Position numbers and translations under genes: made by a program | Shown: one piece after another, positions 1 through 64,000 of the stretch | How the letters are laid out: the number at the start of each line of letters is the position of its first letter | Position numbering within the stretch: position 1 is the first letter of the stretch | Assembly: GCA_964618105.1 (NCBI GenBank) | Contig: CAZUAJ010000001.1 | Span: forward strand, 24,896 to 88,895 | Length of the DNA: 64,000 nt | DNA from: an uncultured Clostridium sp. | Lineage (GTDB): Bacteria > Bacillota > Clostridia > TANB77 > CAG-508 | Direction: 5' to 3' | The notes under the pieces: generated by a model | What the model was told of the DNA's origin: nothing | Database searches by the model: none | What the model saw: the letters and a program-made list of their open reading frames with translations, nothing else

Positions 1-2625
1 AAGCTCTTTATCGAGTCTTGACTGTACTATTTCTGGTAGTTCTTCTCCATATAATTCATGTGCTTTATCATAAGCTATATTTTTAATTGTTTCTTCACAA
101 CCTTCAATATGTGGTGGACATTTTTCAGGTGAAATTGGGCTTATTTTTTCACACATATCTGCTATTTTATTTGTGTTTGTTACAACAACCTCGTAAGCTT
201 TTTCTTCTCCCAAATAATCAAATTCTTTTAGCATTTCATCTGTCGTGCGCAAATATAGTGGTGCTTGTTCGTCCGCATCATCATAGCCTTGTCCAGCCAT
301 TAGTATTCTACGGTAAATTTCGTCTTGTGGGTCCATAAAGTGAACATCGCACGTTGCTACAACTGGTTTCTGTAGTTTTTCGCCAAGTGCAACTATTTTA
401 CGGTTAATGTCTTTTAAATCTTCAACTCCTTGTACTGTTTCATTTCTCACCATAAACATATTGTTTCCAAGTGGTTGAATTTCTAAATAATCATAATCTG
501 CTGCAATTTCTTCTATTTCTTCATCTGTTTTACCTGCTATAATTGCTCTATATATTTCACCTTGTTCACAAGCACTACCTAGTATTAAACCTTCTGAATA
601 TTTTTTATAAAGTGATTTTAATATACGTGGTTTTTTGTAAAAATAGTGTAGATGAGAAAAAGATATTAGTTTATATAAATTCTTAAGTCCTACATAATCT
701 TTTGCAAGTATTATTGCATGATATGTTGAAAGTGATTTGTAATCTGCTTTACCACTTAATTTTTCATCAATATCATCTAATGTTTTTACCCCTTTTTCTC
801 TTAGCATATCAAACATTACATTTAATACTTTTACTGTTGTATCAACATCGTCTAATGCTCTGTGGGCCACTTCAACTTTAATTCCTAATTTTTCAGCTAT
901 AATACCTAATTTATATTTTTTGTAATCTGGAAATAAATCTTTTGCCAAACGCAATGTATCTAAATATGTATTTTCTAATTTTAAACCTAGTAATGTGCAA
1001 TTATGTTTTAAAAAGCCAATATCAAAATCTGCATTATGTGCTACAAGTACACTATCACCTACAAATTCTATAAGTTTTGGCATAACTTTTTCAATTGTTG
1101 GTGCATCTTTAACCATATCGTCTGTTATATTTGTAACATCTACAACTCTTTGTGGAATTGGTTTTTCTGGGTTTACAAATGTACTAAACTCATCTATTAC
1201 TTCTCCATTTTTAACCTTCATTATACCAATTTCGGTAATTTTTTCTGTTCTAAATGAAAAACCTGTGGTTTCTAAGTCAAGCACACAATATATTGTGTCA
1301 TCTAATGGCTGATTTTTAGAAAAAGAAACAGATGGTGTTTTATCTGGCGCCAAATATGCTTCAACACCATATATAACTTTTAAATCTGGGTGGTCTTTTT
1401 CTAAATATTTATGAGCTTCTGGAAATGCTTGTACAACACCATGGTCGGTAATAGCAATTGACTTCATGCCCCATTTTACTGCACGTTTTAGTAAATCTTT
1501 TGCAGATGTCATTCCATCCATTTGACTCATTTGAGTATGCATATGTAACTCTACTCTTTTTACTTTTGATTCATCTTTTCGTACTTCTTTTTTTATTCCC
1601 GTTGACTCTATAACTACGTTTGCAATAACACCTAATTCTTTTGCAAATGGATCAAATTGTGCAGTTCCATTTACTTTAACTCCACTAGCTGATTTTAGTC
1701 TTTTTATTACAGCATCATGTTTATCAGCTTCAACAAATGCTTTACAAGTAATTGTACTTGAACCATCATATAAATCAAATGTTACTAAAAATTTACCGGA
1801 TTTTAATTCTCTTGAATCTGTATTTAAAACTTCTCCATCTAAAAGAACCTTTCCACTATCTACTGATAAATCAATTACTTTTGATAATTCTTCTTTTATT
1901 TTCATGCTTCTACCATAAATTAATGGTGAATTTTCTTCTTGTTCAGGTTTATAAGGAATGTCCACACTGGTTGGAATTGGCGTGTCGAATGTTGGAATAG
2001 AATCTGTTTGATTTTGCATTTTCTTTTCTTTTGCTTGCCTTTTTTCTTCTGCTTGCTCCATAGCCTCTTTTTGTGCAAGCATAATCGCTTGTTTTTCAAG
2101 TTCAATTGCATCTGCTTTATATTGTTCTAGCATTTCAGCTGTAATTTCTTCTTGGTATGAAATTGCATAATTTTTATGATATATATCTGATAATTTTGCT
2201 GATAATATTTTGTCAAAATCTCTGGCCTCCAGTACCATTTTGCCTTTCATTGCAAGTTTTACAGTTATTTTATTTTCTTCTATACTAATACCACTATTTT
2301 TAAGCAGTGCTTTTGTTAATGGATGTTTGTATGCCATATATTCTACTATGTCTGACCATTCTGTTTGTATTTTACTATTTACATTTTCATCAATATTATC
2401 TGTTTCAATTTTTATATTAATATCTTTGAAATTAAAGCGTTTTGCTAAATATTTTTCAAAATCTGTTAGGTCTTTTATTAAAATAGAAGATGTTGCTTTT
2501 AATTTTATTTCTAAAATATTTGTTTTTTTGTATATATTTACACATACAACTTTAGCCTCGCTTAATGCGAAGCTATTTGAGTTATAGTCTTTAAATACTT
2601 GTTTTACTGTTTTTTGTTCTTCCAT
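1..2625 (-). CDS. polC: DNA polymerase III PolC-type, N-terminal part; gene continues beyond the window start
   Basis: Manual translation of minus strand: RBS GAGGA + ATG at 2625 (MEEQKTVKQVFKDY...). PHP motif ELHMHTQMSQMDGMTSAKDLL..IAITDH and exonuclease motif VLVAHNADFD read directly. Not in ORF track because the stop lies outside the window. Confidence 0.85.
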   Translation of the reverse strand, partial: MEEQKTVKQVFKDYNSNSFALSEAKVVCVNIYKKTNILEIKLKATSSILIKDLTDFEKYLAKRFNFKDINIKIETDNIDENVNSKIQTEWSDIVEYMAYKHPLTKALLKNSGISIEENKITVKLAMKGKMVLEARDFDKILSAKLSDIYHKNYAISYQEEITAEMLEQYKADAIELEKQAIMLAQKEAMEQAEEKRQAKEKKMQNQTDSIPTFDTPIPTSVDIPYKPEQEENSPLIYGRSMKIKEELSKVIDLSVDSGKVLLDGEVLNTDSRELKSGKFLVTFDLYDGSSTITCKAFVEADKHDAVIKRLKSASGVKVNGTAQFDPFAKELGVIANVVIESTGIKKEVRKDESKVKRVELHMHTQMSQMDGMTSAKDLLKRAVKWGMKSIAITDHGVVQAFPEAHKYLEKDHPDLKVIYGVEAYLAPDKTPSVSFSKNQPLDDTIYCVLDLETTGFSFRTEKITEIGIMKVKNGEVIDEFSTFVNPEKPIPQRVVDVTNITDDMVKDAPTIEKVMPKLIEFVGDSVLVAHNADFDIGFLKHNCTLLGLKLENTYLDTLRLAKDLFPDYKKYKLGIIAEKLGIKVEVAHRALDDVDTTVKVLNVMFDMLREKGVKTLDDIDEKLSGKADYKSLSTYHAIILAKDYVGLKNLYKLISFSHLHYFYKKPRILKSLYKKYSEGLILGSACEQGEIYRAIIAGKTDEEIEEIAADYDYLEIQPLGNNMFMVRNETVQGVEDLKDINRKIVALGEKLQKPVVATCDVHFMDPQDEIYRRILMAGQGYDDADEQAPLYLRTTDEMLKEFDYLGEEKAYEVVVTNTNKIADMCEKISPISPEKCPPHIEGCEETIKNIAYDKAHELYGEELPEIVQSRLDKEL

Positions 2626-2727
2626 TTTTTCCTCTTTTTACTTGATTTTTATAGATACTAATATTTTTTATTCTGTACAGGATAACTATTTTGTATTTTC
2701 AAGTTCGCTTGTGTGGGAACCAGCAAG

Positions 2728-3462
2728 TTAGAAAATTCTACTCACATCATTATACGTAACTAAAATAGAAAGTCCAATTAAAAGAGCAAAACCAGCCATT
2801 TGAATGGAAATCTCAAACTTTTCACTTAAAGGTTTCCTTCTAATTGCCTCTATAATTAAAAGTACAACTTTTCCGCCATCAAGTGGTGGAAATGGCAATA
2901 AATTTGTAAAGCCTAGTGAAATAGAAACTACTGCTAAAATATATATAAATTCTGCAAAGCCTGTAGTTTGTGCTACTATTTCGCCTATTCCAACTGGTCC
3001 AACCATCTGATCAATTGTTACATTGCCTGTAAATAGCATTTTAATGCTATCTATAAGTGAAAATGCAAATTCTACTGTCATAGATAATGCAACTGATACA
3101 TTTCTTTTAATACAAATTACTAAAATAAAATATACCACTAAAGCAAATATAATATTTACTAATCCGCCTGCTACTACAATTGCTATTCTTTTAGGGATAC
3201 TTGCTTTAGTAAAAGAACCTTCATTTTCTGAATGTTCTTCTTCCCCTTCCATGTTTACAAAACCACCTAACGGAATTAACCTTAATGCATATTTAGTTTC
3301 TTTTTCTTGTTTTTGCCATATTGTTGGTCCAAATCCAATAGCAAATTCATTTACTTTTACTTTGCATAGTTTCGCTACTGTAAAATGTCCGCCTTCATGT
3401 ATTAATACAAGAAATCCTAATATAAACACAATTTTTAATATTGTTATAATTACAGAAACCAA
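2728..3462 (-). CDS. rseP: Site-2 zinc metalloprotease RseP/RasP family, short form with no PDZ domain evident
   Basis: HEGGH zinc motif, LDGG motif, multiple TM segments; only about 30 aa where the PDZ domain normally sits. Confidence 0.75.
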   Translation of the reverse strand: MVSVIITILKIVFILGFLVLIHEGGHFTVAKLCKVKVNEFAIGFGPTIWQKQEKETKYALRLIPLGGFVNMEGEEEHSENEGSFTKASIPKRIAIVVAGGLVNIIFALVVYFILVICIKRNVSVALSMTVEFAFSLIDSIKMLFTGNVTIDQMVGPVGIGEIVAQTTGFAEFIYILAVVSISLGFTNLLPFPPLDGGKVVLLIIEAIRRKPLSEKFEISIQMAGFALLIGLSILVTYNDVSRIF

Positions 3463-3488
3463 TAATTTTCTCTCCTTTTTATGACTAA

Positions 3489-4301
3489 TTATAGTAGCAT
3501 GAACAAAAAGTATGCGAATGGTGCAGCAAATATAACACTATCTATTCTATCTAACATTCCACCATGTCCAGGAATTAAATTGCTAAAATCTTTAATACCA
3601 GTATATCTTTTTATACTTGATGCTGCTAAGTCACCAATTTGGCTTAATATGCTTAATATACTTGTTATAATTGCGACACTTAAATAGTTAAATTCTATGC
3701 TAAATACATATTTGCATACAATACTATATAATATTGCTATTATAACTGCTCCTAAAATTCCACCAATACAGCCTTCTATTGTTTTTTTAGGGCTTATTTC
3801 TGTAAAGTGATGTTTGCCAATTGATTTTCCAACAACATAAGCAAATATGTCTGTTCCCCATGCTGCAAAAAATACAAACCATATTAGCAATTTTCCATGT
3901 TCTAAATTTTCATGTATAACAGAAAGATATATTAGGAATATAACTATATAAAATATTCCAAAAAAAGTAACTGCTATATCTATTATATTAACTTTTAAAT
4001 TTTTTATTATAACATACAAAAATAAAATTGCTAAAGTTATTGGTAATAACAGTCCTATTGTTTTTACCGTCCATTCCTTTGGTATTACATGAATTAATGA
4101 AACCATTGCTGCTAATATATATCCCACCCAAGTAATTGGATTTGCCTTTTCACTTGTACGAAATGCTTTGTAAAATTCATGTAAACACATAATGGCTAAT
4201 ATTGCTATTGCTACATCAACTACATATTTATTACCTAAAATTAATATAGCTGCAGCTACTGGAAATAGAACTAGTCCTGATACAACTCTTTTTACGTTCA
4301 T
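3489..4301 (-). CDS. cdsA: Phosphatidate cytidylyltransferase (CDP-diglyceride synthase)
   Basis: Polytopic membrane protein with CdsA-like C-terminal region; conserved position between uppS and rseP. Confidence 0.8.
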   Translation of the reverse strand: MNVKRVVSGLVLFPVAAAILILGNKYVVDVAIAILAIMCLHEFYKAFRTSEKANPITWVGYILAAMVSLIHVIPKEWTVKTIGLLLPITLAILFLYVIIKNLKVNIIDIAVTFFGIFYIVIFLIYLSVIHENLEHGKLLIWFVFFAAWGTDIFAYVVGKSIGKHHFTEISPKKTIEGCIGGILGAVIIAILYSIVCKYVFSIEFNYLSVAIITSILSILSQIGDLAASSIKRYTGIKDFSNLIPGHGGMLDRIDSVIFAAPFAYFLFMLL

Positions 4302-4380
4302 ATTATTTTTTCCTTTCTCGCTTTGCTTGAGAGCATATATAGTTATGAAAGTTTATATTTCTTTCAAACTTATCCTTTTA

Positions 4381-5088
4381 TTATTTACCACCAAATTTAC
4401 GATTTCTATTTTCAAATATTTGTATTGCATCATCTAAATCTTGTTCTGTAAAATCTGGCCAATATTTTTGTACAAAATAAAATTCTGTATAAGCAAGTTG
4501 CCATAAAAGGAAATTGCTCAATCTTTGTTCTCCACTTGTACGAATTAATAAATCTGGTTCTAATTGTCCTGCAGTATAAAGTGAGTTTGAAATTGTTTCT
4601 TCATTAATATCTTCAACATTTATTTTATTTTCTATTACATCTTGAGATATTTTTTGAACTGCTCTTACAATTTCATCTCTTCCACCATAATTAAATGCAA
4701 TATTTAAAACTAAGCCTGTATTATTTTTTGTTTTTTCTAATATTTTGTTTATACTTTTTTGAAGGCCTGAATCTAATTTTGATACATCCCCTAATATATT
4801 TATTTTTATATTATCAAAATCATTACTTGTTAAAAATTCTTCTAAATATTTTTGAAGTAAAATCATTAATGCACCAATTTCGTCCTTAGTTCTTTTCCAA
4901 TTTTCTGTTGAAAAAGCATAAACCGTCAAATATTTTATTCCAAGCTTATTTGCATATTTAGCAATTTTTTTTAGTGTTTCGGCACCTTGTTTATGCCCTA
5001 ATCTGTAATCTAATCCTTGCTCTTTAGCCCATCTACGGTTACCATCCATAATAATGGCAATATGCTTTAGTAATAATTCATTTTCCAT
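4381..5088 (-). CDS. uppS: Undecaprenyl diphosphate synthase
   Basis: MDGNRRWAK motif and cis-prenyltransferase family features. Confidence 0.9.
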   Translation of the reverse strand: MENELLLKHIAIIMDGNRRWAKEQGLDYRLGHKQGAETLKKIAKYANKLGIKYLTVYAFSTENWKRTKDEIGALMILLQKYLEEFLTSNDFDNIKINILGDVSKLDSGLQKSINKILEKTKNNTGLVLNIAFNYGGRDEIVRAVQKISQDVIENKINVEDINEETISNSLYTAGQLEPDLLIRTSGEQRLSNFLLWQLAYTEFYFVQKYWPDFTEQDLDDAIQIFENRNRKFGGK

Positions 5089-5206
5089 ATTATTTTTTCA
5101 TTCCTTTTTATATAATTTCGGTTACAATTTTAAAAATAATCAGTACATTAGAGTACAAAATTATACTTTAGCTTTATATTGTTTTTAGTAAAGCAAATTT
5201 AGAATT

Positions 5207-5755
5207 TTATATATTTATAATTTCTTTTTCTTTTTTATCTAGTAAAGCATCAACTTCTTCAACTTTTTTGTCTGTTAATTTTTGAATTTCATTTTCTTCA
5301 TTTTTTAAGTCATCTTCTGTTATTTCAGATTTTTTTTGCATTGCTTTGGCTTCGTCAATTGCATCTCTTCTTATTGCTCTTATTGCAACTTTAGCATCTT
5401 CAGCTAATTTTCTAATATCTTTTACAAGTTCTTTTCTTCTTTCTTCATTTAATTCTGGAAAGTTTAATCTTATTGATTTTCCATCATTATTTGGATTAAT
5501 TCCAATATCTGATTTTAATATTGCTTTTTCAATTTCTTTTAAAATACTTGCATCCCAAGGTTGAATTAAAATTGTTCTAGCTTCTGGTACAGAAATACCT
5601 GCTACTTGATTTATTGGTGTTGGAACACCATAATAATCAACCGTAATTTTATTTAATATTGCAGGATTTGCTCTACCTGCTCTAATTTCTGATAAATTTT
5701 CTTCAAAAACACTTATTGTTTTATTCATTTTTTCTTCATACATATTATTTAACAT
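5207..5755 (-). CDS. frr: Ribosome recycling factor
   Basis: 182 aa; typical Frr sequence and pyrH-frr adjacency. Confidence 0.9.
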   Translation of the reverse strand: MLNNMYEEKMNKTISVFEENLSEIRAGRANPAILNKITVDYYGVPTPINQVAGISVPEARTILIQPWDASILKEIEKAILKSDIGINPNNDGKSIRLNFPELNEERRKELVKDIRKLAEDAKVAIRAIRRDAIDEAKAMQKKSEITEDDLKNEENEIQKLTDKKVEEVDALLDKKEKEIINI

Positions 5756-5781
5756 AACTTTTTTCTCCCTTTAATTTATTA

Positions 5782-6495
5782 TTATTTATTTCCAACAAAA
5801 GTACCTACCTTTTCCCCTTTAATTGCCTTTAGCATATTTTCAGGTTCATCAAGTGCAAATACTATAAGTGGTATATTATTATCTTTGCATAATGATATTG
5901 CTGTTGAATCCATTACTTTTAAATTTCTATTTAATACATCCATATATGTAATTTCATCAAATTTAACTGCATTTGGATTTATTTTTGGATCATCCGAATA
6001 TACTCCATCAATTGTTTTGCCAACTAATATTGCATTTGCTCCAATTTCTGCTGCTCTTAGAGCTGCAGCTGTATCTGTTGTAAAAAATGGACTTCCAATT
6101 CCACCACTAAATATAACTACTTTACCATTTTCTAAATGTTTCTCAGCTTTTCTTTTCACATATTGTTCTGCAATTGTTCTCATTTCAATTGCTGTTTGGA
6201 GTCTAGCAGGAACGCCCTTTGCTTCTAATGTATCTTGTAATGCCAAACCATTCATACAAGTTGCAAGCATACCCATGTAATCTGATGTTGTTCTGTCCAT
6301 ATTATGTCCATTTTTTCCTCTCCAAAAGTTTCCACCACCAACAACAATTGCAACTTCTACACCTAGTTCAACAAGTTCTTTTATTCTGTCACATACATTG
6401 TTTATTGTTTCAGCATTTACTCCGTGTTTTGTTTCTCCCGCAAGTGCTTCTCCACTAAGTTTTAATAGCACTCTTTTATACTTTAATTCGGCCAA
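5782..6495 (-). CDS. pyrH: UMP kinase
   Basis: KLSGEAL...VVGGGN amino-acid kinase motifs. Confidence 0.9.
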
Positions 6496-6635
6496 ATATT
6501 AACACTCTCCTTAATACTAAATTTATATGCTCTATTCTATCATAGTTTGTTTCCTTTTACATCTTTTTTTAAAAAAATTTTATAAAAAACTGTATTTTTT
6601 GTTAACTATATACCAATAATAATTAAAAAGGTGAT

Positions 6636-7340
6636 ATGATGAATCAAATTTTAGATAAAAAAAACATTTTTAGTTCTAACATATATGTAGAATTTGGTAA
6701 TGATATATTTGAAATTCCCTATGATGAAACAAAAAAAATGTTCAAACTCAAACAATATATAAAGAAAAATAAGTATAAAATTCAATTCATTTTTTCTTTT
6801 TGTATAGCATTATTATTTTTTTTAATTTTATCATTAAATATAATAAAGTCAAACTTTCAAGAAAAAATTTCAAAAAAATTACTTGCCAATTACAAATTAA
6901 CTACACTATATCAAAGTTCTTCTAATAAAAATGTCAATACTGATAATTATTCCCCATTTGTTATAGGTATAATTAAAATTAATAAAATCGACCTAAATTA
7001 TCCTATTTTATCTCAAACTAATGAAGAACTATTAAAAATTTCTGTATGTAAATTTGCAGGACCATTTCCAAATGAAATAGGAAATCTTTGCATTGTTGGT
7101 CACAATTATATTAATAACAACTTTTTTAGTAGACTAAATGAACTTTCAATTGGAGATTCCATAGAAATTTATGACTTAAACGGTAACAAAATGCTATATG
7201 TAATATATCAAAAAAAAGAAGTTGATTCTACTGATTTAAGTTGTACTAGCCAAAATACAGCAAATCAAAAAATTATTACACTTATAACTTGTAGTAATAC
7301 AAATAACTCTAAAAGATTAATTATAAAAGCAAAAAAATAA
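6636..7340 (+). CDS. Sortase, class B-like transpeptidase
   Basis: N-terminal TM, catalytic His in LCIVGHN and catalytic Cys in TLITC motif. Confidence 0.75.
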   Translation: MMNQILDKKNIFSSNIYVEFGNDIFEIPYDETKKMFKLKQYIKKNKYKIQFIFSFCIALLFFLILSLNIIKSNFQEKISKKLLANYKLTTLYQSSSNKNVNTDNYSPFVIGIIKINKIDLNYPILSQTNEELLKISVCKFAGPFPNEIGNLCIVGHNYINNNFFSRLNELSIGDSIEIYDLNGNKMLYVIYQKKEVDSTDLSCTSQNTANQKIITLITCSNTNNSKRLIIKAKK

Positions 7341-7363
7341 GAAGATTTAATCTTCTTATTTTA
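7339..7363. terminator. Bidirectional hairpin between convergent sortase and LPQTG genes
   Basis: AAGAAGATT-TAA-TCTTCTT stem-loop followed by a T run. Confidence 0.6.
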
Positions 7364-7366
7364 ATA

Positions 7367-7729
7367 CTAAATACTTTTATATTTTCTAATTTTAATATAT
7401 GCATATATTGCAGATGCTATACAAACTGTTATAAATACAAAAAGTGTTGTGCTTTCTGCTACACCAGTTTGTGGTAATTTATTTTCTGCTGAAGTGTCTT
7501 TTAAACTATTGTTTTCATTATTTGTATTTGCTTGATTATTAGTTTCTTCATTGTTTGATATTTCATTATTTCCTACATTATTTGTTTCGTTATTTTTCTC
7601 TTTTTCTGTATTTTCATCTATAATAAAATCAGCATCGTCAAAAGCCTTTACTGAAGAAACACTCAATGTAAAAAGCATAAGTACTGCTATAATCATAATA
7701 AATACTATCATTATTTTTTTATTTTTCAT
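7367..7729 (-). CDS. Small LPQTG cell-wall anchored protein, N/E/T-rich low complexity
   Basis: Signal peptide, LPQTG sorting motif then a hydrophobic stretch and KIRKYKSI positive tail; TTGACT-17-TAAAAT promoter upstream. Confidence 0.7.
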   Translation of the reverse strand: MKNKKIMIVFIMIIAVLMLFTLSVSSVKAFDDADFIIDENTEKEKNNETNNVGNNEISNNEETNNQANTNNENNSLKDTSAENKLPQTGVAESTTLFVFITVCIASAIYAYIKIRKYKSI

Positions 7730-7893
7730 ATTTTAAATCTCCTCTTCTTTAGATACATTTCTTATTTATATTATTATCTCTTTGTTTATAAAATAATATT
7801 CATTAACTTACCTATAACATATTTTATACTCATATTTAATATTAGTCAAGTCTTTTTTGCTTTTTTTTGTATTTTTTTGTTTTTTTGCCATTT

Positions 7894-8985
7894 TTAGACA
7901 TTAAATCTAAATAAAACCACATCCCCATCTTGCATTACATATTCTTTACCTTCTGAACGCATTAATCCTTTTTCTTTAACTGCGTTCACAGACCCTTCTC
8001 GTATTAAGTCATTATACGAAACTACTTCTGCACGAATAAATCCTCTTTCAATGTCACTATGAATTTTCCCAGCAGCTTGTGGTGCTTTTGTTCCTTTTTT
8101 TATTGTCCATGCCCTTACTTCTGGTTCACCAGCAGTTAAAAAAGACATTAACCCCAACAAATCATAACTTGCCTTAATTACCATATCTAGCCCTGATTCT
8201 TTAAGTCCCAAAGCTTCTAACATTTCTTTTTGTTCATCATTAGATAAGCTAGCTAATTCTTCTTCAATTTTTACACAAAGTGAAATCACTTCTGCTCCTT
8301 GTTCTTTAGCATATTGTTTTACTGAATTTACACTTTCAGCACTATCAATATTATTCAATTGCTCTTCTGATACATTTGTAACATATAATATTGGTTTCAT
8401 CGTAAGTAAAAAAGCATCTTTTACTATTTCTTTTTCTTCCGCTGAAAAATCCAAAGTTTGAGCCAATTTTCCTTCTTCTAATGCTTTTTTTATTTTTTCA
8501 AAAACATCAAGTTCTTCTTGATATTTCTTTTCTGCTTTTATTTTCTTTTTTGCAGTATCAATTCTTTTTTCAACCGTTTCCAAGTCTGCAAATATAAGCT
8601 CAAGATTTATTGTTTCAATATCACGAATTGGATCTATACTTCCGTCTACATGCACTATATTAGAATTTTCAAAACATCTAACAACTTCAACTATACTGTC
8701 AACTTCACGTATGTGTGATAAAAATTTATTTCCAAGTCCTTCCCCATGACTTGCACCTTTTACTAGTCCCGCAATATCCACAAATTCTATAACAGCAGGC
8801 GTAACTTTTTGCGGATTATAAATTTCTGCTAACCTTGTTAGTCTTTCATCAGGGACTGCAACCACACCAACATTAGGCTCTATAGTACAAAAAGGATAAT
8901 TTGCACATTCTGCTCCTGCTTTTGTTATTGCATTAAATAAAGTACTTTTACCTACATTTGGTAGTCCAACTATTCCCATCTTCAT
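7894..8985 (-). CDS. ychF: Ribosome-binding ATPase YchF
   Basis: GIVGLPNVGKSTLFN P-loop and TGS-type C-terminus. Start moved to MKMGIVG at 8985, with RBS GGAGGAAT upstream. Confidence 0.9.
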   Translation of the reverse strand: MKMGIVGLPNVGKSTLFNAITKAGAECANYPFCTIEPNVGVVAVPDERLTRLAEIYNPQKVTPAVIEFVDIAGLVKGASHGEGLGNKFLSHIREVDSIVEVVRCFENSNIVHVDGSIDPIRDIETINLELIFADLETVEKRIDTAKKKIKAEKKYQEELDVFEKIKKALEEGKLAQTLDFSAEEKEIVKDAFLLTMKPILYVTNVSEEQLNNIDSAESVNSVKQYAKEQGAEVISLCVKIEEELASLSNDEQKEMLEALGLKESGLDMVIKASYDLLGLMSFLTAGEPEVRAWTIKKGTKAPQAAGKIHSDIERGFIRAEVVSYNDLIREGSVNAVKEKGLMRSEGKEYVMQDGDVVLFRFNV

Positions 8986-9061
8986 ATATAATTCCTCCAT
9001 ATCTTTTATAACGCAAACATATTTTAGCATATTTTTCTAAAAATGTATATAAAAAATTACA

Positions 9062-9098
9062 AAAGGAAACATTTTTAATGAATGTTTCCTTTTATTTT
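9062..9098. terminator. Rho-independent terminator, perfect 12-bp stem
   Basis: AAAGGAAACATT-N7-AATGTTTCCTTT then TATTTT. Confidence 0.7.
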
Positions 9099-9331
9099 AC
9101 TAGAGTGAACGTCGTAGTTATCTACAGCTGTTTTCTCTCTTAACGATTGATACAAATATCAATCAAGTTATTTTTACTTTAACATAAAATTTATATTTTT
9201 ACAAGTAGTTTATTAGAAATCACTAACAAATTTTAGAAATGGTTAAGAAATTTAATAATCTATTGTAAAAATAAAGTAGTAATGATAAAATACAATTATA
9301 TTGTAGAAATATAGTAAAAGGGGGTGAAAAA

Positions 9332-10231
9332 ATGGACTATATTGAGAATACTGATACACAATCTGTTGGAAAATTTACAAAGAAATTTATAGCAAACTAT
9401 ATTATTGGTGCAATTCTAATTGGTGTAATTGTTGGCATTATTAGTGAAATTCTGTCAACATTTTTACCTACACAACTACAATCAATTGTTAACTTTTTAC
9501 TAACTATTTTGGGATTTTGGAAGATAAGTTCATCAGCAGTAGAAACTAGTTTGAAAGAAGTAAATATAAATTCAGACAATCTTAATAAGATTTTAAAAAA
9601 TATTTTTATTTTTCTAATTGTTTTATTAGTAATAAATATTTCATTTACATATATATCATTTAAGTTTTCAACTCGTATTTTATCAAGTTTAGCTAATGCT
9701 TTAACTATAAACTTGATTATAAATATAGTTGTAATGATAATACAATATGTAATTATAATGTTGTTCTGTAAGAATAAATTAGAAGAAGTAGTGCTAGGAA
9801 AAGAAACAAATAAAACTTTATATATAGTGCTTTTAGTAATTGCTGTTATAATTTTATGTTCAAGTATAATTTTCAACAACAATAATAATAATTCAACTAA
9901 TAAAGCAGATGGAGAAAATTCATCAATAAGTTCTAAATATACAAATGCTGACTGGAAAAAATATTATTTATCAAGCATTTCTTCAACTGTTGATGAGAAA
10001 ATAGCTACAATTGATGTGCATTTTAGAAATGATACAGAAAAAAACTATAAAGCTGTAAAAGTAATTTGTACTGTTTATAATAAAAAAGACAATTCAATTA
10101 TTGGAGAAAAAGAAATTATTTTTGAAGATGTGGAAACTGGACTTAATTTTGAATATATAAAAGTACCTCTTACAAAGAGTGTTGGAAATAATTTTTCAGT
10201 TGAAACAGAAGCTTATGTACTAGAGAATTAA
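9332..10231 (+). CDS. Hypothetical polytopic membrane protein with poly-N linker and a C-terminal extracytoplasmic domain
   Basis: ORF with RBS GGGGGTG and 4-5 predicted TM helices. Confidence 0.45.
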   Translation: MDYIENTDTQSVGKFTKKFIANYIIGAILIGVIVGIISEILSTFLPTQLQSIVNFLLTILGFWKISSSAVETSLKEVNINSDNLNKILKNIFIFLIVLLVINISFTYISFKFSTRILSSLANALTINLIINIVVMIIQYVIIMLFCKNKLEEVVLGKETNKTLYIVLLVIAVIILCSSIIFNNNNNNSTNKADGENSSISSKYTNADWKKYYLSSISSTVDEKIATIDVHFRNDTEKNYKAVKVICTVYNKKDNSIIGEKEIIFEDVETGLNFEYIKVPLTKSVGNNFSVETEAYVLEN

Positions 10232-10287
10232 ATATTATAAAAATAGCATTGTCATACTAAAAAGTATTGACAATACTATTTTTGTTT

Positions 10288-11328
10288 TTAATATATATTA
10301 TTAGATTTAAGTTCTTCAATAATAAATTTATTTGTATTGATTGTAGCTATAATAGAATTACAACTATTTATAATATTTTCTTCGTCAAATTCACTTTTTA
10401 TATTAAAGTCTAAAAAGTCTTTATCGTGTAATCTAATACAAATTTTATTTTGAAAAATGTTTACTTCTAAATTTATATTCTTTTTAGCTAATTCAACGAA
10501 ACAAGCTAACATCCTATTAGAACAATATTTATTTAATAATTCAGGATTATCAGTTTCTATTTCATAATATTGGTTAAATTCTTCATTAGATGATTGTATT
10601 GCATTTTTCAATTTTAAACTATCTAATTTTCTATTACGTATTTTTATAGATATTGGAATATTAAAAGTAAGTGTATAAATACTTGCTATTCCACAGAATA
10701 ATGTAGTATACCAATAACCATAAGCACCCCCATCTTTAAATTTTGAATGAACTTTTGACATAATTAAATTTGTATTACTGTTTAATTTAATATTATCTGT
10801 TGAAACATACGCTTCATGACTATTTGAAAATCCCATACTTTCATAAAGTTCTTGAGACATGCCATAACTATGATCATATTGGCTATTAGGAATTACATAT
10901 TCAATTATAGGCTTACATATTCTTTCACAAAATATATCATTATATTCTTCCTTATCTTCAGTAGAATTTTTTACCCAATGATTTCTTTGTATGGTTCTTC
11001 TAGGTCTTATTACTACTTGGTATATAAAAAAAATAATAACAATTACCATAGAAAAAGGTATTAAAATCTTAAACATAAACGTTAAAGAAGCTTGTCCTGA
11101 TTTATAATCTGGTGTCATATCACTAATCATAAATTTTATCATTAAGATAATTAAAAGAAAAGTTATTATCTCTATAGCAATTTTTAACAAACTACGTGAA
11201 ACTATAGATTTAGCAACAGAAACATTATTGCTAGTTTTTTCTTCTTTTACTTCTTTTTTCTTTCCTTCTAATAATTGATAATTTTGATTATACAATTTTT
11301 GATATAATTCTCTTATTTTTTCTGACAT
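10288..11328 (-). CDS. Hypothetical membrane protein (2 TM plus large C-terminal domain)
   Basis: Long ORF, two hydrophobic helices near the N-terminus. Confidence 0.45.
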   Translation of the reverse strand: MSEKIRELYQKLYNQNYQLLEGKKKEVKEEKTSNNVSVAKSIVSRSLLKIAIEIITFLLIILMIKFMISDMTPDYKSGQASLTFMFKILIPFSMVIVIIFFIYQVVIRPRRTIQRNHWVKNSTEDKEEYNDIFCERICKPIIEYVIPNSQYDHSYGMSQELYESMGFSNSHEAYVSTDNIKLNSNTNLIMSKVHSKFKDGGAYGYWYTTLFCGIASIYTLTFNIPISIKIRNRKLDSLKLKNAIQSSNEEFNQYYEIETDNPELLNKYCSNRMLACFVELAKKNINLEVNIFQNKICIRLHDKDFLDFNIKSEFDEENIINSCNSIIATINTNKFIIEELKSNNIY

Positions 11329-11518
11329 TTGTTACCTCCAAATTTAAAATGCTTTCTTTTTCTTCTTTTAGTTTGTTAATAATTTTATCTTTAGCAGATA
11401 ATTCACCTTTTAAATTATAAATTTCTTTATCTTTTATTGGTTCGAACAGAAACGTCGTTGGAGCGTTTGTCGTGGTTATTTGCGAAAAAACTCTCCAATA
11501 TTTTCGTTCTTTAATCAA
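11288..11518 (-). CDS. Hypothetical small protein, overlaps and is co-directional with the 346-aa membrane protein
   Basis: ORF only; 41-nt overlap suggests coupling. Confidence 0.25.
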   Translation of the reverse strand: MIKERKYWRVFSQITTTNAPTTFLFEPIKDKEIYNLKGELSAKDKIINKLKEEKESILNLEVTNVRKNKRIISKIV

Positions 11519-11584
11519 CTGTAAATATATTTTATCATAATACTTTTAAAAAGTATACTCCCATATTAAAAAATTTCTTCAAAT

Positions 11585-11653
11585 TTCTAGTTTTTTACAA
11601 TTTTTATGTTATAATATCTTTAGTTCTTGCAAATTGTGCAACAGATTGTTGCA
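11585..11653 (+). promoter_or_regulatory. Extended -10 promoter (TGTTATAAT) plus palindrome TGCAACA-GAT-TGTTGCA upstream of the MazF-like gene
   Basis: Read directly; the palindrome lies between the promoter and the RBS GGAGGAAAC. Confidence 0.4.
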
Positions 11654-11692
11654 TAATCTTAAGAGTAATTAACGATAAGGAGGAAACAAATT

Positions 11693-12388
11693 ATGGCTGG
11701 AAATGATATAGAAATAAAAAATAATACTGTTATTCATAAAGATAACTCATTAAATAGACTAGACTTATCTTTCTTGAAACATATAGAATTAGAAGAATTT
11801 AAAAAGAGTGATTTACTAGCTTATTGGATTAATGACTTTGCAGTTTACCACGATGAAGAAAGAACTTTTAATATTTCAAAATCTGGTGTATTTTCTCGTG
11901 GAGATATTATAAAAGTTAATCTAGGTTTTAATATAGGACATGAATTAGGAGGACTACATTACTGTGTTGTATTAAGTAAGTATGATAATACTAGAAATGG
12001 AACATTAAATGTTATTCCTTTGACTTCAAAGAAAACAAATAAGAAATATGATTCTTCTACTGTAAATCTTGGAAATGAATTATATAGTATTTTACAAGAA
12101 AAACTTGATAAAGAAAAACAAAAATTAAAACAAATTTTAGATGAATTAGATAAAATAGAAGATATTCCTATTAATATTCAAAATATAATAGAAAAAGAGA
12201 AAATATATATTGAAAAAATGGAAGATGAAATTTCTAAAATGAAACAAGATAGTATAGCTTTAATAAATCAAATAACTACAATTAGTAAACAAAGGATTTT
12301 TAAAGATACTTTAAGAAGAAATGTAAAACTATCTAACAATTCACTTGACTTAATAGATGAGCAAATTATAAAATATTTTACAAAATAA
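11693..12388 (+). CDS. PemK/MazF-fold domain protein with N-terminal extension and a C-terminal coiled-coil (about 90 aa) tail
   Basis: RGDIIKVNLGFNIGHELGGLHYCVVLS ... NVIPLTSKK matches the PemK/MazF signature (GD[IV]..[VA].[LF]....G.E.GG.RP.[VL]V[LI]S ... V.P.TS). Confidence 0.5.
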   Translation: MAGNDIEIKNNTVIHKDNSLNRLDLSFLKHIELEEFKKSDLLAYWINDFAVYHDEERTFNISKSGVFSRGDIIKVNLGFNIGHELGGLHYCVVLSKYDNTRNGTLNVIPLTSKKTNKKYDSSTVNLGNELYSILQEKLDKEKQKLKQILDELDKIEDIPINIQNIIEKEKIYIEKMEDEISKMKQDSIALINQITTISKQRIFKDTLRRNVKLSNNSLDLIDEQIIKYFTK

Positions 12389-12394
12389 AAAAGA

Positions 12395-12428
12395 GGAGAG
12401 TTGCTATTGAACTCTCCAAAATCTTTTT
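12395..12428 (+). terminator. Terminator of the MazF-like gene
   Basis: GGAGAGTT-N7-AACTCTCC then AAAATCTTTTT. Confidence 0.55.
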
Positions 12429-12495
12429 GGCTCCCGTCTTACTACATAAGTAGTAGAGAGTTAAGTTAAATATATTTTAACATATAATATTTAAC

Positions 12496-12517
12496 TTGTC
12501 AAATCAATATTTGACAA
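12496..12517. repeat. Perfect palindrome TTGTCAAAT-CAAT-ATTTGACAA next to the recombinase pseudogene
   Basis: Read directly; 9-bp arms. Confidence 0.5.
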
Positions 12518-12582
12518 TATTATTATATTCAATAATATTCGAATGTATACTTTAAACTATAAAAAATTACAATTATGATGAT

Positions 12583-12614
12583 AAAGGCGAAAACTGTTTT
12601 CAGTTTTCGCCTTT
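12583..12614. terminator. Bidirectional terminator, perfect 14-bp stem
   Basis: AAAGGCGAAAACTG-TTTT-CAGTTTTCGCCTTT. Confidence 0.7.
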
Positions 12615-12618
12615 AAAG

Positions 12619-13968
<1,350 letters not shown>

Positions 13969-14020
13969 CCTTTACAGTTGATTTATCAATACTTTCGTCT
14001 GGTGCGACGATTTTACTTAA

Positions 14021-14034
14021 TGGAGCTTCCAGCC
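14021..14034. repeat. att core copy, the displaced 3' end of tRNA-Thr
   Basis: Identical to 45052-45065. Confidence 0.8.
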
Positions 14035-14089
14035 TTTTTAGTTTTTCTGAAGTTGAGCATTTACAAGGCTTTTAGCTATTATATTTATT

Positions 14090-14111
14090 TTTTAATGTGA
14101 TTTTAATGTGA
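14090..14111. repeat. Tandem 11-bp repeat TTTTAATGTGA x2, putative integrase arm-type site
   Basis: Near-identical motif TTTTAATGTAA occurs x3 at 44861-44910 next to int. Confidence 0.4.
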
Positions 14112-14237
14112 TTATATTATTTTTTTGAAATAATATTTGTAAAATAATCTTTTTAATATTATAACTATGACATCTCTAAATTTCAATAGTTTTCTAACTT
14201 TTTATATTAAAAATTTCAAAAAATATTTAAAAAGTTA

Positions 14238-14266
14238 TTGACATACGTATAAATACGTAGTATAAT
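14238..14266 (+). promoter_or_regulatory. Consensus sigma-A promoter TTGACA-17-TATAAT of hicAB; the spacer holds two palindromic TACGTA hexamers
   Basis: TTGACAtacgtataaatacgtagTATAAT read directly. Confidence 0.7.
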
Positions 14267-14290
14267 AATTAACAGAAAGGAGGATAATAA

Positions 14291-14468
14291 ATGCGAAGTA
14301 GACAGCTAATCAAATTGCTAAAGCAAAATGGTTGGCACGAAGTATCTCAAAATGGTTCTCACTTAAAGATGAGAAAACGGTAATCAAATAGAAATAATAC
14401 CGGTACATAATAAAGATATTCCAATCGGAACAGCTGAAGCAATACTTAAAAGGACAGGGCTAAAGTGA
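14291..14468 (+). pseudogene. hicA: HicA toxin gene interrupted by a 1-nt frameshift at the A4 run (14375-14378)
   Basis: Frame 1 reads MRSRQLIKLLKQNGWHEVSQNGSHLKMRKR*. Shifted frame continues ENGNQIEIIPVHNKDIPIGTAEAILKRTGLK*. Together these align with HicA (GSHxxxxHP...VPxHxKDLxxGTLxxILKQAGL). Confidence 0.7.
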
Positions 14469-14607
14469 TTAGCCCTTCCTACAACATATATAATATAATT
14501 TTCAGTTTATTAAGGAGAAGGCTTAATTTTATATTATATTAATTATTGCTGATTCACTGCGCATTATTTTCTTCTTTCTATTTTTTAATAATTTGGAGGG
14601 TTTTAAA

Positions 14608-15000
14608 ATGAAAAAAGGATTAACTGTCTTTCCTGCAATATTTACATTTGATGGTAAATATTATAATGTTGACTTTATAGATTTAAAATGCTGTTCAACT
14701 TTCGGAGACAGTATACAAGATGCCTATTTAATGGCTCAAAATGCTATGGGCTTATATTTAGATAATCTTACTAATTTTCCAAGTCCAACTTTAGATGTTT
14801 CAGGTATTTTATTGGATAAAAATCAATTTGTATCATTTGTAAGTATTGACATGGACGAATATCGAAAAAAATTTAACAATAAATCTATAAAGAAGACTTT
14901 ATCAATACCAGAATGGTTGAATTATTTATCTGAAAAAAACAATATAAACTTTTCTCAAGTTTTGCAAGAAGCATTGAAAGAAAAACTAGGTATTGACTAA
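14608..15000 (+). CDS. hicB: HicB family antitoxin (UPF0150 N-domain plus C-terminal DNA-binding tail)
   Basis: FPAIFTFDGKYYNVDFIDLKCCSTFGDSIQDAYLMAQNAMGLYL matches the HicB N-terminal fold; RBS GGAGGG before ATG 14608. Confidence 0.7.
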   Translation: MKKGLTVFPAIFTFDGKYYNVDFIDLKCCSTFGDSIQDAYLMAQNAMGLYLDNLTNFPSPTLDVSGILLDKNQFVSFVSIDMDEYRKKFNNKSIKKTLSIPEWLNYLSEKNNINFSQVLQEALKEKLGID

Positions 15001-15064
15001 TTATTTATAATGGAATATAATATATATAAGAAATCGCATTTATTATCCCAAAAGGAGAAAAAAT

Positions 15065-15108
15065 AGATTAGCCATATATGAACTTGAAAGTGGCTAGTCT
15101 ATTTTTTA
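15065..15108. terminator. Bidirectional terminator between hicB and the endolysin
   Basis: TAGATTAGCCA...TGGCTAGTCTA then TTTTTTATT. Confidence 0.5.
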
Positions 15109-15125
15109 TTAGCCATATTTAGCTG

Positions 15126-15797
15126 TTATACTTTTTTACAATACTTTAAACAAATCCATCCACTTGGAATTTTACCCCACTCTCCTTTTACTTCTGATAC
15201 ATCACAAACACAATTCCTTACTAATCCATTTGGTTTATAGCCTACTAATTTTTTAATTTGAGCTTGCGCATTTGCCGTTAACTGATTGAACTTCTTCCAA
15301 GAATAATTGGTTCCTGGTCCAGTTCTTACTGTTAATACATCGCAGTCAACTCTATATCTGCCTTTGTTATATTTAGAATTATTGTTGCTTGTTGGTAAGT
15401 CTGCATTTATGTACGCTGTAGGATTTATAAAGTTGTCGTTTTTATCTCTTACCTCAAAATGCAAATGTGCTCCAAAGCTATGACCAGTATTTCCCATATA
15501 GCCTATAACATGTCCCTTTGATACTTTTTGACCTACTTTTACAGTTACACTATTATATTTCATATGCGCATATAGTGTGTAATATCCATTATGTTTTATT
15601 TTTACATAGTTACCATAAGAGCTCCCATATTTATCGTTTGTTTTATAATTATTCCTAACAGACACTACAGTTCCTTCTGAATGTGCTGTGATATAGTCTA
15701 AGGTATAACCAGTGCCAACTAAGTCAATGCCATTATGAACTCCTTTTTTAAATGCTTGTGTAATCACATTTTTTTTATTTTTAAACACTCTACTCAT
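15126..15797 (-). CDS. Endolysin: M23/LytM zinc endopeptidase with C-terminal SH3-like cell-wall-binding domain
   Basis: HNGIDL ... GHVIGYMGNTGHSFGAHLHFEV motifs; start set at MSRVF (RBS GAGGTG). Confidence 0.75.
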   Translation of the reverse strand: MSRVFKNKKNVITQAFKKGVHNGIDLVGTGYTLDYITAHSEGTVVSVRNNYKTNDKYGSSYGNYVKIKHNGYYTLYAHMKYNSVTVKVGQKVSKGHVIGYMGNTGHSFGAHLHFEVRDKNDNFINPTAYINADLPTSNNNSKYNKGRYRVDCDVLTVRTGPGTNYSWKKFNQLTANAQAQIKKLVGYKPNGLVRNCVCDVSEVKGEWGKIPSGWICLKYCKKV

Positions 15798-15891
15798 CTT
15801 CTGACACCTCGATTTCATCTTTTATTTCTTCAAAAATTTCTTCTGTAGGTTCTTCTACAGGTTTCATTATTTCAATTTCTTCATCTTCCAT
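15790..15891 (-). CDS. 33-aa highly acidic peptide (MEDEEIEIMKPVEEPTEEIFEEIKDEIEVSEDE) between holin and endolysin
   Basis: RBS GAGGAG 7 nt before ATG immediately after the holin stop; stop TAG overlaps the endolysin start as ATGAGTAG. Confidence 0.45.
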   Translation of the reverse strand: MEDEEIEIMKPVEEPTEEIFEEIKDEIEVSEDE

Positions 15892-16095
15892 TTATTTCTC
15901 CTCGCTTTCATCAGTTCTTTTGTCTGATTTTCTTGTAAAATAATATGTAAATACTGCTGTAACTAAATTAGTTACCAAAATCAATAAATTTTCTGCTATT
16001 GTAGCACCTAATAAATTGGTGATTACAATTACAAATAACAATAATATCATTGCTACTGTTACAAAGCTTTTTAAATCTTCCCACGCTTGTTTCAT
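15892..16095 (-). CDS. Holin (two TM helices, charged C-terminus)
   Basis: 67 aa, hydrophobic helices x2, RKSDKRTDESEEK tail, position before the endolysin. Confidence 0.65.
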   Translation of the reverse strand: MKQAWEDLKSFVTVAMILLLFVIVITNLLGATIAENLLILVTNLVTAVFTYYFTRKSDKRTDESEEK

Positions 16096-16097
16096 TT

Positions 16098-16310
16098 CTA
16101 ACTTCTCCTTTCTAAATCTTCAATTCTATGATTTGCAACTTTTATTTGTTCTTCTATAACCGGTACTCGCTGTGCAAAATTATTATGTAACCTAACTTCT
16201 CTTGTAAGTTCTTCAATTTTAGTATCAGTAACTGCTTGTTGTGTTGATAGTTTATTTTCTATCTTTTTATTACTAGATAAATTAGAAACAACAACTCCTA
16301 TTAATGACAA
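16098..16310 (-). CDS. Small coiled-coil protein in the XhlA position of the lysis cassette; start uncertain (TTG)
   Basis: Coiled-coil 70 aa just upstream of the holin; a strong RBS+ATG 35 nt upstream is in another frame. Confidence 0.4.
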   Translation of the reverse strand: MSLIGVVVSNLSSNKKIENKLSTQQAVTDTKIEELTREVRLHNNFAQRVPVIEEQIKVANHRIEDLERRS

Positions 16311-16368
16311 TCCGTCCTGTTATTAAAGCTACTATTATTGCTTCCATACACTTCTCCTTTCTTAAAAA

Positions 16369-16662
16369 CTATAATTTTCTGCCGTTTCCCCAAGTTCTAC
16401 CATTTCTAAAAGTTACATATAAATTTCCATTATAATCAACAGCGATTAACGATGCATCATTGGAATTACTAGCTATTAATAACCCTTTTGAATATAGTGG
16501 AATTGTAATATTTCCCATCTCTATGTCTTCGCCAAAACTTATTACTGCAAATCTTATAAACGTATTTAATATATCTTTATTATTATTATCTATATAAAAA
16601 TTAACCGTTTCTGAATAATATTCATTTCCGTCAATATCTCTAAAATTTCCTACTTTTTTCAT
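16369..16662 (-). CDS. Tail-fibre-associated paralog P3 (97 aa)
   Basis: N-terminus MKKVGNFRDIDGNEYY shares a motif with P1 and P2; no SD. Confidence 0.5.
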   Translation of the reverse strand: MKKVGNFRDIDGNEYYSETVNFYIDNNNKDILNTFIRFAVISFGEDIEMGNITIPLYSKGLLIASNSNDASLIAVDYNGNLYVTFRNGRTWGNGRKL

Positions 16663-16680
16663 AATATATAAGCACTTAAA

Positions 16681-17124
16681 CTATGCACTTGATACTAGTA
16701 TCATATCTTTAACGTAATTTTGAAATTCTGTCTCAGTAAATTCTCTCCACAAAAGGCTTCTCATTCTATTATGATTAAGTATTTTCATATACCACTCATC
16801 ATTATAATTAGGACTATAAATAAAAATATAGTTATAACCATCTTCTGCTTTGTAAATATATATATTTTTTTTATATTTACTCAAATCCCACGGTACAATA
16901 GGAGATATTATAATTTTATTATTTCTATCTATATTAACAAATCCAGCTATCGCACTATCGTAATAATCCAAATTACTCATAAACATGGTTAATTGTTGAT
17001 AACCTGGAGTGGAACTCCAAAGTCCTATTAAATAATATTTATTTCTTGAACCCCAAAATTTACGTTGAGTTTCTGGATAATACTTATTACCTGCTTGATC
17101 AACTAAATATCCACTATAATTCAT
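16681..17124 (-). CDS. Tail-fibre-associated paralog P2 (147 aa)
   Basis: N-terminus MNYSGYLVDQAGNKYYP; no SD; 13 nt after the P1 stop. Confidence 0.5.
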   Translation of the reverse strand: MNYSGYLVDQAGNKYYPETQRKFWGSRNKYYLIGLWSSTPGYQQLTMFMSNLDYYDSAIAGFVNIDRNNKIIISPIVPWDLSKYKKNIYIYKAEDGYNYIFIYSPNYNDEWYMKILNHNRMRSLLWREFTETEFQNYVKDMILVSSA

Positions 17125-17138
17125 ATATTTTTTGTTAT

Positions 17139-17591
17139 TTAATTTAGCTTCCTTATTTTGACTTCAAAATTTGTTGGGTTGATATTTGCATCATTCCTAG
17201 TAAAATATAAATATACTCCTTTTTCAGAATTAAATAATGGTACGGTTCTTTCTGTTTCTCCACCTTCACAGACAACCTTAACTCTTGAGTCTCCTTGTGT
17301 TGCCGTGCCATAATAGTTAGCTAAAACGTCTATTCTAGGTCTTACAACTACACTTGAACCATTATATCCACAATTTATTGTTAATATTGCATATAGTGTT
17401 GACCTGTAATTAGAACTTCCTTGTGGATTAAAATTATAAGACATAGCAATTTCATATATGTCACCAATTTTTACTCCATTTATTCGCATATATTCAGTAT
17501 TATCGGAAATTTTACCTATACTATATCCTAATTCTTTAGTCAAAAAATACTTATTGCCATCCTTATCTTCAAAATGCCCTACATAGTTCAT
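17139..17591 (-). CDS. Tail-fibre-associated paralog P1 (150 aa)
   Basis: N-terminus MNYVGHFEDKDGNKYF; ATG overlaps the leader ORF stop (ATGA). Confidence 0.5.
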   Translation of the reverse strand: MNYVGHFEDKDGNKYFLTKELGYSIGKISDNTEYMRINGVKIGDIYEIAMSYNFNPQGSSNYRSTLYAILTINCGYNGSSVVVRPRIDVLANYYGTATQGDSRVKVVCEGGETERTVPLFNSEKGVYLYFTRNDANINPTNFEVKIRKLN

Positions 17592-17743
17592 CCGCTATCA
17601 CGGAGAGTGCTTAATAATTCACTCTCCTTTCTCCTAAGGAAGCTAAGCCAATTAAATAACTTGCCTCCTTCCTTGTTTTGTAAAAACACTTGTGTGTGTG
17701 TGTGTGTGTGTGTGTACGGCCTCAAGGCTTTCAACAGTTTCAT
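17588..17743 (-). CDS. 51-codon leader ORF containing the (CA)12 tract (encodes THTHTHT)
   Basis: RBS AAGGAGGAA 7 nt before ATG right after the tail-fibre stop; terminates TGA overlapping the P1 ATG. Confidence 0.45.
   Translation of the reverse strand: MKLLKALRPYTHTHTHTQVFLQNKEGGKLFNWLSFLRRKESELLSTLRDSG
17602..17627 (-). promoter_or_regulatory. 8-bp hairpin GGAGAGTG-N10-CACTCTCC 10 nt upstream of the P1 start codon
   Basis: Read directly; lies inside the 3' end of the leader ORF. Confidence 0.45.
17691..17715. repeat. Dinucleotide repeat (TG)12.5 on plus strand, (CA)12.5 on the coding minus strand
   Basis: tgtgtgtgtgtgtgtgtgtgtgtgt read directly. Confidence 0.95.
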
Positions 17744-17766
17744 ACACATTCCTCCTTTTTTATTTT

Positions 17767-19239
17767 TTATGACCAACTGTCGGTCACAACAAAAGAGAGA
17801 ACCTTGTTCTTTCCCATATAAATTTGTTCTAAAAATTCACTTTCTAATGCTACTTCCAGTTTATCTTTTTCTGATACTTTTCCTATTGCCATTCCTTTGC
17901 CGGTCGCTCTGAAATCTAATAAAGTAAAGCCTGTTCCTAATGCTAATGACATTATTGTTGGATTTTGATCTGTGAAATAATCATTTACCCAAAACTGAAA
18001 ATCATAAGAATTATCTACACTGAAAATTAAATCAGATAAAACTATATCAGTTTTATCTAGGCTATAACTATTATTATCTACTGTGACATAGGTGTATGAA
18101 CTGCTTAAACTTGTTTTATACCCTATTTTAAAAACATGACTGTTTTTATTATTAACAGAGCTTACATTTGCTTTAAATGTATATTTTACATATGTACCTT
18201 CTTCATTTACAGTTCCATCCTCATTACATCTCATGGCACTTGTGGCTAATATTGTAGGATTAAAATATGGTACACATATATATGTCACTGTTTTAGTTCC
18301 AGTTCTTCCTCTACTATCTGTGACTGTAGCAGTTATCGTTTTAGTTCCAGAACCCTTTAAAACATTAGAAACAAAGTTACTTGAATTATATGTATTGTCG
18401 TCGATGCCTGTTATTTTATAACTTTTTATGGTGGATCCATAAGAACCACTTGCTGTCGTTACAACTTTTAATTTAGATTTATTTTGAACATAGCATCCCC
18501 AACTTGAAGGTACCGTTGAACCGCCTTCACTTATCGTTACTGTGTTTACTGTTGGTTTTATTGTGTTTGGTACTTTTAATTCTACTTCTATACTTTTTGT
18601 TCCAATCAGAGTATTTCCACTGTATGTTTGACAAATTATTGTGCAAGTTCCTTTTTCAGAACTTGGTATTTGACTTGCTAGACTTAAAGGTGTAAACCAA
18701 GTCACAATATCTTCTACTCCACTAGCTATAGTATCACTTGTATTGCCAAAATTATAACTTATTGTATGAGTAAAACTTGAACTAGCTCTATTAGTTGTGA
18801 TTGTTAGGCTACTTCCCATTTCTATACTAGAAGCAGATAGTGTTGGGCTGCTTGCCCTTGCTATTGTTTCTAGTGTTATAGTTTTGCTTATTGTTCCGTT
18901 TGGATAATAGTTGCTCAATTTACCATTCATATACAATTTAATAGCTACAGATTTTGTTCCATCAGCATTATGATTTAAGGTTACTGTTTTAGTGCAAATC
19001 TTTACATAACTATCTGTGTTAAGATTATACTTAGGTGAAAAGCTGTATTTAGTACCGTCAATTGTTAATTCTACAGTTGATGTGCTGTTGTATGGATAAT
19101 ATGAACTATTATTTCTCTTTACATATCCAACAACCGTCAATGTACTCGTATTGTTAGTAATACTTTGTGTGTAGCTATATTCTACTTTTAACGTGAAGCC
19201 CTTACTCGGAGTTCCTATTTCCCCTGTAAATTCCGCCAT
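17767..19239 (-). CDS. Tail fibre or receptor-binding protein (490 aa, Ser/Thr/Asn-rich)
   Basis: Position after Tal, composition typical of fibre proteins. Confidence 0.55.
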   Translation of the reverse strand: MAEFTGEIGTPSKGFTLKVEYSYTQSITNNTSTLTVVGYVKRNNSSYYPYNSTSTVELTIDGTKYSFSPKYNLNTDSYVKICTKTVTLNHNADGTKSVAIKLYMNGKLSNYYPNGTISKTITLETIARASSPTLSASSIEMGSSLTITTNRASSSFTHTISYNFGNTSDTIASGVEDIVTWFTPLSLASQIPSSEKGTCTIICQTYSGNTLIGTKSIEVELKVPNTIKPTVNTVTISEGGSTVPSSWGCYVQNKSKLKVVTTASGSYGSTIKSYKITGIDDNTYNSSNFVSNVLKGSGTKTITATVTDSRGRTGTKTVTYICVPYFNPTILATSAMRCNEDGTVNEEGTYVKYTFKANVSSVNNKNSHVFKIGYKTSLSSSYTYVTVDNNSYSLDKTDIVLSDLIFSVDNSYDFQFWVNDYFTDQNPTIMSLALGTGFTLLDFRATGKGMAIGKVSEKDKLEVALESEFLEQIYMGKNKVLSFVVTDSWS

Positions 19240-19240
19240 A

Positions 19241-21004
19241 TTAGTTCACCACCTTCTTAAATGATAAGTTACCATTTACTCTAGGCATAAAAGCAAAATT
19301 ACCAAGTTTCAAAGAGTTCGTAAATTCCGCATCAGATGCTGTGAATTTATCTCGAATCCAATTCGAAATATTGGTTCCATTATAGTAGATGTTAATTTGA
19401 TCATTTTCTATTTTAAGTTCATATTCGTTTCCAGATTCTCCTAAAACAATATTTCCATTAACAAATCTAATATATTTCAAAAATTCTTGTATTGTTGTAG
19501 AGTTATTATCTGTTGCTTCGATTATTTCATTAAATTTAAAATTAAATTCGGAAGAACTTTCTTCTAATTGGGTTTTTAATGTTCTTTGTTTTGTTTCTAA
19601 GTCACTAACTTTTGTTGTTGTTTCTGATACTGTTTGTTGAATATTACCTAAATTCAAACTTATACTAGTTGTTTTACTTTCTGTTTCACTTATAAAATTA
19701 GATAGCCCTTCAATTCTATCAGTTGTCATTGTTCCTGTAGTTATAAAATCTGCATTTATTTTTCCGTCCATTGTAATAGCTGTTTCAAATGGGCCTTCAT
19801 ATCCATTTGAACTAAAACCTATTCCAGCCAGACCAAATCTCCACACATTTTTTGCATTTTCCTTTGGCAGTTCATCTAAGATTAATATCTCATTTTCATC
19901 AATATACACATAGCCATTTTTATTTAAAGAATTTATTAATTCTGTCTGACCTTTAATTGTTATATCGTGATTTGAAACTTCTTGCCTAATCGTTTCCAAA
20001 GTATCTTTTATATTGTTAAATTTTGTTTTTGCATCTCTCGAGTAATTTCCGAAAGTCAATGATACAATTTTTTCTGAAATTAGATCGTATTCATACTCTA
20101 AAACCTCTGTAAATATATTTACAAAAGGATGAAGAACTTTTATTGTATCTCCTATTTCCAAACTATTGTTAATATTAGAATTAACAGTGTAGCTAACTTG
20201 AGGTGTTGAATTTTGTTCTAAGTATGCTGTAGCTTTTGCTCTTAATTCTTCTAAAAGCTTTTCTTCTGTTTGTTCTTCTGTTTCAAGTTCAGTTTGAAAC
20301 TCTACTATTCTTGTATATGGCACTTCATATTGAATTTTACTTTTAAGATATGGTTCTGGTAATAGAAGTCCATCACGTCCAACAGCTAAAAGCTTAGTGC
20401 ATACGTTTGACCAATCTTCAAAAATCTCAAATCCTTGCATATTTTTTCCGTAAGCAACTGTTTCCCCATTATCATGTCCAACATTTTGTTTAAAACTAAT
20501 ATCCCAATTATCTGCATCAAATACACCGTTCCACTTTTCTTCAAAAATAGTCCATGCTTCAAATAAACTCTTTCGAATAAAATATGATGTATTTGTATTC
20601 TCTACGTTAGAATCCGCAATATTAAAAGGACTCTCTGTATCAGTCCTTTCATTTATATATTTTAATCCATTTAGTCCATTTACATTTGTAGGTCTAACAT
20701 CTAATAGCATGTAGTTTTTTGAATCAAATATAACATGTTCAGCTTTGAACGAAATTTTATTTGTACTGTATTTTATGTCTTCAGAAATTCTAAAAGCTTG
20801 TGGTTTTAATTTTGATTTAGTTTTTACAACACATAGTTTGTCTTTACTAATATATTGTTTAAATTTAATTGGTATTTCTACATCAATATACCAGCCATTC
20901 AATGATTTTTTGTGTGTTTCGTGACAATATAGCGGATTGATAATTATATTTCCAGCAGAACTAAAATCTCGATCTATAGCATCAAATATTTTGATCATAG
21001 CCAT
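19241..21004 (-). CDS. Tail-associated lysin / prophage endopeptidase tail protein (Tal)
   Basis: 587 aa after Dit, siphovirus order. Confidence 0.6.
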   Translation of the reverse strand: MAMIKIFDAIDRDFSSAGNIIINPLYCHETHKKSLNGWYIDVEIPIKFKQYISKDKLCVVKTKSKLKPQAFRISEDIKYSTNKISFKAEHVIFDSKNYMLLDVRPTNVNGLNGLKYINERTDTESPFNIADSNVENTNTSYFIRKSLFEAWTIFEEKWNGVFDADNWDISFKQNVGHDNGETVAYGKNMQGFEIFEDWSNVCTKLLAVGRDGLLLPEPYLKSKIQYEVPYTRIVEFQTELETEEQTEEKLLEELRAKATAYLEQNSTPQVSYTVNSNINNSLEIGDTIKVLHPFVNIFTEVLEYEYDLISEKIVSLTFGNYSRDAKTKFNNIKDTLETIRQEVSNHDITIKGQTELINSLNKNGYVYIDENEILILDELPKENAKNVWRFGLAGIGFSSNGYEGPFETAITMDGKINADFITTGTMTTDRIEGLSNFISETESKTTSISLNLGNIQQTVSETTTKVSDLETKQRTLKTQLEESSSEFNFKFNEIIEATDNNSTTIQEFLKYIRFVNGNIVLGESGNEYELKIENDQINIYYNGTNISNWIRDKFTASDAEFTNSLKLGNFAFMPRVNGNLSFKKVVN

Positions 21005-21675
21005 CTATCCTTTCTCTTGATTTTTATTGTCATGTCACCACTATGCACACTAATGTTGTTATTTCCTGGCGAAAGTTTAGGAAATTCATATCCTATATCC
21101 AAATTTCTATTTCTGTTAAGTCCTTCGTACAATGCATTCATTTCTTCACAATCTATCTCTACGTATGTATCATTTGTATTGAATTTGTATTTAAACCTGA
21201 TACTTCCAATAGTCAAATCAACTGATTCATTCGTACCTTTTTCGAGTCTAATGAGTGGTTTACTTTCTATATTTCCATTATTTGATACGATGTTAGTACA
21301 TACTTCATAAGTATCATTTTTGTTATACTTAAATGGTTGACAGTAAAAGGTAACTGTTCCCTTTCTTAGTCGCAGCAACCTTTCTAAATTTATTTGTTCA
21401 TATACTGCGGCCTTATATACTTTATCGTTTTCATTTTCAAATGTCAGATCTCCTTTTCCACTAAAATACTGTAGAATTTTATTAATATCTGCATCCTTCT
21501 TAATTCCAATTTCTACATTTTTATTGTATGATTTATAGCCAAGTTCTTCTATAATTGTTCCATCTCTACCATCAATAGATGTTTCCTTAATTTTTATAGC
21601 AGAACTTGAAATTGGTGGTTCTGAACATATTATCAGACCACCAATAGTATTACTATTTACACCTTTAAAAATCAT
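20995..21675 (-). CDS. Distal tail protein (Dit, phage tail family)
   Basis: 226 aa directly after TMP. Confidence 0.6.
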   Translation of the reverse strand: MIFKGVNSNTIGGLIICSEPPISSSAIKIKETSIDGRDGTIIEELGYKSYNKNVEIGIKKDADINKILQYFSGKGDLTFENENDKVYKAAVYEQINLERLLRLRKGTVTFYCQPFKYNKNDTYEVCTNIVSNNGNIESKPLIRLEKGTNESVDLTIGSIRFKYKFNTNDTYVEIDCEEMNALYEGLNRNRNLDIGYEFPKLSPGNNNISVHSGDMTIKIKRKDRWL

Positions 21676-21676
21676 T

Positions 21677-23872
21677 TTAATACACCATCTCAGCTATTTT
21701 TGAATCAACAAAATTGCCTACCTCTCTGTCGTTTAATTCTATTTTCATTTCTTTTAATGCAGTTTTAAAAGCTTGTACTAAATTACTGTTTAAAGAATCA
21801 TTTTGTATGTTTTTATTTGACTTTATCTCCATAGAAGCATCGAATTCAGTTGGAATTGAATTTTGCATATCTTCTGAAACACCTTTCATAGTGTCTGTAA
21901 ATCCTTCACCTAATCCTAGTGCTAAATTTTCACCTATTTCATTTTTAAACAATGTTGAAGGAGAATGTATTCCAAAAAAATTCTTAATTTTATCAGTCAA
22001 ACCTTTTAATAATCCCTTACATTGATTCCAAAGCCATGTTCCCAAACCAGACATGCCTTCCCATAATCCTTTTAATAAATTTCTTCCTACATCTTTAATT
22101 GAAGTGATTCCATTTAGTAATCCTTTAACAATTGAACTTATAATTTGAGGAATTTTTGAAAGCAATTGTGGGATTGCTTTAATTAATCCTACTGCTAATT
22201 CTCCAATTAATTTTCCCGCAGCCTTTACAATTCTAGCTATCATATCTGGATTTGTTAATTTTGTAACTAATTTTTCTATAATTATTGGTATTTTTTCTAT
22301 CAATATAGGCAAAGCTTCAATAAGTCCTTCAGCTAATCCAAGTATTAATTCAATTCCTGCATCTATTATAGTATCGATATTATCAATTAAAGTTTCTGCT
22401 AAATTCAATATTGCTTCAATTGCAATTGGAATTAATTTTGGAAGTGTTTGTGATATTCCACTTATTAATTCATTTAATATATCTATTCCCATTTGAAGTA
22501 TTGCTGGTAAATTTGCTATTATCTTAGTTAATAATTCATTTATAATAGTAGAAACTAAAGGTCCAATTTCTGGTACCATTGTTAGTACACCTTCAATTAA
22601 CTTAGATAAAATGTTTTCTCCAGCTTGTAGTATATTAGGCAATTGTTCAATTATTTTTTGTGCCAGTTGTATTACAAGCTCTACTACTCCATCTATAATT
22701 ATCTCAACTCGAGGTAGCAAATTTGCTGCAGCGGTGGTCACACTGTCCACTAAATTATTAATAAGTACATCAAAATTGGCATTATCGTCAGCTATGCCTG
22801 TCAACATGTTTTGCCATGCCGATTTCATAGAATTAACGGATCCTTGGATTGTTGTGGAAGCCTCTTTGGCCGTAGTCCCTGTTATTCCAAGTTCTCCTTG
22901 AATCACATGAATTGCTTGATACACATCATTTAAACTACTTATGTCGTATTTGACACCTGTTATTTTTTGAGCATCTGAAAGAAGTCTTTCCATTTCAGAT
23001 TTTGTTCCACCATAACCAAGTTTCAGATTATCTAGCATGGTGTAATTCTGTTTGGCGAAACCTTGATAAGCATTTTGTATCATCGACATATCAGTTCCCA
23101 TTTTATTCGCATTGTCTGCCATATCTGTTATCGCCATATCTGCAACTGTGGCACTTTTTGCAGTATCATTGTTTAAGCTTTGCAAAAGACTTGCCGAAAA
23201 GCTTGTAACAGTTTCCATATATTCATTCGCCGAGAGCCCCGCTGTTTTATAAGCATTATTAGCATATTTTTCAACTGTAGATGCATTTTTTTTAAATAGT
23301 GTTTCTACACCTCCGATAAGTTGCTCATAATCTGCATAGCTCTCCAATGCCTGTTTTCCAACTTGAATAAATAAGCTTCCAAGTTCTTTTACTACACTTC
23401 CAAGTTTTTTTACACCTGATACAATGGCTTCACTTAATATATTAGCTTTTAATATATCTCCAAATTTTAAGACTCCTCCACCTGCATCATCAAAGCCTTT
23501 TTTCATATCCTTCAATTCTTTTGTGCTTTTATCAGTTTGATTTTCCATCGAAGCTAACTGTGTTTCGGCATTGTTTAATTGTGTTTTAAATGATCTTACT
23601 TTTTCATTGTTAGCTCCATATTCTTTTTCGGCCTTATTTAATGCTTCTCTCAAATTGTTTACTTTTTCTCTTTGTTCTTTAATTGTAATATTAGTATTAT
23701 CGTAAGTAGATTTAGCCTCTTTTACGGTTTTTTCTCCATTTGCAAATTGAACGTTTGTAAGTTTTAATTCGCTAGAAACTTCTTTTAAAGAACTGGTTAT
23801 TTCTTTTAAGGCTTTTCTATACTCACTCTCACCTGATAATTTAACTGAACCTCCAAAGCTACTATTTCCCAT
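21677..23872 (-). CDS. Tape measure protein
   Basis: 731 aa, long coiled-coil N-terminal part, A/G/I/L-rich helical repeats. Confidence 0.8.
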   Translation of the reverse strand: MGNSSFGGSVKLSGESEYRKALKEITSSLKEVSSELKLTNVQFANGEKTVKEAKSTYDNTNITIKEQREKVNNLREALNKAEKEYGANNEKVRSFKTQLNNAETQLASMENQTDKSTKELKDMKKGFDDAGGGVLKFGDILKANILSEAIVSGVKKLGSVVKELGSLFIQVGKQALESYADYEQLIGGVETLFKKNASTVEKYANNAYKTAGLSANEYMETVTSFSASLLQSLNNDTAKSATVADMAITDMADNANKMGTDMSMIQNAYQGFAKQNYTMLDNLKLGYGGTKSEMERLLSDAQKITGVKYDISSLNDVYQAIHVIQGELGITGTTAKEASTTIQGSVNSMKSAWQNMLTGIADDNANFDVLINNLVDSVTTAAANLLPRVEIIIDGVVELVIQLAQKIIEQLPNILQAGENILSKLIEGVLTMVPEIGPLVSTIINELLTKIIANLPAILQMGIDILNELISGISQTLPKLIPIAIEAILNLAETLIDNIDTIIDAGIELILGLAEGLIEALPILIEKIPIIIEKLVTKLTNPDMIARIVKAAGKLIGELAVGLIKAIPQLLSKIPQIISSIVKGLLNGITSIKDVGRNLLKGLWEGMSGLGTWLWNQCKGLLKGLTDKIKNFFGIHSPSTLFKNEIGENLALGLGEGFTDTMKGVSEDMQNSIPTEFDASMEIKSNKNIQNDSLNSNLVQAFKTALKEMKIELNDREVGNFVDSKIAEMVY

Positions 23873-23914
23873 TGTCTCACCTTCTTTATATTAATAAAGA
23901 AAGGCATTGGGTAA

Positions 23915-24064
23915 CTACTTCACAATTTTTGTTTGTGAGTGTTCCTCGCTCTTTTCCTTTTGTATTCTAATTATTTGTTTACATCTATTACACTTAATTT
24001 CTGCATCTATATGATTAGCAAAAATTAATGTTAACCCACATTGCGGGCATTTTATTTTCTCCAT
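23915..24064 (-). CDS. Small CxxC...CxxC zinc-ribbon protein between GT and TMP
   Basis: MEKIKCPQCG...CNRCKQ; RBS AGGAGAAA. Confidence 0.4.
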   Translation of the reverse strand: MEKIKCPQCGLTLIFANHIDAEIKCNRCKQIIRIQKEKSEEHSQTKIVK

Positions 24065-24106
24065 GTTGTTTCTCCTAGTCTGAAAGCCATTCTCCTTCAT
24101 GTGCAA

Positions 24107-24649
24107 TTTTTTCTTCTATTTCGCTATAACTTCTTTTTGTTAATTCAAAGTCATAATTCATTTTATAATGTTTATATAATTTTAATAATTTGTTGAGTGT
24201 CATTCTTCCGACTTCTTTTTCTGAAAACCCTAACAGGCAATGTCCTATAAATAGTAGCCACGAGAAATCAATTTTAAAATCCTCTTCCTCGTGGATTACA
24301 CATTTTTTGGTTTTTCTTCTACTTTAGTCGAATCAACAACTACTTCATTCATAGTTTGTGCGACTTCTTTTAGTCCAAGTTTTGTAATAATTCTTCCTAC
24401 TTGCTTATGAGTAAGAAAATCTTGTTTGTTTTCATTGTTTTCATTTTCTATGTCAATTCCTTCGTTTATCATTTCTCTAATTCCAAAAATTAGAGCTTCT
24501 AAATTTATTTCTTTTTCTTTTGAGTCAGTTAATTTTCCCCATTTTTCATAAGATCCATATTCTTTTTGAATTGCTTCTAGTACATTTAGAGTAAATGCTA
24601 ATGGGTATGTTTTTTCATCTACCGTGAAATGAGATATTTTATCTTGCAT
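24107..24649 (-). CDS. G-T fusion made by programmed -1 frameshift at the A_AAA_AAT heptamer near 24305
   Basis: The -1 frame is open for 64 codons from the slippery site to TAG at 24107; the 0 frame stops at 24296. Confidence 0.5.
24296..24649 (-). CDS. Tail assembly chaperone (gpG-like)
   Basis: 117 aa acidic protein between major tail and TMP. Confidence 0.6.
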   Translation of the reverse strand: MQDKISHFTVDEKTYPLAFTLNVLEAIQKEYGSYEKWGKLTDSKEKEINLEALIFGIREMINEGIDIENENNENKQDFLTHKQVGRIITKLGLKEVAQTMNEVVVDSTKVEEKPKNV

Positions 24650-24686
24650 AATTTTCTCCTTATATTTTTTAAGGAATAGGTTTGCC

Positions 24687-24830
24687 CTATTCCTTATTTT
24701 TTTCTTCTTTTATTTCTTCAAAAAAAGTGGTATTTTTTCTATACATATCTTTATCGATTTCATAGATTTTTCCAACTTTATATAATATTTTTCTATTTTT
24801 TTGGCATTGTGATATACATTTTACTTTCAT
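24687..24830 (-). CDS. 47-aa basic ORF (MKVKCISQCQKNRKILYK...) between the major tail and chaperone genes
   Basis: RBS AGGAGGTG then ATG; ends inside a perfect 10-bp hairpin AAGGAATAGG/CCTATTCCTT (24671-24695). Confidence 0.35.
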   Translation of the reverse strand: MKVKCISQCQKNRKILYKVGKIYEIDKDMYRKNTTFFEEIKEEKNKE

Positions 24831-24844
24831 AAAATTACACCTCC

Positions 24845-25432
24845 TTAGTTAGTAGCAGGAGTTAATAATGTATCTAAATAAGTTTCTGCAGCTACTTCCG
24901 TGTCAAAAGTATCATGTTTTTCCCAGTCACCAACTTCAAGTCCATTTATAGCTTTAGATAATGGAAGTACTGTTGCTTCTATATTTGTTATAGCAAATTC
25001 AACACTTTCTCCTCTCGTTTTTCTGTCCGTTGTAATCTTTGTAAATTTAACTCTTGGGAAAAATTCTACTTTCCATTTTTTCACACCATCTACAATTTTG
25101 GGAACAATATGGCCATAGCCAAATTCTGGTGCAGAATCATTTATATTTGATGTTACTTCTGTACCATCCGATGCAATTTTGTTCCCTAATAGGGTTGCAC
25201 AAGTCTTATCTTTGTCATCAGCAACAACAATATTTAAAGTTCCTTTTTTAAAGCTATTGTCGCTCTCTGCGAGACAGTCATTTGCATACAATTCTGCACT
25301 GTTATACTCTGGTGAAAATTTACTTTCAATAATTTTTTCTAGCAATGGTACATCATCTGTAACTGTTTTGTACTTATTTGTTGTTTGATCAATTTGATTA
25401 AATTTTGCTTGTTTTAAACCTACACTTGCCAT
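24845..25432 (-). CDS. Major tail protein
   Basis: Start moved to MASVGLKQ (25432), abutting the upstream stop at 25434; 195 aa. Confidence 0.6.
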   Translation of the reverse strand: MASVGLKQAKFNQIDQTTNKYKTVTDDVPLLEKIIESKFSPEYNSAELYANDCLAESDNSFKKGTLNIVVADDKDKTCATLLGNKIASDGTEVTSNINDSAPEFGYGHIVPKIVDGVKKWKVEFFPRVKFTKITTDRKTRGESVEFAITNIEATVLPLSKAINGLEVGDWEKHDTFDTEVAAETYLDTLLTPATN

Positions 25433-25433
25433 T

Positions 25434-25775
25434 TTATAAAACCCTCTCTTTCTCGAATGTACTTGTTCTGTGATATAACGAAGTTTCTTCTTCATACATT
25501 TCTTCGCTATCTCCAGTCCATATCCATTCATTTTCTTTCATTATTTTTTTTATTTCTTGCAATATATCTAAATAATTTGAATCGCTATAAATATCTATAT
25601 CAACTTCTACTATACTTGCTAAATTTTGATCATCACCATTTAATGAAGGCCTTTCTGGTAACATAGTCCACGTTACAAAAGTTTTGTTTTTTCCTTTGTA
25701 TCTAAGATGTGCTACATCAATTGATTTTCCGTCTATTTTTAAACTAGACAAGATTCTCTTTACTTCTTTATTCAT
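25434..25775 (-). CDS. Tail completion / head-tail joining protein (hypothetical)
   Basis: Position between the gp10-family gene and the major tail gene. Confidence 0.4.
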   Translation of the reverse strand: MNKEVKRILSSLKIDGKSIDVAHLRYKGKNKTFVTWTMLPERPSLNGDDQNLASIVEVDIDIYSDSNYLDILQEIKKIMKENEWIWTGDSEEMYEEETSLYHRTSTFEKERVL

Positions 25776-25780
25776 ATTTT

Positions 25781-26230
25781 TTACTCCTTCGGCAAATATT
25801 TTTCTTGAATTTTAAGCATTGCATCTTCAATTTCTTTTCTTTTAAAAGATTGTCTAAAAAAAGGCTTTTTTTGTTCTCCAGAGCTAGTTCCATATTCTCT
25901 TGCAAGAGCAATTAGTGGAATTGGTACTCCGTTAGGATATTGTTTGTTTTTTTTATTTCTATCATATCCGTAAAAAGCAATTTTTGAAGATATTTCATCA
26001 TTGCTTGTACGATACACTTTAGTTATTCTCAAGCCCTTCTCTAATGATTTAGTTGACTTAAAAGATTTTTTCATGTTTGACAGTACATTTTTGTAAACTA
26101 TCTTCGCACCAGCCTTTGTCATCTCCTGCATCATTTCTGTTGTATTAACTTCTAACCCTTCAAACTGCTTTATTAGCTCTTGTGGTAATTCTTCTTTAAA
26201 ATTAGCCATTATTTTGTAATCCTTTTGCAC
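25781..26230 (-). CDS. HK97 gp10-family tail component
   Basis: Size and position; family-typical basic C-terminus. Confidence 0.5.
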   Translation of the reverse strand: MQKDYKIMANFKEELPQELIKQFEGLEVNTTEMMQEMTKAGAKIVYKNVLSNMKKSFKSTKSLEKGLRITKVYRTSNDEISSKIAFYGYDRNKKNKQYPNGVPIPLIALAREYGTSSGEQKKPFFRQSFKRKEIEDAMLKIQEKYLPKE

Positions 26231-26556
26231 TGCATTTCAATTTCAATATTTTCCTCATCAACATTGTTTAAGTACTCTATTGTAAAAATCTGTTTTTTGT
26301 ATTCTACATACATTTTTCTGTTTGAATTGTAATAAGAATCTTCTACTTTTTTTGAATATCTTATTGTAAAATTTGTATATGCTTTTTCAAAATCAGTATT
26401 ATTAGTTATTAGAGTGAATCCTTTAGTTGTTTTAACTTTTGCATACGGTTTTAAAACCGTATTTTCTTTTGGTTTTTGGTCAAATCCAGCATCATCCGTA
26501 TTTTTTTCTATTGTAAAAATTCGTATTTTTTTATTATATTCACCAGCATTTATCAT
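26209..26556 (-). CDS. Head closure / head-tail adaptor protein
   Basis: Position and size (115 aa). Confidence 0.5.
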   Translation of the reverse strand: MINAGEYNKKIRIFTIEKNTDDAGFDQKPKENTVLKPYAKVKTTKGFTLITNNTDFEKAYTNFTIRYSKKVEDSYYNSNRKMYVEYKKQIFTIEYLNNVDEENIEIEMQCKRITK

Positions 26557-26867
26557 AAATTGTTCCTCGTATGCATATCCAAAATTGTCTTGACCGTATC
26601 ATTTTTATAATTCTTGTCAATATACATTGCTCTATTGTCGTACATATCTTGGCATAATATATATATAACAATAATAAGATCGTTATAATTATCAAGACTT
26701 TCTAATTGATTTGCATCTTCCTTTTTTCTTTGAATACCAGTATAATTTTCAACATAATTTATAGCAATTTCTAAAAAAGTAGATAAGTCTTCTTTTAAAG
26801 ACTCATCTACTTCTGTTATTCTTAAATAATTTGCAATATTTTCAGCTTTTATTTCACTTACTTTCAT
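26553..26867 (-). CDS. gp6-like head-tail connector
   Basis: 104 aa acidic protein directly after the capsid gene. Confidence 0.5.
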   Translation of the reverse strand: MKVSEIKAENIANYLRITEVDESLKEDLSTFLEIAINYVENYTGIQRKKEDANQLESLDNYNDLIIVIYILCQDMYDNRAMYIDKNYKNDTVKTILDMHTRNNL

Positions 26868-26899
26868 TTAGCTACCTCCTTTTTTGAGGTGTTATTTTA

Positions 26900-28054
26900 T
26901 TAATCTGCAGCACCAGATACTGCTACTGCTATTTTTTGTGTATCTTCAACTTTAGCATCTATCTCGCCCCAAGCTACTACTCCAATTGCATGTTGTGCTG
27001 CATATAACTCATTTAAAATTTGAATTTCTGCTTGTTCAGACTCTTTTACTGCTAAACCTGAGAAATCTCCAAACATAATAACTGGTTTTGAAGCAGTTCC
27101 TAATGCTTTAAGGTTATCAGTACAGTAAACATCATTACCCATTAATTTGTAGTTCCATCTTGCAGTTGAATCTTTTTCTAATAGATAATTACCTTGTCCG
27201 TCTTTAAGCTTTCTTATTGCCTTTCTTGTTTCTTTAGCCATTACCCAAATTGCATCTGTAGCATAAACATCTGGAACTAACTCTTGTATATCTATTAGTT
27301 CATCAGCAGTTACTGATGATTTTTTAGCAAGAGTAACTTTCATGTTAGTAGAGTCATAAGAACCTATAACTCCAGAAACTTTATTATTTGTTCCATTTAA
27401 TAATTCTCCTTCTAAGAATTTAGCTATTTTTTTAGACATTTTATTTATAACATACTCAGTTAATTTAAAGTCTGAATTTTTTAATAAAGATTTTGAGATT
27501 TTTGTTAATGCTCCATATAAAAATCCTGAAAGTTCAATGCTTCCCATTTTAGATGAATGGCTAACTAAATCTGTAAATTCAGTTGCATAAGCTACTGTTA
27601 TAGCATCTGAACTTTCATCTTCTTTTGGAATGCTTATTGTTCCACCAATCGGATATTTAGTTGAAAGTTGATAAATAGGGCATATATTTTCAACTTTCTC
27701 TATAATTTTTTGAACTATAGTTTTAGGGATTACAGCCCCATTGTCGCCTTTAGTTAATTGAGTAGCATCATTTTGTACTTTTCCTGCAACAGCTCTAATA
27801 TAACCTGCAAAGTTCTTGATGTCTTTTTCTTCTTCTGTTAATCCATTATCAACTGGTTCCATTTTTTCTGCTTTTTTTATTGTTGCACTTCTTTCTAAAG
27901 TAGCATCAATATTCTTGATTTCCTTTTCCATTTCATCGAAATCTTTGATTTCTTCTTCATTCATTGCTCTATTCTCTGCTTGAGCTAACTTTAAAATTCC
28001 TTCCATTTTGTCTTGCAATTCATTTCTCTTTTCTTTTAATTCTTTTTCATTCAT
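26900..28054 (-). CDS. HK97-family major capsid protein with N-terminal coiled-coil delta/scaffold domain
   Basis: 384 aa after the ClpP-like protease. Confidence 0.75.
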   Translation of the reverse strand: MNEKELKEKRNELQDKMEGILKLAQAENRAMNEEEIKDFDEMEKEIKNIDATLERSATIKKAEKMEPVDNGLTEEEKDIKNFAGYIRAVAGKVQNDATQLTKGDNGAVIPKTIVQKIIEKVENICPIYQLSTKYPIGGTISIPKEDESSDAITVAYATEFTDLVSHSSKMGSIELSGFLYGALTKISKSLLKNSDFKLTEYVINKMSKKIAKFLEGELLNGTNNKVSGVIGSYDSTNMKVTLAKKSSVTADELIDIQELVPDVYATDAIWVMAKETRKAIRKLKDGQGNYLLEKDSTARWNYKLMGNDVYCTDNLKALGTASKPVIMFGDFSGLAVKESEQAEIQILNELYAAQHAIGVVAWGEIDAKVEDTQKIAVAVSGAAD

Positions 28055-28119
28055 ATTTTTTACCTTCCTTTTTTAAAATTTTTATATAAAATAAAAAACA
28101 ACTAAAGATAGTTGTTTTA

Positions 28120-28848
28120 TTATTTTTTAATATTAAATAACCTTTTCTCAAATTCTGAATAATCGAATTTTGGCTTCTTTATGTCTTTAAAACTTTTAGG
28201 AACATTTTTGTACTGCTTAAATATATCTGATACACATGCAGCAACTTGTTTTTGTTCTTTTATTAAATTTACATCAAAGGTTTGATTTGCTTCTTCAGCT
28301 CCTAGCCAACTTTCAGCATTTATCAACTCTTTAATTTCATCTTCTGTTACTTTTGATTTCTTCATATAAAGTGGTATCATAGTACTATTTTCAATTGTGT
28401 TTAATACATCTATGCATTTTTGAAAATCTACTGCATTTCCATAGCACCAATTAATTGGTTTATGTATCATTATCATAGAATTCTCATACATATTTATGTC
28501 GTCGCCCATCATTAATATAAATGTACCAGCACTTGCGCATAGTCCATCAACAAAAGTATGTATTTTAGTTCCATTATCTTTTAATCTTTGTAACATACTG
28601 CAAATTGTAGTTGCTACAAATACTTCTCCTCCTGGTGTATTCATATAGATATTTAAGTTCAATATGTTTCCTAAACTATCTAATTCTTCCTTAAAGGACT
28701 GTAACCCTATTAAATTCTTGTCTTTTTCGCCAGTCCACCAATCTTTGTCGTCAGTAACTAATTCGCCATAAATATATAAATCTGCACTTGCATTTGGTAT
28801 TATATTTTTTATTTCATAAAACTTTTTAGTTTTCATTCTTATTTTCAC
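28120..28848 (-). CDS. ClpP-family prohead serine protease
   Basis: MNTPGGEV...GLCASAGTFILMMGD ClpP motifs. Confidence 0.8.
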   Translation of the reverse strand: MKIRMKTKKFYEIKNIIPNASADLYIYGELVTDDKDWWTGEKDKNLIGLQSFKEELDSLGNILNLNIYMNTPGGEVFVATTICSMLQRLKDNGTKIHTFVDGLCASAGTFILMMGDDINMYENSMIMIHKPINWCYGNAVDFQKCIDVLNTIENSTMIPLYMKKSKVTEDEIKELINAESWLGAEEANQTFDVNLIKEQKQVAACVSDIFKQYKNVPKSFKDIKKPKFDYSEFEKRLFNIKK

Positions 28849-30028
28849 CTCCTATTTTTTGAAAATTGTTAGTATTTGGTGTATATATACTTTGTGTTTC
28901 TGGATCAAATATTACATCTCCTAAACTCAAATTATATAAATCCAGACCGTCAATTTTATCTAAATTTTCTTTAAATCTCACTTCATTTCTTGACAAGAAA
29001 CCTTTTTCAATTGCAATTTTATATGCTTCATATCTTTCTTTTAAATTTCCTTTTAATAGCTCTGTTAAATCAGGAGCAAAATAATATCTTTCCTTTTCTT
29101 TTTCAAGCAAAAAATCTCTGTCAAGAGCTGTGCAGAAAGCTGTTGCCATTGGTATAATTGTTTTCTTTATGTAAGCATCATAATTATTCTCAATATGAAA
29201 TAGATCTTTAATTTCTTCTGAAAAGGTTTTGGTCTTCTCGTTTAACTGGTTTTCAACAGAAGTATTAGAGGCCTCCTTAAATTCCATTCCATCATTTAAA
29301 ATTACACAGCTAGAATTCCCAGCATAATAATCATTCCATGCTTTTTTTAATTGATTCATTCCCTCTTTGTCTAAGTGTTTCATAGATCTCAAAAAACCTT
29401 TTTTATTCCCACAGGTTTTCATTAAATCATTTTCTAAAATTATCCTTTGATAAGCTGCTTTTAGTGACTCATTTATGCTGTCTACTAGTCCAACTCCAGA
29501 AGCTCCATCTTTTGTGTTTCTCAAAAATTTAATAAACTCGTAAGAATCATAAGCTTTGGAATCAACTAATATTTCGAATCTTTTATGTATTTTGTCTTGA
29601 TTTTTAAGAATTGTTATGTATTTCTCTTCTACATAATTTAGCCCTATGAATTTATTTCTATTTTTCTTGATAAAAGCATAAGCACCTTTTCCTAATAGAT
29701 AATCTTCGCACATAGCTTTTTTAAATTGAAAACCATCTAAAGTGTCTTTAGTGTCATTGTTGATAATTTTTACTCTTGGATCAATTATTTCCTCTGTTTT
29801 CATTTTCCCATCTTCAGACGCTTTCTCATATAGTTTAAAAGGAATTGTTGCAAACGTATCGCATATCAATCCTACACAGCTATTAACAATAGGAATATCT
29901 AAAGCTTTTTCTCTGCTAATACTTTGGTCTTCTATAAGGATTTTTAACAATTCATCAGCAACAGTTATCGCAGTTGCTTCATTTTTTATCTCCTTTTTAA
30001 AAATATTACGTATTTTTATGTTTCTCAC
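28826..30028 (-). CDS. Portal protein (HK97 family)
   Basis: 400 aa between TerL and the protease. Confidence 0.75.
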   Translation of the reverse strand: MRNIKIRNIFKKEIKNEATAITVADELLKILIEDQSISREKALDIPIVNSCVGLICDTFATIPFKLYEKASEDGKMKTEEIIDPRVKIINNDTKDTLDGFQFKKAMCEDYLLGKGAYAFIKKNRNKFIGLNYVEEKYITILKNQDKIHKRFEILVDSKAYDSYEFIKFLRNTKDGASGVGLVDSINESLKAAYQRIILENDLMKTCGNKKGFLRSMKHLDKEGMNQLKKAWNDYYAGNSSCVILNDGMEFKEASNTSVENQLNEKTKTFSEEIKDLFHIENNYDAYIKKTIIPMATAFCTALDRDFLLEKEKERYYFAPDLTELLKGNLKERYEAYKIAIEKGFLSRNEVRFKENLDKIDGLDLYNLSLGDVIFDPETQSIYTPNTNNFQKIGGENKNEN

Positions 30029-30033
30029 CTCTC

Positions 30034-31713
30034 CTAAAAAGTCTGCACAACAAATTCATCTGATAAGGTGGCTTGTTGTAATAAATAAGTAGCTATTATT
30101 GTACTAACTACCATGTCAACTTTTCCATTTGATTTTTTCTTATTAACATATTTGTTAAGATTAGTATCTTCAGTGCATCTCGCATTTTGAAAATTTATTT
30201 CATACAATTTATCTCCATCATAACTAAATTTCTTTTGTAACACACTTTCTTGTAGCCATTTTGTAGGTTGATGTAAAATACTAGAATGTTGTTTTACTTC
30301 TACACATTCAAAACCCGCTGTTTCCAATTTATTTGCTGTTGATATACAATTATATCTGTCATAACCTATTTGAATAATATGAACTCCATATTCTTTTTCT
30401 AGATTCAAAATAAATTTTTCTACAAATTCATAAGATATAATTTGATCACCACAAGCAAAACAACTACCTTCTTCTATAAATCTTCTATAATCTGTCCTTT
30501 CTCTTTTGTTCTTTTCTTCAATTCTGCCTTTAGGTATAAATGCCCAACTTTTGGCACATATAACATCATCTTCAAGTGTTACCATTGATACAGAGGTATT
30601 ATCATTTGACATTGCTAAGTCTAAGCCTAAATACACGTCTTTACCTCTCCAGTCAAATACACCTCTAATATTTTTGCATTGCCTTAATTTGTCTAGTTCA
30701 ATATAGGCTTCTCCGCTATTGCTTGGAACAAAAAAGTTCATATTTTTTGTTAAATATTCTTCTCTTTCACTTGGCTTAGCAAGAGCTTTTTTTCTATTGT
30801 CACGAATTTCTTCGTAATTTTCTTCCACTCGTAGCGGATTCGCCATTTGAAGGCCTATGTCATCCCAAAGATGATCCTCAGTAGAGTAATATAATAATGC
30901 AAATAATCTATTGTCTACTTCTAGTCCTTTATATATTTTTTTTAGATACTCAAGCTCGTCCAACATTATTGATCTATCTTCTGCATAGGCTGTAGTTAAT
31001 TTAAACATCAGTGGATTTTTAACACTTAACTGTCCTGTTTTCATCGTTCCAACGTTTGAATTGTCCTTCATCGCTCCAAATTCATCAGCAATAAAAGCTG
31101 AAGGTTTTATTGAATTGTTTCTATTTGCTTCTGCTGTTCTTGGCTGGTAGAATGAATGTGTTAAGGTACATTCTAGTCTTCCACTCAAAGTTTTAGGTAT
31201 ATTAAAGTATTGTCCAACAGCAGGACTTACTGCTAAAATTTGCGCTATTGCTTTTTTTACTTCTCCAGCTAAATCTCTGTCCAGACATATCGAATAGAAC
31301 TCACTATACTCGCTTTCTGTAAGCATTAGAATTATAAAGATTAAAGCTGCAAGAAATGTTTTAGTGTTTTTTCTTGCTATAAACAAAACAACTTCCCTAT
31401 ATCTGTACTTTTGTGAGTCAGTCTTATATCTCCAGCCAAAAATATTGGCAATAAAAAAAGCCTGGAAATTTTCCAAACCTTCTAATATATTTTTACCTAC
31501 AATATCATTCAAGCCAGTAGCATAATTGAGAAGTTTTAGTATTCCTTCTATTATACCTATTGATTTTGTATCAAAATAATATGGATAACTTTCATTTTTT
31601 TGTTTTTCTAAATCTTGCAAAAACCATTCGCACTGTGTCTTTACTTCAAAAGTTGTTATTTCTTTACCAGAAATACAATCTTCAGCATATTTCATGGCCA
31701 TTTCTAATAGCAT
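30034..31713 (-). CDS. Terminase large subunit
   Basis: 559 aa, ATPase plus nuclease architecture, follows TerS. Confidence 0.8.
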   Translation of the reverse strand: MLLEMAMKYAEDCISGKEITTFEVKTQCEWFLQDLEKQKNESYPYYFDTKSIGIIEGILKLLNYATGLNDIVGKNILEGLENFQAFFIANIFGWRYKTDSQKYRYREVVLFIARKNTKTFLAALIFIILMLTESEYSEFYSICLDRDLAGEVKKAIAQILAVSPAVGQYFNIPKTLSGRLECTLTHSFYQPRTAEANRNNSIKPSAFIADEFGAMKDNSNVGTMKTGQLSVKNPLMFKLTTAYAEDRSIMLDELEYLKKIYKGLEVDNRLFALLYYSTEDHLWDDIGLQMANPLRVEENYEEIRDNRKKALAKPSEREEYLTKNMNFFVPSNSGEAYIELDKLRQCKNIRGVFDWRGKDVYLGLDLAMSNDNTSVSMVTLEDDVICAKSWAFIPKGRIEEKNKRERTDYRRFIEEGSCFACGDQIISYEFVEKFILNLEKEYGVHIIQIGYDRYNCISTANKLETAGFECVEVKQHSSILHQPTKWLQESVLQKKFSYDGDKLYEINFQNARCTEDTNLNKYVNKKKSNGKVDMVVSTIIATYLLQQATLSDEFVVQTF

Positions 31714-32258
31714 TAGACTTCACCTCTTAAAACTTTTAGAAGTGGATTTTCATTATTATCAGCTTTTTTAGGTATGCTTCTTAACTGCGAAGCTATTGTC
31801 ATTATATTTTCTTTCTCTATATCAAACATTAGTCTTCTTTTATTCTGAATTTGTCGGTCTAAATCAATTATGTTTTTCTCCATAGAATTAAGTAATCTGT
31901 AATATTCTCTCGCAGTAAATTCTTCACTTGCTTCATAATCGTCATCTAATTTTTGTAATCCATCATAAAACTTTTCTCGCTTTTCTTCAAATTCATAACA
32001 CTCCGCATACAATAATGCATATCTATTGATTACATTTTCATATAGCGCATCCGATTTATCAATATTTTCTAGTAAAGCTACAATTCTTTTAAATTCTTTG
32101 TATGCAATTTTGTTATTCTTTACCTCTTTTTTTGGTTTTATTTTCTGGTTAGTTTTTAGTGCTTTTTCACCTTCTTCACGGACCTTTAATTCAGCTTTCG
32201 TTCTATGACTTTTACCTTCTGTTGCCAGAACTAAAACTGGTTTTGTCGGTGTTGGCAT
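31713..32258 (-). CDS. Terminase small subunit (P27 family)
   Basis: MPTPTKPVLVLATEGKSHRTKAEL N-terminus typical of the P27 family. Confidence 0.65.
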   Translation of the reverse strand: MPTPTKPVLVLATEGKSHRTKAELKVREEGEKALKTNQKIKPKKEVKNNKIAYKEFKRIVALLENIDKSDALYENVINRYALLYAECYEFEEKREKFYDGLQKLDDDYEASEEFTAREYYRLLNSMEKNIIDLDRQIQNKRRLMFDIEKENIMTIASQLRSIPKKADNNENPLLKVLRGEV

Positions 32259-32345
32259 GACATGTCACTTCCTTTCTTCTGATGTGGGAATTTTTTTCAA
32301 GCGGAGGGGTGCAGGTAGGTGTTCAACATTGTTTTTAAATCTTGC

Positions 32346-32738
32346 TCAATATATAGGGGGGATTGTTTTTTCTTGTTCATCAATTATCTTTTGAACTTCT
32401 TCTCTAGGTATCTCATTATTTTCACCCATCTCGTGATGTATGCTACACAACGTTATTAAGTTGTCGTTGTCTAATCTCTTATTATAATCTTCTGCGATTG
32501 GTATATTGTGATGAACTGATAGTGCTTCTGTGTTGTATTGAGATATAGTATTATACAATTTTCTTTTACAGATTTGACATAAATATAAATCCCTTTTCTT
32601 TATCTCCTCTCTTTTTCTTTGCCAGATTCTGCTCCACCTAAACTTATCTATCTCAGTTATCTCTTTCTCTTTTTTGGTTCTGTGTGGACATACATGATTG
32701 TATGGTACAATTCCACAATATTTACAAGTTTTTAACAT
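32346..32738 (-). CDS. HNH endonuclease (packaging-associated)
   Basis: CxxC...HHNIP...N..NL..LC..HH motif immediately upstream of TerS. Confidence 0.75.
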   Translation of the reverse strand: MLKTCKYCGIVPYNHVCPHRTKKEKEITEIDKFRWSRIWQRKREEIKKRDLYLCQICKRKLYNTISQYNTEALSVHHNIPIAEDYNKRLDNDNLITLCSIHHEMGENNEIPREEVQKIIDEQEKTIPPIY

Positions 32739-32763
32739 TTAATTTTCCTTTGCATATTTAATA

Positions 32764-32789
32764 AAACAGCTAGAATAATCTAGCTGTTT
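32764..32789 (-). terminator. Hairpin separating the early and late regions
   Basis: AAACAGCTAG-N6-CTAGCTGTTT with T run on the minus strand. Confidence 0.5.
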
Positions 32790-32903
32790 CACACACAAAT
32801 AACAATCTAAGTAGTTTTGGGCTTATCCATAAACTAATTATGAATAACTACTTTTTAACTTATTAACATTTTAACACATTGAAACCGTACAAAACGTACA
32901 ATT

Positions 32904-33314
32904 TTAATTTTTTTCAAAAAATCTTTTTAATTTAATCCTAGCTTTTTCTTCAGACTTATAGTTCATTTTGTGCATTATTTGAATCCAGCTGCAATCATCA
33001 AAATATTTGTATCTTATTATTTGCCTTATTTCACTGTCTTCTATATAATTTAATTCGTACTCTATTTGTATAAGAAGCTTTGTTATCTTTTCATGTTTAC
33101 TTTTCAACATCTTTCTGTATCTACTATCTTTAAGTTGTTTTTTATAATCAATTCCTCTTATTATTTTGTGGCACGTAGTGTATGGAAAACTGTCTGAACT
33201 TCCTTTTACACTGTCAGCTATTACACTATTTATATTATTATTTTGTAGCCTTTTTTCAATGTCTTTCACTTCATTTCTCAGTGCAGCTACTTGTTCTAAA
33301 AGTTTCTTATTCAT
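32904..33314 (-). CDS. Putative late-gene transcriptional activator (ArpU/sigma-70 region-4-like)
   Basis: 136 aa, position just upstream of the packaging genes, C-terminal HTH-like RQIIRYKYFDDCSWIQIMHKMNYKSEEKARIKLKR. Confidence 0.4.
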   Translation of the reverse strand: MNKKLLEQVAALRNEVKDIEKRLQNNNINSVIADSVKGSSDSFPYTTCHKIIRGIDYKKQLKDSRYRKMLKSKHEKITKLLIQIEYELNYIEDSEIRQIIRYKYFDDCSWIQIMHKMNYKSEEKARIKLKRFFEKN

Positions 33315-33382
33315 TAGTACCTCCTAATAATTTTTTTAATAATTCTATTTCAATACTTAGTCTTAAATCAACTCTAATTTTT

Positions 33383-33619
33383 CTAGCTCTTGGTATTTTT
33401 ATAAACTCTAGTGCTCTTTGCTCTTGTTCTTTCTGTTTTAATATACTTTTTATCTCTCGTTCTTTTAACACACTTATCAGCTCCTAACATATCTAAAATT
33501 GTGTCTAAATCTTTCGTTGCACAAATACACGTATCGTACTTTATTTCATTTCTTGCGTTTTTTCTTAAATCGACTAAATTCCTTAATCTATTTACCGCTT
33601 CTTGTTGTTCTTTATTCAT
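33383..33619 (-). CDS. Hypothetical phage protein
   Basis: ORF with RBS GGAGGATAG. Confidence 0.3.
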   Translation of the reverse strand: MNKEQQEAVNRLRNLVDLRKNARNEIKYDTCICATKDLDTILDMLGADKCVKRTRDKKYIKTERTRAKSTRVYKNTKS

Positions 33620-34058
33620 TACTATCCTCCAATAATATTCTATCTTCTTTAAATGCTTCGTATAAAGTTTGTCCTTTATCATTTAGTGTATATGGTAAAA
33701 AAATTTCATCTATTGTTACCATCTCCGTTTCTACTAAGGCCATTTGTGCATCTATCCAATCTTTTATATTTCTCCATGCGGTTCTTTCTGCTTGTTCATT
33801 TGTTGCTTTGATAGCACTATTTTTTGTTTTTTGCTTTCTTAAAATTTTTAAAACATTTTCTTGCCTGGCAGGTAGCCTTATTCCAATCATTCCTTGCGAA
33901 GTATGTATTTTAAAACTTATTGCTATAACACTTCCAGTATCTCCATATTCGATTAGAATTGCTCTAGCTTTATGCTTGGCAAGTATTTGTTGTATTTCAT
34001 TGATTGTTTTTTCCGTTTTTATGGCCGTTGTATAATTCTTTATAGCCATTTTTCTCAC
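33612..34058 (-). CDS. Hypothetical phage protein
   Basis: ORF. Confidence 0.35.
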   Translation of the reverse strand: MRKMAIKNYTTAIKTEKTINEIQQILAKHKARAILIEYGDTGSVIAISFKIHTSQGMIGIRLPARQENVLKILRKQKTKNSAIKATNEQAERTAWRNIKDWIDAQMALVETEMVTIDEIFLPYTLNDKGQTLYEAFKEDRILLEDSNE

Positions 34059-34345
34059 TCCTTCTTTACTTTTTTAATTGCATTAGTCCAACATCTAGTG
34101 CATCCTATATTTTCATAATTACAAGTGTATAATTCTTTCTCTTTATTTATTTTTTCTGGTCCGAATATATCTGATGGGCACATATCTATCCCACCATAAG
34201 TAAATATTTGATGACATCCTTCTTCTGTTGCATTTTCTATTATTGTATTCATTATTTCTTTATATGTAATATTTAGTTCTGGTTCTTCTGTAAATATCAC
34301 TTTCTTTTTGCCTGACATGTCATAAACATTACTCATTTTGTTCAT
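34055..34345 (-). CDS. Hypothetical Cys-rich phage protein
   Basis: ORF. Confidence 0.3.
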   Translation of the reverse strand: MNKMSNVYDMSGKKKVIFTEEPELNITYKEIMNTIIENATEEGCHQIFTYGGIDMCPSDIFGPEKINKEKELYTCNYENIGCTRCWTNAIKKVKKE

Positions 34346-34472
34346 AATATAATCGCTTTACATCTTGTGTACTAAACATATCAGGTTCTGGTGGCAAATC
34401 ATGCTCTGGATGATTATCATATTTTTCGTACTTTAATTTTTTAAACATCTCATCAGCTGTTTTCATTATTTA

Positions 34473-34727
34473 TCACTCCTTATAAATTTTAGATGTTCTA
34501 TTTCTTAAGCCATCATATATAACTTTTTTTCCAGCTTTTAAATCTCGCATAACTTCATCTGCTCTATAAACGTTTTCTGGGCATTCTCTACATTCGTCTA
34601 TTAATTCCTCTGTACTTTGGTCTATATATCCATAACAAAAGTATCTAGGCTTACCTTCAAAAACAAATTCTACGCTTGGATTACCTCTGTCTTTTATATC
34701 TGGTCTTAATTTAGCTTTACAACTCAT
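34473..34727 (-). CDS. Hypothetical phage protein
   Basis: ORF. Confidence 0.3.
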   Translation of the reverse strand: MSCKAKLRPDIKDRGNPSVEFVFEGKPRYFCYGYIDQSTEELIDECRECPENVYRADEVMRDLKAGKKVIYDGLRNRTSKIYKE

Positions 34728-34734
34728 ATCTCAT

Positions 34735-34935
34735 CTACTCCTTCACTACCATATCTGCTTTTATTAAATCGTATAATGCGTCTAATTCTTGTATACAAGC
34801 ATTTTCGCTATCTATTATTATTTTTCGAGTCATTGGTTTGACAATTATAAAAGCTAAATTTCCAGAAGTTTCAAGTCTTTTTCTATAATATTCTTTGTAA
34901 TCAGTTATAAATAATTCAAATCCGAAACTTCTCAA
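34735..34935 (-). CDS. Hypothetical phage protein
   Basis: ORF. Confidence 0.25.
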   Translation of the reverse strand: MRSFGFELFITDYKEYYRKRLETSGNLAFIIVKPMTRKIIIDSENACIQELDALYDLIKADMVVKE

Positions 34936-34978
34936 GTTCCTTTAAATTTACATTATCTTTTATTTTTAACATTTCTAT

Positions 34979-35239
34979 CTACTCTCCTTCATATAATAAT
35001 GGTTTTCCATCTTTATCTACTAATAAAGTAAATGTGCCTTGATTATAGCTTCCACGACTTATTACGTATTCTACTTTAGTTTGTGTATCATATACAACTC
35101 TAAAATGAGGACCTTCCGCAATAGTTATAAATCTACTTTCATTTACCGCTAAACTTGTTGGCATTGTTATGTCTTTCAATAACCACCCAATTAATACAAT
35201 ACTTATTACAATTATTAAACTTACTACTATTTTTTTCAT
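34979..35239 (-). CDS. Small secreted or membrane-anchored protein
   Basis: N-terminal signal/TM helix. Confidence 0.35.
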   Translation of the reverse strand: MKKIVVSLIIVISIVLIGWLLKDITMPTSLAVNESRFITIAEGPHFRVVYDTQTKVEYVISRGSYNQGTFTLLVDKDGKPLLYEGE

Positions 35240-35241
35240 TT

Positions 35242-35751
35242 CTATTCTCCCTTTTTTATTAAATTAATTATATTATCTTTACTTATTCGTCCTTTTACAT
35301 TTTTAATTTTAATACATAATTCATTTTCATATTTATTTATAGCTTTTTTTATTTCCTGTTCCTTATATTTTTCAAAGTTTTCTATTTGTTCTTCTAGTAT
35401 ATATTTTTCCTCTTTTAATTTATTAATTCGTTTTAAATTTAATTCTATATCAGCTTGTCTTTTTGCATTTTCATCTTCCCTTTTGCTTTTTTCCCAATCA
35501 AGGTCTTTATCTAATCTATTACATCTACTTTTAAATTCTTGTGATACTATTAATTGAGCTTCATATAATTTTTCGTTTTTGTCTGCCTTCTGTTGCAATT
35601 CTTGTACTTTTTGCTCTAATTCTTTATTTTTCTCTTTTACTTCTTTAATTTCTTCATAACCTTTTATCATATAAGCTCTTATATCAGGTACAGGTATCAT
35701 TTTTATATTATCTAATTCTGTAGCATTTTTTCTTTTAAACAAATTTAACAT
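35242..35751 (-). CDS. Coiled-coil protein
   Basis: Start moved to MLNLFKRKN with RBS AGGAGGAGAATAGAA; K/E-rich heptads. Confidence 0.4.
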   Translation of the reverse strand: MLNLFKRKNATELDNIKMIPVPDIRAYMIKGYEEIKEVKEKNKELEQKVQELQQKADKNEKLYEAQLIVSQEFKSRCNRLDKDLDWEKSKREDENAKRQADIELNLKRINKLKEEKYILEEQIENFEKYKEQEIKKAINKYENELCIKIKNVKGRISKDNIINLIKKGE

Positions 35752-35753
35752 TT

Positions 35754-36092
35754 CTATTCTCCTCCTAATAATTCTGAGTTTTCGTATACCCATACATAAC
35801 CACCACAGGTATTTCTTTTTCCATTTAAACACATAGATATTCCACTTTGATTTAATTTAGTTGTAATAATAGCTTCTCTTTGGGAATTAAATACTTTTAC
35901 TACTTTGTTGTTTTTTAACATATATATATCATCAATATATTTTCCTTGAAATTCTTTTAATGAAAACTCAATTTCTCTTCTATTTTTGCAATGATTGTAA
36001 ATGTTGGTTAATACCCCTTTTTTAGTTATTCTATATTTCCTTGTATTGTTTAAAATATTCTCCTGTGATTTCATATTCTTTATTCCTTTCAA
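35754..36092 (-). CDS. NUMOD1-like DNA-binding protein (homing-endonuclease accessory type); start uncertain
   Basis: FNSQREAIITTKLNQSGISMCLNGKRNTCGGYVWVY resembles the NUMOD1 motif; overlaps the upstream gene by about 60 nt. Confidence 0.35.
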   Translation of the reverse strand: MKGIKNMKSQENILNNTRKYRITKKGVLTNIYNHCKNRREIEFSLKEFQGKYIDDIYMLKNNKVVKVFNSQREAIITTKLNQSGISMCLNGKRNTCGGYVWVYENSELLGGE

Positions 36093-36435
36093 AGTCTATT
36101 ATTTCTTCGTTAAACTTGTCTTTTAAAGCAAATTTACAAAAATCATAAATTACTATATATTTATTATTTATAATCATATTTTCATATATCTCTTTTCCGT
36201 TTTTATCATGTAGTCCAGTGAATTGTCCTATTGAATTTTTATCTACCTGCCCTTGTATCATTCTATATGGCATATCCCAATCAGGTATATAATTGGGGTC
36301 AGCAAATTGTATATAGTATTTATCTTCTTCTTTTTTTCCTAAACAAACTAGTGGTGCTGGTATTCTTAACAATGTTCCATATATCCACACTTGTTCTGGT
36401 ATCATTTTCCCTCTAAACTTAATTTCTCTATTCAT
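36031..36435 (-). CDS. YopX-like phage protein
   Basis: MNREIKFRGK...IYGTLL N-terminus typical of the YopX family. Confidence 0.4.
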   Translation of the reverse strand: MNREIKFRGKMIPEQVWIYGTLLRIPAPLVCLGKKEEDKYYIQFADPNYIPDWDMPYRMIQGQVDKNSIGQFTGLHDKNGKEIYENMIINNKYIVIYDFCKFALKDKFNEEIIDFERNKEYEITGEYFKQYKEI

Positions 36436-36451
36436 CTTTTCCTCCTACTTT

Positions 36452-36483
36452 TTAAAAGCTAGACACATTTTTATGTCTAGCCT
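36452..36483 (-). terminator. Hairpin GCTAGACA...TGTCTAGC with T run on the minus strand
   Basis: Read directly. Confidence 0.5.
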
Positions 36484-36723
36484 TTGCTGTTCTTTATAGT
36501 TTCTTTTTTTGTTTTACAAAGTTTATATATCATATATGGAAATATAAAACTATATATAATTTTATAACTTATATAATCCACTTCAATTACTTCATTTCCG
36601 CTTCTTTGTGTAAATTCGTAAACGTCCACTTTGATATAACATCAAAAATGTTAAAACTATAAAAAAGTATGTTTGTACCAAAATTTTCAACATTTTTATT
36701 TCCTCTCTAGTAAATAAGTAAAT

Positions 36724-37392
36724 TTATTTACTTACTATCTCCAAATTTTTATAATAATTATTTTTAATTTTTCCATCTTTATGTATTACTCTTTCATTTT
36801 CTGCTACTGGTCTTATAAAATAATGAGCAACTAGTCTTGATATTGTGGCCATTGTTGCCTTTCCATTATTCCATAAATTAACCTGGTAACCGAATACATT
36901 GTTTCTAAGAGTTTTTAATTTTTTAGTTGTTTTGTTTTTTATTCTACCGTAATTACTAATTAAGTAATTGAACTTTCCAATTTGTTTCCATTCTTCGTTC
37001 TGATAATCTTCCTCTTTGAAATAATCAAATTTAAAATTCCATTCTTTATAGTTATATAAAGGAAATTTCATAATTGTTTCGATAATATCTACTTCAAATA
37101 TTTCTAATAATTCTCCAAATATTTTTTTATTATTTGCTTCAACTTTTGGAATATATTTATTTAATATAGCCTGATTTGTCTTTTTTTCAAGTTCTGCCCA
37201 TTCGTCTTCAGATATATTCTTATAAATTCCAAATAATCCGCTTCTTTTTAATTCTTCAAGTATTTCTTCTATATTCTTAGTACTCGTATGAAGATCCTTT
37301 GCCATTTGACTCTTACCTATTATTTCAATATATTTTGCCATATAAATTTTGTCAAACTCAGTTATCATTTGTTTTTTCTTCATATCTACCAC
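36724..37392 (-). CDS. HNH homing endonuclease (HNH_3/NUMOD4-type) with N-terminal HTH
   Basis: YLISNYGRIKN...GYQVNLWNNGK...RLVAHYFI...HKDG..NN motif. Confidence 0.6.
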   Translation of the reverse strand: MVDMKKKQMITEFDKIYMAKYIEIIGKSQMAKDLHTSTKNIEEILEELKRSGLFGIYKNISEDEWAELEKKTNQAILNKYIPKVEANNKKIFGELLEIFEVDIIETIMKFPLYNYKEWNFKFDYFKEEDYQNEEWKQIGKFNYLISNYGRIKNKTTKKLKTLRNNVFGYQVNLWNNGKATMATISRLVAHYFIRPVAENERVIHKDGKIKNNYYKNLEIVSK

Positions 37393-37399
37393 TCTTTTA

Positions 37400-37765
37400 T
37401 TAGATTTCTTCTATTTCAACAATTACTTCGCTTACATCTGCATATATAATTTGATTATCTACATCAACTACATATTTGCTATTATCATTTTTTAATACTT
37501 CTGCTTTTACTAATGCATCTTGAATATATTTTATTGCACTATAAACATTGTCCACGTCTCTTTTTTTATTTTCTTCTATCCATGTAATATGTAATATTAC
37601 AGGTCTTGTTATTTTTAAATCGTGTAGCTGATTTTTTATCTCGTCATAAATTCTTGAATCATGTAGTTGTTTGAATTTTGCTGCAATATGCTTGTTAAAC
37701 TTACATTTATTCAAATATTCATTTAAACTGGGTAATCTATAATGTATTGTAAATCTGTATTTCAT
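37400..37765 (-). CDS. rusA: RusA-family Holliday junction resolvase
   Basis: KKRDVDN motif and size 121 aa. Confidence 0.6.
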   Translation of the reverse strand: MKYRFTIHYRLPSLNEYLNKCKFNKHIAAKFKQLHDSRIYDEIKNQLHDLKITRPVILHITWIEENKKRDVDNVYSAIKYIQDALVKAEVLKNDNSKYVVDVDNQIIYADVSEVIVEIEEI

Positions 37766-37893
37766 TGCTAATTGCCTCCTCTTTTTCTACTTGGTTTTTA
37801 GCTATAAAATATCCTGACACGAATCCAATACAAAACAAAATTATTATTATGGCACAAGTTTTCAAATTTTCTTCAGCTTTATAAATTTGCTTA

Positions 37894-38211
37894 TTATAAT
37901 GTTTCGTCCTTAATATTTCTCTCATTTTTTTGTTTTCCTTTCCATCTCTTTTGTTTAGCTTTTTTTATTCCTCGTCGCTGTTCAACTCCATCTAGTATAT
38001 ATAAATGTTTGCAGTATTTACCTGGTCTACCTTTCATTAAACATTGCTTTTCGCTGATATTCTCGCTCGTTAAATAACATTGCTTTAATGTGCAGTACCC
38101 ATAAGCGAAGCTTACTCTTTGGTTATATAGTGCTAGTAAGTGATTCTTTTTACATCTTCTTATTTTTCCGTCAGCACCTATGTAATATTTTCGATCTGCA
38201 TTTAACTTCAT
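37894..38211 (-). CDS. Hypothetical basic protein
   Basis: ORF. Confidence 0.3.
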   Translation of the reverse strand: MKLNADRKYYIGADGKIRRCKKNHLLALYNQRVSFAYGYCTLKQCYLTSENISEKQCLMKGRPGKYCKHLYILDGVEQRRGIKKAKQKRWKGKQKNERNIKDETL

Positions 38212-38217
38212 TTTTGG

Positions 38218-38592
38218 CTAGTCCGTTCTTGGAATATGTGAATAATTTGCATCTTCCATTTCTTTTTGTTTGAACTCTTGTAAAACTGGATTTAAGCATT
38301 TGTTACATAAGGCCAATGTTACTGCTTCTTTAGTTTTTGTTATATTAGTTGGTAATACTACTGTTCCTCCTGAAGGAATCTTATTAGTATCAGCTCCATT
38401 TAATTTTCTATTTGGTATTTGTATTTCAGCTCCACAGTAATCGCAAATATAATAATAATAGTCAATTGTTTTCTTTATTCTTGTTAAATGATTTGGGCTC
38501 TCTTGAGTCTTATATTTAATATTTTTAGCTGGTTTTGATCTAGTTGCATAACTTTCAATTCTATTTACTATTTTTCTATAATTGTTTTGCAC
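38218..38592 (-). CDS. Hypothetical protein with CxxC pairs
   Basis: ORF. Confidence 0.3.
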   Translation of the reverse strand: MQNNYRKIVNRIESYATRSKPAKNIKYKTQESPNHLTRIKKTIDYYYYICDYCGAEIQIPNRKLNGADTNKIPSGGTVVLPTNITKTKEAVTLALCNKCLNPVLQEFKQKEMEDANYSHIPRTD

Positions 38593-39386
38593 TATTTTCC
38601 CTCCTTCAACTCAGTTTGTAGACATCTGATAAAGTAAGATACTAATCGTTCAACTTCAATGCCTTCGTCTCCACTCACGTATTCTTTGGCCTTTAAAAAT
38701 CTCAAGCATAATTGGTTGTATGTAAGTGAATTTAGATATACTTTATATGGGCTAAAATATAATTCTTTTATTGCCCAATAAAATACTTTTGTTTCTATAA
38801 TTTTGTTTTCTGTAAAGAAGTTAAGAATATCAGTATTCTCAACAAGTATTCCTAATCTTTTTAAATGAATTATTATTATTGATTTGTCTTGCAAATTTAT
38901 TTTATCTTTGCCGTTTTCAAAAAAATCCTGCCCATTATTATTTATATAATTAAAAAATAAGTCTAGTGTAGTGTTATAGTGTAGTGATATAATATACCCT
39001 TTTGCCAAGCCGTCTGGTTGCCTGTTTGGTTGCCCTTCTGCTTGACCAAGTGGTTGCCCGTCTGGTTGTCCTTTTTTTGGTTCATAATCTTCATAAAGTT
39101 TGATAATCTGGTACTTTGGTGCTTCATTCTGGTTTCTACCCTTTTTATATATAATATATTTTTGGGTAATCAACTCATTTCTTGCATTTTGCAATTGTTT
39201 TATAGTTAATCTCAATTTGCTCATAATCGTACTATTGGCCACACTAAATTCCCTCATGAATCTTGTCATACTATCTATGTGTAATATAAACTGGTATATT
39301 GCAATAGCATTAGTAGAGAGATTTTGATAATCTAATGTGGAATAGAATGCTTTTAGTTGTTTAATATAGTCCATTTTTCTCTCCAA
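38592..39386 (-). CDS. Phage replisome organiser / DnaD-like replication initiator
   Basis: N-terminal replisome-organiser-like domain, Gln/Pro-rich linker and DnaD-like C-terminus. Confidence 0.5.
   Translation of the reverse strand: MERKMDYIKQLKAFYSTLDYQNLSTNAIAIYQFILHIDSMTRFMREFSVANSTIMSKLRLTIKQLQNARNELITQKYIIYKKGRNQNEAPKYQIIKLYEDYEPKKGQPDGQPLGQAEGQPNRQPDGLAKGYIISLHYNTTLDLFFNYINNNGQDFFENGKDKINLQDKSIIIIHLKRLGILVENTDILNFFTENKIIETKVFYWAIKELYFSPYKVYLNSLTYNQLCLRFLKAKEYVSGDEGIEVERLVSYFIRCLQTELKEGK
39011..39071. repeat. Iteron-like direct repeats (GGTTGCC x3 plus GGTTGTCC) inside the initiator gene; tagtgtagtg x2 at 38963-38986
   Basis: Read directly; encode the GQP repeats of the linker. Confidence 0.5.
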
Positions 39387-39441
39387 TCCGTGTAAAATTT
39401 CGACAAAAAACCTCGCTGTATGTGAAACATCTATTTAACAT

Positions 39442-39795
39442 CTATTTGTTCGAGCAAATTTTTTCAACACATAAAATTAGAAATTCTTTATTTGTAATAT
39501 GTTGTTTTGCAAAAATATTACAATATTTTCCATTTTGTAAAGAATGTCTCATTGACTTTTCTACCCTACTTCTTGTTGAGTCATAATACTCTGCATTATA
39601 CATATATATCTCTTCCATTTTAGTTTTGACTATTACTGTTGATTTGACCCCTCCGTTTTTATTACATTTATTTACGACATAACTAATGGCTCTTAACCAA
39701 TAGCAAAATCCTAGAGATGAATGTTTAAAATTCATCTCGTTTAATAATTCTGTTATTTTTCTCTCTATTTGCTTATTCTTTGCATTTTCTTCCAT
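39442..39795 (-). CDS. Spo0A C-terminal (DNA-binding) domain-only protein
   Basis: LGFCYWLRAISYVV, STRSRVEKSMRHSLQNG and KEFLILCVEKI align with the Spo0A_C segments IKGYHYLREAILMV, TASRVERAIRHAIEVAW and SEFIAMVADKL. Confidence 0.55.
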   Translation of the reverse strand: MEENAKNKQIERKITELLNEMNFKHSSLGFCYWLRAISYVVNKCNKNGGVKSTVIVKTKMEEIYMYNAEYYDSTRSRVEKSMRHSLQNGKYCNIFAKQHITNKEFLILCVEKICSNK

Positions 39796-39812
39796 TGTAA
39801 AATCCTCCTACT

Positions 39813-40640
39813 CTATTTAGTAATATTAATCATTGGAATATTGTCTCCTAAATTTGTTGTAGGTAGTTGACCATTCCATTTTTCAACTAATTTTTCTTGA
39901 ATTTCTAGTTGTTTTAATTTTAAAGTTTTTTCTGTAATTTCTTTATTTTGTAGAGCCATAACTTCCGCTTCTGCTTTTGCATTTTCTACTTTCTTTTGAT
40001 TATCTACCTGAGCTTTTTCAAGTTCGGCTTTGGCTTTCTCTACGTTTTGTTGAGCTGTTGCTTTTTCTTCAATTGCTTTATTGTATTCTTCTGAAAAGTC
40101 AAAATTCTTAATTGACACTTCTGTTACTTTGATTCCATTTGCTTGTAATTTATTTATTAACATTTCTTTTATAAGTTCTGAAACCTTGTTTCTGTTTGTA
40201 ATAATTTCTTCTGCAGTGAATTGTGAAAAAGATGATTTTACACTTTCTTGAATAGCTGGTGCTATAATAATACTTTCATAATCTTTTCCCACCTGTTGAT
40301 ATAAAGTATTAGCCTTTTCTTTCTCTACTGAATAATTTATTGCTGTATAAATAGCTTTTACAACTTGCATATCTTTTGTAGAACTTTCAAAAGCATTTTC
40401 ATTTTCGTAGATTTGTGTTTTACAGTTTATTTTTACAATTTTCTCTATAAATGGTGTTTTTAGGTTTAGCCCCTCTTGAATAACAGTATCTTGTACTTGT
40501 CCAAATTTTGTTTTCACTCCCACAAAGCCTGTAGGCACTGTTGTTATACTTCCAAATATAATAATTAGCATTATTGCTACTATAAATAAAACAGATATTA
40601 ATATTATTTTTGATTTATCATTCATTTTCTTTTCCTCCAA
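39813..40640 (-). CDS. SPFH/band-7 (prohibitin/HflKC-like) membrane protein
   Basis: N-terminal TM then SPFH core and coiled-coil tail. Confidence 0.7.
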   Translation of the reverse strand: MEEKKMNDKSKIILISVLFIVAIMLIIIFGSITTVPTGFVGVKTKFGQVQDTVIQEGLNLKTPFIEKIVKINCKTQIYENENAFESSTKDMQVVKAIYTAINYSVEKEKANTLYQQVGKDYESIIIAPAIQESVKSSFSQFTAEEIITNRNKVSELIKEMLINKLQANGIKVTEVSIKNFDFSEEYNKAIEEKATAQQNVEKAKAELEKAQVDNQKKVENAKAEAEVMALQNKEITEKTLKLKQLEIQEKLVEKWNGQLPTTNLGDNIPMINITK

Positions 40641-40722
40641 TTTAATTATTATTTAATTGACTTTAAATATATATTATGTTAAACTATATAAAGTAAATGC
40701 ATATTTACTAATAGGTTTAGGG

Positions 40723-41052
40723 TTAGTTTGTAGATTGGTAGTCGTGAACTAACTCTTTTATTTTATTTAGAACTATTTTTTCACTGTCTACTGGACAAGC
40801 TACAGTTCTATCTGCCACATCTTTTAGTAGCTTCTGTAATTTAGTGTTTTCTTTAGTTAAAATAGTGTTATTATGTACATCTACTTTTCTTAAATCTTTT
40901 AACTGTTTATTTTCAAAATTTAAGTCTCGTACTTGTTTAGCTAAATTAACATTTCTTGAGTTTAGATTGTCTATTTCGTTTTTTGAGTATTCTCTGTAAA
41001 ACATTAACACTACCAGAATAATCACTATGACTAAAACTAAAAATATTTCCAT
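40723..41052 (-). CDS. Small membrane-anchored coiled-coil protein
   Basis: N-terminal TM plus heptad region. Confidence 0.35.
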   Translation of the reverse strand: MEIFLVLVIVIILVVLMFYREYSKNEIDNLNSRNVNLAKQVRDLNFENKQLKDLRKVDVHNNTILTKENTKLQKLLKDVADRTVACPVDSEKIVLNKIKELVHDYQSTN

Positions 41053-41070
41053 ATTTTCTTCATCTCCTTT

Positions 41071-41277
41071 CTATCCAAAAATCGTTGTTAGTTTCTTATC
41101 CATTTTATTTAAAAACTTCCAAAAGCTTTTATATAAATTAATGTTAAAAACTCTATAAAAAATAAATTGTATTAACAACATTGATATTATCGATCCAAAT
41201 ATTTCTGCTAGAAGCATCATGCCACATAAGGCAACGTCTAAAAAATAACTAATCATTTGCAATTCTCTCCTTTTCAT
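41071..41277 (-). CDS. Small 2-TM membrane protein
   Basis: 68 aa hydrophobic. Confidence 0.3.
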   Translation of the reverse strand: MKRRELQMISYFLDVALCGMMLLAEIFGSIISMLLIQFIFYRVFNINLYKSFWKFLNKMDKKLTTIFG

Positions 41278-41348
41278 TTATTAATTTTTCTAAAAGTTGA
41301 TTCGTTTTTCTTGTCTCTATAAACAATAAGCTTATAGTTGCACCATTG

Positions 41349-41558
41349 TTAGTTCCGCTTCTTATATAAGCCTTGACACCAAAGTCTAACTGCCTCTTTA
41401 TCGGCAATAAAGTCATCTTTTATTTTTGGAAAATCCGCTTCGTTAAAGTATTTTCTTGTTGTGACAGGACTTTTCCCTAATATTCTTGAAAGCAATTCTG
41501 GTGTTATTGTATCAGGTGCATCTTTCCATTTTAATGTTGGTTTTATTTGTCTGGACAT
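41349..41558 (-). CDS. HTH_17 / excisionase-like small DNA-binding protein
   Basis: ITPELLSRILGKSPVTTRKYF resembles Tn916 Xis-type HTH. Confidence 0.4.
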   Translation of the reverse strand: MSRQIKPTLKWKDAPDTITPELLSRILGKSPVTTRKYFNEADFPKIKDDFIADKEAVRLWCQGLYKKRN

Positions 41559-41639
41559 CTCTTTTCTTCTCTCCTATTCTTTCTTCTCCTTTATTTACCT
41601 TTGAATCAAGTTTGCTACTTTTTATGTGTTAGGTTGCGA

Positions 41640-41837
41640 TTATTTTTGTTTAAATAGATATTCAATGTTTAAATTAGGAAAATACTTTTCTTTTATTGCA
41701 AACATTTCACTTCTATTCCATTCTGTTTTTCCTAGAAATTTATTTCTTAAAGTTTCATATACATACCCTAAATCCCTTGAGATATCTTTTATAGTTATAT
41801 CTATTCTTGCCATCTCTACTTTTAAATTTTCATACAT
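41640..41837 (-). CDS. Cro-like XRE-family repressor (65 aa)
   Basis: Start at MYENLK with RBS AGGAGGTG; HTH; divergent from cI. Confidence 0.6.
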   Translation of the reverse strand: MYENLKVEMARIDITIKDISRDLGYVYETLRNKFLGKTEWNRSEMFAIKEKYFPNLNIEYLFKQK

Positions 41838-41856
41838 TTTAGCACCTCCTATTACA

Positions 41857-41998
41857 TTTTTTTGTATTTTAAATTTTATTTCAATACAGTTTTCTGTATT
41901 TGTATCTCGATAATAATACAACTTTTTGTATTTGTCAATACTTTTTTTACAAGTTTTTGTATTTTTTTATTTACAATACAAAAAAAATTTGTTATACT
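41857..41998. promoter_or_regulatory. Genetic switch region: four or more direct copies of TTTGTATTT(G/T), one inverted copy, and the cI promoter TTTACA-17-TATACT
   Basis: Read directly. Confidence 0.55.
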
Positions 41999-42034
41999 AT
42001 TACTGAAATATTTAATAAAAAAGGAAGTGAAACT

Positions 42035-42370
42035 ATGAATTTAGCTGAAAAAATCAATCTACTTATGATGCAAAATGATATAAAAAATCCTAAAGAATTG
42101 TCAGAAAAAATGAATGAAAAAAAATTAAGAATTCCATATACTACATTACTAACTATTATCAATAATGAAGTTCAAGATATAAAATTAGGTACTGCAAGAA
42201 AAATTTGTACATTTTTTAGGATTACACTCGATGAGCTTTTGGATGACAGTATACCTATATTAGATATAACCAAGCCACTAAACACAGATGGTTTAAGTGA
42301 ACAAGATATTAAAGAATTACAAGAATTGATAGAGATAAAAAAGAAATTAAAGAAAAATGAAAGGAAGTAA
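42035..42370 (+). CDS. cI-like XRE-family repressor (111 aa)
   Basis: HTH_XRE in the first 70 aa; RBS AAGGAAGTG. Confidence 0.6.
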   Translation: MNLAEKINLLMMQNDIKNPKELSEKMNEKKLRIPYTTLLTIINNEVQDIKLGTARKICTFFRITLDELLDDSIPILDITKPLNTDGLSEQDIKELQELIEIKKKLKKNERK

Positions 42371-42378
42371 ATAGTATA

Positions 42379-43227
42379 ATGAAAATTAAAAAGGTAATTA
42401 TTGATTTTGTTTTATGTTTCTTTTTTGGTTATTTAGGAATACATAAATTCTATGAAGGAAATAAAAAACTAGGTACTATATATCTATGTACTTTTGGAAT
42501 ATTTGGAATAGGTTGGCTTGTAGATCTTATTATATTATTTTTAGACATATTGAAATATTTTAATAATACAAATGTTAATAATGTTCACTCTAACGTTCCT
42601 ATTAAAGAGACTATTGATATAAATGATATTGAAATTTCTTTTTATGAACCTACTTATTATGAAAGAAAAAAATCTTTATATTCTAAAACTAAAATTAAAA
42701 AATTTGTAGATGACTATGTAGTTTTCGATTTAGAAACAACAGGTCTCAGTCCTGCTAACAATGAAATAATAGAAATAAGTGCGTTAAAATATAAAAATAA
42801 TACATTGATAGATTCATTTAATGAATTAGTAAAACCAGTTACTCCTATTCCTAGTAGAATTACTAAATTAACTGGAATTACAAATGAAGATGTTGCAAAT
42901 TGTGATACTATCAATAAAGTCCTTCCAGATTTTATTGCATTTATAGAAAACTATACTTTAATAGCTCATAACGGAAGTTTTGATCTTGGTTTTATTGAAA
43001 AATATATAAATGAATTAAATATAGATTATAAGGATAATTCTAATATAGATACATTGTATCTTACAAGAAAGTATTTACCTGAGCTAGATAATCATAAGTT
43101 AGAAACTTTAAAAGAATATTTTAAATTAGACAATGCATCACATAGAGCAACTGCTGACTGCGAAACAACTAATGTTATATATCAATATTGTAAAGAAAAA
43201 AAATTAAATAAAATAAGTAAAAAATAA
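42379..43227 (+). CDS. TM2-domain membrane anchor fused to a DnaQ-like DEDDh 3'-5' exonuclease
   Basis: GYLGIHKFYEG..GIFGIGWLVDLIIL matches the TM2 domain; Exo I VVFDLETTGL, Exo II LIAHNGSFDLGFI, Exo III HRATADCETT. Confidence 0.7.
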   Translation: MKIKKVIIDFVLCFFFGYLGIHKFYEGNKKLGTIYLCTFGIFGIGWLVDLIILFLDILKYFNNTNVNNVHSNVPIKETIDINDIEISFYEPTYYERKKSLYSKTKIKKFVDDYVVFDLETTGLSPANNEIIEISALKYKNNTLIDSFNELVKPVTPIPSRITKLTGITNEDVANCDTINKVLPDFIAFIENYTLIAHNGSFDLGFIEKYINELNIDYKDNSNIDTLYLTRKYLPELDNHKLETLKEYFKLDNASHRATADCETTNVIYQYCKEKKLNKISKK

Positions 43228-43380
43228 AAAGGAAATAAGATGTAGTATAAGCTCGCAACCTAACACATTTTATTTCCTTGCAGCAAACACTAAAAGTGAA
43301 TTGCATTCATATTATATATAAATGTATCTTCATTTTCAAGTGTTTGTTAAAAATATTTTAAAAAATGGAGGTATTTTTTT

Positions 43381-44808
43381 ATGAACAAAAAGGGATTTAG
43401 AGCTACTAACGGCGAAGGTTACGTTGGAACAACAATTCAAAAGATAAAAAAGCAATTTGACAACTCTAAAATGTGTAGTATTTGTATGTCTTGTACTAAT
43501 AGATCTATGTGTAATAATCGTATAGATTGGACCAAATGTGAAAAATGCAAGAATTGTAAAGAAGAATGTCTTAAATATTGTGACCGCTTCTATTGTAGAA
43601 AAATGGTACAAGCTCAAATAACTATTGATGGTAAACAAGTTTCTGTTGCTTCAAAAAGAACTCGAAAAGAAAGTATTGAAGAAAAAAAGCGTAAAGAATC
43701 TGATGTGCTTTGTGGCACCTATGTAAAAAAAGACAATAGGACATTATACCATTTTTGTAAAGAAGTGGAAGCAGAAAAAATCGCAGCTAATAAAATTAAG
43801 CAATCTACACAAAATAGAAATAATAATACCTTTGACAAAATAAAAAATGCCGATTTCTTCAGTAAGAGTATACAAAAAACTACTAAAACTGATATAGATA
43901 ATTTTATTAGTCAATATAAATACCTTTCACAGTCCGAATTAGATAAGATTTCAAATATCATTAAAAGCGGTTTCGAAAGAGCCATGGCAAGTGATGTAAT
44001 AACATACAAACAAAATTTTATGAGAAATTATTGTGTTCCCTGCTCCGAAAAACAAGAGAAAGAAGTTGTTGCCTTTGAGCTAGAAGAATTTATAACTTTA
44101 ATAAAATATGTACTCACAACCAATAAATTGATTAAAAGTAGTAAATGTAATTATGATAGTCGCACAATTAGAAATATTATAATTCTTTCATTTTTGTCAC
44201 TTACTCGAATCGGTGAAATGGGAGCACTTGATATAGATAAGCATATTGATTTACAAAAAAAATATATCAGTATTGAAAGAACTCTTACAGAAGATGTTGC
44301 AGGAAAAGTTATAATGGGAACAACAACAAAAACTGGTAATCGCCAGAAAAAGGTTGAAAAAAGAATAATAAACTTCAACATCTTTTCTGAAGAACTTTTT
44401 TTAATGATAATTAGAGATCAAATCGAAAACTCAAGAAATAATATCAATAATATCGAAAATTTGCTTTTCTGTGACAAAAATGGGAACTATATAGTTCCTT
44501 CAGCAATTACTAATATATTTAAACGAATATGTCGTGATGCAGGTGTAAAAGTTAACTTAACAACAGGGTGCTTCATACACATGACACGACATACTGCTAT
44601 ATCTTTTATGATCTCATTAGGGTATGACCTGGTATTTATAACATCTTTTTCTGGTCACAGCAGTATAAAAGAAATTGAACGAACTTATGGCCATATTTTA
44701 AATGATTATAGAAAAAAGAAATTGGAAAATCCGAATTTTCATTACGAAAAAGAAGATATTATTACAAAAGAAATTATAAATTTAGCCCAAAAATGTTATT
44801 TACATTAA
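43381..44808 (+). CDS. int: Tyrosine integrase with long N-terminal Cys-rich region
   Basis: C-terminal RHTAISFMISLGYD...GHSSIKEIERTYGHIL (R..H..R..Y); adjacent to tRNA attL. Confidence 0.8.
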   Translation: MNKKGFRATNGEGYVGTTIQKIKKQFDNSKMCSICMSCTNRSMCNNRIDWTKCEKCKNCKEECLKYCDRFYCRKMVQAQITIDGKQVSVASKRTRKESIEEKKRKESDVLCGTYVKKDNRTLYHFCKEVEAEKIAANKIKQSTQNRNNNTFDKIKNADFFSKSIQKTTKTDIDNFISQYKYLSQSELDKISNIIKSGFERAMASDVITYKQNFMRNYCVPCSEKQEKEVVAFELEEFITLIKYVLTTNKLIKSSKCNYDSRTIRNIIILSFLSLTRIGEMGALDIDKHIDLQKKYISIERTLTEDVAGKVIMGTTTKTGNRQKKVEKRIINFNIFSEELFLMIIRDQIENSRNNINNIENLLFCDKNGNYIVPSAITNIFKRICRDAGVKVNLTTGCFIHMTRHTAISFMISLGYDLVFITSFSGHSSIKEIERTYGHILNDYRKKKLENPNFHYEKEDIITKEIINLAQKCYLH

Positions 44809-44865
44809 AAAAAGTCGTTATAAGTGTTGGCATTACTGCCTTTTATCATTTATAACGACTTTTTA
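44809..44865 (+). terminator. Integrase terminator, 14-bp perfect stem
   Basis: AAAAGTCGTTATAA...TTATAACGACTTTT. Confidence 0.5.
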
Positions 44866-44910
44866 ATGTAATTGTATTTTCTTTTTTAATGTAATTTTAA
44901 TGTAAATTTT
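44861..44910. repeat. Three direct copies of TTTAATGTAA(T), putative Int arm-type sites
   Basis: Related copies TTTTAATGTGA x2 at 14090-14111. Confidence 0.4.
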
Positions 44911-45051
44911 AATAACTTTTAGTAATTTTTAATAGTTTTTACTTATGCTATAAAAAAATAAATAACAGCTATAAATATTGATTTTTCAATATTTTTTAAT
45001 GTTTAGTTACATTTAATAACATTTAGTAATTTTATTAAATATTAAATTTTT

Positions 45052-45127
45052 TGGAGCTTCCAGCCGGAATCGAACCGGCGACCTCAGCCTTACCATGGCT
45101 GCGCTCTACCTACTGAGCTATAGAAGC
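45052..45127 (-). tRNA. tRNA-Thr (anticodon GGT) with encoded CCA
   Basis: Manual cloverleaf: GCTTCTA/TGGAAGC acceptor, D-arm GCTC-AGTAGGTA-GAGC, anticodon loop ATGGTAA, T-arm GCCGG-TTCGATT-CCGGC. Confidence 0.85.
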
Positions 45128-45180
45128 ATATTTAAAAGAACTTTTATAAATTTTAATCTATAAAAATTCTTAAAATTTAT

Positions 45181-45843
45181 TTAAAATTGTTCGTTTGGTA
45201 TTTCTTTAATAGCTTTTTTACGAATTCTTTGAATTGCATTGTCAACAGATTTAATAGGTGTATTTAATTTTTCGGCAATTTTCATATAACTTTCTCCCTG
45301 CATATAAAAATTCAGTACTTGTTTTTCAAAATTACTTAAAGATTTATTAATAGTATTTTCAATTATATGATAATATTCCTTTTGAGTAATAGTTTCCAAA
45401 GGATCTTCTATTAGATTTGTATTAAGAATTTCTATTAAGTCTGCATCATTTTGATTATTTATATCTCTATTGTCATAAGCATTTATATTAAGAGATAAAT
45501 ATGAGTTAAGTGGCATATTTTTTTGTCTATTTGAAGTTTTAATAGCAGTAATTAATTGTCTTTCAATACACATATTTGCAAAATTTTTAAAAGAACTTTG
45601 CCTATCTACTTGGTAACTTTTTATTGCTTTAAATAATCCAATTAGTCCTTCTTGTACAATATCTTCTCTTTCTGCACCTATTATATAGTATTTACTAACT
45701 TTCATATTTACTAAACTTTTGTAACGATTAATAAGATGTTCTAAAGCATATTTATTTCCAGACTTAATAATTTCTATTAAGTCTTCATCACTAATTTCTT
45801 CAAAATTAGTATCAAATGAATAATATGTATTTGCATTGTTCAT
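45181..45843 (-). CDS. sigH: Sporulation sigma factor SigH
   Basis: REDIVQEGLIGLFKAIKSY...SFKNFANMCIERQLITAIKTSNRQKNMPLNSYLSLN closely parallels Bacillus/Clostridium SigH. Confidence 0.8.
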   Translation of the reverse strand: MNNANTYYSFDTNFEEISDEDLIEIIKSGNKYALEHLINRYKSLVNMKVSKYYIIGAEREDIVQEGLIGLFKAIKSYQVDRQSSFKNFANMCIERQLITAIKTSNRQKNMPLNSYLSLNINAYDNRDINNQNDADLIEILNTNLIEDPLETITQKEYYHIIENTINKSLSNFEKQVLNFYMQGESYMKIAEKLNTPIKSVDNAIQRIRKKAIKEIPNEQF

Positions 45844-45887
45844 AACCTTTAAGCTACCTCCTGTGCTGTAATTGCCTTTCTGTCTGT

Positions 45888-45916
45888 ATTATATATACTT
45901 AGCTTTTTTCTGTCAA
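45888..45916 (-). promoter_or_regulatory. Consensus TTGACA-17-TATAAT promoter upstream of sigH
   Basis: Read on the minus strand. Confidence 0.6.
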
Positions 45917-45997
45917 TAGAAAAATTGCAAAAAGTTGATATTTTAACAATGATATTCTAAAACTTTAATATATTTTTCTATTCCTAACCAAAATATA

Positions 45998-46030
45998 ACC
46001 CCCTTGCTTTGAAAGCAAGGGGTTCTTTTC
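45998..46030. terminator. Bidirectional GC-rich hairpin CCCCTTGCTTT-GAA-AGCAAGGGG
   Basis: Read directly. Confidence 0.6.
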
Positions 46031-46063
46031 TCCCAGTTGGAAGATTTGTGTTGGAGTAAAAAC

Positions 46064-46315
46064 TTAAAGTTTTTTTCCCATGAAGTAGACTTCATCTGCT
46101 CCGAGAGCTTTGCGAAGCTTGCAGCCGAGCGCGGTACCAACGGTAGCGGCAGAACCAATATCAAAAGAAATGTGATAAACAAGTTTGCCATCATCTCTAG
46201 TTTCGCAGGAACCAGAGCCCGAGTATTTATACCCTGTGGGCTTAATTACTCTAGCAATTGTAGTTTTCTCTGCTTCGTTGATTCTCCGAATGTTATTTCC
46301 TAAAGAATTTGCCAT
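46064..46315 (-). CDS. Conserved hypothetical protein (83 aa)
   Basis: Start at MANSLGNN with RBS AGGAGG. Confidence 0.4.
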   Translation of the reverse strand: MANSLGNNIRRINEAEKTTIARVIKPTGYKYSGSGSCETRDDGKLVYHISFDIGSAATVGTALGCKLRKALGADEVYFMGKKL

Positions 46316-46373
46316 GGTGTAAAACCTCCTAAAATTTATGATACTTATATTATAACACCTTTTCAAATAAAAG

Positions 46374-46613
46374 TCAAAAACCTGTTTTGTATTCAATATC
46401 TTCCATATATTGAAACAGCTCCTTTATTCGTTTAAGCGTAATTATTGACTGCCTTGGTTGTGGATTTTTTTCATGTTCTGTTAGCAGTTTTTGAGTATAG
46501 CAATTTTCTGAAGTTTTAAATAATAAATATCTATTTCTTACATAGTTAAAATAAATTTGATAACCATCTTCTAAATTTTTATAAAATTTCTCAAATGTAT
46601 AATTTTCATCCAT
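46374..46613 (-). CDS. Hypothetical protein (79 aa)
   Basis: ORF. Confidence 0.35.
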   Translation of the reverse strand: MDENYTFEKFYKNLEDGYQIYFNYVRNRYLLFKTSENCYTQKLLTEHEKNPQPRQSIITLKRIKELFQYMEDIEYKTGF

Positions 46614-46637
46614 ATAACTTTTTCCTTTAAATATTTT

Positions 46638-48662
<2,025 letters not shown>

Positions 48663-49262
48663 TTACATTGAATCTTTAAACAATTCTTTTCCGTTTTTTA
48701 CATATTCCCAACCTGAAAATACGGTAGCTACTACTGATACACTCATAATTAAAGTAACTAATAAGTTAATTACAAACTCATAGCCTGTTAATTTTCCATA
48801 AAAAATAGTACCATAAGAATTAATATCAATAAAAGCTAAAATAACTGCTACCATTTGTGTTACAGTTTTTATTTTTCCCCACATATTTGCAGCAATTACA
48901 TTTCCTTCTTTTTGTACTGCAATTAGTCTATAACCAGAAACAACAAATTCCCTAAATATTACTATAATTGGAATCCATGCAGGTAAATGTCCAAATTCGA
49001 CTAACATAACCATTGCAGCAATTACTACAATTTTATCTGCAATTGGGTCCAAAAATTTTCCGAATGTTGTTATTTGATTTCTTGTTCTTGCAATATGCCC
49101 ATCAAGTTTATCAGTAATTGCAGCTATTATAAATATTAAATCTATTAGTAAATATGTAATTGGTATTTCATGTATTTCTCCTTCAATTCCTAAAAATGGG
49201 ATTATTACCATTATTGGTACTAATATAATTCTTAATATTGTTAATTTGTTTGGTAAATTCAT
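48663..49262 (-). CDS. pgsA: CDP-diacylglycerol--glycerol-3-phosphate 3-phosphatidyltransferase
   Basis: DKLDGHIAR...G...DPIADK CDP-alcohol phosphatidyltransferase motif. Confidence 0.8.
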   Translation of the reverse strand: MNLPNKLTILRIILVPIMVIIPFLGIEGEIHEIPITYLLIDLIFIIAAITDKLDGHIARTRNQITTFGKFLDPIADKIVVIAAMVMLVEFGHLPAWIPIIVIFREFVVSGYRLIAVQKEGNVIAANMWGKIKTVTQMVAVILAFIDINSYGTIFYGKLTGYEFVINLLVTLIMSVSVVATVFSGWEYVKNGKELFKDSM

Positions 49263-49432
49263 CTTATCCTCCTCTTACAAAATAACATTTATTTTCTTGA
49301 TGCACGGTTCAATGTTGTATAAGTCAATATCTTCGTTTTTTCCTATGCAATAAAAAATGTACTAATTTACTTAGTACATTATATATTTTTATTTCAAAAA
49401 AATAAATAGAAAAATTAAATTTTATATAAATT

Positions 49433-50314
49433 TTACGCTCTTGGATGTGCTTTTTTGTATATGTCTTTTAGACCTGAATTTTGAAATTGCATATATACTT
49501 GTGTTGAAGATATATCTGAATGTCCAAGCATTGTTTGAATTGCTTTTAAATCTGCTCCATTTTGTAGTAAATGTGTTGCAAATGAATGTCTTAATACGTG
49601 TGGTGTTATGTCTTTTGTTATATGTGCTTGATCTTTATAATATTTTACAATTTTCCAAAATCCTTGTCTTGTTAGTCTTTTTCCATTAACATTAACAAAC
49701 AAAGATCTTTCCTTATCGTTTTTTATTAATATTGGTCTAGCTTCTTCCATATATTCTTTTAATGCTCTTAAAGATAATGTTCCAAGTGGAATATTTCTTT
49801 GTTTTGAACCAGATTGACAAATTACATATCCTTCTTCAAGATTTATATTCTCTATGTTTAAATTTATTATTTCTGTTACTTTCATACCGGTAGCATAGGC
49901 AAATTCCAACATTGCTTTATCTCTTGTACCTTTTAAGTCAACAGATTTTGGTTGTTCTAATAATAATTCCACTTCTTGTGCTGTAAGAACACTAGGAGTT
50001 CTTTTTTCTATTTTAGGTGATTGTACATCTTCTGTTGGATCAAATTTTATTTTTTTATTTCTAATTAAAAATTGATAAAAAGATCTTATTGATGCTAAAT
50101 TTCTAGATATTGTAGAAGCTTTTTTTCCTATTTGTTTTAAATAATTTAGATAGGTTTTTATATCTTCTTTTGATACTTTTACATAATTTATTTTGCTTTC
50201 TTCAATATAGCTTTGGTATTGTAAAATATCTCTTTTGTATGATTGTAAAGTGTTCTCTGACATTTTTTTTTCATTTTGTAAAAATTCTAAAAAAAGTTTA
50301 ATTTGTTTTTCCAT
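49433..50314 (-). CDS. Tyrosine recombinase XerC/XerD family
   Basis: RHSFATHLLQNGADLKAIQTMLGHSDISSTQVY. Confidence 0.8.
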   Translation of the reverse strand: MEKQIKLFLEFLQNEKKMSENTLQSYKRDILQYQSYIEESKINYVKVSKEDIKTYLNYLKQIGKKASTISRNLASIRSFYQFLIRNKKIKFDPTEDVQSPKIEKRTPSVLTAQEVELLLEQPKSVDLKGTRDKAMLEFAYATGMKVTEIINLNIENINLEEGYVICQSGSKQRNIPLGTLSLRALKEYMEEARPILIKNDKERSLFVNVNGKRLTRQGFWKIVKYYKDQAHITKDITPHVLRHSFATHLLQNGADLKAIQTMLGHSDISSTQVYMQFQNSGLKDIYKKAHPRA

Positions 50315-50432
50315 TTTTAGCTCCCCTATCTTGTATTTTTTAATATTTTAGAATATATCATATTGATTTACATAAGTTATATCAAAATAATTACAAAATG
50401 TAAATAGCTTTATTCAATTTTTTGATATTATT

Positions 50433-51089
50433 TTAAAAATATGATATACACATTAACAATAAATTTGTTGATAAATATGTTTCTATAATTGATGAAATTA
50501 TAAGTAATAATAGTAAAATAAACGAAAATAAAGTATGCCTTATAATTTCTATTTTTATGTTTTCTCTCCTTTTGTCTTTTAATATTGATTTATATAGTTT
50601 TATGCCACTTACAGCAAGTGCAATAACAGATGGAATAAATATTAAATTTTGTAATATTACACTTGTAGCTAAAAAAAGTGTGCCTTTTCCTGTTCCTAGT
50701 ATGCTTACAATTACAGATGTAGTATATCCAAAACAAAATCCCCTAAAAGCTACTATTCCTATAACTATTGGTATTCCAACAACAGTAGAACCCATAAACC
50801 ACATAATTAAAACTAATATAGAATTGTTTTTTAACGACTTGTTTAAAAGGTTAGAACTATTTATATTTTTATTTTCTTTTAATGATGTTATAAAATTTTC
50901 TAAATAATTTTGTATATCTTTTATTTGATTTTCTCCTAGGTTGTTTACAAATATTACACCTAGTATAATTCCTATAAGCATAATAATCGAAACTATTATA
51001 TATGCCTTAAGGTTTTCTCTTATATGATTTTTTATTATTTGGGCAAATTTTGATGTTTTCTTGTGTGTTTTTTTCATTTTAAACCTCAT
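50433..51089 (-). CDS. spoIIM: Stage II sporulation protein M-like membrane protein
   Basis: Five TM helices, about 210 aa, next to xerD. Confidence 0.5.
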   Translation of the reverse strand: MRFKMKKTHKKTSKFAQIIKNHIRENLKAYIIVSIIMLIGIILGVIFVNNLGENQIKDIQNYLENFITSLKENKNINSSNLLNKSLKNNSILVLIMWFMGSTVVGIPIVIGIVAFRGFCFGYTTSVIVSILGTGKGTLFLATSVILQNLIFIPSVIALAVSGIKLYKSILKDKRRENIKIEIIRHTLFSFILLLLLIISSIIETYLSTNLLLMCISYF

Positions 51090-51150
51090 TTCATTGTAAG
51101 TATTTATACATAATGTCTATTCAATAAAATGAAATTTAGAACTAATTAAA

Positions 51151-52344
51151 TTATCCTACAGTTAGTTTGCCATATACACCGCCACCGCCAGATTGAATAC
51201 TTGCCTTTCCTTCTCTTGCATTTACTATCGTTTTTGCCACTTTTTCCCCAACAACAGCTTCAATATCATCTTCTGATAATTTGTGTAAAATATTCATTTC
51301 TGTTTCAAAAGTATCTAACAGTTTATCTATTGTTTTGTTGCCCAACCCTGGTATAAATGTAAGTGGTACTTGATATATGTATGGTGGTCTATTTGCAGGA
51401 CTTATGCTTTTTTGTTTATCTCTAATATCCACTATTCTGTCTTCTACCCCCATTGTAATATTTGTGCTATGACAAATTGGACATTCAAATATTGGTGGAT
51501 TACCTTCTATTGGTTTGTCGCAAGTTTCACAATATGTTCTGTGATACTTACCAAGTTTTGGATCTAATCCATAATTACATACTATTTTTCTGCCATCTTC
51601 GTTTTTTAAAGCCTTTAATAATTCTTTAAATGAAATATCTTCTACTAATATTTTATTATATTCTCTTGCAATTTTAGGTAAAGAATGTGCATCTGAGTTT
51701 GTTATGAACGTACGTGTTTCTAGCTCTGATATTTGGTCTGCAAGCTCTGTGTCTGCACTTAACCCTAATTCTATTGCAAATATTTTGCTAAATTTTTCTT
51801 TAAAAATTCTTTCTAAACGGCTTGTACAATTTCCATAAAAACTCTTATGTGGTGTAAAAGCATGTGCTGGTATTAGTACTCCATTAAATTTTTCTACAAT
51901 ATCAACCAATTCATAAGCTGATATACATGCTCTTTGCGAACTTAAAGTTATGTTTTTTATGTATTTACTCATTTCTTTCGAAAAGCTTTTTATATCTATT
52001 AAACTTGGAAAATAACATAAATTGTGTGCACTGCCTGTTTTTCCATTATCATTTATTTCTGATGTTTCTATTTCACTTCCCAAAATTATACACACTTTAT
52101 CTTTATATATTATTCCACCATCTTCTATTTCATAAGCTTCACCAGTTTTCAAAAATTCTTCTATATCTTCTATAACATAAGGTGATGCACAATCAATAAT
52201 TCCAACTATTTGTATTCCTTTTCTTTCAGCACATTCTTTTGCTATATTAGCAAAGTTTAAGCTTCTAGCTGCTGTTATTTTTATTGGTTTACCTTTTTCA
52301 CTTCTTCCTATATGTACATGTAAGTCTGCAAACATTTCTTGCAT
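51151..52344 (-). CDS. PHP-domain protein (TIGR00375 / endonuclease Q-like) with C-terminal zinc ribbon
   Basis: ADLHVHIG N-terminus, CxxC...CxxC, poly-G tail. Confidence 0.5.
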   Translation of the reverse strand: MQEMFADLHVHIGRSEKGKPIKITAARSLNFANIAKECAERKGIQIVGIIDCASPYVIEDIEEFLKTGEAYEIEDGGIIYKDKVCIILGSEIETSEINDNGKTGSAHNLCYFPSLIDIKSFSKEMSKYIKNITLSSQRACISAYELVDIVEKFNGVLIPAHAFTPHKSFYGNCTSRLERIFKEKFSKIFAIELGLSADTELADQISELETRTFITNSDAHSLPKIAREYNKILVEDISFKELLKALKNEDGRKIVCNYGLDPKLGKYHRTYCETCDKPIEGNPPIFECPICHSTNITMGVEDRIVDIRDKQKSISPANRPPYIYQVPLTFIPGLGNKTIDKLLDTFETEMNILHKLSEDDIEAVVGEKVAKTIVNAREGKASIQSGGGGVYGKLTVG

Positions 52345-52459
52345 CTCAAATCCCTTTCCTTTCTTGTTAATTATTTATTAATCAACAGCGAATTCACAAC
52401 CCTAAAAAAAGATTGGTATATATAGCCAATCTTTTTAGCTTTTATCTTTTGTATAAAAA

Positions 52460-52693
52460 TTATTCTCCTATTTCACGATTCATTTCTTTACGAATATCAT
52501 CACCAGTTACTATTGTTCTGTTGTTTCCTTTTGAATTAGTAATTGTTTCTTTTTGTATTGCGTGCTCTCTAATAGCATCTTTGGTAATTCTATCTATAAT
52601 TACCATTGCCTTTATAGCATCAACATTATTAGCCACCATATCATCATTTATTCTGTCTGCAGCGTCTTGAATAGCTGGTTTCAACTGTTTCAT
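52460..52693 (-). CDS. Hypothetical small protein
   Basis: ORF. Confidence 0.3.
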   Translation of the reverse strand: MKQLKPAIQDAADRINDDMVANNVDAIKAMVIIDRITKDAIREHAIQKETITNSKGNNRTIVTGDDIRKEMNREIGE

Positions 52694-53229
52694 ACTAGTA
52701 CCTCCTGCATTTCATTTACAAAATTTTTAAATTGTTTCAAATATCTATTATTTTTATCTTTTAAATTTCTGTATTCAAGTAGCACTAATGCTTCATCAAC
52801 TTTAAAGGCTATTCTTTCTGGTCTATCCAAAAGCATGCCGCCAAAATTGTCAACCAATTCTAACACATCACTTTCTTTTTCTCTTGGTAAACTACCACTG
52901 TATCTATTAACTTCTTCACATATCTTGCAAAATCTATTTGAAAATCCTAATTCGGCCAAATACTCTGCACCATCTTTAGCATAAGCTTTTATTTGTTCCA
53001 AATCACGTGGAGAATTACTTTTTTTGCAATTGCACAATAAGCATGCTGTCAAAACAAGGTTTTTATCTAAATCAATATCTGTGTTTTCTAAAAATATTTT
53101 TGCCAAATATGTTTTAAATACAACAGATTTATCAAAGAATATCCCTGTTTTCAGCTGTAAATAATGCATTATTTCCATTTTCTTTATCCAATCTTTTTCA
53201 GATAAAATATAATCTGCAAAAGTTTCCAT
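52690..53229 (-). CDS. Hypothetical protein
   Basis: Start moved to METFADY with RBS AGAAGGGGAG. Confidence 0.35.
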   Translation of the reverse strand: METFADYILSEKDWIKKMEIMHYLQLKTGIFFDKSVVFKTYLAKIFLENTDIDLDKNLVLTACLLCNCKKSNSPRDLEQIKAYAKDGAEYLAELGFSNRFCKICEEVNRYSGSLPREKESDVLELVDNFGGMLLDRPERIAFKVDEALVLLEYRNLKDKNNRYLKQFKNFVNEMQEVLV

Positions 53230-53377
53230 GTAACTTGCTCCCCTTCTGGAATTTTCTTGAGTAAATAAATTAAGTATTTTTCTATTTAGATTATATGTTA
53301 ATTTGTTTCTTATTTCAATATTGTTATAGAATTGTAATAAAAATGTAAAGAAAATGTAATAAAGCAATAATCTATAA

Positions 53378-53956
53378 CTATTGCTTTATTTTACCTAATA
53401 ATTTCTCAATTTGTATTTCAAGTGAAGTATTATTAATAATCACATAATCACATTCTTTTATATAAAATTCATTTGATTGTTGTGCATTAAGTCTTGCAAG
53501 TGCATGTTCTTTTTCAATTCCATCTCTTTTTATAATTCTTTGTATTTGTATTTCTTTATTCTCAGAAACAACAGCAATAGTATAATCACATAAATTTTTC
53601 ATTTTTGCTTCTATAAGGAGTGGTGCATCTATAGCAATTATTTTATTATTACTTTCAATTATCTGCTCTTTTATTTCTTTTTTTATATATTTAAAAGTAA
53701 TTTTATTCAACTTGTTCCTTTTTTCTTCTTCAGCATAAATAATATTAGCTAATTTTTTTCTATCTAATTCTCCATTATCCAACAAAATTTCATTTCCAAA
53801 CTTTTTCACAATTTCGTTTAAATACTTTGTTCCTTTTTTTGATAAATTTCTTGCTATTTTGTCAGCATTAATAGTTTTTGAATTATATTTTTTTTCTAAT
53901 ATTTCACATACTGTACTTTTTCCAGCTCCCGAGCTTCCTGTAATTCCTATAATCAT
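53378..53956 (-). CDS. coaE: Dephospho-CoA kinase
   Basis: MIIGITGSSGAGKST P-loop. Confidence 0.85.
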   Translation of the reverse strand: MIIGITGSSGAGKSTVCEILEKKYNSKTINADKIARNLSKKGTKYLNEIVKKFGNEILLDNGELDRKKLANIIYAEEEKRNKLNKITFKYIKKEIKEQIIESNNKIIAIDAPLLIEAKMKNLCDYTIAVVSENKEIQIQRIIKRDGIEKEHALARLNAQQSNEFYIKECDYVIINNTSLEIQIEKLLGKIKQ

Positions 53957-53961
53957 TCACT

Positions 53962-55209
53962 TTACCCCTTTAAATCTGATACAGTTACAATTTTTTTAGT
54001 ATAATCTAAGTTTGCTATTGAGTCTTTTTCATATCCAATAGTATATACATTTGTTGCAAAAATATCAGTTTCTAGCATTTCTTTTAATTGTCTATTTTTG
54101 TTATTTTCTATAAAATCTTTAACAGAAGTAACTAAATTTATTTTTGGATTTCTTACATTTATTTCTGAAATTAATTTTTTGCCTTTTTCACTATAACCTA
54201 ATATTCTTGTATATGGTATTATTTTTTTTGCTGTTTCCATTTTCTTTTTGTTTATATCAAGCAATGTATACATTAATATTCTTTGAATTCTAGTTTGCGT
54301 ATATCTTTTAGATTTAATCATATTTACTAAATCTATTATATTATTGCAAGAATTAGCCGCATTTTTTATAACATTCTCTAACCCTTCTGATACATCTGGA
54401 ATTTTTTTTATTTCTTCTACTGACATTTTTCTTAGAATATATATAATTTCCTTTTGAAATTTTGATAAATCTAATACATAATGTCCTTTACTTAATTCTT
54501 CTGTTAGTAAATTATATGATGTTCTAGGAATAACCTTAGTAATATCTCCAAATTGTTTGCATGCAATCATTTTACGTATTGCAGTTGCACTTGCAAAGTC
54601 ATCTACAATAAATTCATCATTATATAAAACTTTTTCTCTTCTTATTCCAATAGGTCTTAATGGACTTTTTAGCTTTTTTATTGCTTTTAAGTATTCTATT
54701 GCTAGTATATTGTTTGAACCATTTAAAACATTTGCATATCGTTTTATATCATTTAGGTACATCATTAAAGCATTTTCTCTTGCTTTTGGAAATGATACTC
54801 CTTTGCTTAATTCATGGTTTAGCATTGTAACATATTCTCTTGGTTCTTGATATAAAACATTTGCAATGTTATTTAATGTTGCTAAATCTTTTGCTTCTAT
54901 TCCAAAAGAAAGTGTATCAACAATTCCAAGTGAATCTAATATTTTTATGGCACCTTCCGCAAAATTTTCCGCACTAGATGTTGCATATATAGTTGGTAAT
55001 TCTATTATCAAATCCGCCCCTTGAGCAATTGCCATTTTAGTTTTAGTCCATTTATCTATAATAGAAGTGTTACCTCTTTGTACAAAATTCCCTGAAATTA
55101 CACAAATTACATATTCAGCATCTGTTTGTTCTACAGATTCTTTTATATGATACAAGTGTCCATTATGAAATGGATTATATTCTGCAATAATTCCAAGTAC
55201 TCTGCTCAT
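53962..55209 (-). CDS. tmcAL: tRNA(Met) cytidine acetate ligase (UPF0348 nucleotidyltransferase)
   Basis: GIIAEYNPFHNGHLYHI HxGH motif. Confidence 0.75.
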   Translation of the reverse strand: MSRVLGIIAEYNPFHNGHLYHIKESVEQTDAEYVICVISGNFVQRGNTSIIDKWTKTKMAIAQGADLIIELPTIYATSSAENFAEGAIKILDSLGIVDTLSFGIEAKDLATLNNIANVLYQEPREYVTMLNHELSKGVSFPKARENALMMYLNDIKRYANVLNGSNNILAIEYLKAIKKLKSPLRPIGIRREKVLYNDEFIVDDFASATAIRKMIACKQFGDITKVIPRTSYNLLTEELSKGHYVLDLSKFQKEIIYILRKMSVEEIKKIPDVSEGLENVIKNAANSCNNIIDLVNMIKSKRYTQTRIQRILMYTLLDINKKKMETAKKIIPYTRILGYSEKGKKLISEINVRNPKINLVTSVKDFIENNKNRQLKEMLETDIFATNVYTIGYEKDSIANLDYTKKIVTVSDLKG

Positions 55210-55309
55210 TTTTTACACCTCTTTTTCTATTTTATTGTTGACTATCTCTAACTTATGATATAATATCATAAAAAGTAATAATTTACAATGTATAAAGGAG
55301 AATTTATTG

Positions 55310-55744
55310 ATGGACGAAGTTACAATTTATACAGATGGTGCTTGTAGTGGAAATCCTGGTCCTGGTGGATGGGGTTCAATTTTAATGATTGGCAAAAATA
55401 AAAAGGAAATTTCAGGCGGCAAAAAGGATACAACAAATAATGTAATGGAATTAACTGCTGTAATTGAAGCTTTAAAGCTTTTAAAAAGGCCTTGTAAAGT
55501 TAATTTATATAGTGATAGTGCTTATGTTGTAAATGCTTTTCTGCAAAATTGGATTTTTGGTTGGATTAAAAATGGTTGGAAAAATTCTAACAAAGAAGAA
55601 GTTAAAAATAAAGAACTTTGGCAAGAATTAATTAGCCTAACAAAAATTCATACTGTTACTTTCCATAAGGTAAAAGGGCACGCTGATAATCCTTATAATA
55701 ATCGCTGTGATGAGCTTGCACGTAATGCAATCAAAAAATTATAA
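55310..55744 (+). CDS. rnhA: Ribonuclease HI
   Basis: [17 protein letters not shown]; ATG 55310 with RBS AAGGAG. Confidence 0.85.
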
Positions 55745-55813
55745 TTTTTTGATTGTAGCTGAACAATATAATACGTTGTTTATATCCATAAACAACGTAT
55801 TTCTTTTGCATTT

Positions 55814-56602
55814 TTAATTATATTTTTTAAATTTTGCTTTAACTTCTTCTGCTTTTTGAGATAAATCTTCTTTTATCTCTTCTGCTTTATTTTCTAAATC
55901 CTCTTTAATTTCTTGCGTTTTTTGTTTTATTTGTTCTCTTCGTTCTTTTAATATGGCTCTAAATTCAGGAAAGGCATTTATTAATCTTCTGTTTAAAATA
56001 GATTTGCCTTTTAAGAATTCTCTTACTTTTTTTGATATTTCATCTGTACTGTCTTTTGGATTTTCTTTATCAAATTTCTTAGTAGCTTTTCTAACGTTAG
56101 ATATTACATTAAATGAAATCGTTATGTCTGTAGCAAATATTAAAGCTAAAATTATAGCTATAATATTTAATGTTATATCAGGTATTTTTTCTATAGTTGC
56201 AAATACAAATGGATTTAGTACATAAATTAAAAGTAATCCTAATAGTCCAAAAGGAATTATTGTTTCTAAACACACTCTTCCATTTATATTGAATTTATTT
56301 TTACTATAATCCCACCAACGTGCATTAAATATTTTTTCCATTAAATAGCTTGTTAAATATTCTAAAATACCGCAAATTAATATTGCTGTACTAAATAATG
56401 CTACTGGATGATTTGATAAATTTGATAATGTTAATGTTATTAAAAGTCCACCACAGCCATATATTGGACAGTATGTTCCTATTAAAAAACCTCTATTTGA
56501 GAATTTGTGTTTTTGCACTAATTGCAATGTTACTTCTATGGTCCATCCTAACATTGCTAAAATTATAAAATATAAAAAATAAGTACTTATACTGTATTGC
56601 AT
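55814..56602 (-). CDS. Polytopic membrane protein with K/E-rich C-terminal tail
   Basis: Start at MQYSIS with RBS AAGGAGAAA. Confidence 0.4.
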   Translation of the reverse strand: MQYSISTYFLYFIILAMLGWTIEVTLQLVQKHKFSNRGFLIGTYCPIYGCGGLLITLTLSNLSNHPVALFSTAILICGILEYLTSYLMEKIFNARWWDYSKNKFNINGRVCLETIIPFGLLGLLLIYVLNPFVFATIEKIPDITLNIIAIILALIFATDITISFNVISNVRKATKKFDKENPKDSTDEISKKVREFLKGKSILNRRLINAFPEFRAILKERREQIKQKTQEIKEDLENKAEEIKEDLSQKAEEVKAKFKKYN

Positions 56603-56633
56603 ACTTTTTTCTCCTTTTCTCAAGTTGTCAATG

Positions 56634-58589
56634 TCATAACATTTTTTCAAGTTCTTTTATTTTATCACGTACATCTGCCGCCTTTTCAAATTCCATTTCT
56701 GCAGCATATTTAAGCATTTCATCTGTTAATTTATTTATTATACTTTGTAGGTCTTCTTCCTTATCTAATTTGTATTCTTCCTGAATATCTGCAACATAAC
56801 TTGCTTTAATTGTATCTCTAATTGATTTTTGTATTGTTTGTGGTGTTATTCCATGTTCTTTATTATAATTTATTTGTATTGCACGTCTTCTATTTGTTTC
56901 ACTTATTGCTTTTTCCATACTTTCTGTTAATTCATCAGCATACATTATAACTTTTCCATCTGTATTTCTTGCAGCACGCCCTATAGTTTGTATTAATGAA
57001 CGCTCAGAACGTAAAAAGCCTTCTTTGTCTGCATCTAATATTGCTACTAATGAAACTTCTGGTATATCTAAACCTTCTCTTAAAAGGTTTATTCCAACAA
57101 GTACATCAAATTCGCCAAGTCTTAGGTCACGTATAATTTCCATTCTTTCTAATGCTTTAATATCTGAGTGCATATATTTTACTTTTATATCTAAACTTGC
57201 CAAATATGCTGTTAGGTCTTCTGCCATTTTTTTTGTTAATGTAGTTACTAATACTCTTTCATGTTTTTCAACTCTTTCGTGTATTTGTTCAATTAAATCA
57301 TCTATTTGATTTGTAACTGGCTTAACATCTATTTTAGGATCTAACAAACCTGTTGGTCTAATAATTTGCTCAACAATATTTTCTTTTGAATGTTCTTTTT
57401 CGTATTCTGCTGGGGTGGCACTAACAAATACAACTTGATTTATTCTTTGTTCAAATTCTTCAAATTTTAGTGGTCTATTGTCAAATGCTGATGGTAACCT
57501 AAAACCATAATTTACAAGTGATTCTTTTCTTGCTCTATCTCCATTATACATTGCTCTAACTTGTGGCACTGTAGCATGTGATTCGTCTATTAGTAACAAA
57601 AAGTCTTTTGGAAAATAATCAAATAAAGTATATGGACTACTTCCTGGCTCCCTACCACTTATATGTCTTGAATAATTTTCTATTCCTTGGCAAAAACCAG
57701 TTTCGCGCATCATTTCAATATCAAAATTCGTTCTTTCTTCTATTCTTTGTGCTTCTATTAGCTTATTATTTTCTTTAAAATATTTTACTCTTTCTTCTAA
57801 TTCTTCTTGAATTGTTACTATAGCTTTTTCCATTTTTTCTGCTGTTGTTGCATAGTGTGAGTTTGGGAATATCATAATATGTTGTCTTGTACTAAGTGCT
57901 TTTCCTGTTAATGGGTTTATTTCTGATATTTTTTCAACTTCATCTCCCCAAAATTCAACTCTTATAGCTGTTTCACTTTGGTCTGATGGATAAATTTCTA
58001 CAATATCTCCTTTTGCTCTAAATGTTCCTCTTTTAAATTCAAGCTCACTTCTAGTGTATTGCATATTTATAAGCTTTTTTAGAACTATATTTCTTTCAAT
58101 TTTCATACCAGGTCTTAAAGAAACCGTTAAATTTTCGTAATCTATTGGATCTCCTAACCCATAAATACATGAAACTGATGCAACTATTATTGTATCTCTT
58201 GTTTCAAATAATGATGCTGTTGCAGAATGACGCAATTTATCTATTTCATCATTTATAGATGCGTCTTTTTCAATATACGTATCTGATTGTGGTATATATG
58301 CTTCTGGTTGATAATAGTCGTAATATGAAACAAAATACTCAACATTATTATTTGGAAAAAACTCTTTAAATTCGGAATATAGTTGTCCTGCTAGAGTTTT
58401 ATTATGTGCCAAAATAAGTGTTGGCTTTTGTACTTTTTGTATTATATTGGCCATTGTAAAAGTTTTACCAGAGCCTGTAACACCAAGTAAAGTTTGAAAT
58501 TTCTTACCTTCATTTATTCCTTTTACTAAATAGTCTATTGCCTGTGGCTGGTCGCCTGTTGGCTTAAATTCTGATACTAATTCAAACAT
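56634..58589 (-). CDS. uvrB: Excinuclease ABC subunit B
   Basis: [10 protein letters not shown] Walker A, helicase motifs, UVR C-terminal domain; start at MFELV. Confidence 0.9.
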
Positions 58590-58623
58590 ATTTTTCTCCT
58601 CAATATGTACCACTATTTACTGC

Positions 58624-59508
58624 CTAGTGGTGATGATGGTGTGAATGGTTTTCATTTTTTACATTACATTTTTTATTTTCACATTTTTCGTTTTCTTCTT
58701 CTAGTTCAATGGTTGTATGTTCAATTCCATGTTCTGCTAGTTTCTCTTTCACGTTGTGTTTTATTTCTTTAAAGTCGCCTTTTGCAATCAAGTGCATAGT
58801 TGCATAATTAGTATAACCATCAACACTACGAATATGAATATGGTGTACATCTTTAACACCGTTTATTTTTAATAAATGCTCTTTTATTTCTATTATATTA
58901 ATGCCTTTAGGAGTTTTTTCTAAGAACAAATCTACAATATCTTTTAATGTTTTTAGTGCATTTACTAATATAAATATTGCTACTGCAATAGAAAGAATTG
59001 GATCTATCAATTTAATATCTGTAAATCTCATTATAATTGCACCAATAAGTACAACTGCCCAACCTAAAACATCTTCTAACATATGCAAATTTACTGACTT
59101 TTGATTTAATGAATCTCCTTCTCTTGTAAAATATGCTGCTACAAAGTTAATGCTTACTCCTAGTATAGCAAATATAATCATACCATTATAGTTTATTTCT
59201 ACTGGATTAATTATTCTTTGAACTGCATTATAAATAACTAATACTGAGCCAAGCATTAATATAAATGTTGTTATTAAGCTGCCTAGTACAGAATATCTTA
59301 TATAACCATAAGTATATTTATCATCTGGTTTTTGTTTACTTTTCTTTTCTAAAAAGTAAGATACTCCTATGCTCATTGCATCACCCATATCATGAATAGA
59401 GTCTGAAATTATAGCTACACTATTAGTTATAGTACCACCTATAAATTCTAATATTGAAAATAGTAAATTCAATAAAAATGCAATTAATATATTTTTTTCT
59501 GTTTTCAT
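58624..59508 (-). CDS. Cation diffusion facilitator (CzcD-like) with His-rich tail
   Basis: 6 TM plus C-terminal domain, ends HSHHHHH. Confidence 0.8.
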   Translation of the reverse strand: MKTEKNILIAFLLNLLFSILEFIGGTITNSVAIISDSIHDMGDAMSIGVSYFLEKKSKQKPDDKYTYGYIRYSVLGSLITTFILMLGSVLVIYNAVQRIINPVEINYNGMIIFAILGVSINFVAAYFTREGDSLNQKSVNLHMLEDVLGWAVVLIGAIIMRFTDIKLIDPILSIAVAIFILVNALKTLKDIVDLFLEKTPKGINIIEIKEHLLKINGVKDVHHIHIRSVDGYTNYATMHLIAKGDFKEIKHNVKEKLAEHGIEHTTIELEEENEKCENKKCNVKNENHSHHHHH

Positions 59509-59626
59509 TTTTTCACCTCTTTGACCATTATATACCTATAAAAATATTTTGTAAATGTCTTTTTTTCTAAAAAAGGGGAATTTTATCAAGTACAATTTTG
59601 TAATATTTAATGAAATTAGCATATTC

Positions 59627-59676
59627 TTAAAAGCATAAAAAGCAGACTATTAAGCTACCATTCGCTTATAGTCTAC
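59627..59676 (-). terminator. Terminator downstream of the symporter gene
   Basis: GTAGACTAT...ATAGTCTGC then TTTTTATGCTTTT on the minus strand. Confidence 0.45.
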
Positions 59677-59708
59677 CTATTACTTACTACTCAAAAATTA
59701 TTATATCC

Positions 59709-60953
59709 TTATAAACCTTCAACCTTTCCATCAACTGCCCTTGTAACTAACATTGAGGCTGCTGTATCTCCAACTGAATTTAAAACTGTTGCAGGAGCAT
59801 CTATAATTGTTGCAATAATTGTTAATATTGGTAAGCTTGCAACTGGAAAACCCATCATTGATATTATAAACATTTCAGATATAGTTCCACCACCAATTGG
59901 CACTGCTGTTATTAATAAATTAGCAACTAAAGCTATTCCTAGCATACCAAAAATTTGACCTGCTGAACTCATTTCCATTCCAAATAAGCATACTAAAAAC
60001 ATTATTTTAAACATTGAGCCTATAATTGTTCCATCTTTATGGAATGATGTTCCTAATGGAATTGTTGTTTCTGCAATATCGTTTGGTACCCCTATTTGTT
60101 TGGCAGCTTTTATATTTGCCGGTATAGATGCTGCACTAGAACAAGTAGCAAGTGCTGTAAGTATTGCTGGTATTACATTTTTCCAAAATGCTTTTACTCC
60201 TTTTTTACCACCAGCTATGTATGCATATAATGTATAAAATACAGCAAAAAATATAATACATACTATGGTATAAAGTATAAATGTTTTTAAGTAGCCCATT
60301 GCTATTGTTCCACCAAAATTTCCTACCATTGATGCCATATAACATCCCAGTCCAATTGGTGCATAGTACATTATAATTTTTAAAACATTTTCAATAATTT
60401 CATTTGCAGAATATAATAATTCTTTTACTTTTTCTCCTTTTTCTTTTGACATTCTAACACCAATACCAAATATAATAGCTGCTACTAATAATGCAGTTAT
60501 GTTATTTTTTGATAAAAGTTCTGGTAAATCATTTACAGTAAGAAGTTTTACTGTTCGCTGTAATATGCTTAATTCTTCTGTTTCACTTTCGCTATCTTCT
60601 AACGCACTTTTTATTGCTGTTCCATCTTTTACATTAACTAAATTAGTTTTAAATGTTGTTACAAATCCTACTAATACTGAAATTAATGACATTATTACAA
60701 AAACTATTATAGTAAAAACTAAAATTTTTCCCATTCTTTTTGGATTTTCCATTTTTGTGATTGCTGTTGTAATATTAAGAAAAATAAGTGGAACTATTAT
60801 AACTAATAACATATTTAAAAATATGTCACCAAATGGACTAAGCACACTCGCTTTTTCTTTGAAAATAAGTCCAACAATACTACCTAAAATTATTGCAAAT
60901 ATTAAAATAATAGTTGATTTGTAATTTGATAATAATTTTTTAATAAAAAACAC
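59709..60953 (-). CDS. Dicarboxylate/amino acid:cation symporter (DAACS family)
   Basis: 414 aa, family-typical re-entrant loop regions. Confidence 0.75.
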   Translation of the reverse strand: MFFIKKLLSNYKSTIILIFAIILGSIVGLIFKEKASVLSPFGDIFLNMLLVIIVPLIFLNITTAITKMENPKRMGKILVFTIIVFVIMSLISVLVGFVTTFKTNLVNVKDGTAIKSALEDSESETEELSILQRTVKLLTVNDLPELLSKNNITALLVAAIIFGIGVRMSKEKGEKVKELLYSANEIIENVLKIIMYYAPIGLGCYMASMVGNFGGTIAMGYLKTFILYTIVCIIFFAVFYTLYAYIAGGKKGVKAFWKNVIPAILTALATCSSAASIPANIKAAKQIGVPNDIAETTIPLGTSFHKDGTIIGSMFKIMFLVCLFGMEMSSAGQIFGMLGIALVANLLITAVPIGGGTISEMFIISMMGFPVASLPILTIIATIIDAPATVLNSVGDTAASMLVTRAVDGKVEGL

Positions 60954-61133
60954 CTCCTATATATAAGCATTATATTCGTGTTTTTTAAAAATATTAGAGT
61001 ATTTTTATTAAAATCATTGAATTTTACTGTATTTTTTTATATAATAGTGGGCATAAATATGTAAGGGTTTCAATTACTGGAAAAATTTACTTTTTCAAGC
61101 AATTTATACCTAAAAGAAAGGATTGTGATAATT

Positions 61134-62528
61134 ATGGAAAACAAAGTATTAGTAAAGGAATTATATAGAAATACAAATAATTACACAAATCAAACTGTTA
61201 CAGTTTCTGGTTGGGTAAAAACTATTCGTGATTCAAAAAGCTTTGGTTTTATAGAATTAAATGATGGAAGCTTTTTTAAGAATGTTCAAGTTGTATTTGA
61301 TACCTGTTTAAATAATTTTGATGAAGTTAAAAAATTAAGTATTAGTTCTTCTATTGTAGTTACAGGAGAAGTTATAAAAACCGAAAATGCTAAACAACCA
61401 TTTGAAATAAAAGCAACTAATGTAGAAATTTTAAATGTGGCTGATTTAGACTATCCACTTCAAAAGAAAAAACATTCTTTTGAATATTTAAGAACTGTAT
61501 CTCATTTAAGACCTAGAACAAATACTTTTAATGCAGTTTTTAGAGTACGTAGTGTGCTTTCTTTTGCAATTCATAAATTTTTCCAAGAAAGAGGTTTTGT
61601 TTATGTACATACACCTATTATTACAGGAAGCGACTGTGAAGGTGCTGGCGAAATGTTTAGAGTAACTACATTAGATATGGAAAATTTACCAAAAACAGAA
61701 GATGGTAATATTGATTATACTCAAGACTTTTTTGGTAAAGAATCTCATTTAACAGTAAGTGGTCAATTAGATGTTGAAACCTATGCACATGCATTCAGAA
61801 ACGTTTATACATTTGGTCCTACATTTAGAGCTGAAAATTCAAATACTGTAAAACATGCTGCTGAATTTTGGATGATTGAACCTGAAATTTGTTTTGCTGA
61901 TTTACAAGATGATATGGATTTAGCTGAAGATATGATTAAATATATTATTTCTTATGTTTTAGAAAATGCTCCTGAAGAAATGGCATTTTTTAACCAATTT
62001 ATTGACACAGGATTACTTGATAGATTACACAATGTATTAAATTCAGACTTTGGCAGAATTAGCTATACAGATGCTATAAAAGAATTAGAAAAAAATAACG
62101 ATAAATTTGAATACCCAGTTAGTTGGGGTGTTGATATTCAAACAGAACATGAAAGATATTTAAGTGAAAAAATATTTGGTAAACCTGTATTTGTTACAGA
62201 TTACCCAAAAGATATTAAAGCTTTTTATATGAAATTAAATCCAGATGGCAAAACTGTTGCTGCTACTGACCTTTTAGTTCCTGGTATTGGCGAAATTATT
62301 GGTGGTAGTCAAAGAGAAGATAATTTTGAAAAATTAAGTACTCGTATTAATGAACTTGGTTTAAATGAAGATGATTATTGGTGGTACTTAGATTTAAGAA
62401 GATATGGTGGTTGCCCACACGCTGGTTTTGGTTTAGGCTTTGAAAGAATGATGATGTACTTAACTGGTATGCAAAATATTCGTGATGTACTTCCATTTCC
62501 TAGAACACCAAAAAATTGTGAGTTTTAA
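61134..62528 (+). CDS. asnS: Asparagine--tRNA ligase
   Basis: Class II aaRS motifs ([14 protein letters not shown]) with N-terminal OB fold. Confidence 0.85.
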
Positions 62529-62532
62529 AAAC

Positions 62533-63327
62533 TCACAATTTTTTTATTTTTTCTCTTACATATTCATAAATCATTATACTTGCTGCAACTGATGCATTTA
62601 AACTTTCAGTTTTTCCTAACATTGGTATTATAACTTTTTGGTCTGCTAATTCTTGTATTTCTTTTGATACCCCATTTGCTTCATTTCCTATTACTATTAC
62701 TTTTTTATTAAATTTTATGTCATATACACTTTTATTTGTATCAAGTGATGTTACTACAATTTCAAATTTATGTTTTTTTACCATTTGTAATGTTTTGGCT
62801 AAATTTTCACTGGTTATTATATTCATTCTAAATATCGCACCCATTGTAGATCGTACTACTTTTTGGTTGTAAGGATCTGCACAGTCTGCTGATAATATTA
62901 TTTGTTTTAAATTTGCACTATCTGCTGTTCTTAAAATTGTACCTAAGTTTCCTGGATCTTGTATTCCATCTAATGCAAGTATTATATCTTCTTTATAATC
63001 TATTTCATCTATACTATTGCTTTTTTCTACTACAGCTAAAATTCCTTGTGGATTTACAACATCTGTTATAGAAAGAAATATTTTTTTAGTAACATATATG
63101 CAGTTATATTTTGCTATTTCATAAAGTAGTGATTGTTCCATACTTTCAGTGTATTCGCAGTCTTCGCATATAACTATTGTTTTAATTTTAGCATTTTCTT
63201 CTATTGCTTCTTTTACAAGTTTTATGCCTTCAACTATATATTCGTTTGTTTCATCTCTAAATTTTTTATCTTTTAATTTTTTTATATATTTAATTTGTTC
63301 ATTATCCTTACTTGAAATTATATGCAT
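62533..63327 (-). CDS. SpoU/TrmH-family RNA 2'-O-methyltransferase (RlmB-like)
   Basis: SpoU methylase domain in the C-terminal half. Confidence 0.7.
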   Translation of the reverse strand: MHIISSKDNEQIKYIKKLKDKKFRDETNEYIVEGIKLVKEAIEENAKIKTIVICEDCEYTESMEQSLLYEIAKYNCIYVTKKIFLSITDVVNPQGILAVVEKSNSIDEIDYKEDIILALDGIQDPGNLGTILRTADSANLKQIILSADCADPYNQKVVRSTMGAIFRMNIITSENLAKTLQMVKKHKFEIVVTSLDTNKSVYDIKFNKKVIVIGNEANGVSKEIQELADQKVIIPMLGKTESLNASVAASIMIYEYVREKIKKL

Positions 63328-63408
63328 AATAAAATTTTCCTTTCTACACTTTTCTATGTTTTTTATTTTTTTATCAATATTTAAGGAAATTATTATAATA
63401 GATATATA

Positions 63409-64000
63409 CTAAATACCAATAACCGTATTTAGAAAATCTTTTACATTATTTATTAATTCCGCTTCTTTCTTAATTCTTAAAGTAACATATGGCTCTATAG
63501 CATTTGAAAACTTAATAAGCATTGGATACTTTGTAATTAAAGTAGTTACCATTTCAGGTTTAATACTTTCTTTTACAAAATAGAACACAACCCCATTTGC
63601 CCTTTGAGAAATTTTAAATACATTTGCACTTCTTGCCAATTGTTTTATACGTGCAACCTCTATTAAATTTTTAAGCTCTTTTGGTAATTTACCATATCTG
63701 TCAATAATCTCATCAATAACATTTTGTAGTTGCTCTTCTGTTCTACATAATGCAATATTTTGGTAAATTTCAATTTTTTGACTACTGTTTTCAATAAACT
63801 CATCAGGAATATAGCTAGATATAGATAAATCAATTTGTACATCTTGTTCTTGTACAACTTCTATTCCTTGTGCTTCTCTAATAACCTCATCTAGTAACCT
63901 ACAATATGTATCATACCCTACTTGTTCCATATGTCCATGTTGCATTTCACCAAGCATACTTCCTGCTCCACGAATCTCTAAATCTCTCATAGCTATTTTA
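63409..64000 (-). CDS. mfd: Transcription-repair coupling factor, C-terminal end; gene start lies beyond the window end
   Basis: DLEIRGAGSMLGEMQHGH helicase motif VI plus the C-terminal D7 region. Confidence 0.8.
   Translation of the reverse strand, partial: KIAMRDLEIRGAGSMLGEMQHGHMEQVGYDTYCRLLDEVIREAQGIEVVQEQDVQIDLSISSYIPDEFIENSSQKIEIYQNIALCRTEEQLQNVIDEIIDRYGKLPKELKNLIEVARIKQLARSANVFKISQRANGVVFYFVKESIKPEMVTTLITKYPMLIKFSNAIEPYVTLRIKKEAELINNVKDFLNTVIGI

What the first reader, a model, noticed from the sequence alone, without database searches (positions are those of the whole stretch)
11585..12388. PemK/MazF-fold domain embedded in a 231-aa protein with a long coiled-coil tail, no adjacent antitoxin, palindromic operator upstream
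Residues about 65-125 carry the PemK/MazF signature (RGDIIKVNLGFNIGHELGGLHYCVVLS ... NVIPLTSKK). About 60 aa precede it and about 90 aa of K/E-rich heptads follow. No small antitoxin ORF precedes it; instead there is an extended -10 promoter and a perfect TGCAACA-N3-TGTTGCA palindrome before the RBS. A single-chain toxin with fused regulatory or oligomerisation domains would be an unusual architecture for this fold.
Basis: partly seen in the sequence, partly recalled or inferred. Interest (0 to 1): 0.6.

Follow-up and report, generated by a model that had tools for sequence, protein, structure and literature searches.

The report
MazF-like phage-defence toxin with partner RNA
The gene encodes a member of a phage-defence family published as a "single-protein" MazF-like RNase system (Sma), and it is followed by a conserved small-RNA gene, unannotated in the databases I searched, that is probably its missing antitoxin or regulator.

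Summary
The ORF (11693-12388, +, 231 aa) is real and carries a genuine MazF/PemK fold. The K/E-rich "tail" is not a tail. It is a helical hairpin (aa 129-182) inserted inside the MazF fold, which resumes at aa 183-231. A second helical hairpin (aa 2-58) sits at the N-terminus. The catalytic Thr is kept (T111). The catalytic Arg is replaced by an invariant His (H89).

The architecture is not unique. There are about 1,300 close and 928 clustered relatives, and a full-length PHROG match. [quoted passage not shown]

No protein antitoxin exists. Immediately downstream, however, lies an ~80-nt small-RNA gene (12389-12470, minus strand) with a near-consensus promoter and an intrinsic terminator. Such a unit follows 154 of 162 family genes, against 4 of 742 control windows. 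Its helices covary, and it carries an invariant single-stranded A·AAGA(C/U) motif. A covariance model built only from distant plus-strand copies finds the window copy (E=6.5e-6).

I read this as a two-part cassette (11581-12533): a MazF-fold RNase plus a type III-like RNA antitoxin or regulator. The RNA's role is inferred, not shown. The upstream palindrome is not significant alone, but a dyad at that promoter position is conserved.

The parts
11581..12533 (.). Conserved ~950-bp cassette (promoter, toxin ORF, sRNA gene). It is the only block shared with the closest relative L012 and recurs in different chromosomal contexts.
   Evidence: blastn L012 against window: 95.5% over 11581-12533 only. 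Other relatives share 11692/11705 to 12523/12559 in unrelated gene neighbourhoods.
11607..11615 (+). It has no properly spaced -35 and is shared only with L012.
   Evidence: Sequence; upstream alignment.
11627..11657 (+). Likely toxin promoter, TTGCAA-19 nt-CATAAT. It is positionally homologous to TTGCAT-17-TATAAT in relatives.
   Evidence: Alignment A1; 45 of 53 distinct upstream regions show the -35/dyad/-10 arrangement.
11637..11653 (.). Perfect dyad TGCAACA-GAT-TGTTGCA inside the promoter spacer. It is a candidate operator whose binding factor is unknown.
   Evidence: Sequence. Not significant alone (530 of 2000 shuffles). The dyad AAACA-N2-TGTTT is conserved at the same place in 40 of 53 relatives.
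11693..12388 (+). Sma-family MazF-fold protein, 231 aa.
11696..11866 (+). N-terminal helical hairpin (aa 2-58; H2-32, H36-58). It contains family-invariant W45 and E56. Candidate sensor, regulatory or oligomerisation module.
   Evidence: AF2 secondary structure; invariant columns of A3; no Pfam domain.
11888..12073 (+). MazF fold, N-terminal half (aa 66-127). It carries RGDIIKVNLGFNIGHELGGLHY and IPLTSKK. H89 replaces the catalytic Arg25 of B. subtilis MazF, and T111 corresponds to catalytic Thr48.
   Evidence: Residue-by-residue alignment to EndoA; invariant G82, E84, G86, H89, Y90, P109, L110, T111, S112, K114.
12077..12238 (+). Inserted K/E-rich helical hairpin (aa 129-182). Its length and sequence vary across the family.
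   Evidence: AF2 H129-152 and H160-182; variable gapped block in A3; many relatives match in two stretches.
12239..12385 (+). MazF fold, C-terminal half (aa 183-231). It carries DSIALINQITTISKQRI plus the C-terminal helix. Q193 aligns with Q79 of B. subtilis MazF.
12389..12470 (-). Conserved small RNA of about 80 nt: 5' tail, hairpin 1 (CUCUACUAC-UUAU-GUAGUAAGACGGGAG), single-stranded AAAAAGAUUUU linker, then terminator hairpin.
   Evidence: CM R1, built from plus-strand RNAs of distant subfamilies, matches 12389-12470(-) full length at 37.8 bits, E=6.5e-6. The region is more conserved than the ORF. G.U pairs occur only on the minus strand in L017, L018 and L020, with compensatory changes in L022, L028, L050, L074 and L045.
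12395..12417 (.). Terminator hairpin GGAGAGTT-loop-AACTCTCC. It has a strong U-tract on the minus strand (sRNA) and a weak one on the plus strand (toxin mRNA).
   Evidence: covariation in 6 of 8 pairs.
12474..12502 (-). sRNA promoter TTGACA-17-TAAAAT with TG extension. It is the best promoter-like site in the 1.5-kb region (11 of 12 matches).
   Evidence: conserved in relatives.
12496..12517 (.). Inverted repeat TTGTCAAAT-CAAT-ATTTGACAA overlapping the sRNA -35. Conserved in relatives with a variable centre.

Best explanation
Window 11581-12533 is a compact two-gene defence or toxin cassette.

Gene 1 (11693-12388) encodes an Sma-family protein. It is a MazF-fold endoribonuclease whose fold is interrupted by a helical hairpin and preceded by another helical hairpin. 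It has a MazF-like active site in which Thr111 is retained and the catalytic Arg is replaced by an invariant His89.

Gene 2 (12389-12470, minus strand) is an independently transcribed small RNA of about 80 nt. It has a near-consensus promoter and a terminator that abuts the toxin stop codon.

Proposed mechanism (inferred):
- The abundant, short-lived RNA binds the RNase directly.
- It presents its single-stranded A.AAGA(C/U) linker, between two hairpins, as a pseudo-substrate.
- This keeps the RNase inactive, as in type III toxin-antitoxin systems.
- Phage infection, through transcription shut-off or a phage trigger sensed by the helical modules, frees the RNase. The RNase then cleaves RNA and aborts infection.
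- The dyad in the toxin promoter spacer sets toxin transcription low. Its binding factor is unknown.

Shown: the fold, family membership, the RNA gene and its family-wide linkage. Inferred: RNase activity, RNA-protein binding and the trigger.
For: Fold and active site:
- Pfam PemK E=1.2e-14.
- AF2 pLDDT 87.9. All 50 Foldseek hits shown are MazF.
- The PDB profile search hits MazF in two halves.
- T111, E84 and Q193 are conserved at the MazF Thr48, Glu20 and Gln79 positions; H89 is invariant.

Family:
- 31% identity, E=8e-18 to SaPIpT1028 ORF005 with the same split architecture.
- SaPIpT1028 carries Sma, a MazF-like antiphage system expressed from the integrated island (PMC12409344; PMC12829572).
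- PHROG 1412 matches full length at E=7.5e-41.
- In phages the gene lies between the cI repressor and the integrase.

No protein partner:
- Neighbours differ between loci. There are no conserved small ORFs.

RNA gene:
- The 125 nt after the stop codon are more conserved than the ORF.
- The best promoter and the terminator in the region lie on the minus strand.
- 154 of 162 family loci have a promoter-plus-terminator unit within 300 nt downstream, against 4 of 742 control windows.
- It is present after SaPIpT1028 ORF005, Staphylococcus phage B236 and Streptococcus phage Javan166.
- Helices covary: 6 of 8 and 10 of 13 pairs carry compensatory changes.
- An invariant A.AAGA motif sits between hairpins. 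Pseudo-repeats are visible in L176, B236 and Javan166.
- A CM built from plus-strand RNAs finds the window's minus-strand copy at E=6.5e-6.

Mode of action:
- The RNA gene is inverted relative to the toxin gene in the window's clade only, so it acts in trans rather than by cis-antisense overlap.
- There is no excess complementarity to the toxin 5' UTR.
Against: - The published name "single-protein" implies that Sma was judged sufficient on its own. I could not read the primary paper (Cell 2022). I therefore cannot tell whether the tested construct included the downstream RNA, or whether the ORF alone is non-toxic.
- There are no expression data for the RNA.
- Unlike known type III antitoxins, the RNA is not a multi-repeat array upstream of the toxin.
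- The toxin is not ToxN-, CptN- or TenpN-like.
- The Arg-to-His change could reduce or alter catalysis.
- The window's clade has a divergent linker in most members (UAAAUGAUU), although the window itself has AAAAAGAUU.
Confidence: 0.5

Rival explanations
1. This is a genuinely single-protein, auto-inhibited sensor-effector, as the published Sma name implies. The N-terminal and inserted helical hairpins hold the MazF domain inactive until a phage factor binds. The downstream sRNA is accessory. It might tune expression, supply the terminator, or serve the neighbouring integration module, and it is not an antitoxin.
For: Literature name and description of Sma. Two conserved helical modules have no other assigned role. 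The family gene is found as a solo protein gene in many contexts.
Against: This does not explain why 95% of family loci keep a strongly promoted, structured RNA gene, against 0.5% of controls. It also does not explain the invariant single-stranded motif. Nor does it explain why the RNA travels with the ORF into chromosomal sites lacking any integrase.
Confidence: 0.28
2. This is a type I-like antisense system. The sRNA base-pairs with the toxin mRNA, either at the 3' overlap at the shared terminator or at the 5' UTR, to promote degradation or block translation.
For: In the window's clade the RNA is convergent and shares the terminator hairpin with the toxin gene. This resembles the B. subtilis txpA/RatA and bsrG/SR4 layouts (background knowledge).
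Against: In all other subfamilies the homologous RNA is on the same strand as the toxin gene, so no cis-antisense pairing is possible. Duplex energies with the toxin 5' region are no better than shuffled RNAs in 7 loci. The toxin is a 231-aa soluble RNase fold, not a small membrane peptide.
Confidence: 0.1
3. This is a non-toxic derivative. Replacement of the catalytic Arg by His has inactivated the RNase, and the protein is an RNA-binding regulator of prophage or host transcripts, with the sRNA as its ligand.
For: H89 replaces Arg25 of B. subtilis MazF in every member. The gene sits in lysogeny control regions.
Against: Thr111 and the substrate-binding loop residues are invariant. His can serve as a general acid or base (background knowledge). 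A family member is reported as an abortive-type defence system.
Confidence: 0.08
4. This is an orphan classical type II MazF toxin whose MazE-type antitoxin is encoded elsewhere.
For: NCBI names relatives "type II toxin-antitoxin system PemK/MazF family toxin".
Against: No conserved protein neighbour appears in any of more than 160 loci. The architecture differs from ~110-aa MazF. The cassette moves as ORF plus RNA only.
Confidence: 0.03

Closest known systems
[quoted passage not shown]
   Same: It is a homologous protein: 31% identity, E=8e-18 over residues 42-230, with the same MazF-half, helical insertion, MazF-half layout. Relatives sit in mobile-element lysogeny or defence positions. It has its own expression in the integrated state.
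   Different: The window protein is from an uncultured gut Clostridia lineage. It is shorter (231 aa against 265 aa) with a shorter insertion. It lies in a free-standing ~950-bp cassette. I find a conserved sRNA gene beside it, and beside SaPIpT1028 ORF005 itself, which the "single-protein" description does not include as far as I could check.
Canonical type II MazEF/PemIK (B. subtilis EndoA/YdcE, S. aureus MazF, E. coli MazF)
   Same: Same fold (TM 0.63-0.79 on the target). The Thr48, Glu20 and Gln79 equivalents and the GSExGG loop are conserved.
   Different: It is twice the length, with an N-terminal helical hairpin and a hairpin inserted into the fold. The catalytic Arg is replaced by His. 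There is no upstream MazE gene and no operon.
Type III toxin-antitoxin systems (ToxIN, CptIN, TenpIN, AbiQ/antiQ)
   Same: An endoribonuclease-type protein lies next to a structured non-coding RNA that has an A-rich single-stranded motif and, in several subfamilies, two pseudo-repeats. The role is phage defence. ToxN is itself structurally related to Kid/MazF (background knowledge).
   Different: The RNA lies downstream with its own promoter, on either strand, rather than as an upstream repeat array read through a leaky terminator. There are one or two units, not 2 to 5.5 exact repeats. The toxin is MazF proper, with no ToxN, AbiQ or CptN hits.
Convergent type I systems of Firmicutes (txpA/RatA, bsrG/SR4, par/Fst)
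   Same: In the window's clade the toxin gene and the sRNA are convergent and meet at a bidirectional terminator.
   Different: The toxin is not a small hydrophobic peptide. The orientation is not conserved across the family. There is no 5' complementarity.

Membership tests
[quoted passage not shown] | Sequence homology to SaPIpT1028 ORF005 across both MazF halves and the insertion | tested here: met
   BLASTP E=8e-18, 31% identity, residues 42-230 against 27-260. tblastn hit to PT1028 ORF005. That ORF005 is the published Sma is my inference, since it is the only MazF-like ORF I found in the island.
[quoted passage not shown] | Full-length architecture shared with phage and satellite homologues | tested here: met
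   PHROG 1412 residues 18-230 against 10-235/237, E=7.5e-41. The alignment of 57 members is collinear.
[quoted passage not shown] | Carried on or next to mobile elements or defence islands | tested here: met
   The window gene abuts a degraded serine-recombinase prophage end. Relatives lie between cI and int, next to a serine recombinase, or beside tRNA, IS or inovirus insertions.
[quoted passage not shown] | Protects against phage infection | not testable with these tools
   Known only from the literature for the S. aureus member.
[quoted passage not shown] | Acts as a single protein without a partner | tested here: inconclusive
   There is no protein partner. A conserved sRNA gene accompanies 154 of 162 members.
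PemK/MazF type II toxin (PF02452) | MazF/Kid SH3-like barrel fold and Pfam score above the gathering threshold | tested here: met
   54.9 bits against 23.1. Foldseek E~1e-6, TMt up to 0.79.
PemK/MazF type II toxin (PF02452) | Catalytic Arg (Arg25 in B. subtilis MazF) and Thr (Thr48) | tested here: inconclusive
   The Thr is present (T111). The Arg is replaced by invariant H89.
PemK/MazF type II toxin (PF02452) | Adjacent, usually upstream, co-transcribed MazE/PemI protein antitoxin | tested here: not met
   There is no conserved neighbouring ORF.
PemK/MazF type II toxin (PF02452) | Compact single domain of about 110 aa | tested here: not met
   231 aa with two extra helical hairpins.
Type III toxin-antitoxin | Protein toxin gene adjacent to a non-coding RNA gene | tested here: met
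Type III toxin-antitoxin | Antitoxin is an array of tandem direct repeats upstream of the toxin, separated by a terminator | tested here: not met
   The RNA is downstream with its own promoter, on either strand. There are one or two pseudo-repeats only.
Type III toxin-antitoxin | Toxin belongs to the ToxN/AbiQ, CptN or TenpN families | tested here: not met
   No such Pfam, PDB or fold hits; only MazF.
Type III toxin-antitoxin | The RNA binds and neutralises the toxin and is processed by it | not testable with these tools
   Inference only.
Type I toxin-antitoxin | Antisense RNA complementary to the toxin mRNA; small membrane-active toxin | tested here: not met
   The RNA is on the same strand in most subfamilies. 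Duplex energies are no better than shuffles. The toxin is a soluble 231-aa RNase fold.

The most novel reading that the evidence does not exclude
The whole Sma family, published as a single-protein defence system, is in fact a two-component RNA-protein toxin-antitoxin system. It would consist of a MazF-fold RNase neutralised by a self-transcribed, downstream small RNA carrying an A.AAGA(C/U) pseudo-substrate. This would be the first RNA-neutralised MazF. It would be an evolutionary bridge between type II MazEF and type III ToxIN-like systems, with a gene layout not seen in known type III systems.
Probability: 0.4. Interest if true: 0.8.

Novelty: new variant of a known kind. Interest (0 to 1): 0.62.

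Why it matters
MazF toxins are the textbook type II toxins, always paired with a protein antitoxin. Sma was introduced as an exception that needs no partner. A conserved partner RNA would change how Sma is thought to be restrained and triggered. It would add a new gene layout to RNA-antitoxin systems. It would also link MazF and ToxN-type systems mechanistically.

The practical consequences are direct:
- The RNA should be included when Sma-type systems are cloned, annotated or searched for in defence-system catalogues.
- The family is abundant in gut Clostridia and in Staphylococcus and Streptococcus prophages and satellites.
- The prediction is cheap to test, because the RNA is only about 80 nt long.

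Tried and rejected
1. Trans base-pairing of the sRNA with the toxin 5' UTR and start region. Duplex energies in 7 loci were not better than shuffled RNAs (a first attempt timed out).
2. Rfam. There was no family for the RNA in the window or in 5 related loci at E<=1. Only an unrelated neighbouring S. pyogenes sRNA (Spy779816) and tRNAs were found.
3. PADLOC gave no defence-family hit for the protein or its neighbours.
4. Relationship to ToxN, AbiQ or CptN. None appeared in Pfam, the PDB sequence or profile searches, or Foldseek. The PLTSxK resemblance to the ToxN active-site motif, which I recalled from memory, is therefore only a lead.
5. A peptide encoded in the RNA region. The 22-aa ORF at 12401-12469 is broken by a stop in relatives.
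6. An attachment-site or terminator-only reading of the downstream block. I rejected it because the block has its own near-consensus promoter, covarying helices and strand-specific G.U pairs. It also occurs at sites without prophages.
7. The upstream 76-aa ORF (11288-11518, minus) as an antitoxin. It lies outside the conserved cassette and is absent from relatives.
9. The primary Sma paper is not in the held library. Megablast of the region against phage genomes found nothing.

Full report
**The observation.** The ORF 11693-12388 (+) encodes 231 aa behind an AAGGAGG ribosome-binding site. Pfam PemK_toxin matches residues 69-129 (E=1.2e-14, 54.9 bits against a cut-off of 23.1), but only to profile positions 2-62 of 109. 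A search of PDB sequences shows why. B. subtilis MazF (EndoA/YdcE) aligns in two pieces, with query 66-113 on MazF 3-51 and query 182-224 on MazF 69-107. A family profile gives the same split match at E=5.7e-6.

An AlphaFold2 model built on 57 family members is confident (pLDDT 87.9, pTM 0.79). It contains, in order:
- helices 2-32 and 36-58;
- strands 71-76, 88-93, 104-112 and 123-127;
- helices 129-152 and 160-182;
- strands 187-190 and 195-198;
- helix 215-230.

All 50 Foldseek hits shown against the PDB are MazF/EndoA/MoxT, with E about 1e-6 and target-normalised TM 0.63-0.79. The MazF fold is therefore real and complete. The K/E-rich "tail" is a helical hairpin inserted into the fold, and a second helical hairpin precedes it.

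From the residue alignment, MazF Thr48 corresponds to T111 and Glu20 to E84. Gln79 corresponds to Q193. Catalytic Arg25 corresponds to H89. All four positions are invariant in the 57-sequence alignment.

**The family.** The architecture is common.
- 1341 proteins match in the large database, and the top 120 are nearly all about 231 aa.
- 928 clusters at 50% identity match in the exhaustive search, mostly 230-290 aa.
- PHROG 1412 matches end to end at E=7.5e-41. Its label, "antitoxin mazE-like", is evidently wrong.

The window's clade lives in uncultured gut Clostridia of humans, mice, rabbits, chickens and ruminants. In 61 Staphylococcus and Streptococcus temperate phages and satellites, the homologue lies in the lysogeny module between the cI-like repressor and the integrase (also L096).

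One hit is ORF005 of PT1028, that is, SaPIpT1028. It aligns over residues 42-230 (31% identity, E=8e-18) with the same split layout. [quoted passage not shown] A copy also sits in the S. aureus vSa-alpha island (PMC12409344; PMC12829572; PMC12948488). ORF005 is the only MazF-like ORF I found in PT1028, so I take it to be Sma. The protein is therefore a new member of a known, experimentally supported defence family, and the "unusual architecture" is already on record.

**No protein antitoxin, but an RNA gene.** Close homologues (77-95% identity) sit in unrelated neighbourhoods. The closest relative, L012, shares only window 11581-12533. There is no conserved neighbouring ORF.

Unexpectedly, the ~125 nt after the stop codon are better conserved than the coding sequence. 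On the minus strand this block reads as a gene with three parts:
- a TTGACA-17-TAAAAT promoter with a TG extension (12502-12474), the best promoter-like site in the region;
- an irregular hairpin;
- a terminator (12417-12395) followed by a U-tract that ends at the toxin stop codon.

Variants in L017, L018 and L020 give G.U pairs on the minus strand but C.A mismatches on the plus strand. L022, L028, L050, L074 and L045 carry compensatory changes. In the terminator helix, 6 of 8 pairs show double changes.

**The RNA gene is family-wide.** More distant subfamilies (47-56% identity) carry an equivalent unit on the plus strand, with TTGACT-17-TATAAT, hairpins and a terminator. So do Streptococcus phage Javan166, Staphylococcus phage B236, SaPIpT1028 ORF005 and three unrelated metagenomic members.

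I ran a mechanical survey for a promoter plus terminator spaced 45-140 nt apart within 300 nt of the stop codon. It found such a unit in 154 of 162 family loci, against 4 of 742 control windows from the same loci. Four of the eight misses (L002 and L092-94) show near-threshold units on inspection.

Only the window's clade (61% protein identity or more) has the unit on the minus strand. A covariance model built solely from twelve plus-strand RNAs of distant subfamilies finds window 12389-12470 (-) over its full length. The score is 37.8 bits (E=6.5e-6), and it is the only significant hit in 64 kb. The RNAs are therefore homologous, and the gene was inverted once.

Across 24 diverse phage-borne RNAs, hairpin 1 and the terminator covary (10 of 13 pairs). 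The single-stranded segment between hairpins carries an invariant A.AAGA(C/U) motif. The window has AAAAAGAUU. Several RNAs consist of two pseudo-repeats of a hairpin plus an A-rich tail (L176, B236, Javan166). Rfam has no family for this RNA, and PADLOC has none for the protein.

**Mechanism.** The RNA gene keeps its linkage but not its orientation. Its complementarity to the toxin 5' region is also no better than that of shuffled RNAs. A cis-antisense (type I) mechanism therefore cannot be general.

The most economical reading is a direct RNA-protein partnership of the type III kind. A strongly transcribed, presumably labile RNA would present an A-rich pseudo-substrate to a MazF-fold RNase. 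Phage-induced loss of the RNA, or a trigger sensed by the helical hairpins, would release the enzyme. This is inference.

The main counter-argument is the published "single-protein" label, and I could not read the primary paper. My confidence by claim is as follows:

| Claim | Confidence |
|---|---|
| Membership of the Sma family | about 0.9 |
| The RNA gene is real and functionally linked | about 0.85 |
| The RNA acts as a direct antitoxin | about 0.45 |

**The promoter and palindrome.** TGCAACA-GAT-TGTTGCA (11637-11653) is present. However, a perfect palindrome with arms of 7 bp or more arises in 530 of 2000 shuffles of this AT-rich spacer. Its significance comes from relatives. 45 of 53 distinct upstream regions have TTGCAT-17-TATAAT with a dyad in the spacer, and 40 of those 53 have AAACA-N2-TGTTT.

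In the window the homologous promoter is TTGCAA (11627-11632), 19 nt, then CATAAT (11652-11657). An operator function is plausible, but the binding factor is unknown. No DNA-binding domain was detected in the protein.

**Context in the window.** The cassette lies between two features. One is a DUF3137 membrane-protein gene (10288-11328, -). The other is the decayed end of a prophage: a truncated large serine recombinase (12875-13612, -), a HicA fragment with HicB, and an M23 peptidase. Tail and terminase-sized ORFs follow on the minus strand.

**Verdict.** The finding is real but partly mis-described. The protein belongs to the known Sma family. The point of interest is the conserved partner sRNA, which is absent from Rfam, from PADLOC and from the phage records I checked. 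It makes the "single-protein" model directly testable.

Noticed in passing
window 12619-13612 (-): A large serine recombinase is broken into pieces. The 245-aa ORF has Resolvase positions 60-144 and the Recombinase domain but lacks the N-terminal catalytic part. A separate 96-aa ORF follows. It looks like the decayed integration end of the prophage that occupies about 15-32+ kb.
   Followed up: partly
window 14291-14383 (+) and 14593-15000 (+): A HicA toxin fragment (30 aa, matching profile positions 1-27 of 58) lies next to a HicB-like antitoxin gene. This is a probably degraded second toxin-antitoxin pair just inside the prophage end.
   Followed up: partly
window 11458-11557: A 100-bp segment upstream of the cassette is 92% identical to L012 1104-1202. 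In L012 it lies about 820 bp further from the cassette than in the window. An insertion or deletion separates the two arrangements. The nature of the segment is unknown.
   Followed up: no
L001 4804-4890 (-): In Streptococcus phage Javan166, the Rfam sRNA Spy779816 (76 bits, above gathering) lies convergent to the newly predicted plus-strand sRNA, between the Sma-like gene and the integrase. That intergenic region therefore holds two small RNA genes.
   Followed up: no
L003 9365-9437 (-), L082 4962-5042 (-), L008 about 8900-8975 (-), L061: tRNA genes lie a few hundred bases downstream of the cassette in several unrelated contexts. Different insertions follow the cassette in sister loci: an inovirus-like element with Phage_CRI in L005, a resolvase element in L007 and an IS3-type IS in L008. 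The cassette sits at integration hot spots.
   Followed up: partly
PHROG 1412; phage records NC_054983, NC_021863 and others: The family is labelled "antitoxin mazE-like" in PHROGs-derived annotations, although it has the toxin (MazF) fold. This is a propagated misannotation.
   Followed up: yes
about -100 upstream of the ATG in L013, L017, L018 and many main-group loci: A second conserved inverted repeat, TGTTATA-N5-TATAACA, lies upstream of the toxin promoter in relatives. The window has only a remnant of it around 11606-11616.
   Followed up: no
locus table: Many metagenome-assembled contigs end within 0.1-1.5 kb downstream of the cassette. This suggests strain-variable or repeated DNA there that breaks assemblies.
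   Followed up: no
window 11540-11557: A perfect 8+8 palindrome, ATACTTTT|AAAAGTAT, lies just outside the conserved cassette.
   Followed up: no

Follow-up and report, generated by a model that had tools for sequence, protein, structure and literature searches.

A (CA)12 repeat in a short leader reading frame that probably acts, by inference, as an on/off switch of a putative phage receptor-binding protein gene

The analysed window, a stretch of 64 kb (64,000 nucleotides) from an uncultured gut Clostridium, contains part of a prophage late operon in which the genes for Dit, Tal and a DUF859 tail protein are followed by three small genes, here denoted P1, P2 and P3, and then by holin and lysin. 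The tail protein gene ends with the stop codon TAA at 17769-17767, and a short leader reading frame containing a long dinucleotide repeat is located directly downstream. Negative positions denote the distance in nucleotides upstream of the P1 start. The constituent features are:

17767..19239, minus strand: tail protein, DUF859, 490 aa (Pfam DUF859, 9.6e-60; PHROG 372 'tail protein')
17751..17757, minus strand: Shine-Dalgarno (SD) sequence of the leader, AAGGAGG, assigned from sequence and identical in the relatives L128-L148
17588..17743, minus strand: leader ORF, 51 codons in the present phase, peptide MKLLKALRPYTHTHTHTQ...RDSG*
17652..17747, minus strand: alternative leader reading from GTG 17747, with its stop at -63
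17716..17730, minus strand: conserved pre-tract motif AAGCCTTGAGGCCGT, common to host cassettes (consensus AAGCCTTGAGGCTGT)
17691..17715, minus strand: A(CA)12 tract, the variable element, 25 nt with 100% matches, leader codons 11-17
17636..17670, minus strand: hairpin 1, AAGGAGGCAAGTT / GGCTTAGCTTCCTT, with the stop TAA 17654-17652 of off-frame C in its loop
17602..17627, minus strand: hairpin 2, GGAGAGTG (17627-17620) / CACTCTCC (17609-17602), ending 10 nt upstream of the P1 ATG
17139..17591, minus strand: P1, 150 aa, without SD, MNY-type N-terminus (MNYxGxFxDxxGNKY)
16681..17124, minus strand: P2, 147 aa, without SD, MNY-type N-terminus, 14 nt from P1
16369..16662, minus strand: P3, 97 aa, without SD, MNY-like N-terminus, 18 nt from P2

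The leader start codon ATG 17743 is spaced 7 nt from the GGAGG of its SD and 23 nt from the stop of the tail gene. At its other end, the leader TGA (17590-17588) overlaps the P1 ATG (17591-17589), forming an ATGA at 17591-17588. The A(CA)12 tract is the sole perfect microsatellite reported by TRF across the 64 kb; a search for the 12-mer (AC)6 with at most one mismatch returns 8 hits, all overlapping at the tract, versus 0.1 expected in shuffled sequences. The number of units determines where the leader ends. At the present 12 units (frame A) it crosses both hairpins, at 13 units (frame B) it stops 22 nt upstream of P1 at TAA 17613-17611 in the loop of hairpin 2, and at 11 units (frame C) it stops 63 nt upstream of P1 in the loop of hairpin 1. 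A first-pass annotation had already placed the strong ribosome binding site, the ATG, the 51-codon frame with the tract at codons 11-17, the ATGA overlap and the 8-bp hairpin 10 nt before the P1 ATG where we find them. Its estimate that the loss or gain of one CA unit moves the leader stop to about 64 or about 20 nt before P1 is borne out at -63 and -22, and of its gaps of 13 and 18 nt between the three genes the latter is correct, while the former measures 14 nt. Hairpin 1, at 17670-17636, had gone unmentioned.

The tract is not located inside the coding sequence of the regulated protein, as it would be in an in-ORF switch. A fusion of leader and P1 at some other repeat number was rejected, because the P1 frame is closed upstream of its ATG at every repeat number (TGA 17600-17598, TAG 17597-17595, and TAA at -63). 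No U-run follows hairpin 1 or hairpin 2, and hairpin 2 was rejected as an intrinsic terminator for this reason; no terminator-like site was found between leader and P1 (17591-17766). The interval from the tail gene to P1 shows no promoter-like site either, although a weak 8-of-12 match, noted by eye, cannot be ruled out. In the comparisons with Pfam, PHROGs and NCBIfam, a sub-threshold 'HA' match of the leader was disregarded. We note that the alternative start GTG 17747 is only 3 nt past the SD, and that the encoded peptide is of the canonical host type ..ESLEAV(HT)n.

The three genes behind the leader lack an SD, as the first-pass annotation had stated: none is found within 15 nt of the P1 start (gtgatagcggATG), and the counterpart of P1 in the relatives has a GGAG merely 1 nt from its ATG. 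The same holds for all 14 of 14 MNY-type genes, whereas every neighbouring lysis gene, including those adjacent in the window, has an AGGAG at normal spacing. The first MNY gene after the leader has a conserved, GC-richer start region that includes hairpin 2; the start regions of later MNY genes are A/T-rich. Sequestration of the P1 start codon was considered and rejected, the fold being weak and no better than in shuffled sequences. P1 to P3 have no match in Pfam, PHROG or NCBIfam, and a Foldseek search of viral models (BFVD) gave nothing significant. P1 is a small beta-sandwich protein and most likely serves as an alternative receptor-binding or tail-tip protein, a role that is inferred. Members of its family have the N-terminal motif in common, the remainder being divergent; P3 matches 199-aa homologues in L128 and L141 over their N-terminal half. 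SD-less MNY homologues in relatives are found 51-79 nt downstream of the preceding stop, so the family can evidently start without tight coupling, and P1 might do so too. The earlier proposal that all three genes depend on the leader is accordingly weakened: dependence of P2 and P3 is doubtful.

Related phages show that the tract is polymorphic in otherwise near-identical sequences. Its length ranges from 19 to 33 nt: the tract measures 25 nt in the window and in L001, and no less than 27 nt in L002, where 1603 nt of flanking sequence are 100% identical; L128 (27 nt) and L129 (29 nt) encode the same tail protein and are 99.3% identical over 7.4 kb; L146 and L148 (27 nt) and L147 (19 nt) have an identical tail protein. 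Further alleles have 19, 23 and 33 nt. Four contigs (L002, L130, L140, L145) end within the tract, which is only suggestive of length heterogeneity. In one homologous leader (L139/L141, an IMG/VR viral contig) the (CA)n is replaced at the same position by (AT)11, in the coupled frame, implying that what is retained is a dinucleotide repeat and not the CA sequence or a His-Thr peptide. The first-pass annotation had suggested a comparison of homologous prophages for tract length and for the ATGA overlap: the former differs between phages that are otherwise 99-100% identical, and the latter is retained in seven relatives (L128, L131, L135, L136, L141, L146, L007).

The frame logic downstream of the tract is conserved as well. 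Post-tract spacers of 94, 96, 99, 102 and 105 nt, plus 81 nt in L007, all leave the +1 frame open to the ATGA, with the other two frames closed at -22/-63 (-25/-78 in L007). The open frame is observed in 8 of 8 spacer variants, versus 5-8% of shuffled sequences for each. The three-frame stop pattern and the ATGA overlap survive indels in seven relatives and also in a relative of 44% identity. L007 has a hairpin of different sequence at the position of hairpin 2, followed by the same GUGAU spacer and AUGA. Hairpin 1 persists in 5 relatives; the three changes seen there are one-sided, without a compensatory pair, and compensatory changes are absent from the hairpin stems of close relatives in general. 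Counted from the best-spaced ATG, the phases of ten alleles are 2 coupled (A), 4 with the stop at -22 (B) and 4 with the stop at -63 (C); a tract drifting neutrally could give such a count of two coupled alleles in ten. In some alleles (L128 type) the SD is followed by two ATGs that differ in frame; these, together with the GTG of the window in the canonical frame, blur a clean on/off distinction.

The genes combined with the leader vary. Among relatives whose tail proteins are at least 90% identical, the first gene behind the same leader encodes 90, 117, 122, 150 or 252 aa. The last residues of the tail protein, ...KVLSFVVTDSWS, accompany the leader module in other phages; this C-terminal motif is found again upstream of the leader in L141 and L006, and a phage of different tail architecture has the module together with the final codons of the gene preceding it. 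L006 and L004 harbor MNY genes without any leader. Neither megablast of the 6-kb region nor tblastn of P2 matched any of 50,697 phage records, the post-tract flank pattern had no match in the viral contigs set, and a search of viral contigs for related loci by tail protein gave no confirmed relative.

The leader is homologous to a large family of cassettes in the host lineage, a membership that the first-pass annotation had missed. Gut Clostridia MAGs contain more than 120 matches to the pattern TTGAGGCnnT(AC)n, and single MAGs have at least 7-10 copies; the cassette is multi-copy, modular and common to host and phage. Its usual host layout consists of a short leader ORF, an intrinsic terminator (present in 63-67 copies) and a gene with a pilin-like N-terminus, which in most leader-terminator copies has its own SD. 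In 60 of 63 leader-plus-terminator copies exactly one frame extends without a stop as far as the terminator hairpin; of shuffled sequences, 35% have one or more such frames. Of 122 host cassettes, 117 are read in the canonical frame ..[ST][LV]EA[VL](HT)n; four host copies, like the window, use a different frame for the motif. Tract lengths fall into all three classes modulo 3 (36, 24 and 32 copies). The pilin identity of the host targets was not confirmed by Pfam or NCBIfam and is based on the N-terminal motif only. In a further group of host copies the (CA)n tract is fused in frame into surface proteins, in their dispensable N-terminal part; pilin-like N-termini are found in six of them, and others include an acyltransferase-3 and a DUF285/LRR protein.

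Phages other than those related to the window carry the cassette, too. In five other prophages (L020, L032, L036, L092, L106) it is found directly upstream of a small tail-module gene whose SD pairs with codons 2-5 (z -2.2 to -4.6), in a hairpin that the leader traverses when read in its long frame. Six independent prophage lineages hence carry the cassette at the same kind of gene. Rfam has no family for the leader region or for six cassette loci.

We read the window copy as a simple-sequence-repeat leader with translational coupling in place of the terminator, the effect on expression being inferred. The proposed mechanism is as follows. The strong SD and the ATG would load ribosomes on the short leader ORF within the late tail operon, and slipped-strand mispairing during replication would alter the length of the (CA)n tract and set the reading frame past it. 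In one of three phases, the present one with n = 12, the ribosome would traverse both hairpins, terminate at the TGA of the ATGA and could re-initiate at P1, whose start has no SD. The remaining two phases would make it terminate in the loop of hairpin 1 (-63) or hairpin 2 (-22), and P1, without SD and behind hairpin 2, would presumably be translated poorly. The expected outcome is a mixed virion progeny with and without P1. As a whole, we assign a probability of roughly 60% to the element being such a contingency (phase-variation) switch made from a mobile leader cassette; the anatomy, the tract polymorphism among near-identical phages, the conserved frame logic and the homology to host cassettes with a frame-dependent terminator are established, but it is inferred that slippage causes the length differences, that coupling proceeds by re-initiation and that expression is affected, and the role of P1 is inferred as well. 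The core of the first-pass proposal, that a slippage-prone tract sets the leader frame and that the stop position decides on downstream translation, is supported by the comparative data, without an expression effect having been demonstrated.

Translational coupling by stop-start overlaps (AUGA or UGAUG) is known from trpB-trpA and trpE-trpD, and the ATGA of the window in front of a gene without SD resembles these pairs. Coupling may also proceed by unmasking of a sequestered ribosome binding site, as for the MS2 coat-replicase pair, which is similar to the five other prophages, where the upstream ribosome would open the SD paired with the first codons. Unlike in classical coupling, the upstream ORF serves as a dedicated leader, in a frame that a hypermutable repeat determines, such that coupling would be stochastic and heritable instead of constitutive. 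In Opa-type translational phase variation, CTCTT repeats are located in the signal-peptide coding region of Neisseria opa genes; the host fusion copies are alike in this respect, whereas the tract of the window is not part of the regulated gene. Bet hedging by phage-borne simple repeats, through which the progeny come to differ in a tail or host-interaction function, has been described for Campylobacter phages, whose receptor-binding protein genes contain polyG tracts (Sorensen et al. 2021, Cell Rep 35:109214, cited in PMC10877375), and for contingency loci in T2/T4 (Gomez et al. 2025, bioRxiv 10.1101/2025.10.21.683753). These are homopolymers inside the regulated coding sequence, in contrast to the dinucleotide of the window, which is part of a separate upstream leader ORF and would act via coupling.

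The closest known system is pil1 / pil3 of Streptococcus gallolyticus, where GCAGA repeats in a leader-peptide gene are followed by a stem-loop terminator; the pil1 mechanism is experimentally proven (Danne et al. 2014, PMC3894217). Within the searched literature, phase variation by a repeat in a leader peptide is described for this one organism only. The host cassette copies, consisting of leader, intrinsic terminator and pilin-like gene, match pil1 point by point: a short SD-led leader ORF contains a simple repeat whose number fixes the frame and hence the position of the leader stop, only the long leader form that reaches the downstream hairpin activates the genes behind, and the targets are surface appendages. 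The window differs from pil1 in lacking both an intrinsic terminator and a separate promoter, the leader being located inside a phage late operon, and in that the stop of the long frame overlaps the start of a gene without SD; the output is therefore likely to be translational and not transcriptional. The repeat unit is also a dinucleotide (CA, or AT in one relative) and not a pentanucleotide, and, unlike pil1, the cassette is multi-copy and shared between host and phage.

The same anatomy could be read as a polarity or attenuation switch without intrinsic terminator and without re-initiation, in which the leader is translated in a phase-variable manner and the untranslated share of the 150-nt leader governs Rho-dependent termination, RNase cleavage at the two hairpins, or the stability of the P1-P3 mRNA. 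Such a switch would be in line with the host cassettes, which work via transcription termination as in pil1, and with the location of one off-frame stop in the loop of each conserved hairpin, and it would explain a co-regulation of P1, P2 and P3 without serial re-initiation. We consider it unlikely: the U-run and terminator-like site are missing, the untranslated stretch of the off phases, just 22-63 nt, is short for Rho loading, and a pure transcription model needs neither the conserved ATGA overlap nor the open +1 frame. Somewhat less plausible still is a non-functional hitch-hiker, that is, host leader DNA captured by recombination at the tail-to-lysis junction, with neutral microsatellite drift and SD-independent translation of P1-P3. 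That the cassette is found at the same kind of gene in six independent prophage lineages is difficult to reconcile with this explanation, as are the retention of SD, ATG, repeat, hairpins, stop pattern and ATGA in front of differing downstream genes, the exchange of the repeat for another dinucleotide repeat instead of its loss, and the absence of other long perfect dinucleotide tracts from the 64 kb. It is nonetheless favored by the apparently random allele phases, by MNY genes that initiate without SD or nearby stop or (L006, L004) occur without leader, and by the fact that late genes are silent in lysogens, where selection on the phase is weak.

The different first genes (90-252 aa) behind the same leader in close relatives, and the occurrence of the module with the last codons of the upstream gene in a phage of other tail architecture, would also fit a mosaic boundary, at which the leader and the ATGAACTATG / MNY start, both conserved, act chiefly as homology arms for swaps of receptor-binding cassettes and the repeat is a by-product or a recombination hot spot. 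Since it accounts neither for the strong SD with its ATG nor for the frame logic, the placement of off-frame stops in hairpin loops or the terminator-bearing host cassettes, we see only a slim chance that it is the whole explanation; it does not exclude a switch. Hardly credible, finally, is a functional small His-Thr repeat protein tuned by repeat number. The leader has a strong SD and 117 of the 122 host copies encode the ..[ST][LV]EA[VL](HT)n peptide, but the tract lengths occur in all three classes modulo 3, a different frame is used for the motif in the window and in four host copies, (AT)11 would yield Ile-Tyr, and the post-tract peptides of the different phases are entirely different.

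Returning to the contingency switch, a wider reading, which we put forward tentatively and at somewhat less than even odds, is that the low-GC host lineage and its prophages share one portable repeat leader cassette (SD-ATG, about 10 codons, the consensus motif, a dinucleotide tract and a three-frame stop pattern) wired to three outputs. These would be attenuation by an intrinsic terminator, mostly of genes with pilin-like N-termini; in-frame N-terminal fusion to surface proteins; and, on the phage side, a translational coupling to small alternative tail-tip proteins that works by unmasking of a locked SD or by re-initiation at an ATGA. One and the same switch would randomise the surface structures of the host as well as the adsorption proteins of the phage, amounting to matched bet hedging by both parties, and temperate gut phages could vary the composition of their adsorption apparatus at random with neither invertases nor retroelements. 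If confirmed, translational coupling would constitute a third route of repeat-based switching beside promoter spacing and in-ORF frameshift, related to leader attenuation. The leader-repeat principle of pil1 appears here as a modular cassette with many uses per genome in an uncultured gut lineage, its host targets being genes with pilin-like N-termini and other surface genes. We found no earlier description in the literature on HTHTHT leaders and on contingency loci in gut MAGs, and the word 'repeat' is absent from the TANB77 pilin paper. The leaders are usually unannotated and contigs tend to break there, such that this regulation is hidden by gene callers and assemblers; conversely, the cassette provides a searchable signature of phase-variable surface genes in uncultured bacteria. 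Grouping of host cassettes by orthology yielded only two groups suited to a comparison of tract lengths, one of which is polymorphic with 21 versus 23 nt (L027, L037).

The leader lies in a stretch where a siphovirus tail module passes into a lysis module, and all described features are on the minus strand of the window:

position of the tape-measure gene, minus strand, 731-aa ORF
20995-21675, minus strand, Dit
19241-21004, minus strand, Tal-like protein with Prophage_tail domain
17767-19239, minus strand, DUF859 tail protein
17757-17751, minus strand, AAGGAGG, Shine-Dalgarno (SD) sequence of the leader
17743, minus strand, leader ATG, 7 nt 3' of GGAGG, opening a 51-codon ORF
17715-17691, minus strand, A(CA)12 tract
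17590-17588, minus strand, leader TGA, overlapping the P1 ATG
17139-17591, minus strand, P1
16681-17124, minus strand, P2
16369-16662, minus strand, P3
following P3, minus strand, lysis module of an XhlA-like gene, a small membrane protein and an M23 endolysin

The first-pass annotation described this locus correctly. The window sequence bears out a ribosome-binding site, an ATG at 17743, a CA tract and an ATGA overlap with P1, all within the 175 nt that separate the tail-protein stop from P1. No second perfect microsatellite is present in the 64-kb window, and the tract far exceeds chance expectation. P1-P3 lack an SD sequence as claimed, in contrast to every adjoining lysis gene, where AGGAG is present. 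RNA folding yields two hairpins 3' of the tract, each of which contains one off-frame stop codon in its loop; the second ends 10 nt upstream of the P1 ATG, at the place already assigned to it. Neither leader hairpin is followed by a U-run, and no promoter-like or terminator-like site was found between the tail-protein stop and P1. When the number of CA units (n) is varied in simulation, the stop of the leader takes one of three positions relative to the P1 start: +1 (n = 9, 12, 15), -22 (n = 10, 13, 16) or -63 (n = 8, 11, 14). The annotated shift of the leader frame by a single unit is reproduced, with the stop at -63 after a loss (n = 11) and at -22 after a gain (n = 13). The P1 start codon is not clearly sequestered and there is no SD sequence to unmask; the overlap of stop and start would rather point to re-initiation.

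Clustering at 90% identity groups the tail protein with homologues from pig and human gut assemblies, 18 members in all. The 3' regions of these relatives (handles such as L128 denote the contigs compared) all share the SD sequence, the ATG, the pre-tract motif, the tract and both hairpins, and all keep the GTGAT... spacer and ATGAACTATG. An invariant tract would have spoken against the annotated switch; homologous prophages instead carry tracts of 19, 23, 25, 27, 29 and 33 nt, and lengths differ between near-identical phages. For example, L002 aligns with the window at 100% identity over 1603 nt, yet begins with A(CA)13 rather than 12 units, whereas L001, from a sibling run, has 12 units like the window. 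L128 (27 nt) and L129 (29 nt) encode an identical tail protein, and they align at 99.3% identity for 7.4 kb without any gap other than the tract. A further tail protein occurs with two tract lengths (27 nt in L146 and L148, 19 nt in L147). In four cases (L002, L130, L140, L145) the contig ends inside the tract, as length heterogeneity within a sample would cause, which is no proof of it. Independent assemblies also agree in length (33 nt throughout L131-L133, 19 nt throughout L136-L138), and the tract is therefore not unstable enough to yield a random consensus.

A search with the sequence of hairpin 2 retrieved two metagenome contigs and L141, the 59.7-kb IMG/VR viral contig UViG_3300045988_117679, whose leader (3040-3170) carries (AT)11 instead of (CA)n; L139 and L140 are likewise listed with this variant. 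The leaders are homologous (MKTLKALGE... in the L141 type, against MKLLKALRP...) and have both hairpins and the ATGA in common. The three phases of the (AT)11 leader lead to stops at +1, -22 and -63 as for CA, and the assembled allele is the coupled one. Conservation therefore applies to the dinucleotide repeat as such rather than to CA or to a His-Thr peptide. The tail-fibre architecture of the L141 phage differs, and the gene upstream of its leader encodes a short 87-aa protein where the window has the DUF859 protein; both nevertheless end in ...KVLSFVVTDSW (KVLSFVVTDSWE), so that the module as a whole is mobile among phages.

Between tract and P1 the relatives have spacers of 94, 96, 99, 102 or 105 nt; that of L007, a P1 relative of 44% identity with a different N-terminus, is 81 nt long. 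In all eight spacer variants the frame that ends at the TGA of the ATGA is open from the tract and the other two close early, so that the overlap holds up in homologous prophages; an open coupled frame is expected in 5-8% of composition-matched shuffles. In L007 the position of hairpin 2 is taken by a 10-bp hairpin unrelated in sequence, followed by the same 10-nt GUGAU... spacer and AUGA. No compensatory stem changes were found among close relatives, whose stems either do not differ or have changes on one side only.

When one genome per species was scanned for TTGAGGCNNT(AC)7, at least 120 stretches matched, and the genome contigs (L008-L127) hold more than 120 copies of a leader cassette of the form SD-ATG-...TTGAGGCTGT(AC)n. 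The cassette matches listed are all in MAGs of uncultured gut 'Clostridia' or 'Clostridium sp.', with rabbit, human, mouse and roe deer among their sources, and single MAGs carry at least 7-10 copies. Genes flanking the window are 66-83% identical at the protein level to genes in cassette loci, and GC content is similar (27.9% in the window, 28.5% in the cassette loci). By this comparison, the host of the window belongs to the cassette-bearing lineage. The cassette is not an invention of the phage. Among the matches listed, 117 of 122 copies open with an SD sequence and ATG as M-x(4-12)-[ST][LV]EA[VL]-(HT)n; in the window and in four host copies this DNA motif is translated in a different frame. 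Host tracts span 14-43 nt, with every class modulo 3 represented among the matches listed. We note that the pre-tract motif AAGCCTTGAGGCTGT (window 17716-17730, minus strand) is present at all cassette loci and is kept as DNA even where the frame differs (window, L020, L054, L107). In the phage relatives its middle is variable (TTGA, TTGG, TTGT, TTAT) and AGCC...GGCT is constant. The conservation could reflect a small hairpin or a constraint on the peptide S-L-x-A-V; its role is unexplained.

The 93 distinct copies with enough flank among the matches listed fall into three classes: a short leader with a strong intrinsic terminator behind it (63-67 copies), an in-frame fusion to a long ORF (17 copies) and a leader without terminator (9 copies). 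In the leader-plus-terminator class two frames end at a median of 7 and 14 nt past the tract, and in 60 of 63 copies among the matches listed exactly one frame reaches the terminator hairpin without a stop; one or more open frames occur in 35% of shuffled spacers. The long frame stops inside the terminator hairpin in 46 of these 60 copies, and mostly beyond it in the rest. The assembled phase is the long frame in 15 copies and a short frame in 47. Locus L101 (5210-5480), inspected by eye, consists of a promoter-like sequence, the leader, the terminator, 55 nt, an SD sequence and a gene starting MNKNKKLLKRKELGITLIALVITIIVLLILAG. A pilin-like N-terminus is found in 39 of 56 genes 3' of cassette terminators among the matches listed; the term denotes a motif only, as neither Pfam nor NCBIfam confirmed a pilin identity. 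Further targets include an acyltransferase-3, a DUF285/LRR surface protein and a dehydratase of polysaccharide synthesis.

As in the window, unrelated prophages carry the cassette where tail genes meet lysis genes: five of the terminator-less copies (L020, L032, L036, L092, L106) occupy this junction, each immediately 5' of a gene of 120-150 aa. At least in L032 and L092, this gene and the small gene before it have a common N-terminus. The stop of the long leader frame forms part of ATGA in L020 and L092 and of TAATG in L106; in L032 and L036 it lies a few codons into the target gene. In all five the SD sequence of the target gene is paired with the gene's own codons 2-5 (CCTCT, GCCT, CACCC), 35-40 nt past each tract, and the start codon is in or beside the loop. 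These hairpins differ in sequence among loci, with folding energies 2.2-4.6 standard deviations below those of shuffles. A ribosome in the long frame would have to melt the hairpin, and coupling would thus proceed by unmasking. The short frames stop well 5' of it, except in L032, where the TGA of the second frame falls within the SD arm. The pairing may also explain the 'xxPL' or 'LP' residues common to the N-termini of the targets.

In the pil1 and pil3 loci of Streptococcus gallolyticus, GCAGA repeats determine how long the leader peptide becomes, and a premature terminator is disrupted by the ribosome only with long leaders, as was demonstrated experimentally (PMC3894217). The leader-plus-terminator cassettes have this same frame logic. 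The window has the input in common with the pil1 type, namely a repeat in a translated leader, whereas its output would be translational coupling inside a phage operon. No prior description of the Clostridia cassette was found in the searchable literature.

Several lines of evidence support a phase switch: tract polymorphism among near-identical phages, the repeat-for-repeat replacement by (AT)11, a frame logic that survives indels and extends to a distant relative, homology to a host cassette with strong frame-dependent terminator logic, and independent phage examples with locked ribosome-binding sites. Among ten alleles, two are coupled, four stop at -22 and four at -63. Such a minority of coupled alleles fits a switch drifting in silent prophages, but it also fits neutrality. 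Some alleles also have second start codons in other frames. The hairpins might keep ribosomes freed at off-frame stops from reaching the P1 start, which is a mere idea. The core of the switch interpretation is thus supported by polymorphism, frame conservation and host homology; its effect on expression is inferred. The window element is best placed with leader-peptide SSR phase variation, as a variant whose inferred output is translational coupling, and the most valuable by-product of its analysis is the cassette family of the host lineage.

The reach of the switch is less certain. P1 is rare (4 clusters among 5.8 billion proteins). The family of P1-P3 combines a common N-terminus, MNYxGxFxDxxGNKYYP, with varied bodies, and the first gene behind the same leader encodes 90, 117, 122, 150 or 252 aa among close relatives. 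P2 and P3 had been proposed to depend serially on the leader. This part is unsupported, and P1 may itself be partly leader-independent, because the SD-less MNY genes of relatives start 51-79 nt past the previous stop. The second MNY gene in L128 (5407-5457), L131 and L004 (127-177) is preceded by GAGGTGG and, 7 nt further on, by a three-codon mini-ORF (TTG ATT AAA TAA) that stops 10 nt short of the SD-less ATG. This mini-ORF could serve re-initiation as well, but is not universal, as TAG replaces TTG in L141 (3521-3599). P3 (97 aa) corresponds to no more than the N-terminal half of homologues of 199 aa (L128 5922-6521, L141 4064-4663) and was probably truncated by a deletion that joined it to the lysis genes. 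From position and modular build, a role at the tail tip or in receptor binding is our best guess for P1-P3, which has not been shown. Distant relatives of the DUF859 tail protein (<60% identity) occur in 617 phage records, mostly of Streptococcus thermophilus, Bacillus and Lactococcus phages; the closest (36-43%) are from human gut phages of Evtepia, Faecalimonas and Oscillospiraceae.

The XhlA-like lysis gene (16098-16346, minus strand) is split by a frameshift: the 5' part, MEAIIVALITG..., ends 21 codons after the ATG at 16346, and the remainder lies in ORF 16098-16310. The prophage may therefore be lysis-defective. An intact 82-aa gene is present in the relative L135 (5965-6213), and the split state apparently recurs in the independent assembly L001, where the called gene begins at the same point as the downstream ORF. 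The phage-like region has at its far end a tRNA-Thr (GGT; 45052-45127, minus strand) next to a 475-aa ORF (43381-44808, plus strand), a possible attachment site and a possible integrase of the prophage, respectively. In the prophage early region a 12-nt unit, CCGTCTGGTTGC, occurs about five times at 39010-39076 (68% matches) and could represent iterons or a coding repeat.

Follow-up and report, generated by a model that had tools for sequence, protein, structure and literature searches.

Three small genes behind a tail-fibre gene in an uncultured Clostridium prophage as probable swappable fibre tips with a common N-terminal peptide

Organization of the prophage tail-fibre locus

The window, that is, the whole 64,000-nucleotide stretch of uncultured Clostridium sp. 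DNA analyzed here, contains a siphovirus-type prophage that spans approximately 15-45 kb of its length and encodes terminase, portal and capsid proteins. On the minus strand, at the end of the late operon, a tail-fibre gene is followed by three small ORFs, designated P1, P2 and P3, and these in turn by an XhlA-like gene, a holin gene and an M23 endolysin gene. The main features of the prophage tail region and of its integration module are the following:

43381-44808: tyrosine integrase gene, adjoining a tRNA-Thr gene
21677-23872, minus strand: TMP gene
20995-21675, minus strand: Dit gene (SPP1_Dit)
19241-21004, minus strand: Tal gene (Prophage_tail)
17767-19239, minus strand: DUF859 tail-fibre gene, 490 aa, the proposed constant shaft (identified through Pfam and PHROG)
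17770-17826, minus strand: last 19 codons of the fibre gene, QIYMGKNKVLSFVVTDSWS, the proposed 'socket'
17588-17766, minus strand: conserved leader that separates the fibre stop from the start of P1
17139-17591, minus strand: P1, 150 aa, with the proposed 'plug' (residues 1-16) and a predicted beta-sandwich head
16681-17124, minus strand: P2, 147 aa, with the plug and a 'B' domain
16369-16662, minus strand: P3, 97 aa, a headless short 'C' tip made up of the plug and an N-domain only

The coordinates, strand and lengths (150, 147 and 97 aa) that a first-pass annotation of this DNA had assigned to the three ORFs were confirmed, as was their placement in the slot between the tail fibre, here the DUF859 gene on their 5' side, and the lysis cassette, represented on their 3' side by the XhlA-like, holin and M23 genes. 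In three related loci (L001, L004 and L010) the corresponding tip cassette is instead located in the middle of the tail module, with the lysis genes at a distance. Searches with the product of the proposed shaft gene returned only DUF859 in Pfam (E = 1e-59) and phrog_372, annotated as 'tail protein', in PHROGs (E = 3e-98), and revealed no T4gp10-like branching domain or adaptor in the window fibre. The intergenic gaps within the cassette are short (14 nt between P1 and P2, 18 nt between P2 and P3), and none of the three tip genes is preceded by an SD sequence; the other late genes have strong ones.

A shared N-terminal peptide on three unrelated bodies

The sole similarity among the three proteins is an N-terminal motif of the form M-[NK]-[YK]-x-G-x-[FL]-x-D-x-x-G-N-x-Y-[YF]. 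Pairwise BLASTP aligned residues 1-16 in both pairs involving P1 (E = 5e-4 in each case) and the first 32 residues in the P2/P3 pair (E = 6e-3), and hhalign comparison of the three family profiles likewise aligned their N-terminal columns (1-23, 1-16 and 1-29, with E-values of 2e-8, 5e-7 and 1.4e-8) and detected no similarity among the bodies. Both methods thus confirm, at a level far above chance, the original observation of a common N-terminus on unrelated bodies. The N-terminal sequences first quoted for the three proteins were also correct, but the MNY start attributed to all of them does not extend to P3, which begins with MKK; P0016, the nearest homologue of P3, begins with MNY.

The motif recurs, being present at 23 distinct gene starts across related loci, and in every instance (23/23) the start codon is ATG. 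Residues G5, D9, G12, N13 and Y15 are invariant over these 23 starts and are each encoded by two to four synonymous codons, which indicates that selection operates on the peptide and not on a DNA site. With a degenerate DNA pattern of the motif, matches were confined to two contigs of IMG/VR, a single Clostridia MAG and three contigs from metagenomes.

The suggestion that the motif core is reminiscent of a Ca-binding loop did not hold. The core reads D9-x-[D/E/N/A]11-G12-N13, with Ala11 in P2, and departs from the DxDxDG pattern; a Ca-binding loop of that type was rejected on the grounds that position 11 is not always an oxygen ligand and that there is no Pfam match. Pfam searches performed with the motif alone, and with the peptide spanning the fibre-tip junction described below alone, returned nothing. 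In the AF2 model of P1, strands are placed at residues 6-8 and 14-16, so the motif is rendered as a low-confidence beta-hairpin, the core of which looks like a tight beta-hairpin turn. Low model confidence is the expected outcome for a segment that would need a partner in order to fold.

Conservation of the tip genes and nature of their bodies

Homologues of the three proteins are rare, with a word-index search over 5.8 billion proteins returning four for P1, ten for P2 and two for P3. When compared to their homologues, all three families present dN/dS values of 0.13-0.39 at dS of 0.6-2.3 (0.20-0.26 for P1, 0.13-0.37 for P2 and 0.30-0.39 for P3), and intact tip ORFs are found in many independent contigs. 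P1, P2 and P3 are therefore genuine genes evolving under purifying selection. They had initially resisted assignment to a known family, and this situation persisted in every resource consulted, namely Pfam, PHROGs, the PDB and cultured phages. Pfam and PHROGs searches with P1-P3 produced only noise at E ≤ 1, with no chaperone family among the hits; PDB sequence searches with the tips, the junction and a P1 profile produced only noise; and in 50,697 phage records, searched by tblastn and megablast, the locus, P2 and the P2-related protein P0021 had no match, P1 giving nothing better than noise (E ≥ 2).

The signature of purifying selection bears directly on the possibility that P1-P3 are decaying pieces of former one-piece fibres, devoid of any present function. 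Several observations would fit such a scenario: P3 is shorter than the 199-aa forms of its family, the C-type gene of L012 has suffered an internal deletion, L001 retains an ...NVSFEVA-stop remnant of a replaced head, and the tip genes lack SD sequences. Decay is difficult to reconcile, however, with the low dN/dS of all three families over such synonymous distances, with the recovery of intact ORFs from many independent contigs and with the preservation of the motif residues through synonymous changes. Moreover, the headless length of P3 is itself maintained, since P0016 has the same 97 aa at 67% identity. We consider decay very improbable.

The P1 body was predicted by AF2 with a pLDDT of 77.7 as an all-beta structure containing a beta-sandwich. 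Foldseek searches with this model against the PDB returned nothing at E ≤ 0.001, and those against BFVD returned weak matches (best E = 2.6e-3, TM ≤ 0.44), several of them to tail-fibre proteins, which we take as a hint only. P0004 also contains a P1 body, there preceded by a coiled-coil stalk and an N-terminus unrelated to that of P1.

The AF2 model of P2 was poor (pLDDT 56.7). When the P2 family was run by hmmsearch over 1.84 billion representative sequences, 18 proteins were identified, and hence a wider family than the word-index searches had given. In P0019, P0020 and P0024, the P2 body, or B domain, comes straight after Phage_fiber_rpt and constitutes the end of the protein, and in P0021, P0025, P0028 and P0029 the B domain is followed by head domains that differ from one protein to the next. 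P0021, which comprises a base, a fibre repeat, the B domain and a head, is encoded by the last tail gene before the holin and lysin genes in two prophages. Judging from these architectures, the B domain is a terminal or neck domain of many one-piece fibres.

P3, in turn, aligns with residues 1-97 of proteins of 195-199 aa encoded in L001, L004 and L005. In these longer C-type proteins, the extra C-terminal head (LLNGW...LPxGFRP...VSF) is matched by phrog_3285, phrog_3639 ('minor tail protein') and phrog_3971 at their C-termini (E-values down to 3e-6), and PHROG minor tail proteins are likewise similar, at their C-terminal ends, to the head of the first-slot tip in L010. Given that the bodies of P2, P1 and the C type are homologous to fibre ends, all three proteins can be interpreted as distal fibre modules, and we conclude that P1-P3 are very probably fibre-tip modules. 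Those without a recognizable head, P2 and P3, could be caps or adaptors instead of receptor binders.

A function in fibre assembly would account for some of the same features. Under this alternative, P1-P3 would not be stable receptor binders; they would act like Tfa or gp38, as chaperones of fibre assembly or as transient 'caps'. Their genes are small and located directly 3' of the fibre gene, P2 and P3 are headless, and there is precedent for fibre 'caps', chaperones of this kind on fibres being described in PMC10579305. The bodies nevertheless share homology with domains that are integral to fibres, at their C-terminus or neck, and the position of the B domain ahead of the head in four proteins (P0021, P0025, P0028 and P0029) is not that of a removable terminal chaperone. 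In addition, no Pfam or PHROG chaperone match was obtained, and the shaft itself lacks a distal domain that a chaperone could fold. A chaperone role is hence unlikely in our assessment, and fibre-tip modules remain the preferred interpretation of P1-P3.

The junction between fibre end and tip motif

In every locus with upstream DNA (the window, L001, L004, L005, L006, L008 and L016), the fibre gene 5' of the first tip ends in the sequence (Q)IY.G.NKVL[SF]FV[VI]TDSW[SE]-stop. The bodies bearing this socket differ: in the window and L006 the gene encodes a DUF859 fibre of 490-500 aa, in L001 and L004 a Phage_fiber_rpt protein of 87 aa and in L005 a different protein, and in L016 the ORF is partial. 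Across the 2.9 million contigs of IMG/VR, the DNA patterns of the socket and of the plug match exactly the same two contigs. The sequences of both elements vary little among loci.

Socket and plug are found as one continuous sequence in P0017, a 756-aa DUF859 fibre that carries, in frame, a complete P2-type C-terminus including the motif (E = 4e-86). Its junction reads ...IIDNLSNISTMTSFVIAEKWN-MNYSGYFTDKNGNKYY..., which can also be written as ...SFVIAEKWN-MNYSGYF..., that is, NISTMTSFVIAEKWN-MNYSGYF. The window shaft ends in ...TDSW-S-stop and P1 opens with MNY, and the equivalent stretch of P0017 is ...EKW-N-MNY; the presence of W-x-MNY in both makes the split form of the window exactly collinear with the fused form of P0017.

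Further versions of the junction were identified in relatives of these phages. L011 and L013 derive from phages that are 98% identical. In L011, the DUF859 fibre runs into its own C-terminal domain and a P2-type gene, preceded by the remnant ...NISTMTSFVIAEKWN, is placed convergently on the opposite strand; in L013, the P2-type gene is joined to the constant fibre part that L011 also has. BLAST comparison of the two loci yields two alignments with a strand switch, which overlap by 32 nt in an imperfect inverted repeat encoding IIDNLS. A silent B copy in L003 reads ...FVITDSWL-stop, followed by an SD sequence and then by MNY..., and the other orientation of this invertible segment would, by its sequence, generate a socket-ended fibre and a free tip, as in the window. 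The fused copy of L013 and the split-type copy of L003 imply that both versions of the junction exist in close relatives.

The G segment of phage Mu and the C segment of phage P1 are invertible tail-fibre segments, and the relationship between L011 and L013 resembles theirs: alternative fibre C-termini are arranged convergently, and an inversion, here at short inverted repeats that lie within the fibre gene, exchanges them on a constant N-terminal part. The genes called in L003 and L011, over 12-16 kb, include no invertase. Unlike the Mu and P1 segments, the window presents split genes without an inverted cassette or repeats; its cassettes are all co-directional, and no inverted or direct repeats linking the fibre end to the tips were detected in it.

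These fused forms lend some plausibility to an alternative in which the tips are covalently joined to the shaft, either by recoding across the leader or by DNA rearrangement, to produce a P0017-like fibre. In its favor are the exact collinearity of W-x-MNY between P0017 and the window and the joining of the B module to the fibre by DNA inversion in relatives. In the window, however, fibre and cassettes all point in one direction, no inverted or direct repeats connect the tips to the fibre end, and among loci the reading frame from the fibre to the first tip is not conserved. The two are separated by a 175-nt spacer that has its own SD sequence and ORF and no intron or ribozyme match, and all 23 tip starts carry an ATG. 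A covalent connection thus seems quite unlikely to us. We consider it reasonably likely that the tips dock non-covalently through plug and socket.

Comparison among loci also revealed variation in the number and order of tips. L016 harbors a single tip, L005 two, L012 two plus the remnant of a third, and the window, L001, L004 and L006/L007 three. The P1-type body occupies the first slot in the window and the third slot in L017/L018, and the first-slot tips of L001 and L010 have the N-terminal half in common and different heads. The variable number of tips and the changes of slot argue against an obligate heterotrimer, and in favor of modules that are independent of one another, can be exchanged and require nothing beyond the plug. 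The idea put forward in the first-pass annotation, of a docking-type N-terminus on interchangeable receptor-binding tips, is accordingly supported on several fronts: by the homology of the bodies to fibre domains, by the shuffling of bodies and swapping of heads among slots and phages, by the co-occurrence of motif and socket and by their contiguity in P0017.

Morons are often encoded between the fibre gene and the lysis genes, and this location, together with the position of the B gene beside early genes in L003 and L011, could be taken to indicate that P1-P3 are non-structural 'moron' accessories involved, for instance, in superinfection exclusion or host-surface modification. In both L003 and L011 the B gene does lie outside the late operon in the orientation observed, but we attribute this placement to the invertible segment. 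The cassettes of L001, L004 and L010 are embedded in the tail module and not near lysis genes, the bodies share homology with domains of fibres, and P0017, one of the homologues, is itself a fibre fusion. A moron function hence appears extremely improbable.

A proposed model for separately encoded fibre tips

Overall, we consider it likely that P1-P3 are separately encoded, swappable distal modules of the prophage fibre, mounted by their plug on the shaft. Their origin would lie in an ancestral one-piece fibre composed of the shaft, a junction of the type ...KVLSFVVTDSW-x-MNYxGxFxDxxGNKYY... and a distal domain, which would have been split at the junction in such a way that the shaft gene now stops after ...TDSWS and every tip gene opens with the second half of the junction. 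In the assembled fibre, the 16-residue N-terminal beta-hairpin of the tip would pair, through strand complementation, with the strand at the C-terminus of the shaft, and shaft strand and tip hairpin would together rebuild the beta-structure that is contiguous in P0017. Any plug-bearing tip should then be mountable, giving rise to a virion population with one to three tip types, and the bodies would be shuffled through recombination at the conserved plug-coding and intergenic sequences. We infer both the physical docking of the tips and their location in the virion.

Relationship to known receptor-binding systems

Secondary receptor-binding proteins (RBPs) with conserved N-terminal docking peptides of 7-29 residues have been described in Klebsiella KP32/KP34-like phages and in K1-5, K1E and SP6 (Latka et al. 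2019, PMC6872550), and branched or modular RBP sets with docking peptides are also treated in PMC13352976. The window cassette resembles the KP32 and K1-5 type in that adjacent, unrelated proteins have only a short N-terminus in common (16 aa here), a peptide that in those phages is thought or shown to mount the RBPs on an anchor and whose attached bodies are exchanged horizontally. The likeness extends to the bodies, which are receptor-binding or distal fibre domains (the neck or terminal domain of P2, the stalk association of P1 and the head of the C type). The KP32 and K1-5 type, on the other hand, is known from Gram-negative podo- and myophages with depolymerase tailspikes that have no sequence relationship to the window tips. 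Its anchor is a T4gp10-like branching domain or adaptor, whereas here a DUF859 siphophage fibre apparently provides the anchor with its ~12 C-terminal residues. Two further differences are that plug and socket are here the halves of a junction contiguous in P0017, and that the tips are tiny (97-150 aa). Phage G7C has been grouped with the KP32/KP34-like, E. coli K1-5/K1E and Salmonella SP6 branched RBP systems.

Separately encoded distal fibre parts are also familiar from the T-even phages, in gp37 and its gp38 adhesin and in gp36/gp37 of T4. A two-gene fibre, LtfA/LtfB, is presented for the T5-like phage DT57C in PMC4728585. As in these fibres, the specificity-determining distal part in the window would be a separate polypeptide located at the end of the proximal part; unlike them, with their one distal partner per fibre type, the window combines up to three tips bearing a common plug with one shaft. 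The cassette would be a modular RBP set with a docking peptide, encoded by uncultured Clostridia siphophages and falling outside the families compared here.

Host recognition by the phages of gut Clostridia is almost uncharted. The natural occurrence of one junction in three states, fused in P0017, swapped by inversion in L011/L013 and split in the window, affords an unusually clear view of one-piece fibres turning modular. If the proposed docking is correct, the 16-residue plug and the ~12-residue socket would constitute a compact plug-and-play interface for engineering the host range of Gram-positive phages.

A repeat-bearing leader upstream of the tip cassette

The 175-nt spacer between the fibre stop and the P1 start is 77-83% identical across lineages, as compared with differences at approximately 50% of the synonymous sites in neighbouring genes. 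In the window, it comprises the following elements:

17749-17759, minus strand: strong SD sequence of the leader
17588-17743, minus strand: leader ORF of 51 codons, with its ATG at 17743, encoding MKLLKALRPY(TH)n...STLRDSG-stop
17691-17715, minus strand: (CA)12 repeat inside the leader ORF
17636-17674, minus strand: hairpin 1, with an SD-like 5' arm
17602-17627, minus strand: hairpin 2, with an SD-like 5' arm, GGAGAGTG/CACTCTCC

The TGA of the leader ORF overlaps the ATG of P1 as ATGA. The position of the repeat is constant across lineages despite changes in its unit, which is CA in the window, TA (11-14+ units) in L001, L004 and L008, mixed CA/CG in L005 and GA, as (GA)14, in L006. Such changes of unit, with position and length kept, are as predicted by selection for mutability and not for sequence. 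The array, (TG)12.5, is the sole period-2 array in the 64-kb window, and over the 207 kb examined dinucleotide repeats of at least seven units were confined to the leaders. Length polymorphism was observed in a single case: L001 and L002, which are 100% identical over 6229 nt, carry 14 and at least 15 AT units, respectively, the L002 contig beginning inside the repeat.

The leader ORF is in frame to the ATGA in four of five lineages, with L001 out of frame, and by our own arithmetic the probability of at least four of five being in frame, at a one-in-three chance each, is 11/243 = 0.045. The other two frames stop at conserved TAA codons in both hairpin loops. Differences in the 3' part of the leader are not enriched at third codon positions, indicating that it is the RNA or the DNA, and not the leader peptide, that is conserved. 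RNAalifold, run on four distinct leader sequences, supported only hairpin 2 and a 4-bp stem, with one G-U change and no compensatory pairs. Rfam, including its intron and ribozyme families, had no match in the leader, and no promoter or terminator was called on this strand of the spacer. L003 and L016 have no leader and instead carry an SD sequence directly before the tip gene.

Several roles for this region were discarded. A promoter-spacing role of the repeat was rejected because over 30 nt would separate the candidate hexamers and the promoter calls include none at this position, and ribosomal bypassing because there are no matching take-off and landing codons and the leader has an SD sequence and ORF of its own. 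These last features, and the lack of an intron or ribozyme match, also led us to reject intron splicing of the leader.

The most economical reading of the leader sequences is that the tip cassette is possibly coupled to it translationally, in a frame set by the hypermutable repeat. The tip genes would be co-transcribed with the late operon and probably translated by termination-reinitiation from the leader ORF, which has the sole good SD sequence of the cassette. Slippage at the repeat could then turn tip synthesis on or off: a shift of one unit would move termination to the conserved stops in the loops of the two putative SD-sequestering hairpins and thereby uncouple the SD-less tip genes from the leader. 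A lysogen population would, as a result, release virions with and without tips, or with differing doses of them. We propose only tentatively that the repeat-bearing leader gates tip translation through such coupling in a phase-variable manner, and it is conceivable, with a similar degree of doubt, that it acts as a phage contingency switch of new design that serves host-range bet-hedging. Translational coupling and phase variation are in both cases what we infer from the arrangement of the leader.

Poly-G tracts in the RBP genes of Campylobacter phages are contingency loci. Those reported to date in phages consist of homopolymer tracts within genes, as in T2/T4 (Gomez et al. 2025, PMC12633550). 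The leader has in common with these loci a hypermutable simple repeat in which slippage shifts the reading frame. It differs from the homopolymer loci in that the repeat is a dinucleotide of 11-14+ units with a lineage-specific unit, located in a leader ORF and not in a structural gene; it would act by translational coupling on the whole tip cassette. If the proposed gating is correct, contingency loci would extend from homopolymers within genes to leader-ORF coupling over a receptor-binding cassette. The leader also presents a 21-nt complementarity to the 3' end of P1, the extent of which is within chance for AT-rich DNA.

Leader between the fibre and the first tip gene

The fibre stop and the start of P1, the first tip gene, are separated by a conserved leader, listed here with its counterparts in related loci from other contigs (L numbers, each with its own coordinates).

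window 17588-17766, minus strand: leader, fibre to first tip
L001 5004-5190; L004 2984-3163; L005 3459-3633; L006 533-718: leader in relatives

The leader carries a strong Shine-Dalgarno (SD) site and an ORF of ~51 codons enclosing a long dinucleotide repeat, the unit of which depends on the lineage (CA, TA, CA/CG or GA). The ORF is in frame in four of five lineages, its stop codon and the ATG of the tip gene share the sequence ATGA, and two putative SD-sequestering hairpins lie 3' of the repeat. L001 and L002 are identical apart from the length of this repeat. A 21-nt inverted repeat (window 17135-17155 and 17635-17655, 81% complementary) connects hairpin 1 of the leader, on its 3' arm, with the P1 end and the region upstream of P2; this complementarity could reflect long-range RNA pairing, or could have arisen by chance given the AT-rich DNA.

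Inversion and turnover of the tip cassette in relatives

L011 7971-9140; L013 4473-4504; L003 5920-5960 and ~7600-7640: inversion sites of the P2-type module
L001 5950-6000; L012 983-1090; L017 127-177: scars of cassette turnover
L001 1-12441; L010 1-14388: loci for tail-module order

In these relatives, an imperfect inverted repeat of ~32 bp encoding IIDNLS is the site of an inversion that swaps the P2-type module onto a DUF859 fibre, in a manner resembling the Mu G segment. L011 and L013 hold the two opposite orientations of the invertible segment, and no invertase gene was found in the examined DNA of the inverting relatives. Downstream of the first-slot tip gene, L001 and L017 retain ...NVSFEVA*, the leftover end of a head (the C-terminal tip domain) that has been replaced, and an internal deletion in the L012 gene of the C-type, the P3 tip family, has left only MNYSVYLTENKRFYIIVLVNVSFIAEN*.

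Tail-module order in the L001, L004 and L010 phages is unusual. The tape-measure gene is followed at once by the fibre and tip cassette, 3' of which lie a further block of baseplate-like genes (369-370, 299 and 396-410 aa; in L001/L012 with a DUF5048 match) and the gene for a Kelch/DUF285 protein of 1652 aa.

P3 and the region downstream

window 16369-16440: P3 C-terminal end (residues 75-96)
window 16098-16345, minus strand: XhlA-like gene, 3' of P3
window 12619-13968 and 14291-15000: recombinase-like ORFs and HicB-like region, directly past the lysis cassette

The P3 C-terminus, VDYNGNLYVTFRNGRTWGNGRK, is a weak repeat of the P2 N-terminal motif region, VDQAGNKYYPETQRKFWGSRNK (BLASTP E 0.08), and has a sub-threshold match to the SBBP beta-propeller repeat. 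The plug, the N-terminus shared by P1, P2 and P3, may thus belong to a type of beta-hairpin unit that can be reused, of which it is a single copy.

The XhlA-like gene appears to carry a frameshift: MEAIIVALITGRIVINRSCCF* has a good SD and starts with ATG, and the ORF matching phrog_1863 (LSLIGVVVSNLSS...) lies in a different frame, with a TTG start and no SD. The break could mean that the gene is a pseudogene, that the sequence contains an error, or that the shift is programmed.

Past the lysis cassette, three short ORFs (96, 245 and 108 aa) look like a fragmented large serine recombinase, since the 245-aa ORF has Resolvase and Recombinase domains, both partial. Adjoining them is a HicB-like antitoxin (14593-15000), beside which lies a 30-aa ORF (14291-14383) that we take to be a HicA-like fragment.

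Follow-up and report, generated by a model that had tools for sequence, protein, structure and literature searches.

Phage-encoded homologues of spo0A that lack the receiver domain have been described from gut viromes, and signal-independent control has been proposed for them (Schwartz et al. 2023, PMC10294663). The Pfam family of the effector domain, Spo0A_C (PF08769), was reported in 2017 to be enriched in mobile elements of Firmicutes. Five proteins of uncultured phages in BFVD carry the Spo0A_C name, and viral proteins so named are also present in UniProt. Of the sporulation genes catalogued in phages, copies of spo0A are the most striking. Isolated DNA-binding domains of Spo0A are able to bind legitimate targets without phosphorylation (PMC3485338). 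A different kind of connection between phages and Spo0A is found in phi29, where host Spo0A acts at 0A boxes of the phage genome, represses early promoters and replication, and in this way permits entrapment of the phage in the spore (PMC2731898). Finally, phage homologues of sporulation sigma factors of the SigF/SigG type reduce spore yield, according to work cited in PMC10294663. Receiver-less phage Spo0A_C proteins are therefore already known. What is new in the locus analysed here is the diverged lineage to which the protein belongs, the deletion of its helix alpha-E, an adjacent 0A-box element and the link to a replication module.

The locus lies in a prophage within a 64-kb stretch of DNA, hereafter the window. 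Like the truncated spo0A genes of Schwartz et al., its Spo0A_C-like gene encodes the effector domain only, is carried by a (pro)phage of spore-forming Firmicutes and is proposed to act independently of the phosphorelay. The earlier reports are at the level of a catalogue, whereas the present locus adds the alpha-E deletion, the placement in an early operon at a replication module and the adjacent conserved 0A-box element. Neither binding sites nor 0A boxes are mentioned by Schwartz et al. (PMC10294663), and the pairing of a Spo0A_C gene with a 0A box is not described in the literature that we searched. With bacterial Spo0A the phage protein shares the effector fold, the recognition helix of the form SRVE(R/K)xxRH and the C-terminal TNxEF helix; unlike bacterial Spo0A, it has no receiver, is phage-encoded and is not autoregulated through the phosphorelay. 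Phages phi29 and Nf also have canonical 0A boxes in their early/replication control regions (PMC2731898). However, phi29 encodes no Spo0A homologue and relies on the host protein, whereas here the box and its putative Spo0A-like reader adjoin. Moreover, phi29 is a protein-primed podovirus of Bacillus, in contrast to the temperate siphovirus-type prophage of a Clostridium-like host considered here. As far as the SigF/SigG-like factors are described by way of PMC10294663, they too are phage versions of a transcription factor that governs sporulation in the host and are produced in the course of infection, as is predicted here, but they belong to a different family, being RNA polymerase subunits and not putative competitors for DNA sites.

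A stand-alone Spo0A effector domain in a clostridial prophage

The prophage is ~31 kb in size and is integrated at a tRNA-Thr gene beside host sigH (Table 1). It further encodes TerS/TerL, portal and capsid proteins, an M23 lysin, a RusA resolvase and an HNH/NUMOD4 endonuclease. The host flank contains sigH (45181-45843, directly beside the tRNA), spoIIM (50433-51089), ligA, uvrB, xerD and asnS. The presence of sigH and spoIIM indicates that the host is a low-GC (27-28%) endospore former; its own Spo0A is not encoded within the 64-kb window. The cI-type repressor gene has a promoter, TTTACA-17-TATACT, at 41970-41998, and is divergent from the early operon. The Spo0A_C-like gene lies in the latter, downstream of the PR-like promoter and the cro-like gene, and has neither a promoter nor a terminator of its own. 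Scanning of the minus strand from the PR-like promoter to position 38900 revealed no terminator and no better promoter. Since the gene is part of a lytic early operon and has no promoter of its own, it is predicted to be silent in the lysogen, and the effects of its product are predicted to come during infection or induction.

Table 1. Features of the prophage and its integration site, in positions of the window.
Feature	Position	Strand	Evidence or remark
Distal att core, TGGAGCTTCCAGCC (14 nt)	14021..14034		Direct repeat D6
Replication initiation protein/DnaD-like helicase loader	38592..39386	-	PHROG 19658, E=7e-11; PHROG 186, E=2e-8; likely ATG 39374
Perfect 0A box TGTCGAA (extended TTTTTTGTCGAAATTTT)	39399..39405	-	In replication-initiator leader; conserved in L001, L002, L004
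Second conserved motif TGTTTCA	39423..39429	-	Exactly 18 nt upstream of GTCGAA
Two tandem 11-nt units, AAATAGATGTT	39426..39447	-	Span the stop codon; three copies in L004
Spo0A_C-like gene	39442..39795	-	117-aa ATG-started ORF; Pfam PF08769; AF2 model; no receiver domain
SPFH/Band-7 membrane protein gene	39813..40640	-	Directly upstream in operon; Pfam Band_7, E=7e-32
cro-like small repressor gene	41640..41837	-	First of early operon; PHROG 4583 transcriptional repressor, E=3e-5
PR-like early promoter TTGACA-17-TATTAT	41910..41938	-	Promoter scan, 11/12 matches
cI-type prophage repressor (HTH_26)	42035..42370	+	Divergent; Pfam HTH_26, E=1.6e-6
Tyrosine integrase	43381..44808	+	Pfam Phage_integrase, E=9e-16
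tRNA-Thr(GGT), integration target	45052..45127	-	ARAGORN; att core copy 45052-45065 = tRNA 3' end

The surroundings of the gene recur in related loci, which were grouped into lineages (L numbers). The order of an SPFH/Band-7 gene followed by a Spo0A_C-like gene is repeated in L001, L002 and L004. Replication genes are located downstream of the Spo0A_C-like gene in most lineages, and the synteny of the family includes a DnaD-like initiator, DnaB_2, SSB and RusA. In L001, L002, L004, L005, L011, L012 and L016 the products of the next gene have homologous N-termini of the form MxYIxQLxxFYS.

The ORF is preceded, at a distance of 8 nt, by a ribosome-binding site (RBS), AGGAGGA, and is separated from the preceding gene by only 17 nt. 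The short gap and the RBS of its own leave no space for a receiver domain ahead of the ORF. Accordingly, the N-terminal receiver with a phospho-acceptor Asp, by which a bona fide Spo0A is recognised, is absent. Spo0A_C is the sole Pfam match in the protein (E=1.5e-7, model positions 1-102 of 104), and its 31.8 bits exceed the gathering score of 25 bits. A phmmer search against the PDB returned only the Spo0A effector domains of B. subtilis and G. stearothermophilus (1lq1, E=1e-3; 1fc3, E=6e-3). Two AlphaFold models were built, one from 3 sequences (pLDDT 81) and the other from a 40-sequence family alignment (pLDDT 93.7, pTM 0.87). Each of the two agrees with the full set of seven Spo0A-C chains in 1LQ1/1FC3 (TM scores of 0.64-0.79, probability 1.00), and every match of either model to PDB structures other than Spo0A-C had E>1. 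In the model with pLDDT 93.7, helices span residues 2-20, 28-46, 52-57, 60-70, 75-88, 92-95 and 102-115. The six-helix effector fold with its helix-turn-helix is present as in 1FC3/1LQ1, except that alpha-E is reduced to a one-turn remnant. The 117-aa phage protein is a genuine receiver-less homologue of the Spo0A effector domain.

Alignment to residues 149-267 of B. subtilis Spo0A (P06534) shows which parts of the domain have been kept and which have been lost. Overall identity is about 26-28%. The segment of helix alpha-B and the helix-turn-helix can be identified in B. subtilis numbering, and the recognition helix, S210-R-V-E-R-A-I-R-H218 in B. subtilis, reads S-R-V-E-K-S-M-R-H in the phage protein. 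The equivalent of Arg214 is thus a lysine, a single conservative change, and across 40 family members the equivalent of Glu213 is nearly invariant and that of Arg217 invariant. The C-terminal helix is also retained (PTNSEFIAMV in B. subtilis, ITNKEFLILC in the phage protein). Between alpha-B and alpha-C the phage protein has 9 additional residues, and 13 residues of the alpha-E region, equivalent to B. subtilis 225-231 and 238-243, are missing, so that the protein does not possess the sigma-A-activating alpha-E of a bona fide Spo0A (B. subtilis ~227-240). What is left in the better model is the one-turn helix at residues 92-95. This deletion is common to the whole stand-alone lineage. The role of the alpha-E region in activation with sigma-A is said to have been worked out by Kumar, Brannigan & Moran in 2004. 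In C. pasteurianum, an 8-aa in-frame deletion inside the alpha-E region of Spo0A abolishes sporulation (PMC4690370). Because the sigma-A activator surface is mostly missing, the phage protein is predicted to bind DNA and to be incapable of activating sigma-A-dependent promoters; at such promoters of the host, the alignment and the model suggest, it should occlude rather than activate.

The sequence-only reading of this locus had recognised three segments of the Spo0A effector domain and no receiver in the early region of a prophage residing in a spore-former, and had proposed a comparison of predicted structures. The alignment contains all three segments (alpha-B/HTH, recognition helix and C-terminal helix), the gap, the RBS and the single Pfam match bear out the missing receiver, and the models agree with the known Spo0A-C chains. 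The prophage setting is likewise confirmed by the integrase, the cI/cro-type switch, the att cores and the host sigH and spoIIM genes.

Searched with a profile, a set of 1.84 billion representative proteins yielded 71 relatives, nearly all of them 95-135 aa long, with full-length Spo0A almost missing among them. The closest relative outside the phage's own group is at most 45% identical. The 26-28% identity to B. subtilis Spo0A-C and the stand-alone nature of the relatives mark this as a separate diverged lineage and not a fresh truncation of the host gene. Derivation from a host spo0A gene that was recently truncated or decayed to a pseudogene is rejected on the grounds of the same identity, of nearest relatives that are all stand-alone and of intact ORFs across lineages. 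The family occurs in prophages of Clostridia. Among the cultured phages of INPHARED, DNA and protein searches found no relative of the phage or of the protein. When B. subtilis Spo0A-C was used as a query, INPHARED yielded 14 matches, all to UNVERIFIED faecal virome scaffolds. Three of the five scaffolds inspected encode full-length Spo0A, which is probably host DNA. Single-protein scans of viral_contigs with family members P0005, P0006, P0008 and P0011 returned nothing.

A 0A box and a companion motif next to the gene

The 0A box of Table 1 lies 37 nt past the stop codon of the Spo0A_C-like gene and ~14 nt 5' of the RBS of the replication initiator, so that a canonical 0A box is present in the early/replication control region, as in phages of the phi29 type. 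TGTCGAA occurs twice in the 64-kb window (2.4 occurrences expected). All related loci that could be retrieved were examined for the box, which is conserved in the close relatives L001, L002 and L004. In L003, a different prophage whose protein is 41% identical, the stop codon is followed by TTTTTGTCGAAAAA and then by a gene other than the one in the window; this TGTCGAA is the only copy in 16 kb, and the replication gene is 1 kb away. The variant AGTCGAA is located at +27 in L011, +30 in L016 and +22 in L005, L027 has TTTTGTCGAAT at +28, and in L025 the corresponding sequence, CTTTGTCGAAAG, falls within the last codons of the gene. L006/L007 differ in that the box is placed not at the gene's 3' end but directly behind the -10 element of the small operon's own promoter, a position that looks like that of an operator. 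Across lineages the box is placed 9-20 nt 5' of the RBS of the next gene. It accordingly lies within the transcribed leader, where a downstream promoter would not fit.

To evaluate the association, each of the 4096 hexamers was scored over positions -30 to +60 relative to the stop codon, with one representative for each of 13 lineages (pairwise identity <=52%). GTCGAA ranks first of the 4096, followed by overlapping pieces of the 0A box and then by ribosome-binding-site hexamers. Of the 13 lineages, 8 have it, compared with a background of 7 occurrences in 222 kb (p~1e-17); since four positive lineages inherited the element from a common ancestor, this value overstates independence. In the remaining five lineages GTCGAA is absent from the 3' region of the gene. 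The last three loci (L029, L030 and L031, counted within the 13) served as a held-out set, for which the prediction of a box had been fixed first; one matched and two did not. In the match, L029, TGTCGAA occurs at +26 and a perfect box in inverted orientation lies 63 nt within the gene; GTCGAA is found nowhere else in 8.4 kb. Of the two misses, L030 has a degenerate recognition helix (VRKAMSY) without the conserved Glu and Arg, and L031 belongs to a longer subgroup that retains alpha-E. The preservation of GTCGAA while the spacer diverged, together with the differing geometries in other lineages, points to selection. The association of gene and box is statistical in nature and lends strong indirect support to the predicted binding of the 0A box by the phage protein.

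The box is accompanied by a second motif. Four lineages share the arrangement TGTTTCA-N18-GTCGAA without any change in spacing and with GCG(A/G) inside it, and the pattern GTTTCA-N18-GTCGAA is unique in each locus. More generally, 7 of the 8 box-positive lineages have TGTTTCA, or TGAAACA as its inverse, no more than 45 nt upstream of the box (p~2e-13). Besides the spacing of 18 nt in four lineages, distances of 28 nt and, for the inverted TGAAACA, 9 nt are observed; the 28-nt spacing equals the 18-nt spacing plus one helical turn. Read together, TGTTTCA and GTCGAA make up a bipartite DNA element of ~35 nt, which is more than a simple 0A box.

Other explanations for the conserved intergenic block fared poorly. 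RNAalifold found 0 conserved pairs in the element over six lineages, and the fragment of the window that contains it folds no better than shuffled sequences (z=+1.2). With the scan also free of terminators, an RNA element or terminator is ruled out. Since neither pairing nor stability of RNA is seen, conservation acts at the level of DNA, as expected for a protein-binding site. A promoter of the sigma-70, sigma-H or ECF type was rejected as well, given that inspection revealed no -10 element between the box and the RBS. The sigma-H reading is also contradicted by the spacing, and any promoter reading by the occurrence of the second motif in both orientations. When viral_contigs was searched with the element alone, only the already known contig was recovered, and the same search of metagenome_contigs gave 6 matches, GC-rich and attributable to chance, none of them with a Spo0A_C gene.

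A probable target within the phage, and competing readings

We consider it slightly better than an even bet, with a probability of roughly 0.55, that the phage protein binds the 0A box and has a target in the phage itself, as the linked box would predict. The protein, produced early in the lytic cycle, would mimic the DNA-binding half of Spo0A and bind 0A boxes independently of phosphorylation, as isolated DNA-binding domains of Spo0A do. Its primary conserved target would be the 0A box adjoining its gene, just ahead of the replication module. The locus thereby supplies a native candidate target, the 35-nt element, for a protein that is predicted from its structure to bind DNA without being able to activate. 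Binding there might control whether the replication module is expressed or reached by read-through; alternatively, the protein might compete with host Spo0A~P for the site. Given a specificity presumed to equal that of Spo0A, the protein is also expected to sit on host 0A boxes in infected cells, as a competitor that does not activate, and in the absence of alpha-E the sigma-A-dependent sporulation promoters would be occluded rather than activated. An effect on host sporulation is thus a plausible prediction, and the net outcome may be a lytic development that is uncoupled from, or opposed to, the sporulation decision of the host.

A more far-reaching proposal can be offered only tentatively, at odds noticeably worse than even. 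The gene and TGTTTCA-N18/28-GTCGAA (or TGAAACA-N9-GTCGAA) may form a self-contained regulator-operator module, widespread in clostridial prophages, which would read host Spo0A~P by competition at its own box and override it through host 0A boxes as an activation-dead mimic, a 'lyse now or ride the spore' circuit. If this were true, the 0A boxes of phage genomes and the spo0A fragments borne by phages would belong to one circuit that sets lysis against spore entrapment in gut Clostridia.

Among the competing readings, the one that survives best is also that of the sequence-only reading and places the targets in the host. The protein would be directed to host 0A boxes, such as those of spo0A, sigH and genes of the spoIIA/E/G type, through which the phage would drive its host towards or away from sporulation, and the phage box would be incidental or secondary. 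This view is favoured by a DNA-reading helix shared with Spo0A, by a spore-forming host that has sigH and spoIIM, by the presence of the family in clostridial prophages and by an identical proposal published for the virome homologues (PMC10294663); the activity of isolated DNA-binding domains without phosphorylation (PMC3485338) fits as well. However, a purely host-directed role does not account for the conserved 0A box linked to the gene. Besides, a gene that sits in a repressor-controlled early lytic operon without its own promoter would not act in the lysogen, and a protein without the sigma-A-activating helix cannot trigger sporulation in the way of Spo0A~P. We therefore regard a host-directed role as unlikely to be the main one, even though it is compatible with a phage-internal target and the two readings are not exclusive.

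The box could also serve host Spo0A~P alone, as in phi29, arresting the early/replication operon when the host cell sporulates and leading to spore entrapment. The phage protein would then have another specificity or role, and its linkage to the box would reflect a shared history of the module. Host Spo0A does act at 0A boxes in phi29 and Nf (PMC2731898), 0A boxes have been noted in SPO1 (PMC12991052), and a box in the transcribed leader upstream of a replication gene is in a position suited to a roadblock. The distribution of the box argues against this reading and makes it improbable: in L003 it stays with the Spo0A_C gene while the replication gene is 1 kb off, a lineage with a degenerate helix (P0078) has lost it, and in L006/L007 it is situated at the promoter of the operon. 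It is simpler to assume that a regulator and its site were inherited together.

Less probable still, and in our opinion quite remote, is a function at the origin of replication, in which the bipartite element and the 11-nt repeats would be part of the phage origin and the protein would bind or organise the origin with no relation to sporulation. Replication genes are consistently found in synteny, the 11-nt repeats resemble iterons, and the 18- and 28-nt spacings differ by one helical turn, all of which agrees with this reading. On the other hand, the iterons occur in a single lineage, the element measures no more than ~35 nt, and the exact sequence of a 0A box would have to be put down to coincidence.

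Two roles suggested in the sequence-only reading can be narrowed in the light of the operon and domain structure. Constitutive occupation of 0A boxes in the lysogen is not expected from a gene in a PR-driven lytic early operon, and for a lytic-early gene a difference in sporulation between lysogen and cured strain is not expected either. A decoy of the phosphorelay, which would engage kinases or phosphotransferases, is excluded by the lack of a receiver domain, and the only form of decoy left is competition for DNA sites.

Sequence elements at the 3' end of the Spo0A_C gene

Beside the 0A box (TGTCGAA), the region between the Spo0A_C gene and the replication-initiator gene contains a second conserved motif, TGTTTCA. 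This motif or its inverted form, TGAAACA, is found near the 0A box in seven of the eight box-positive lineages (p~2e-13), and its distance from the box takes only discrete values, namely, 18, 28 or 9 nt. At the end of the Spo0A_C gene, the stop codon lies within tandem copies of an 11-nt repeat, AAATAGATGTT, two in the window and three in the related locus L004. These repeats look like iterons; they are restricted to the phage group of the window. In L029, a further locus with a Spo0A_C-like gene, two perfect, mutually inverted 0A boxes lie on either side of the 3' end of this gene. One box coincides with the conserved TNS-T-F codons of αF, the C-terminal helix of the domain, so that the conserved motif of the protein partly serves as a 0A box as well.

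With the 0A pattern relaxed to TGNCGAA, the whole window has 20 matches versus 9.2 expected, and none of 100 shuffles attains 20. Most of the matches are TGGCGAA or TGCCGAA, and the majority are on the minus strand, which is the coding strand of most genes in the window. The excess is probably due to codon usage rather than regulation.

Coordinates of the features in the window and in related loci
Feature	Window (strand)	Other loci
TGTTTCA motif	39423-39429 (-)	Equivalent positions in L003, L005, L011, L016, L027, L029
Tandem 11-nt repeats	39426-39447 (-)	L004 5384-5416
Paired 0A boxes		L029 4315-4321 and 4403-4409
SPFH/Band-7 membrane protein gene	39813-40640 (-)	L001 4415-5230; L002 1693-2505; L004 4192-5019
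TM2-RNase_T/DnaQ fusion gene	42379-43227 (+)	
tRNA-Thr(GGT) and host sigH region	45041-45843	
PemK/MazF-like toxin domain protein	11693-12388	
Serine-recombinase gene	12875-13612	
HicB-like antitoxin	14593-15000	

Neighbouring prophage genes and the integration site

Directly upstream of the Spo0A_C gene, in the early operon, is an SPFH/Band-7 gene, which is conserved in the phage group of the window. Another gene encodes an N-terminal TM2 membrane domain fused to an RNase_T/DnaQ-type 3'-5' exonuclease. Since it is located between the repressor and the integrase, on the lysogeny side of the prophage, this gene may be active during lysogeny, in the manner of a moron.

The integration target of the prophage is tRNA-Thr(GGT), and host sigH, encoding a sigma factor that acts with Spo0A as sporulation begins, is located ~50 nt upstream of this tRNA gene. 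Thus, a phage with a Spo0A mimic immediately adjoins the gene of the partner sigma factor of Spo0A. The adjacency could be a coincidence, since tRNA genes are frequent att sites. The interval 11693-15000, immediately outside and inside the distal att site, contains PemK/MazF-like, serine-recombinase and HicB-like genes, which may be leftovers of another mobile element adjoining the prophage. The serine-recombinase domain looks truncated at the N-terminus, because its Resolvase match starts only at model position 60.

Other Spo0A-domain proteins

Three faecal virome scaffolds labelled UNVERIFIED 'Bacteriophage sp.' (L034, MT835718.1; L035, MT835737.1; L036, MT835504.1) contain open frames of 255-292 aa for full-length Spo0A with the receiver domain. 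These scaffolds probably carry bacterial DNA, and tallies of 'phage spo0A' from viromes need to be checked for such cases. Two relatives from the profile search, P0027 (428 aa) and P0066 (416 aa), display an unusual architecture of three tandem Spo0A_C domains without a receiver domain. Both keep the αE region (AWxRGN).
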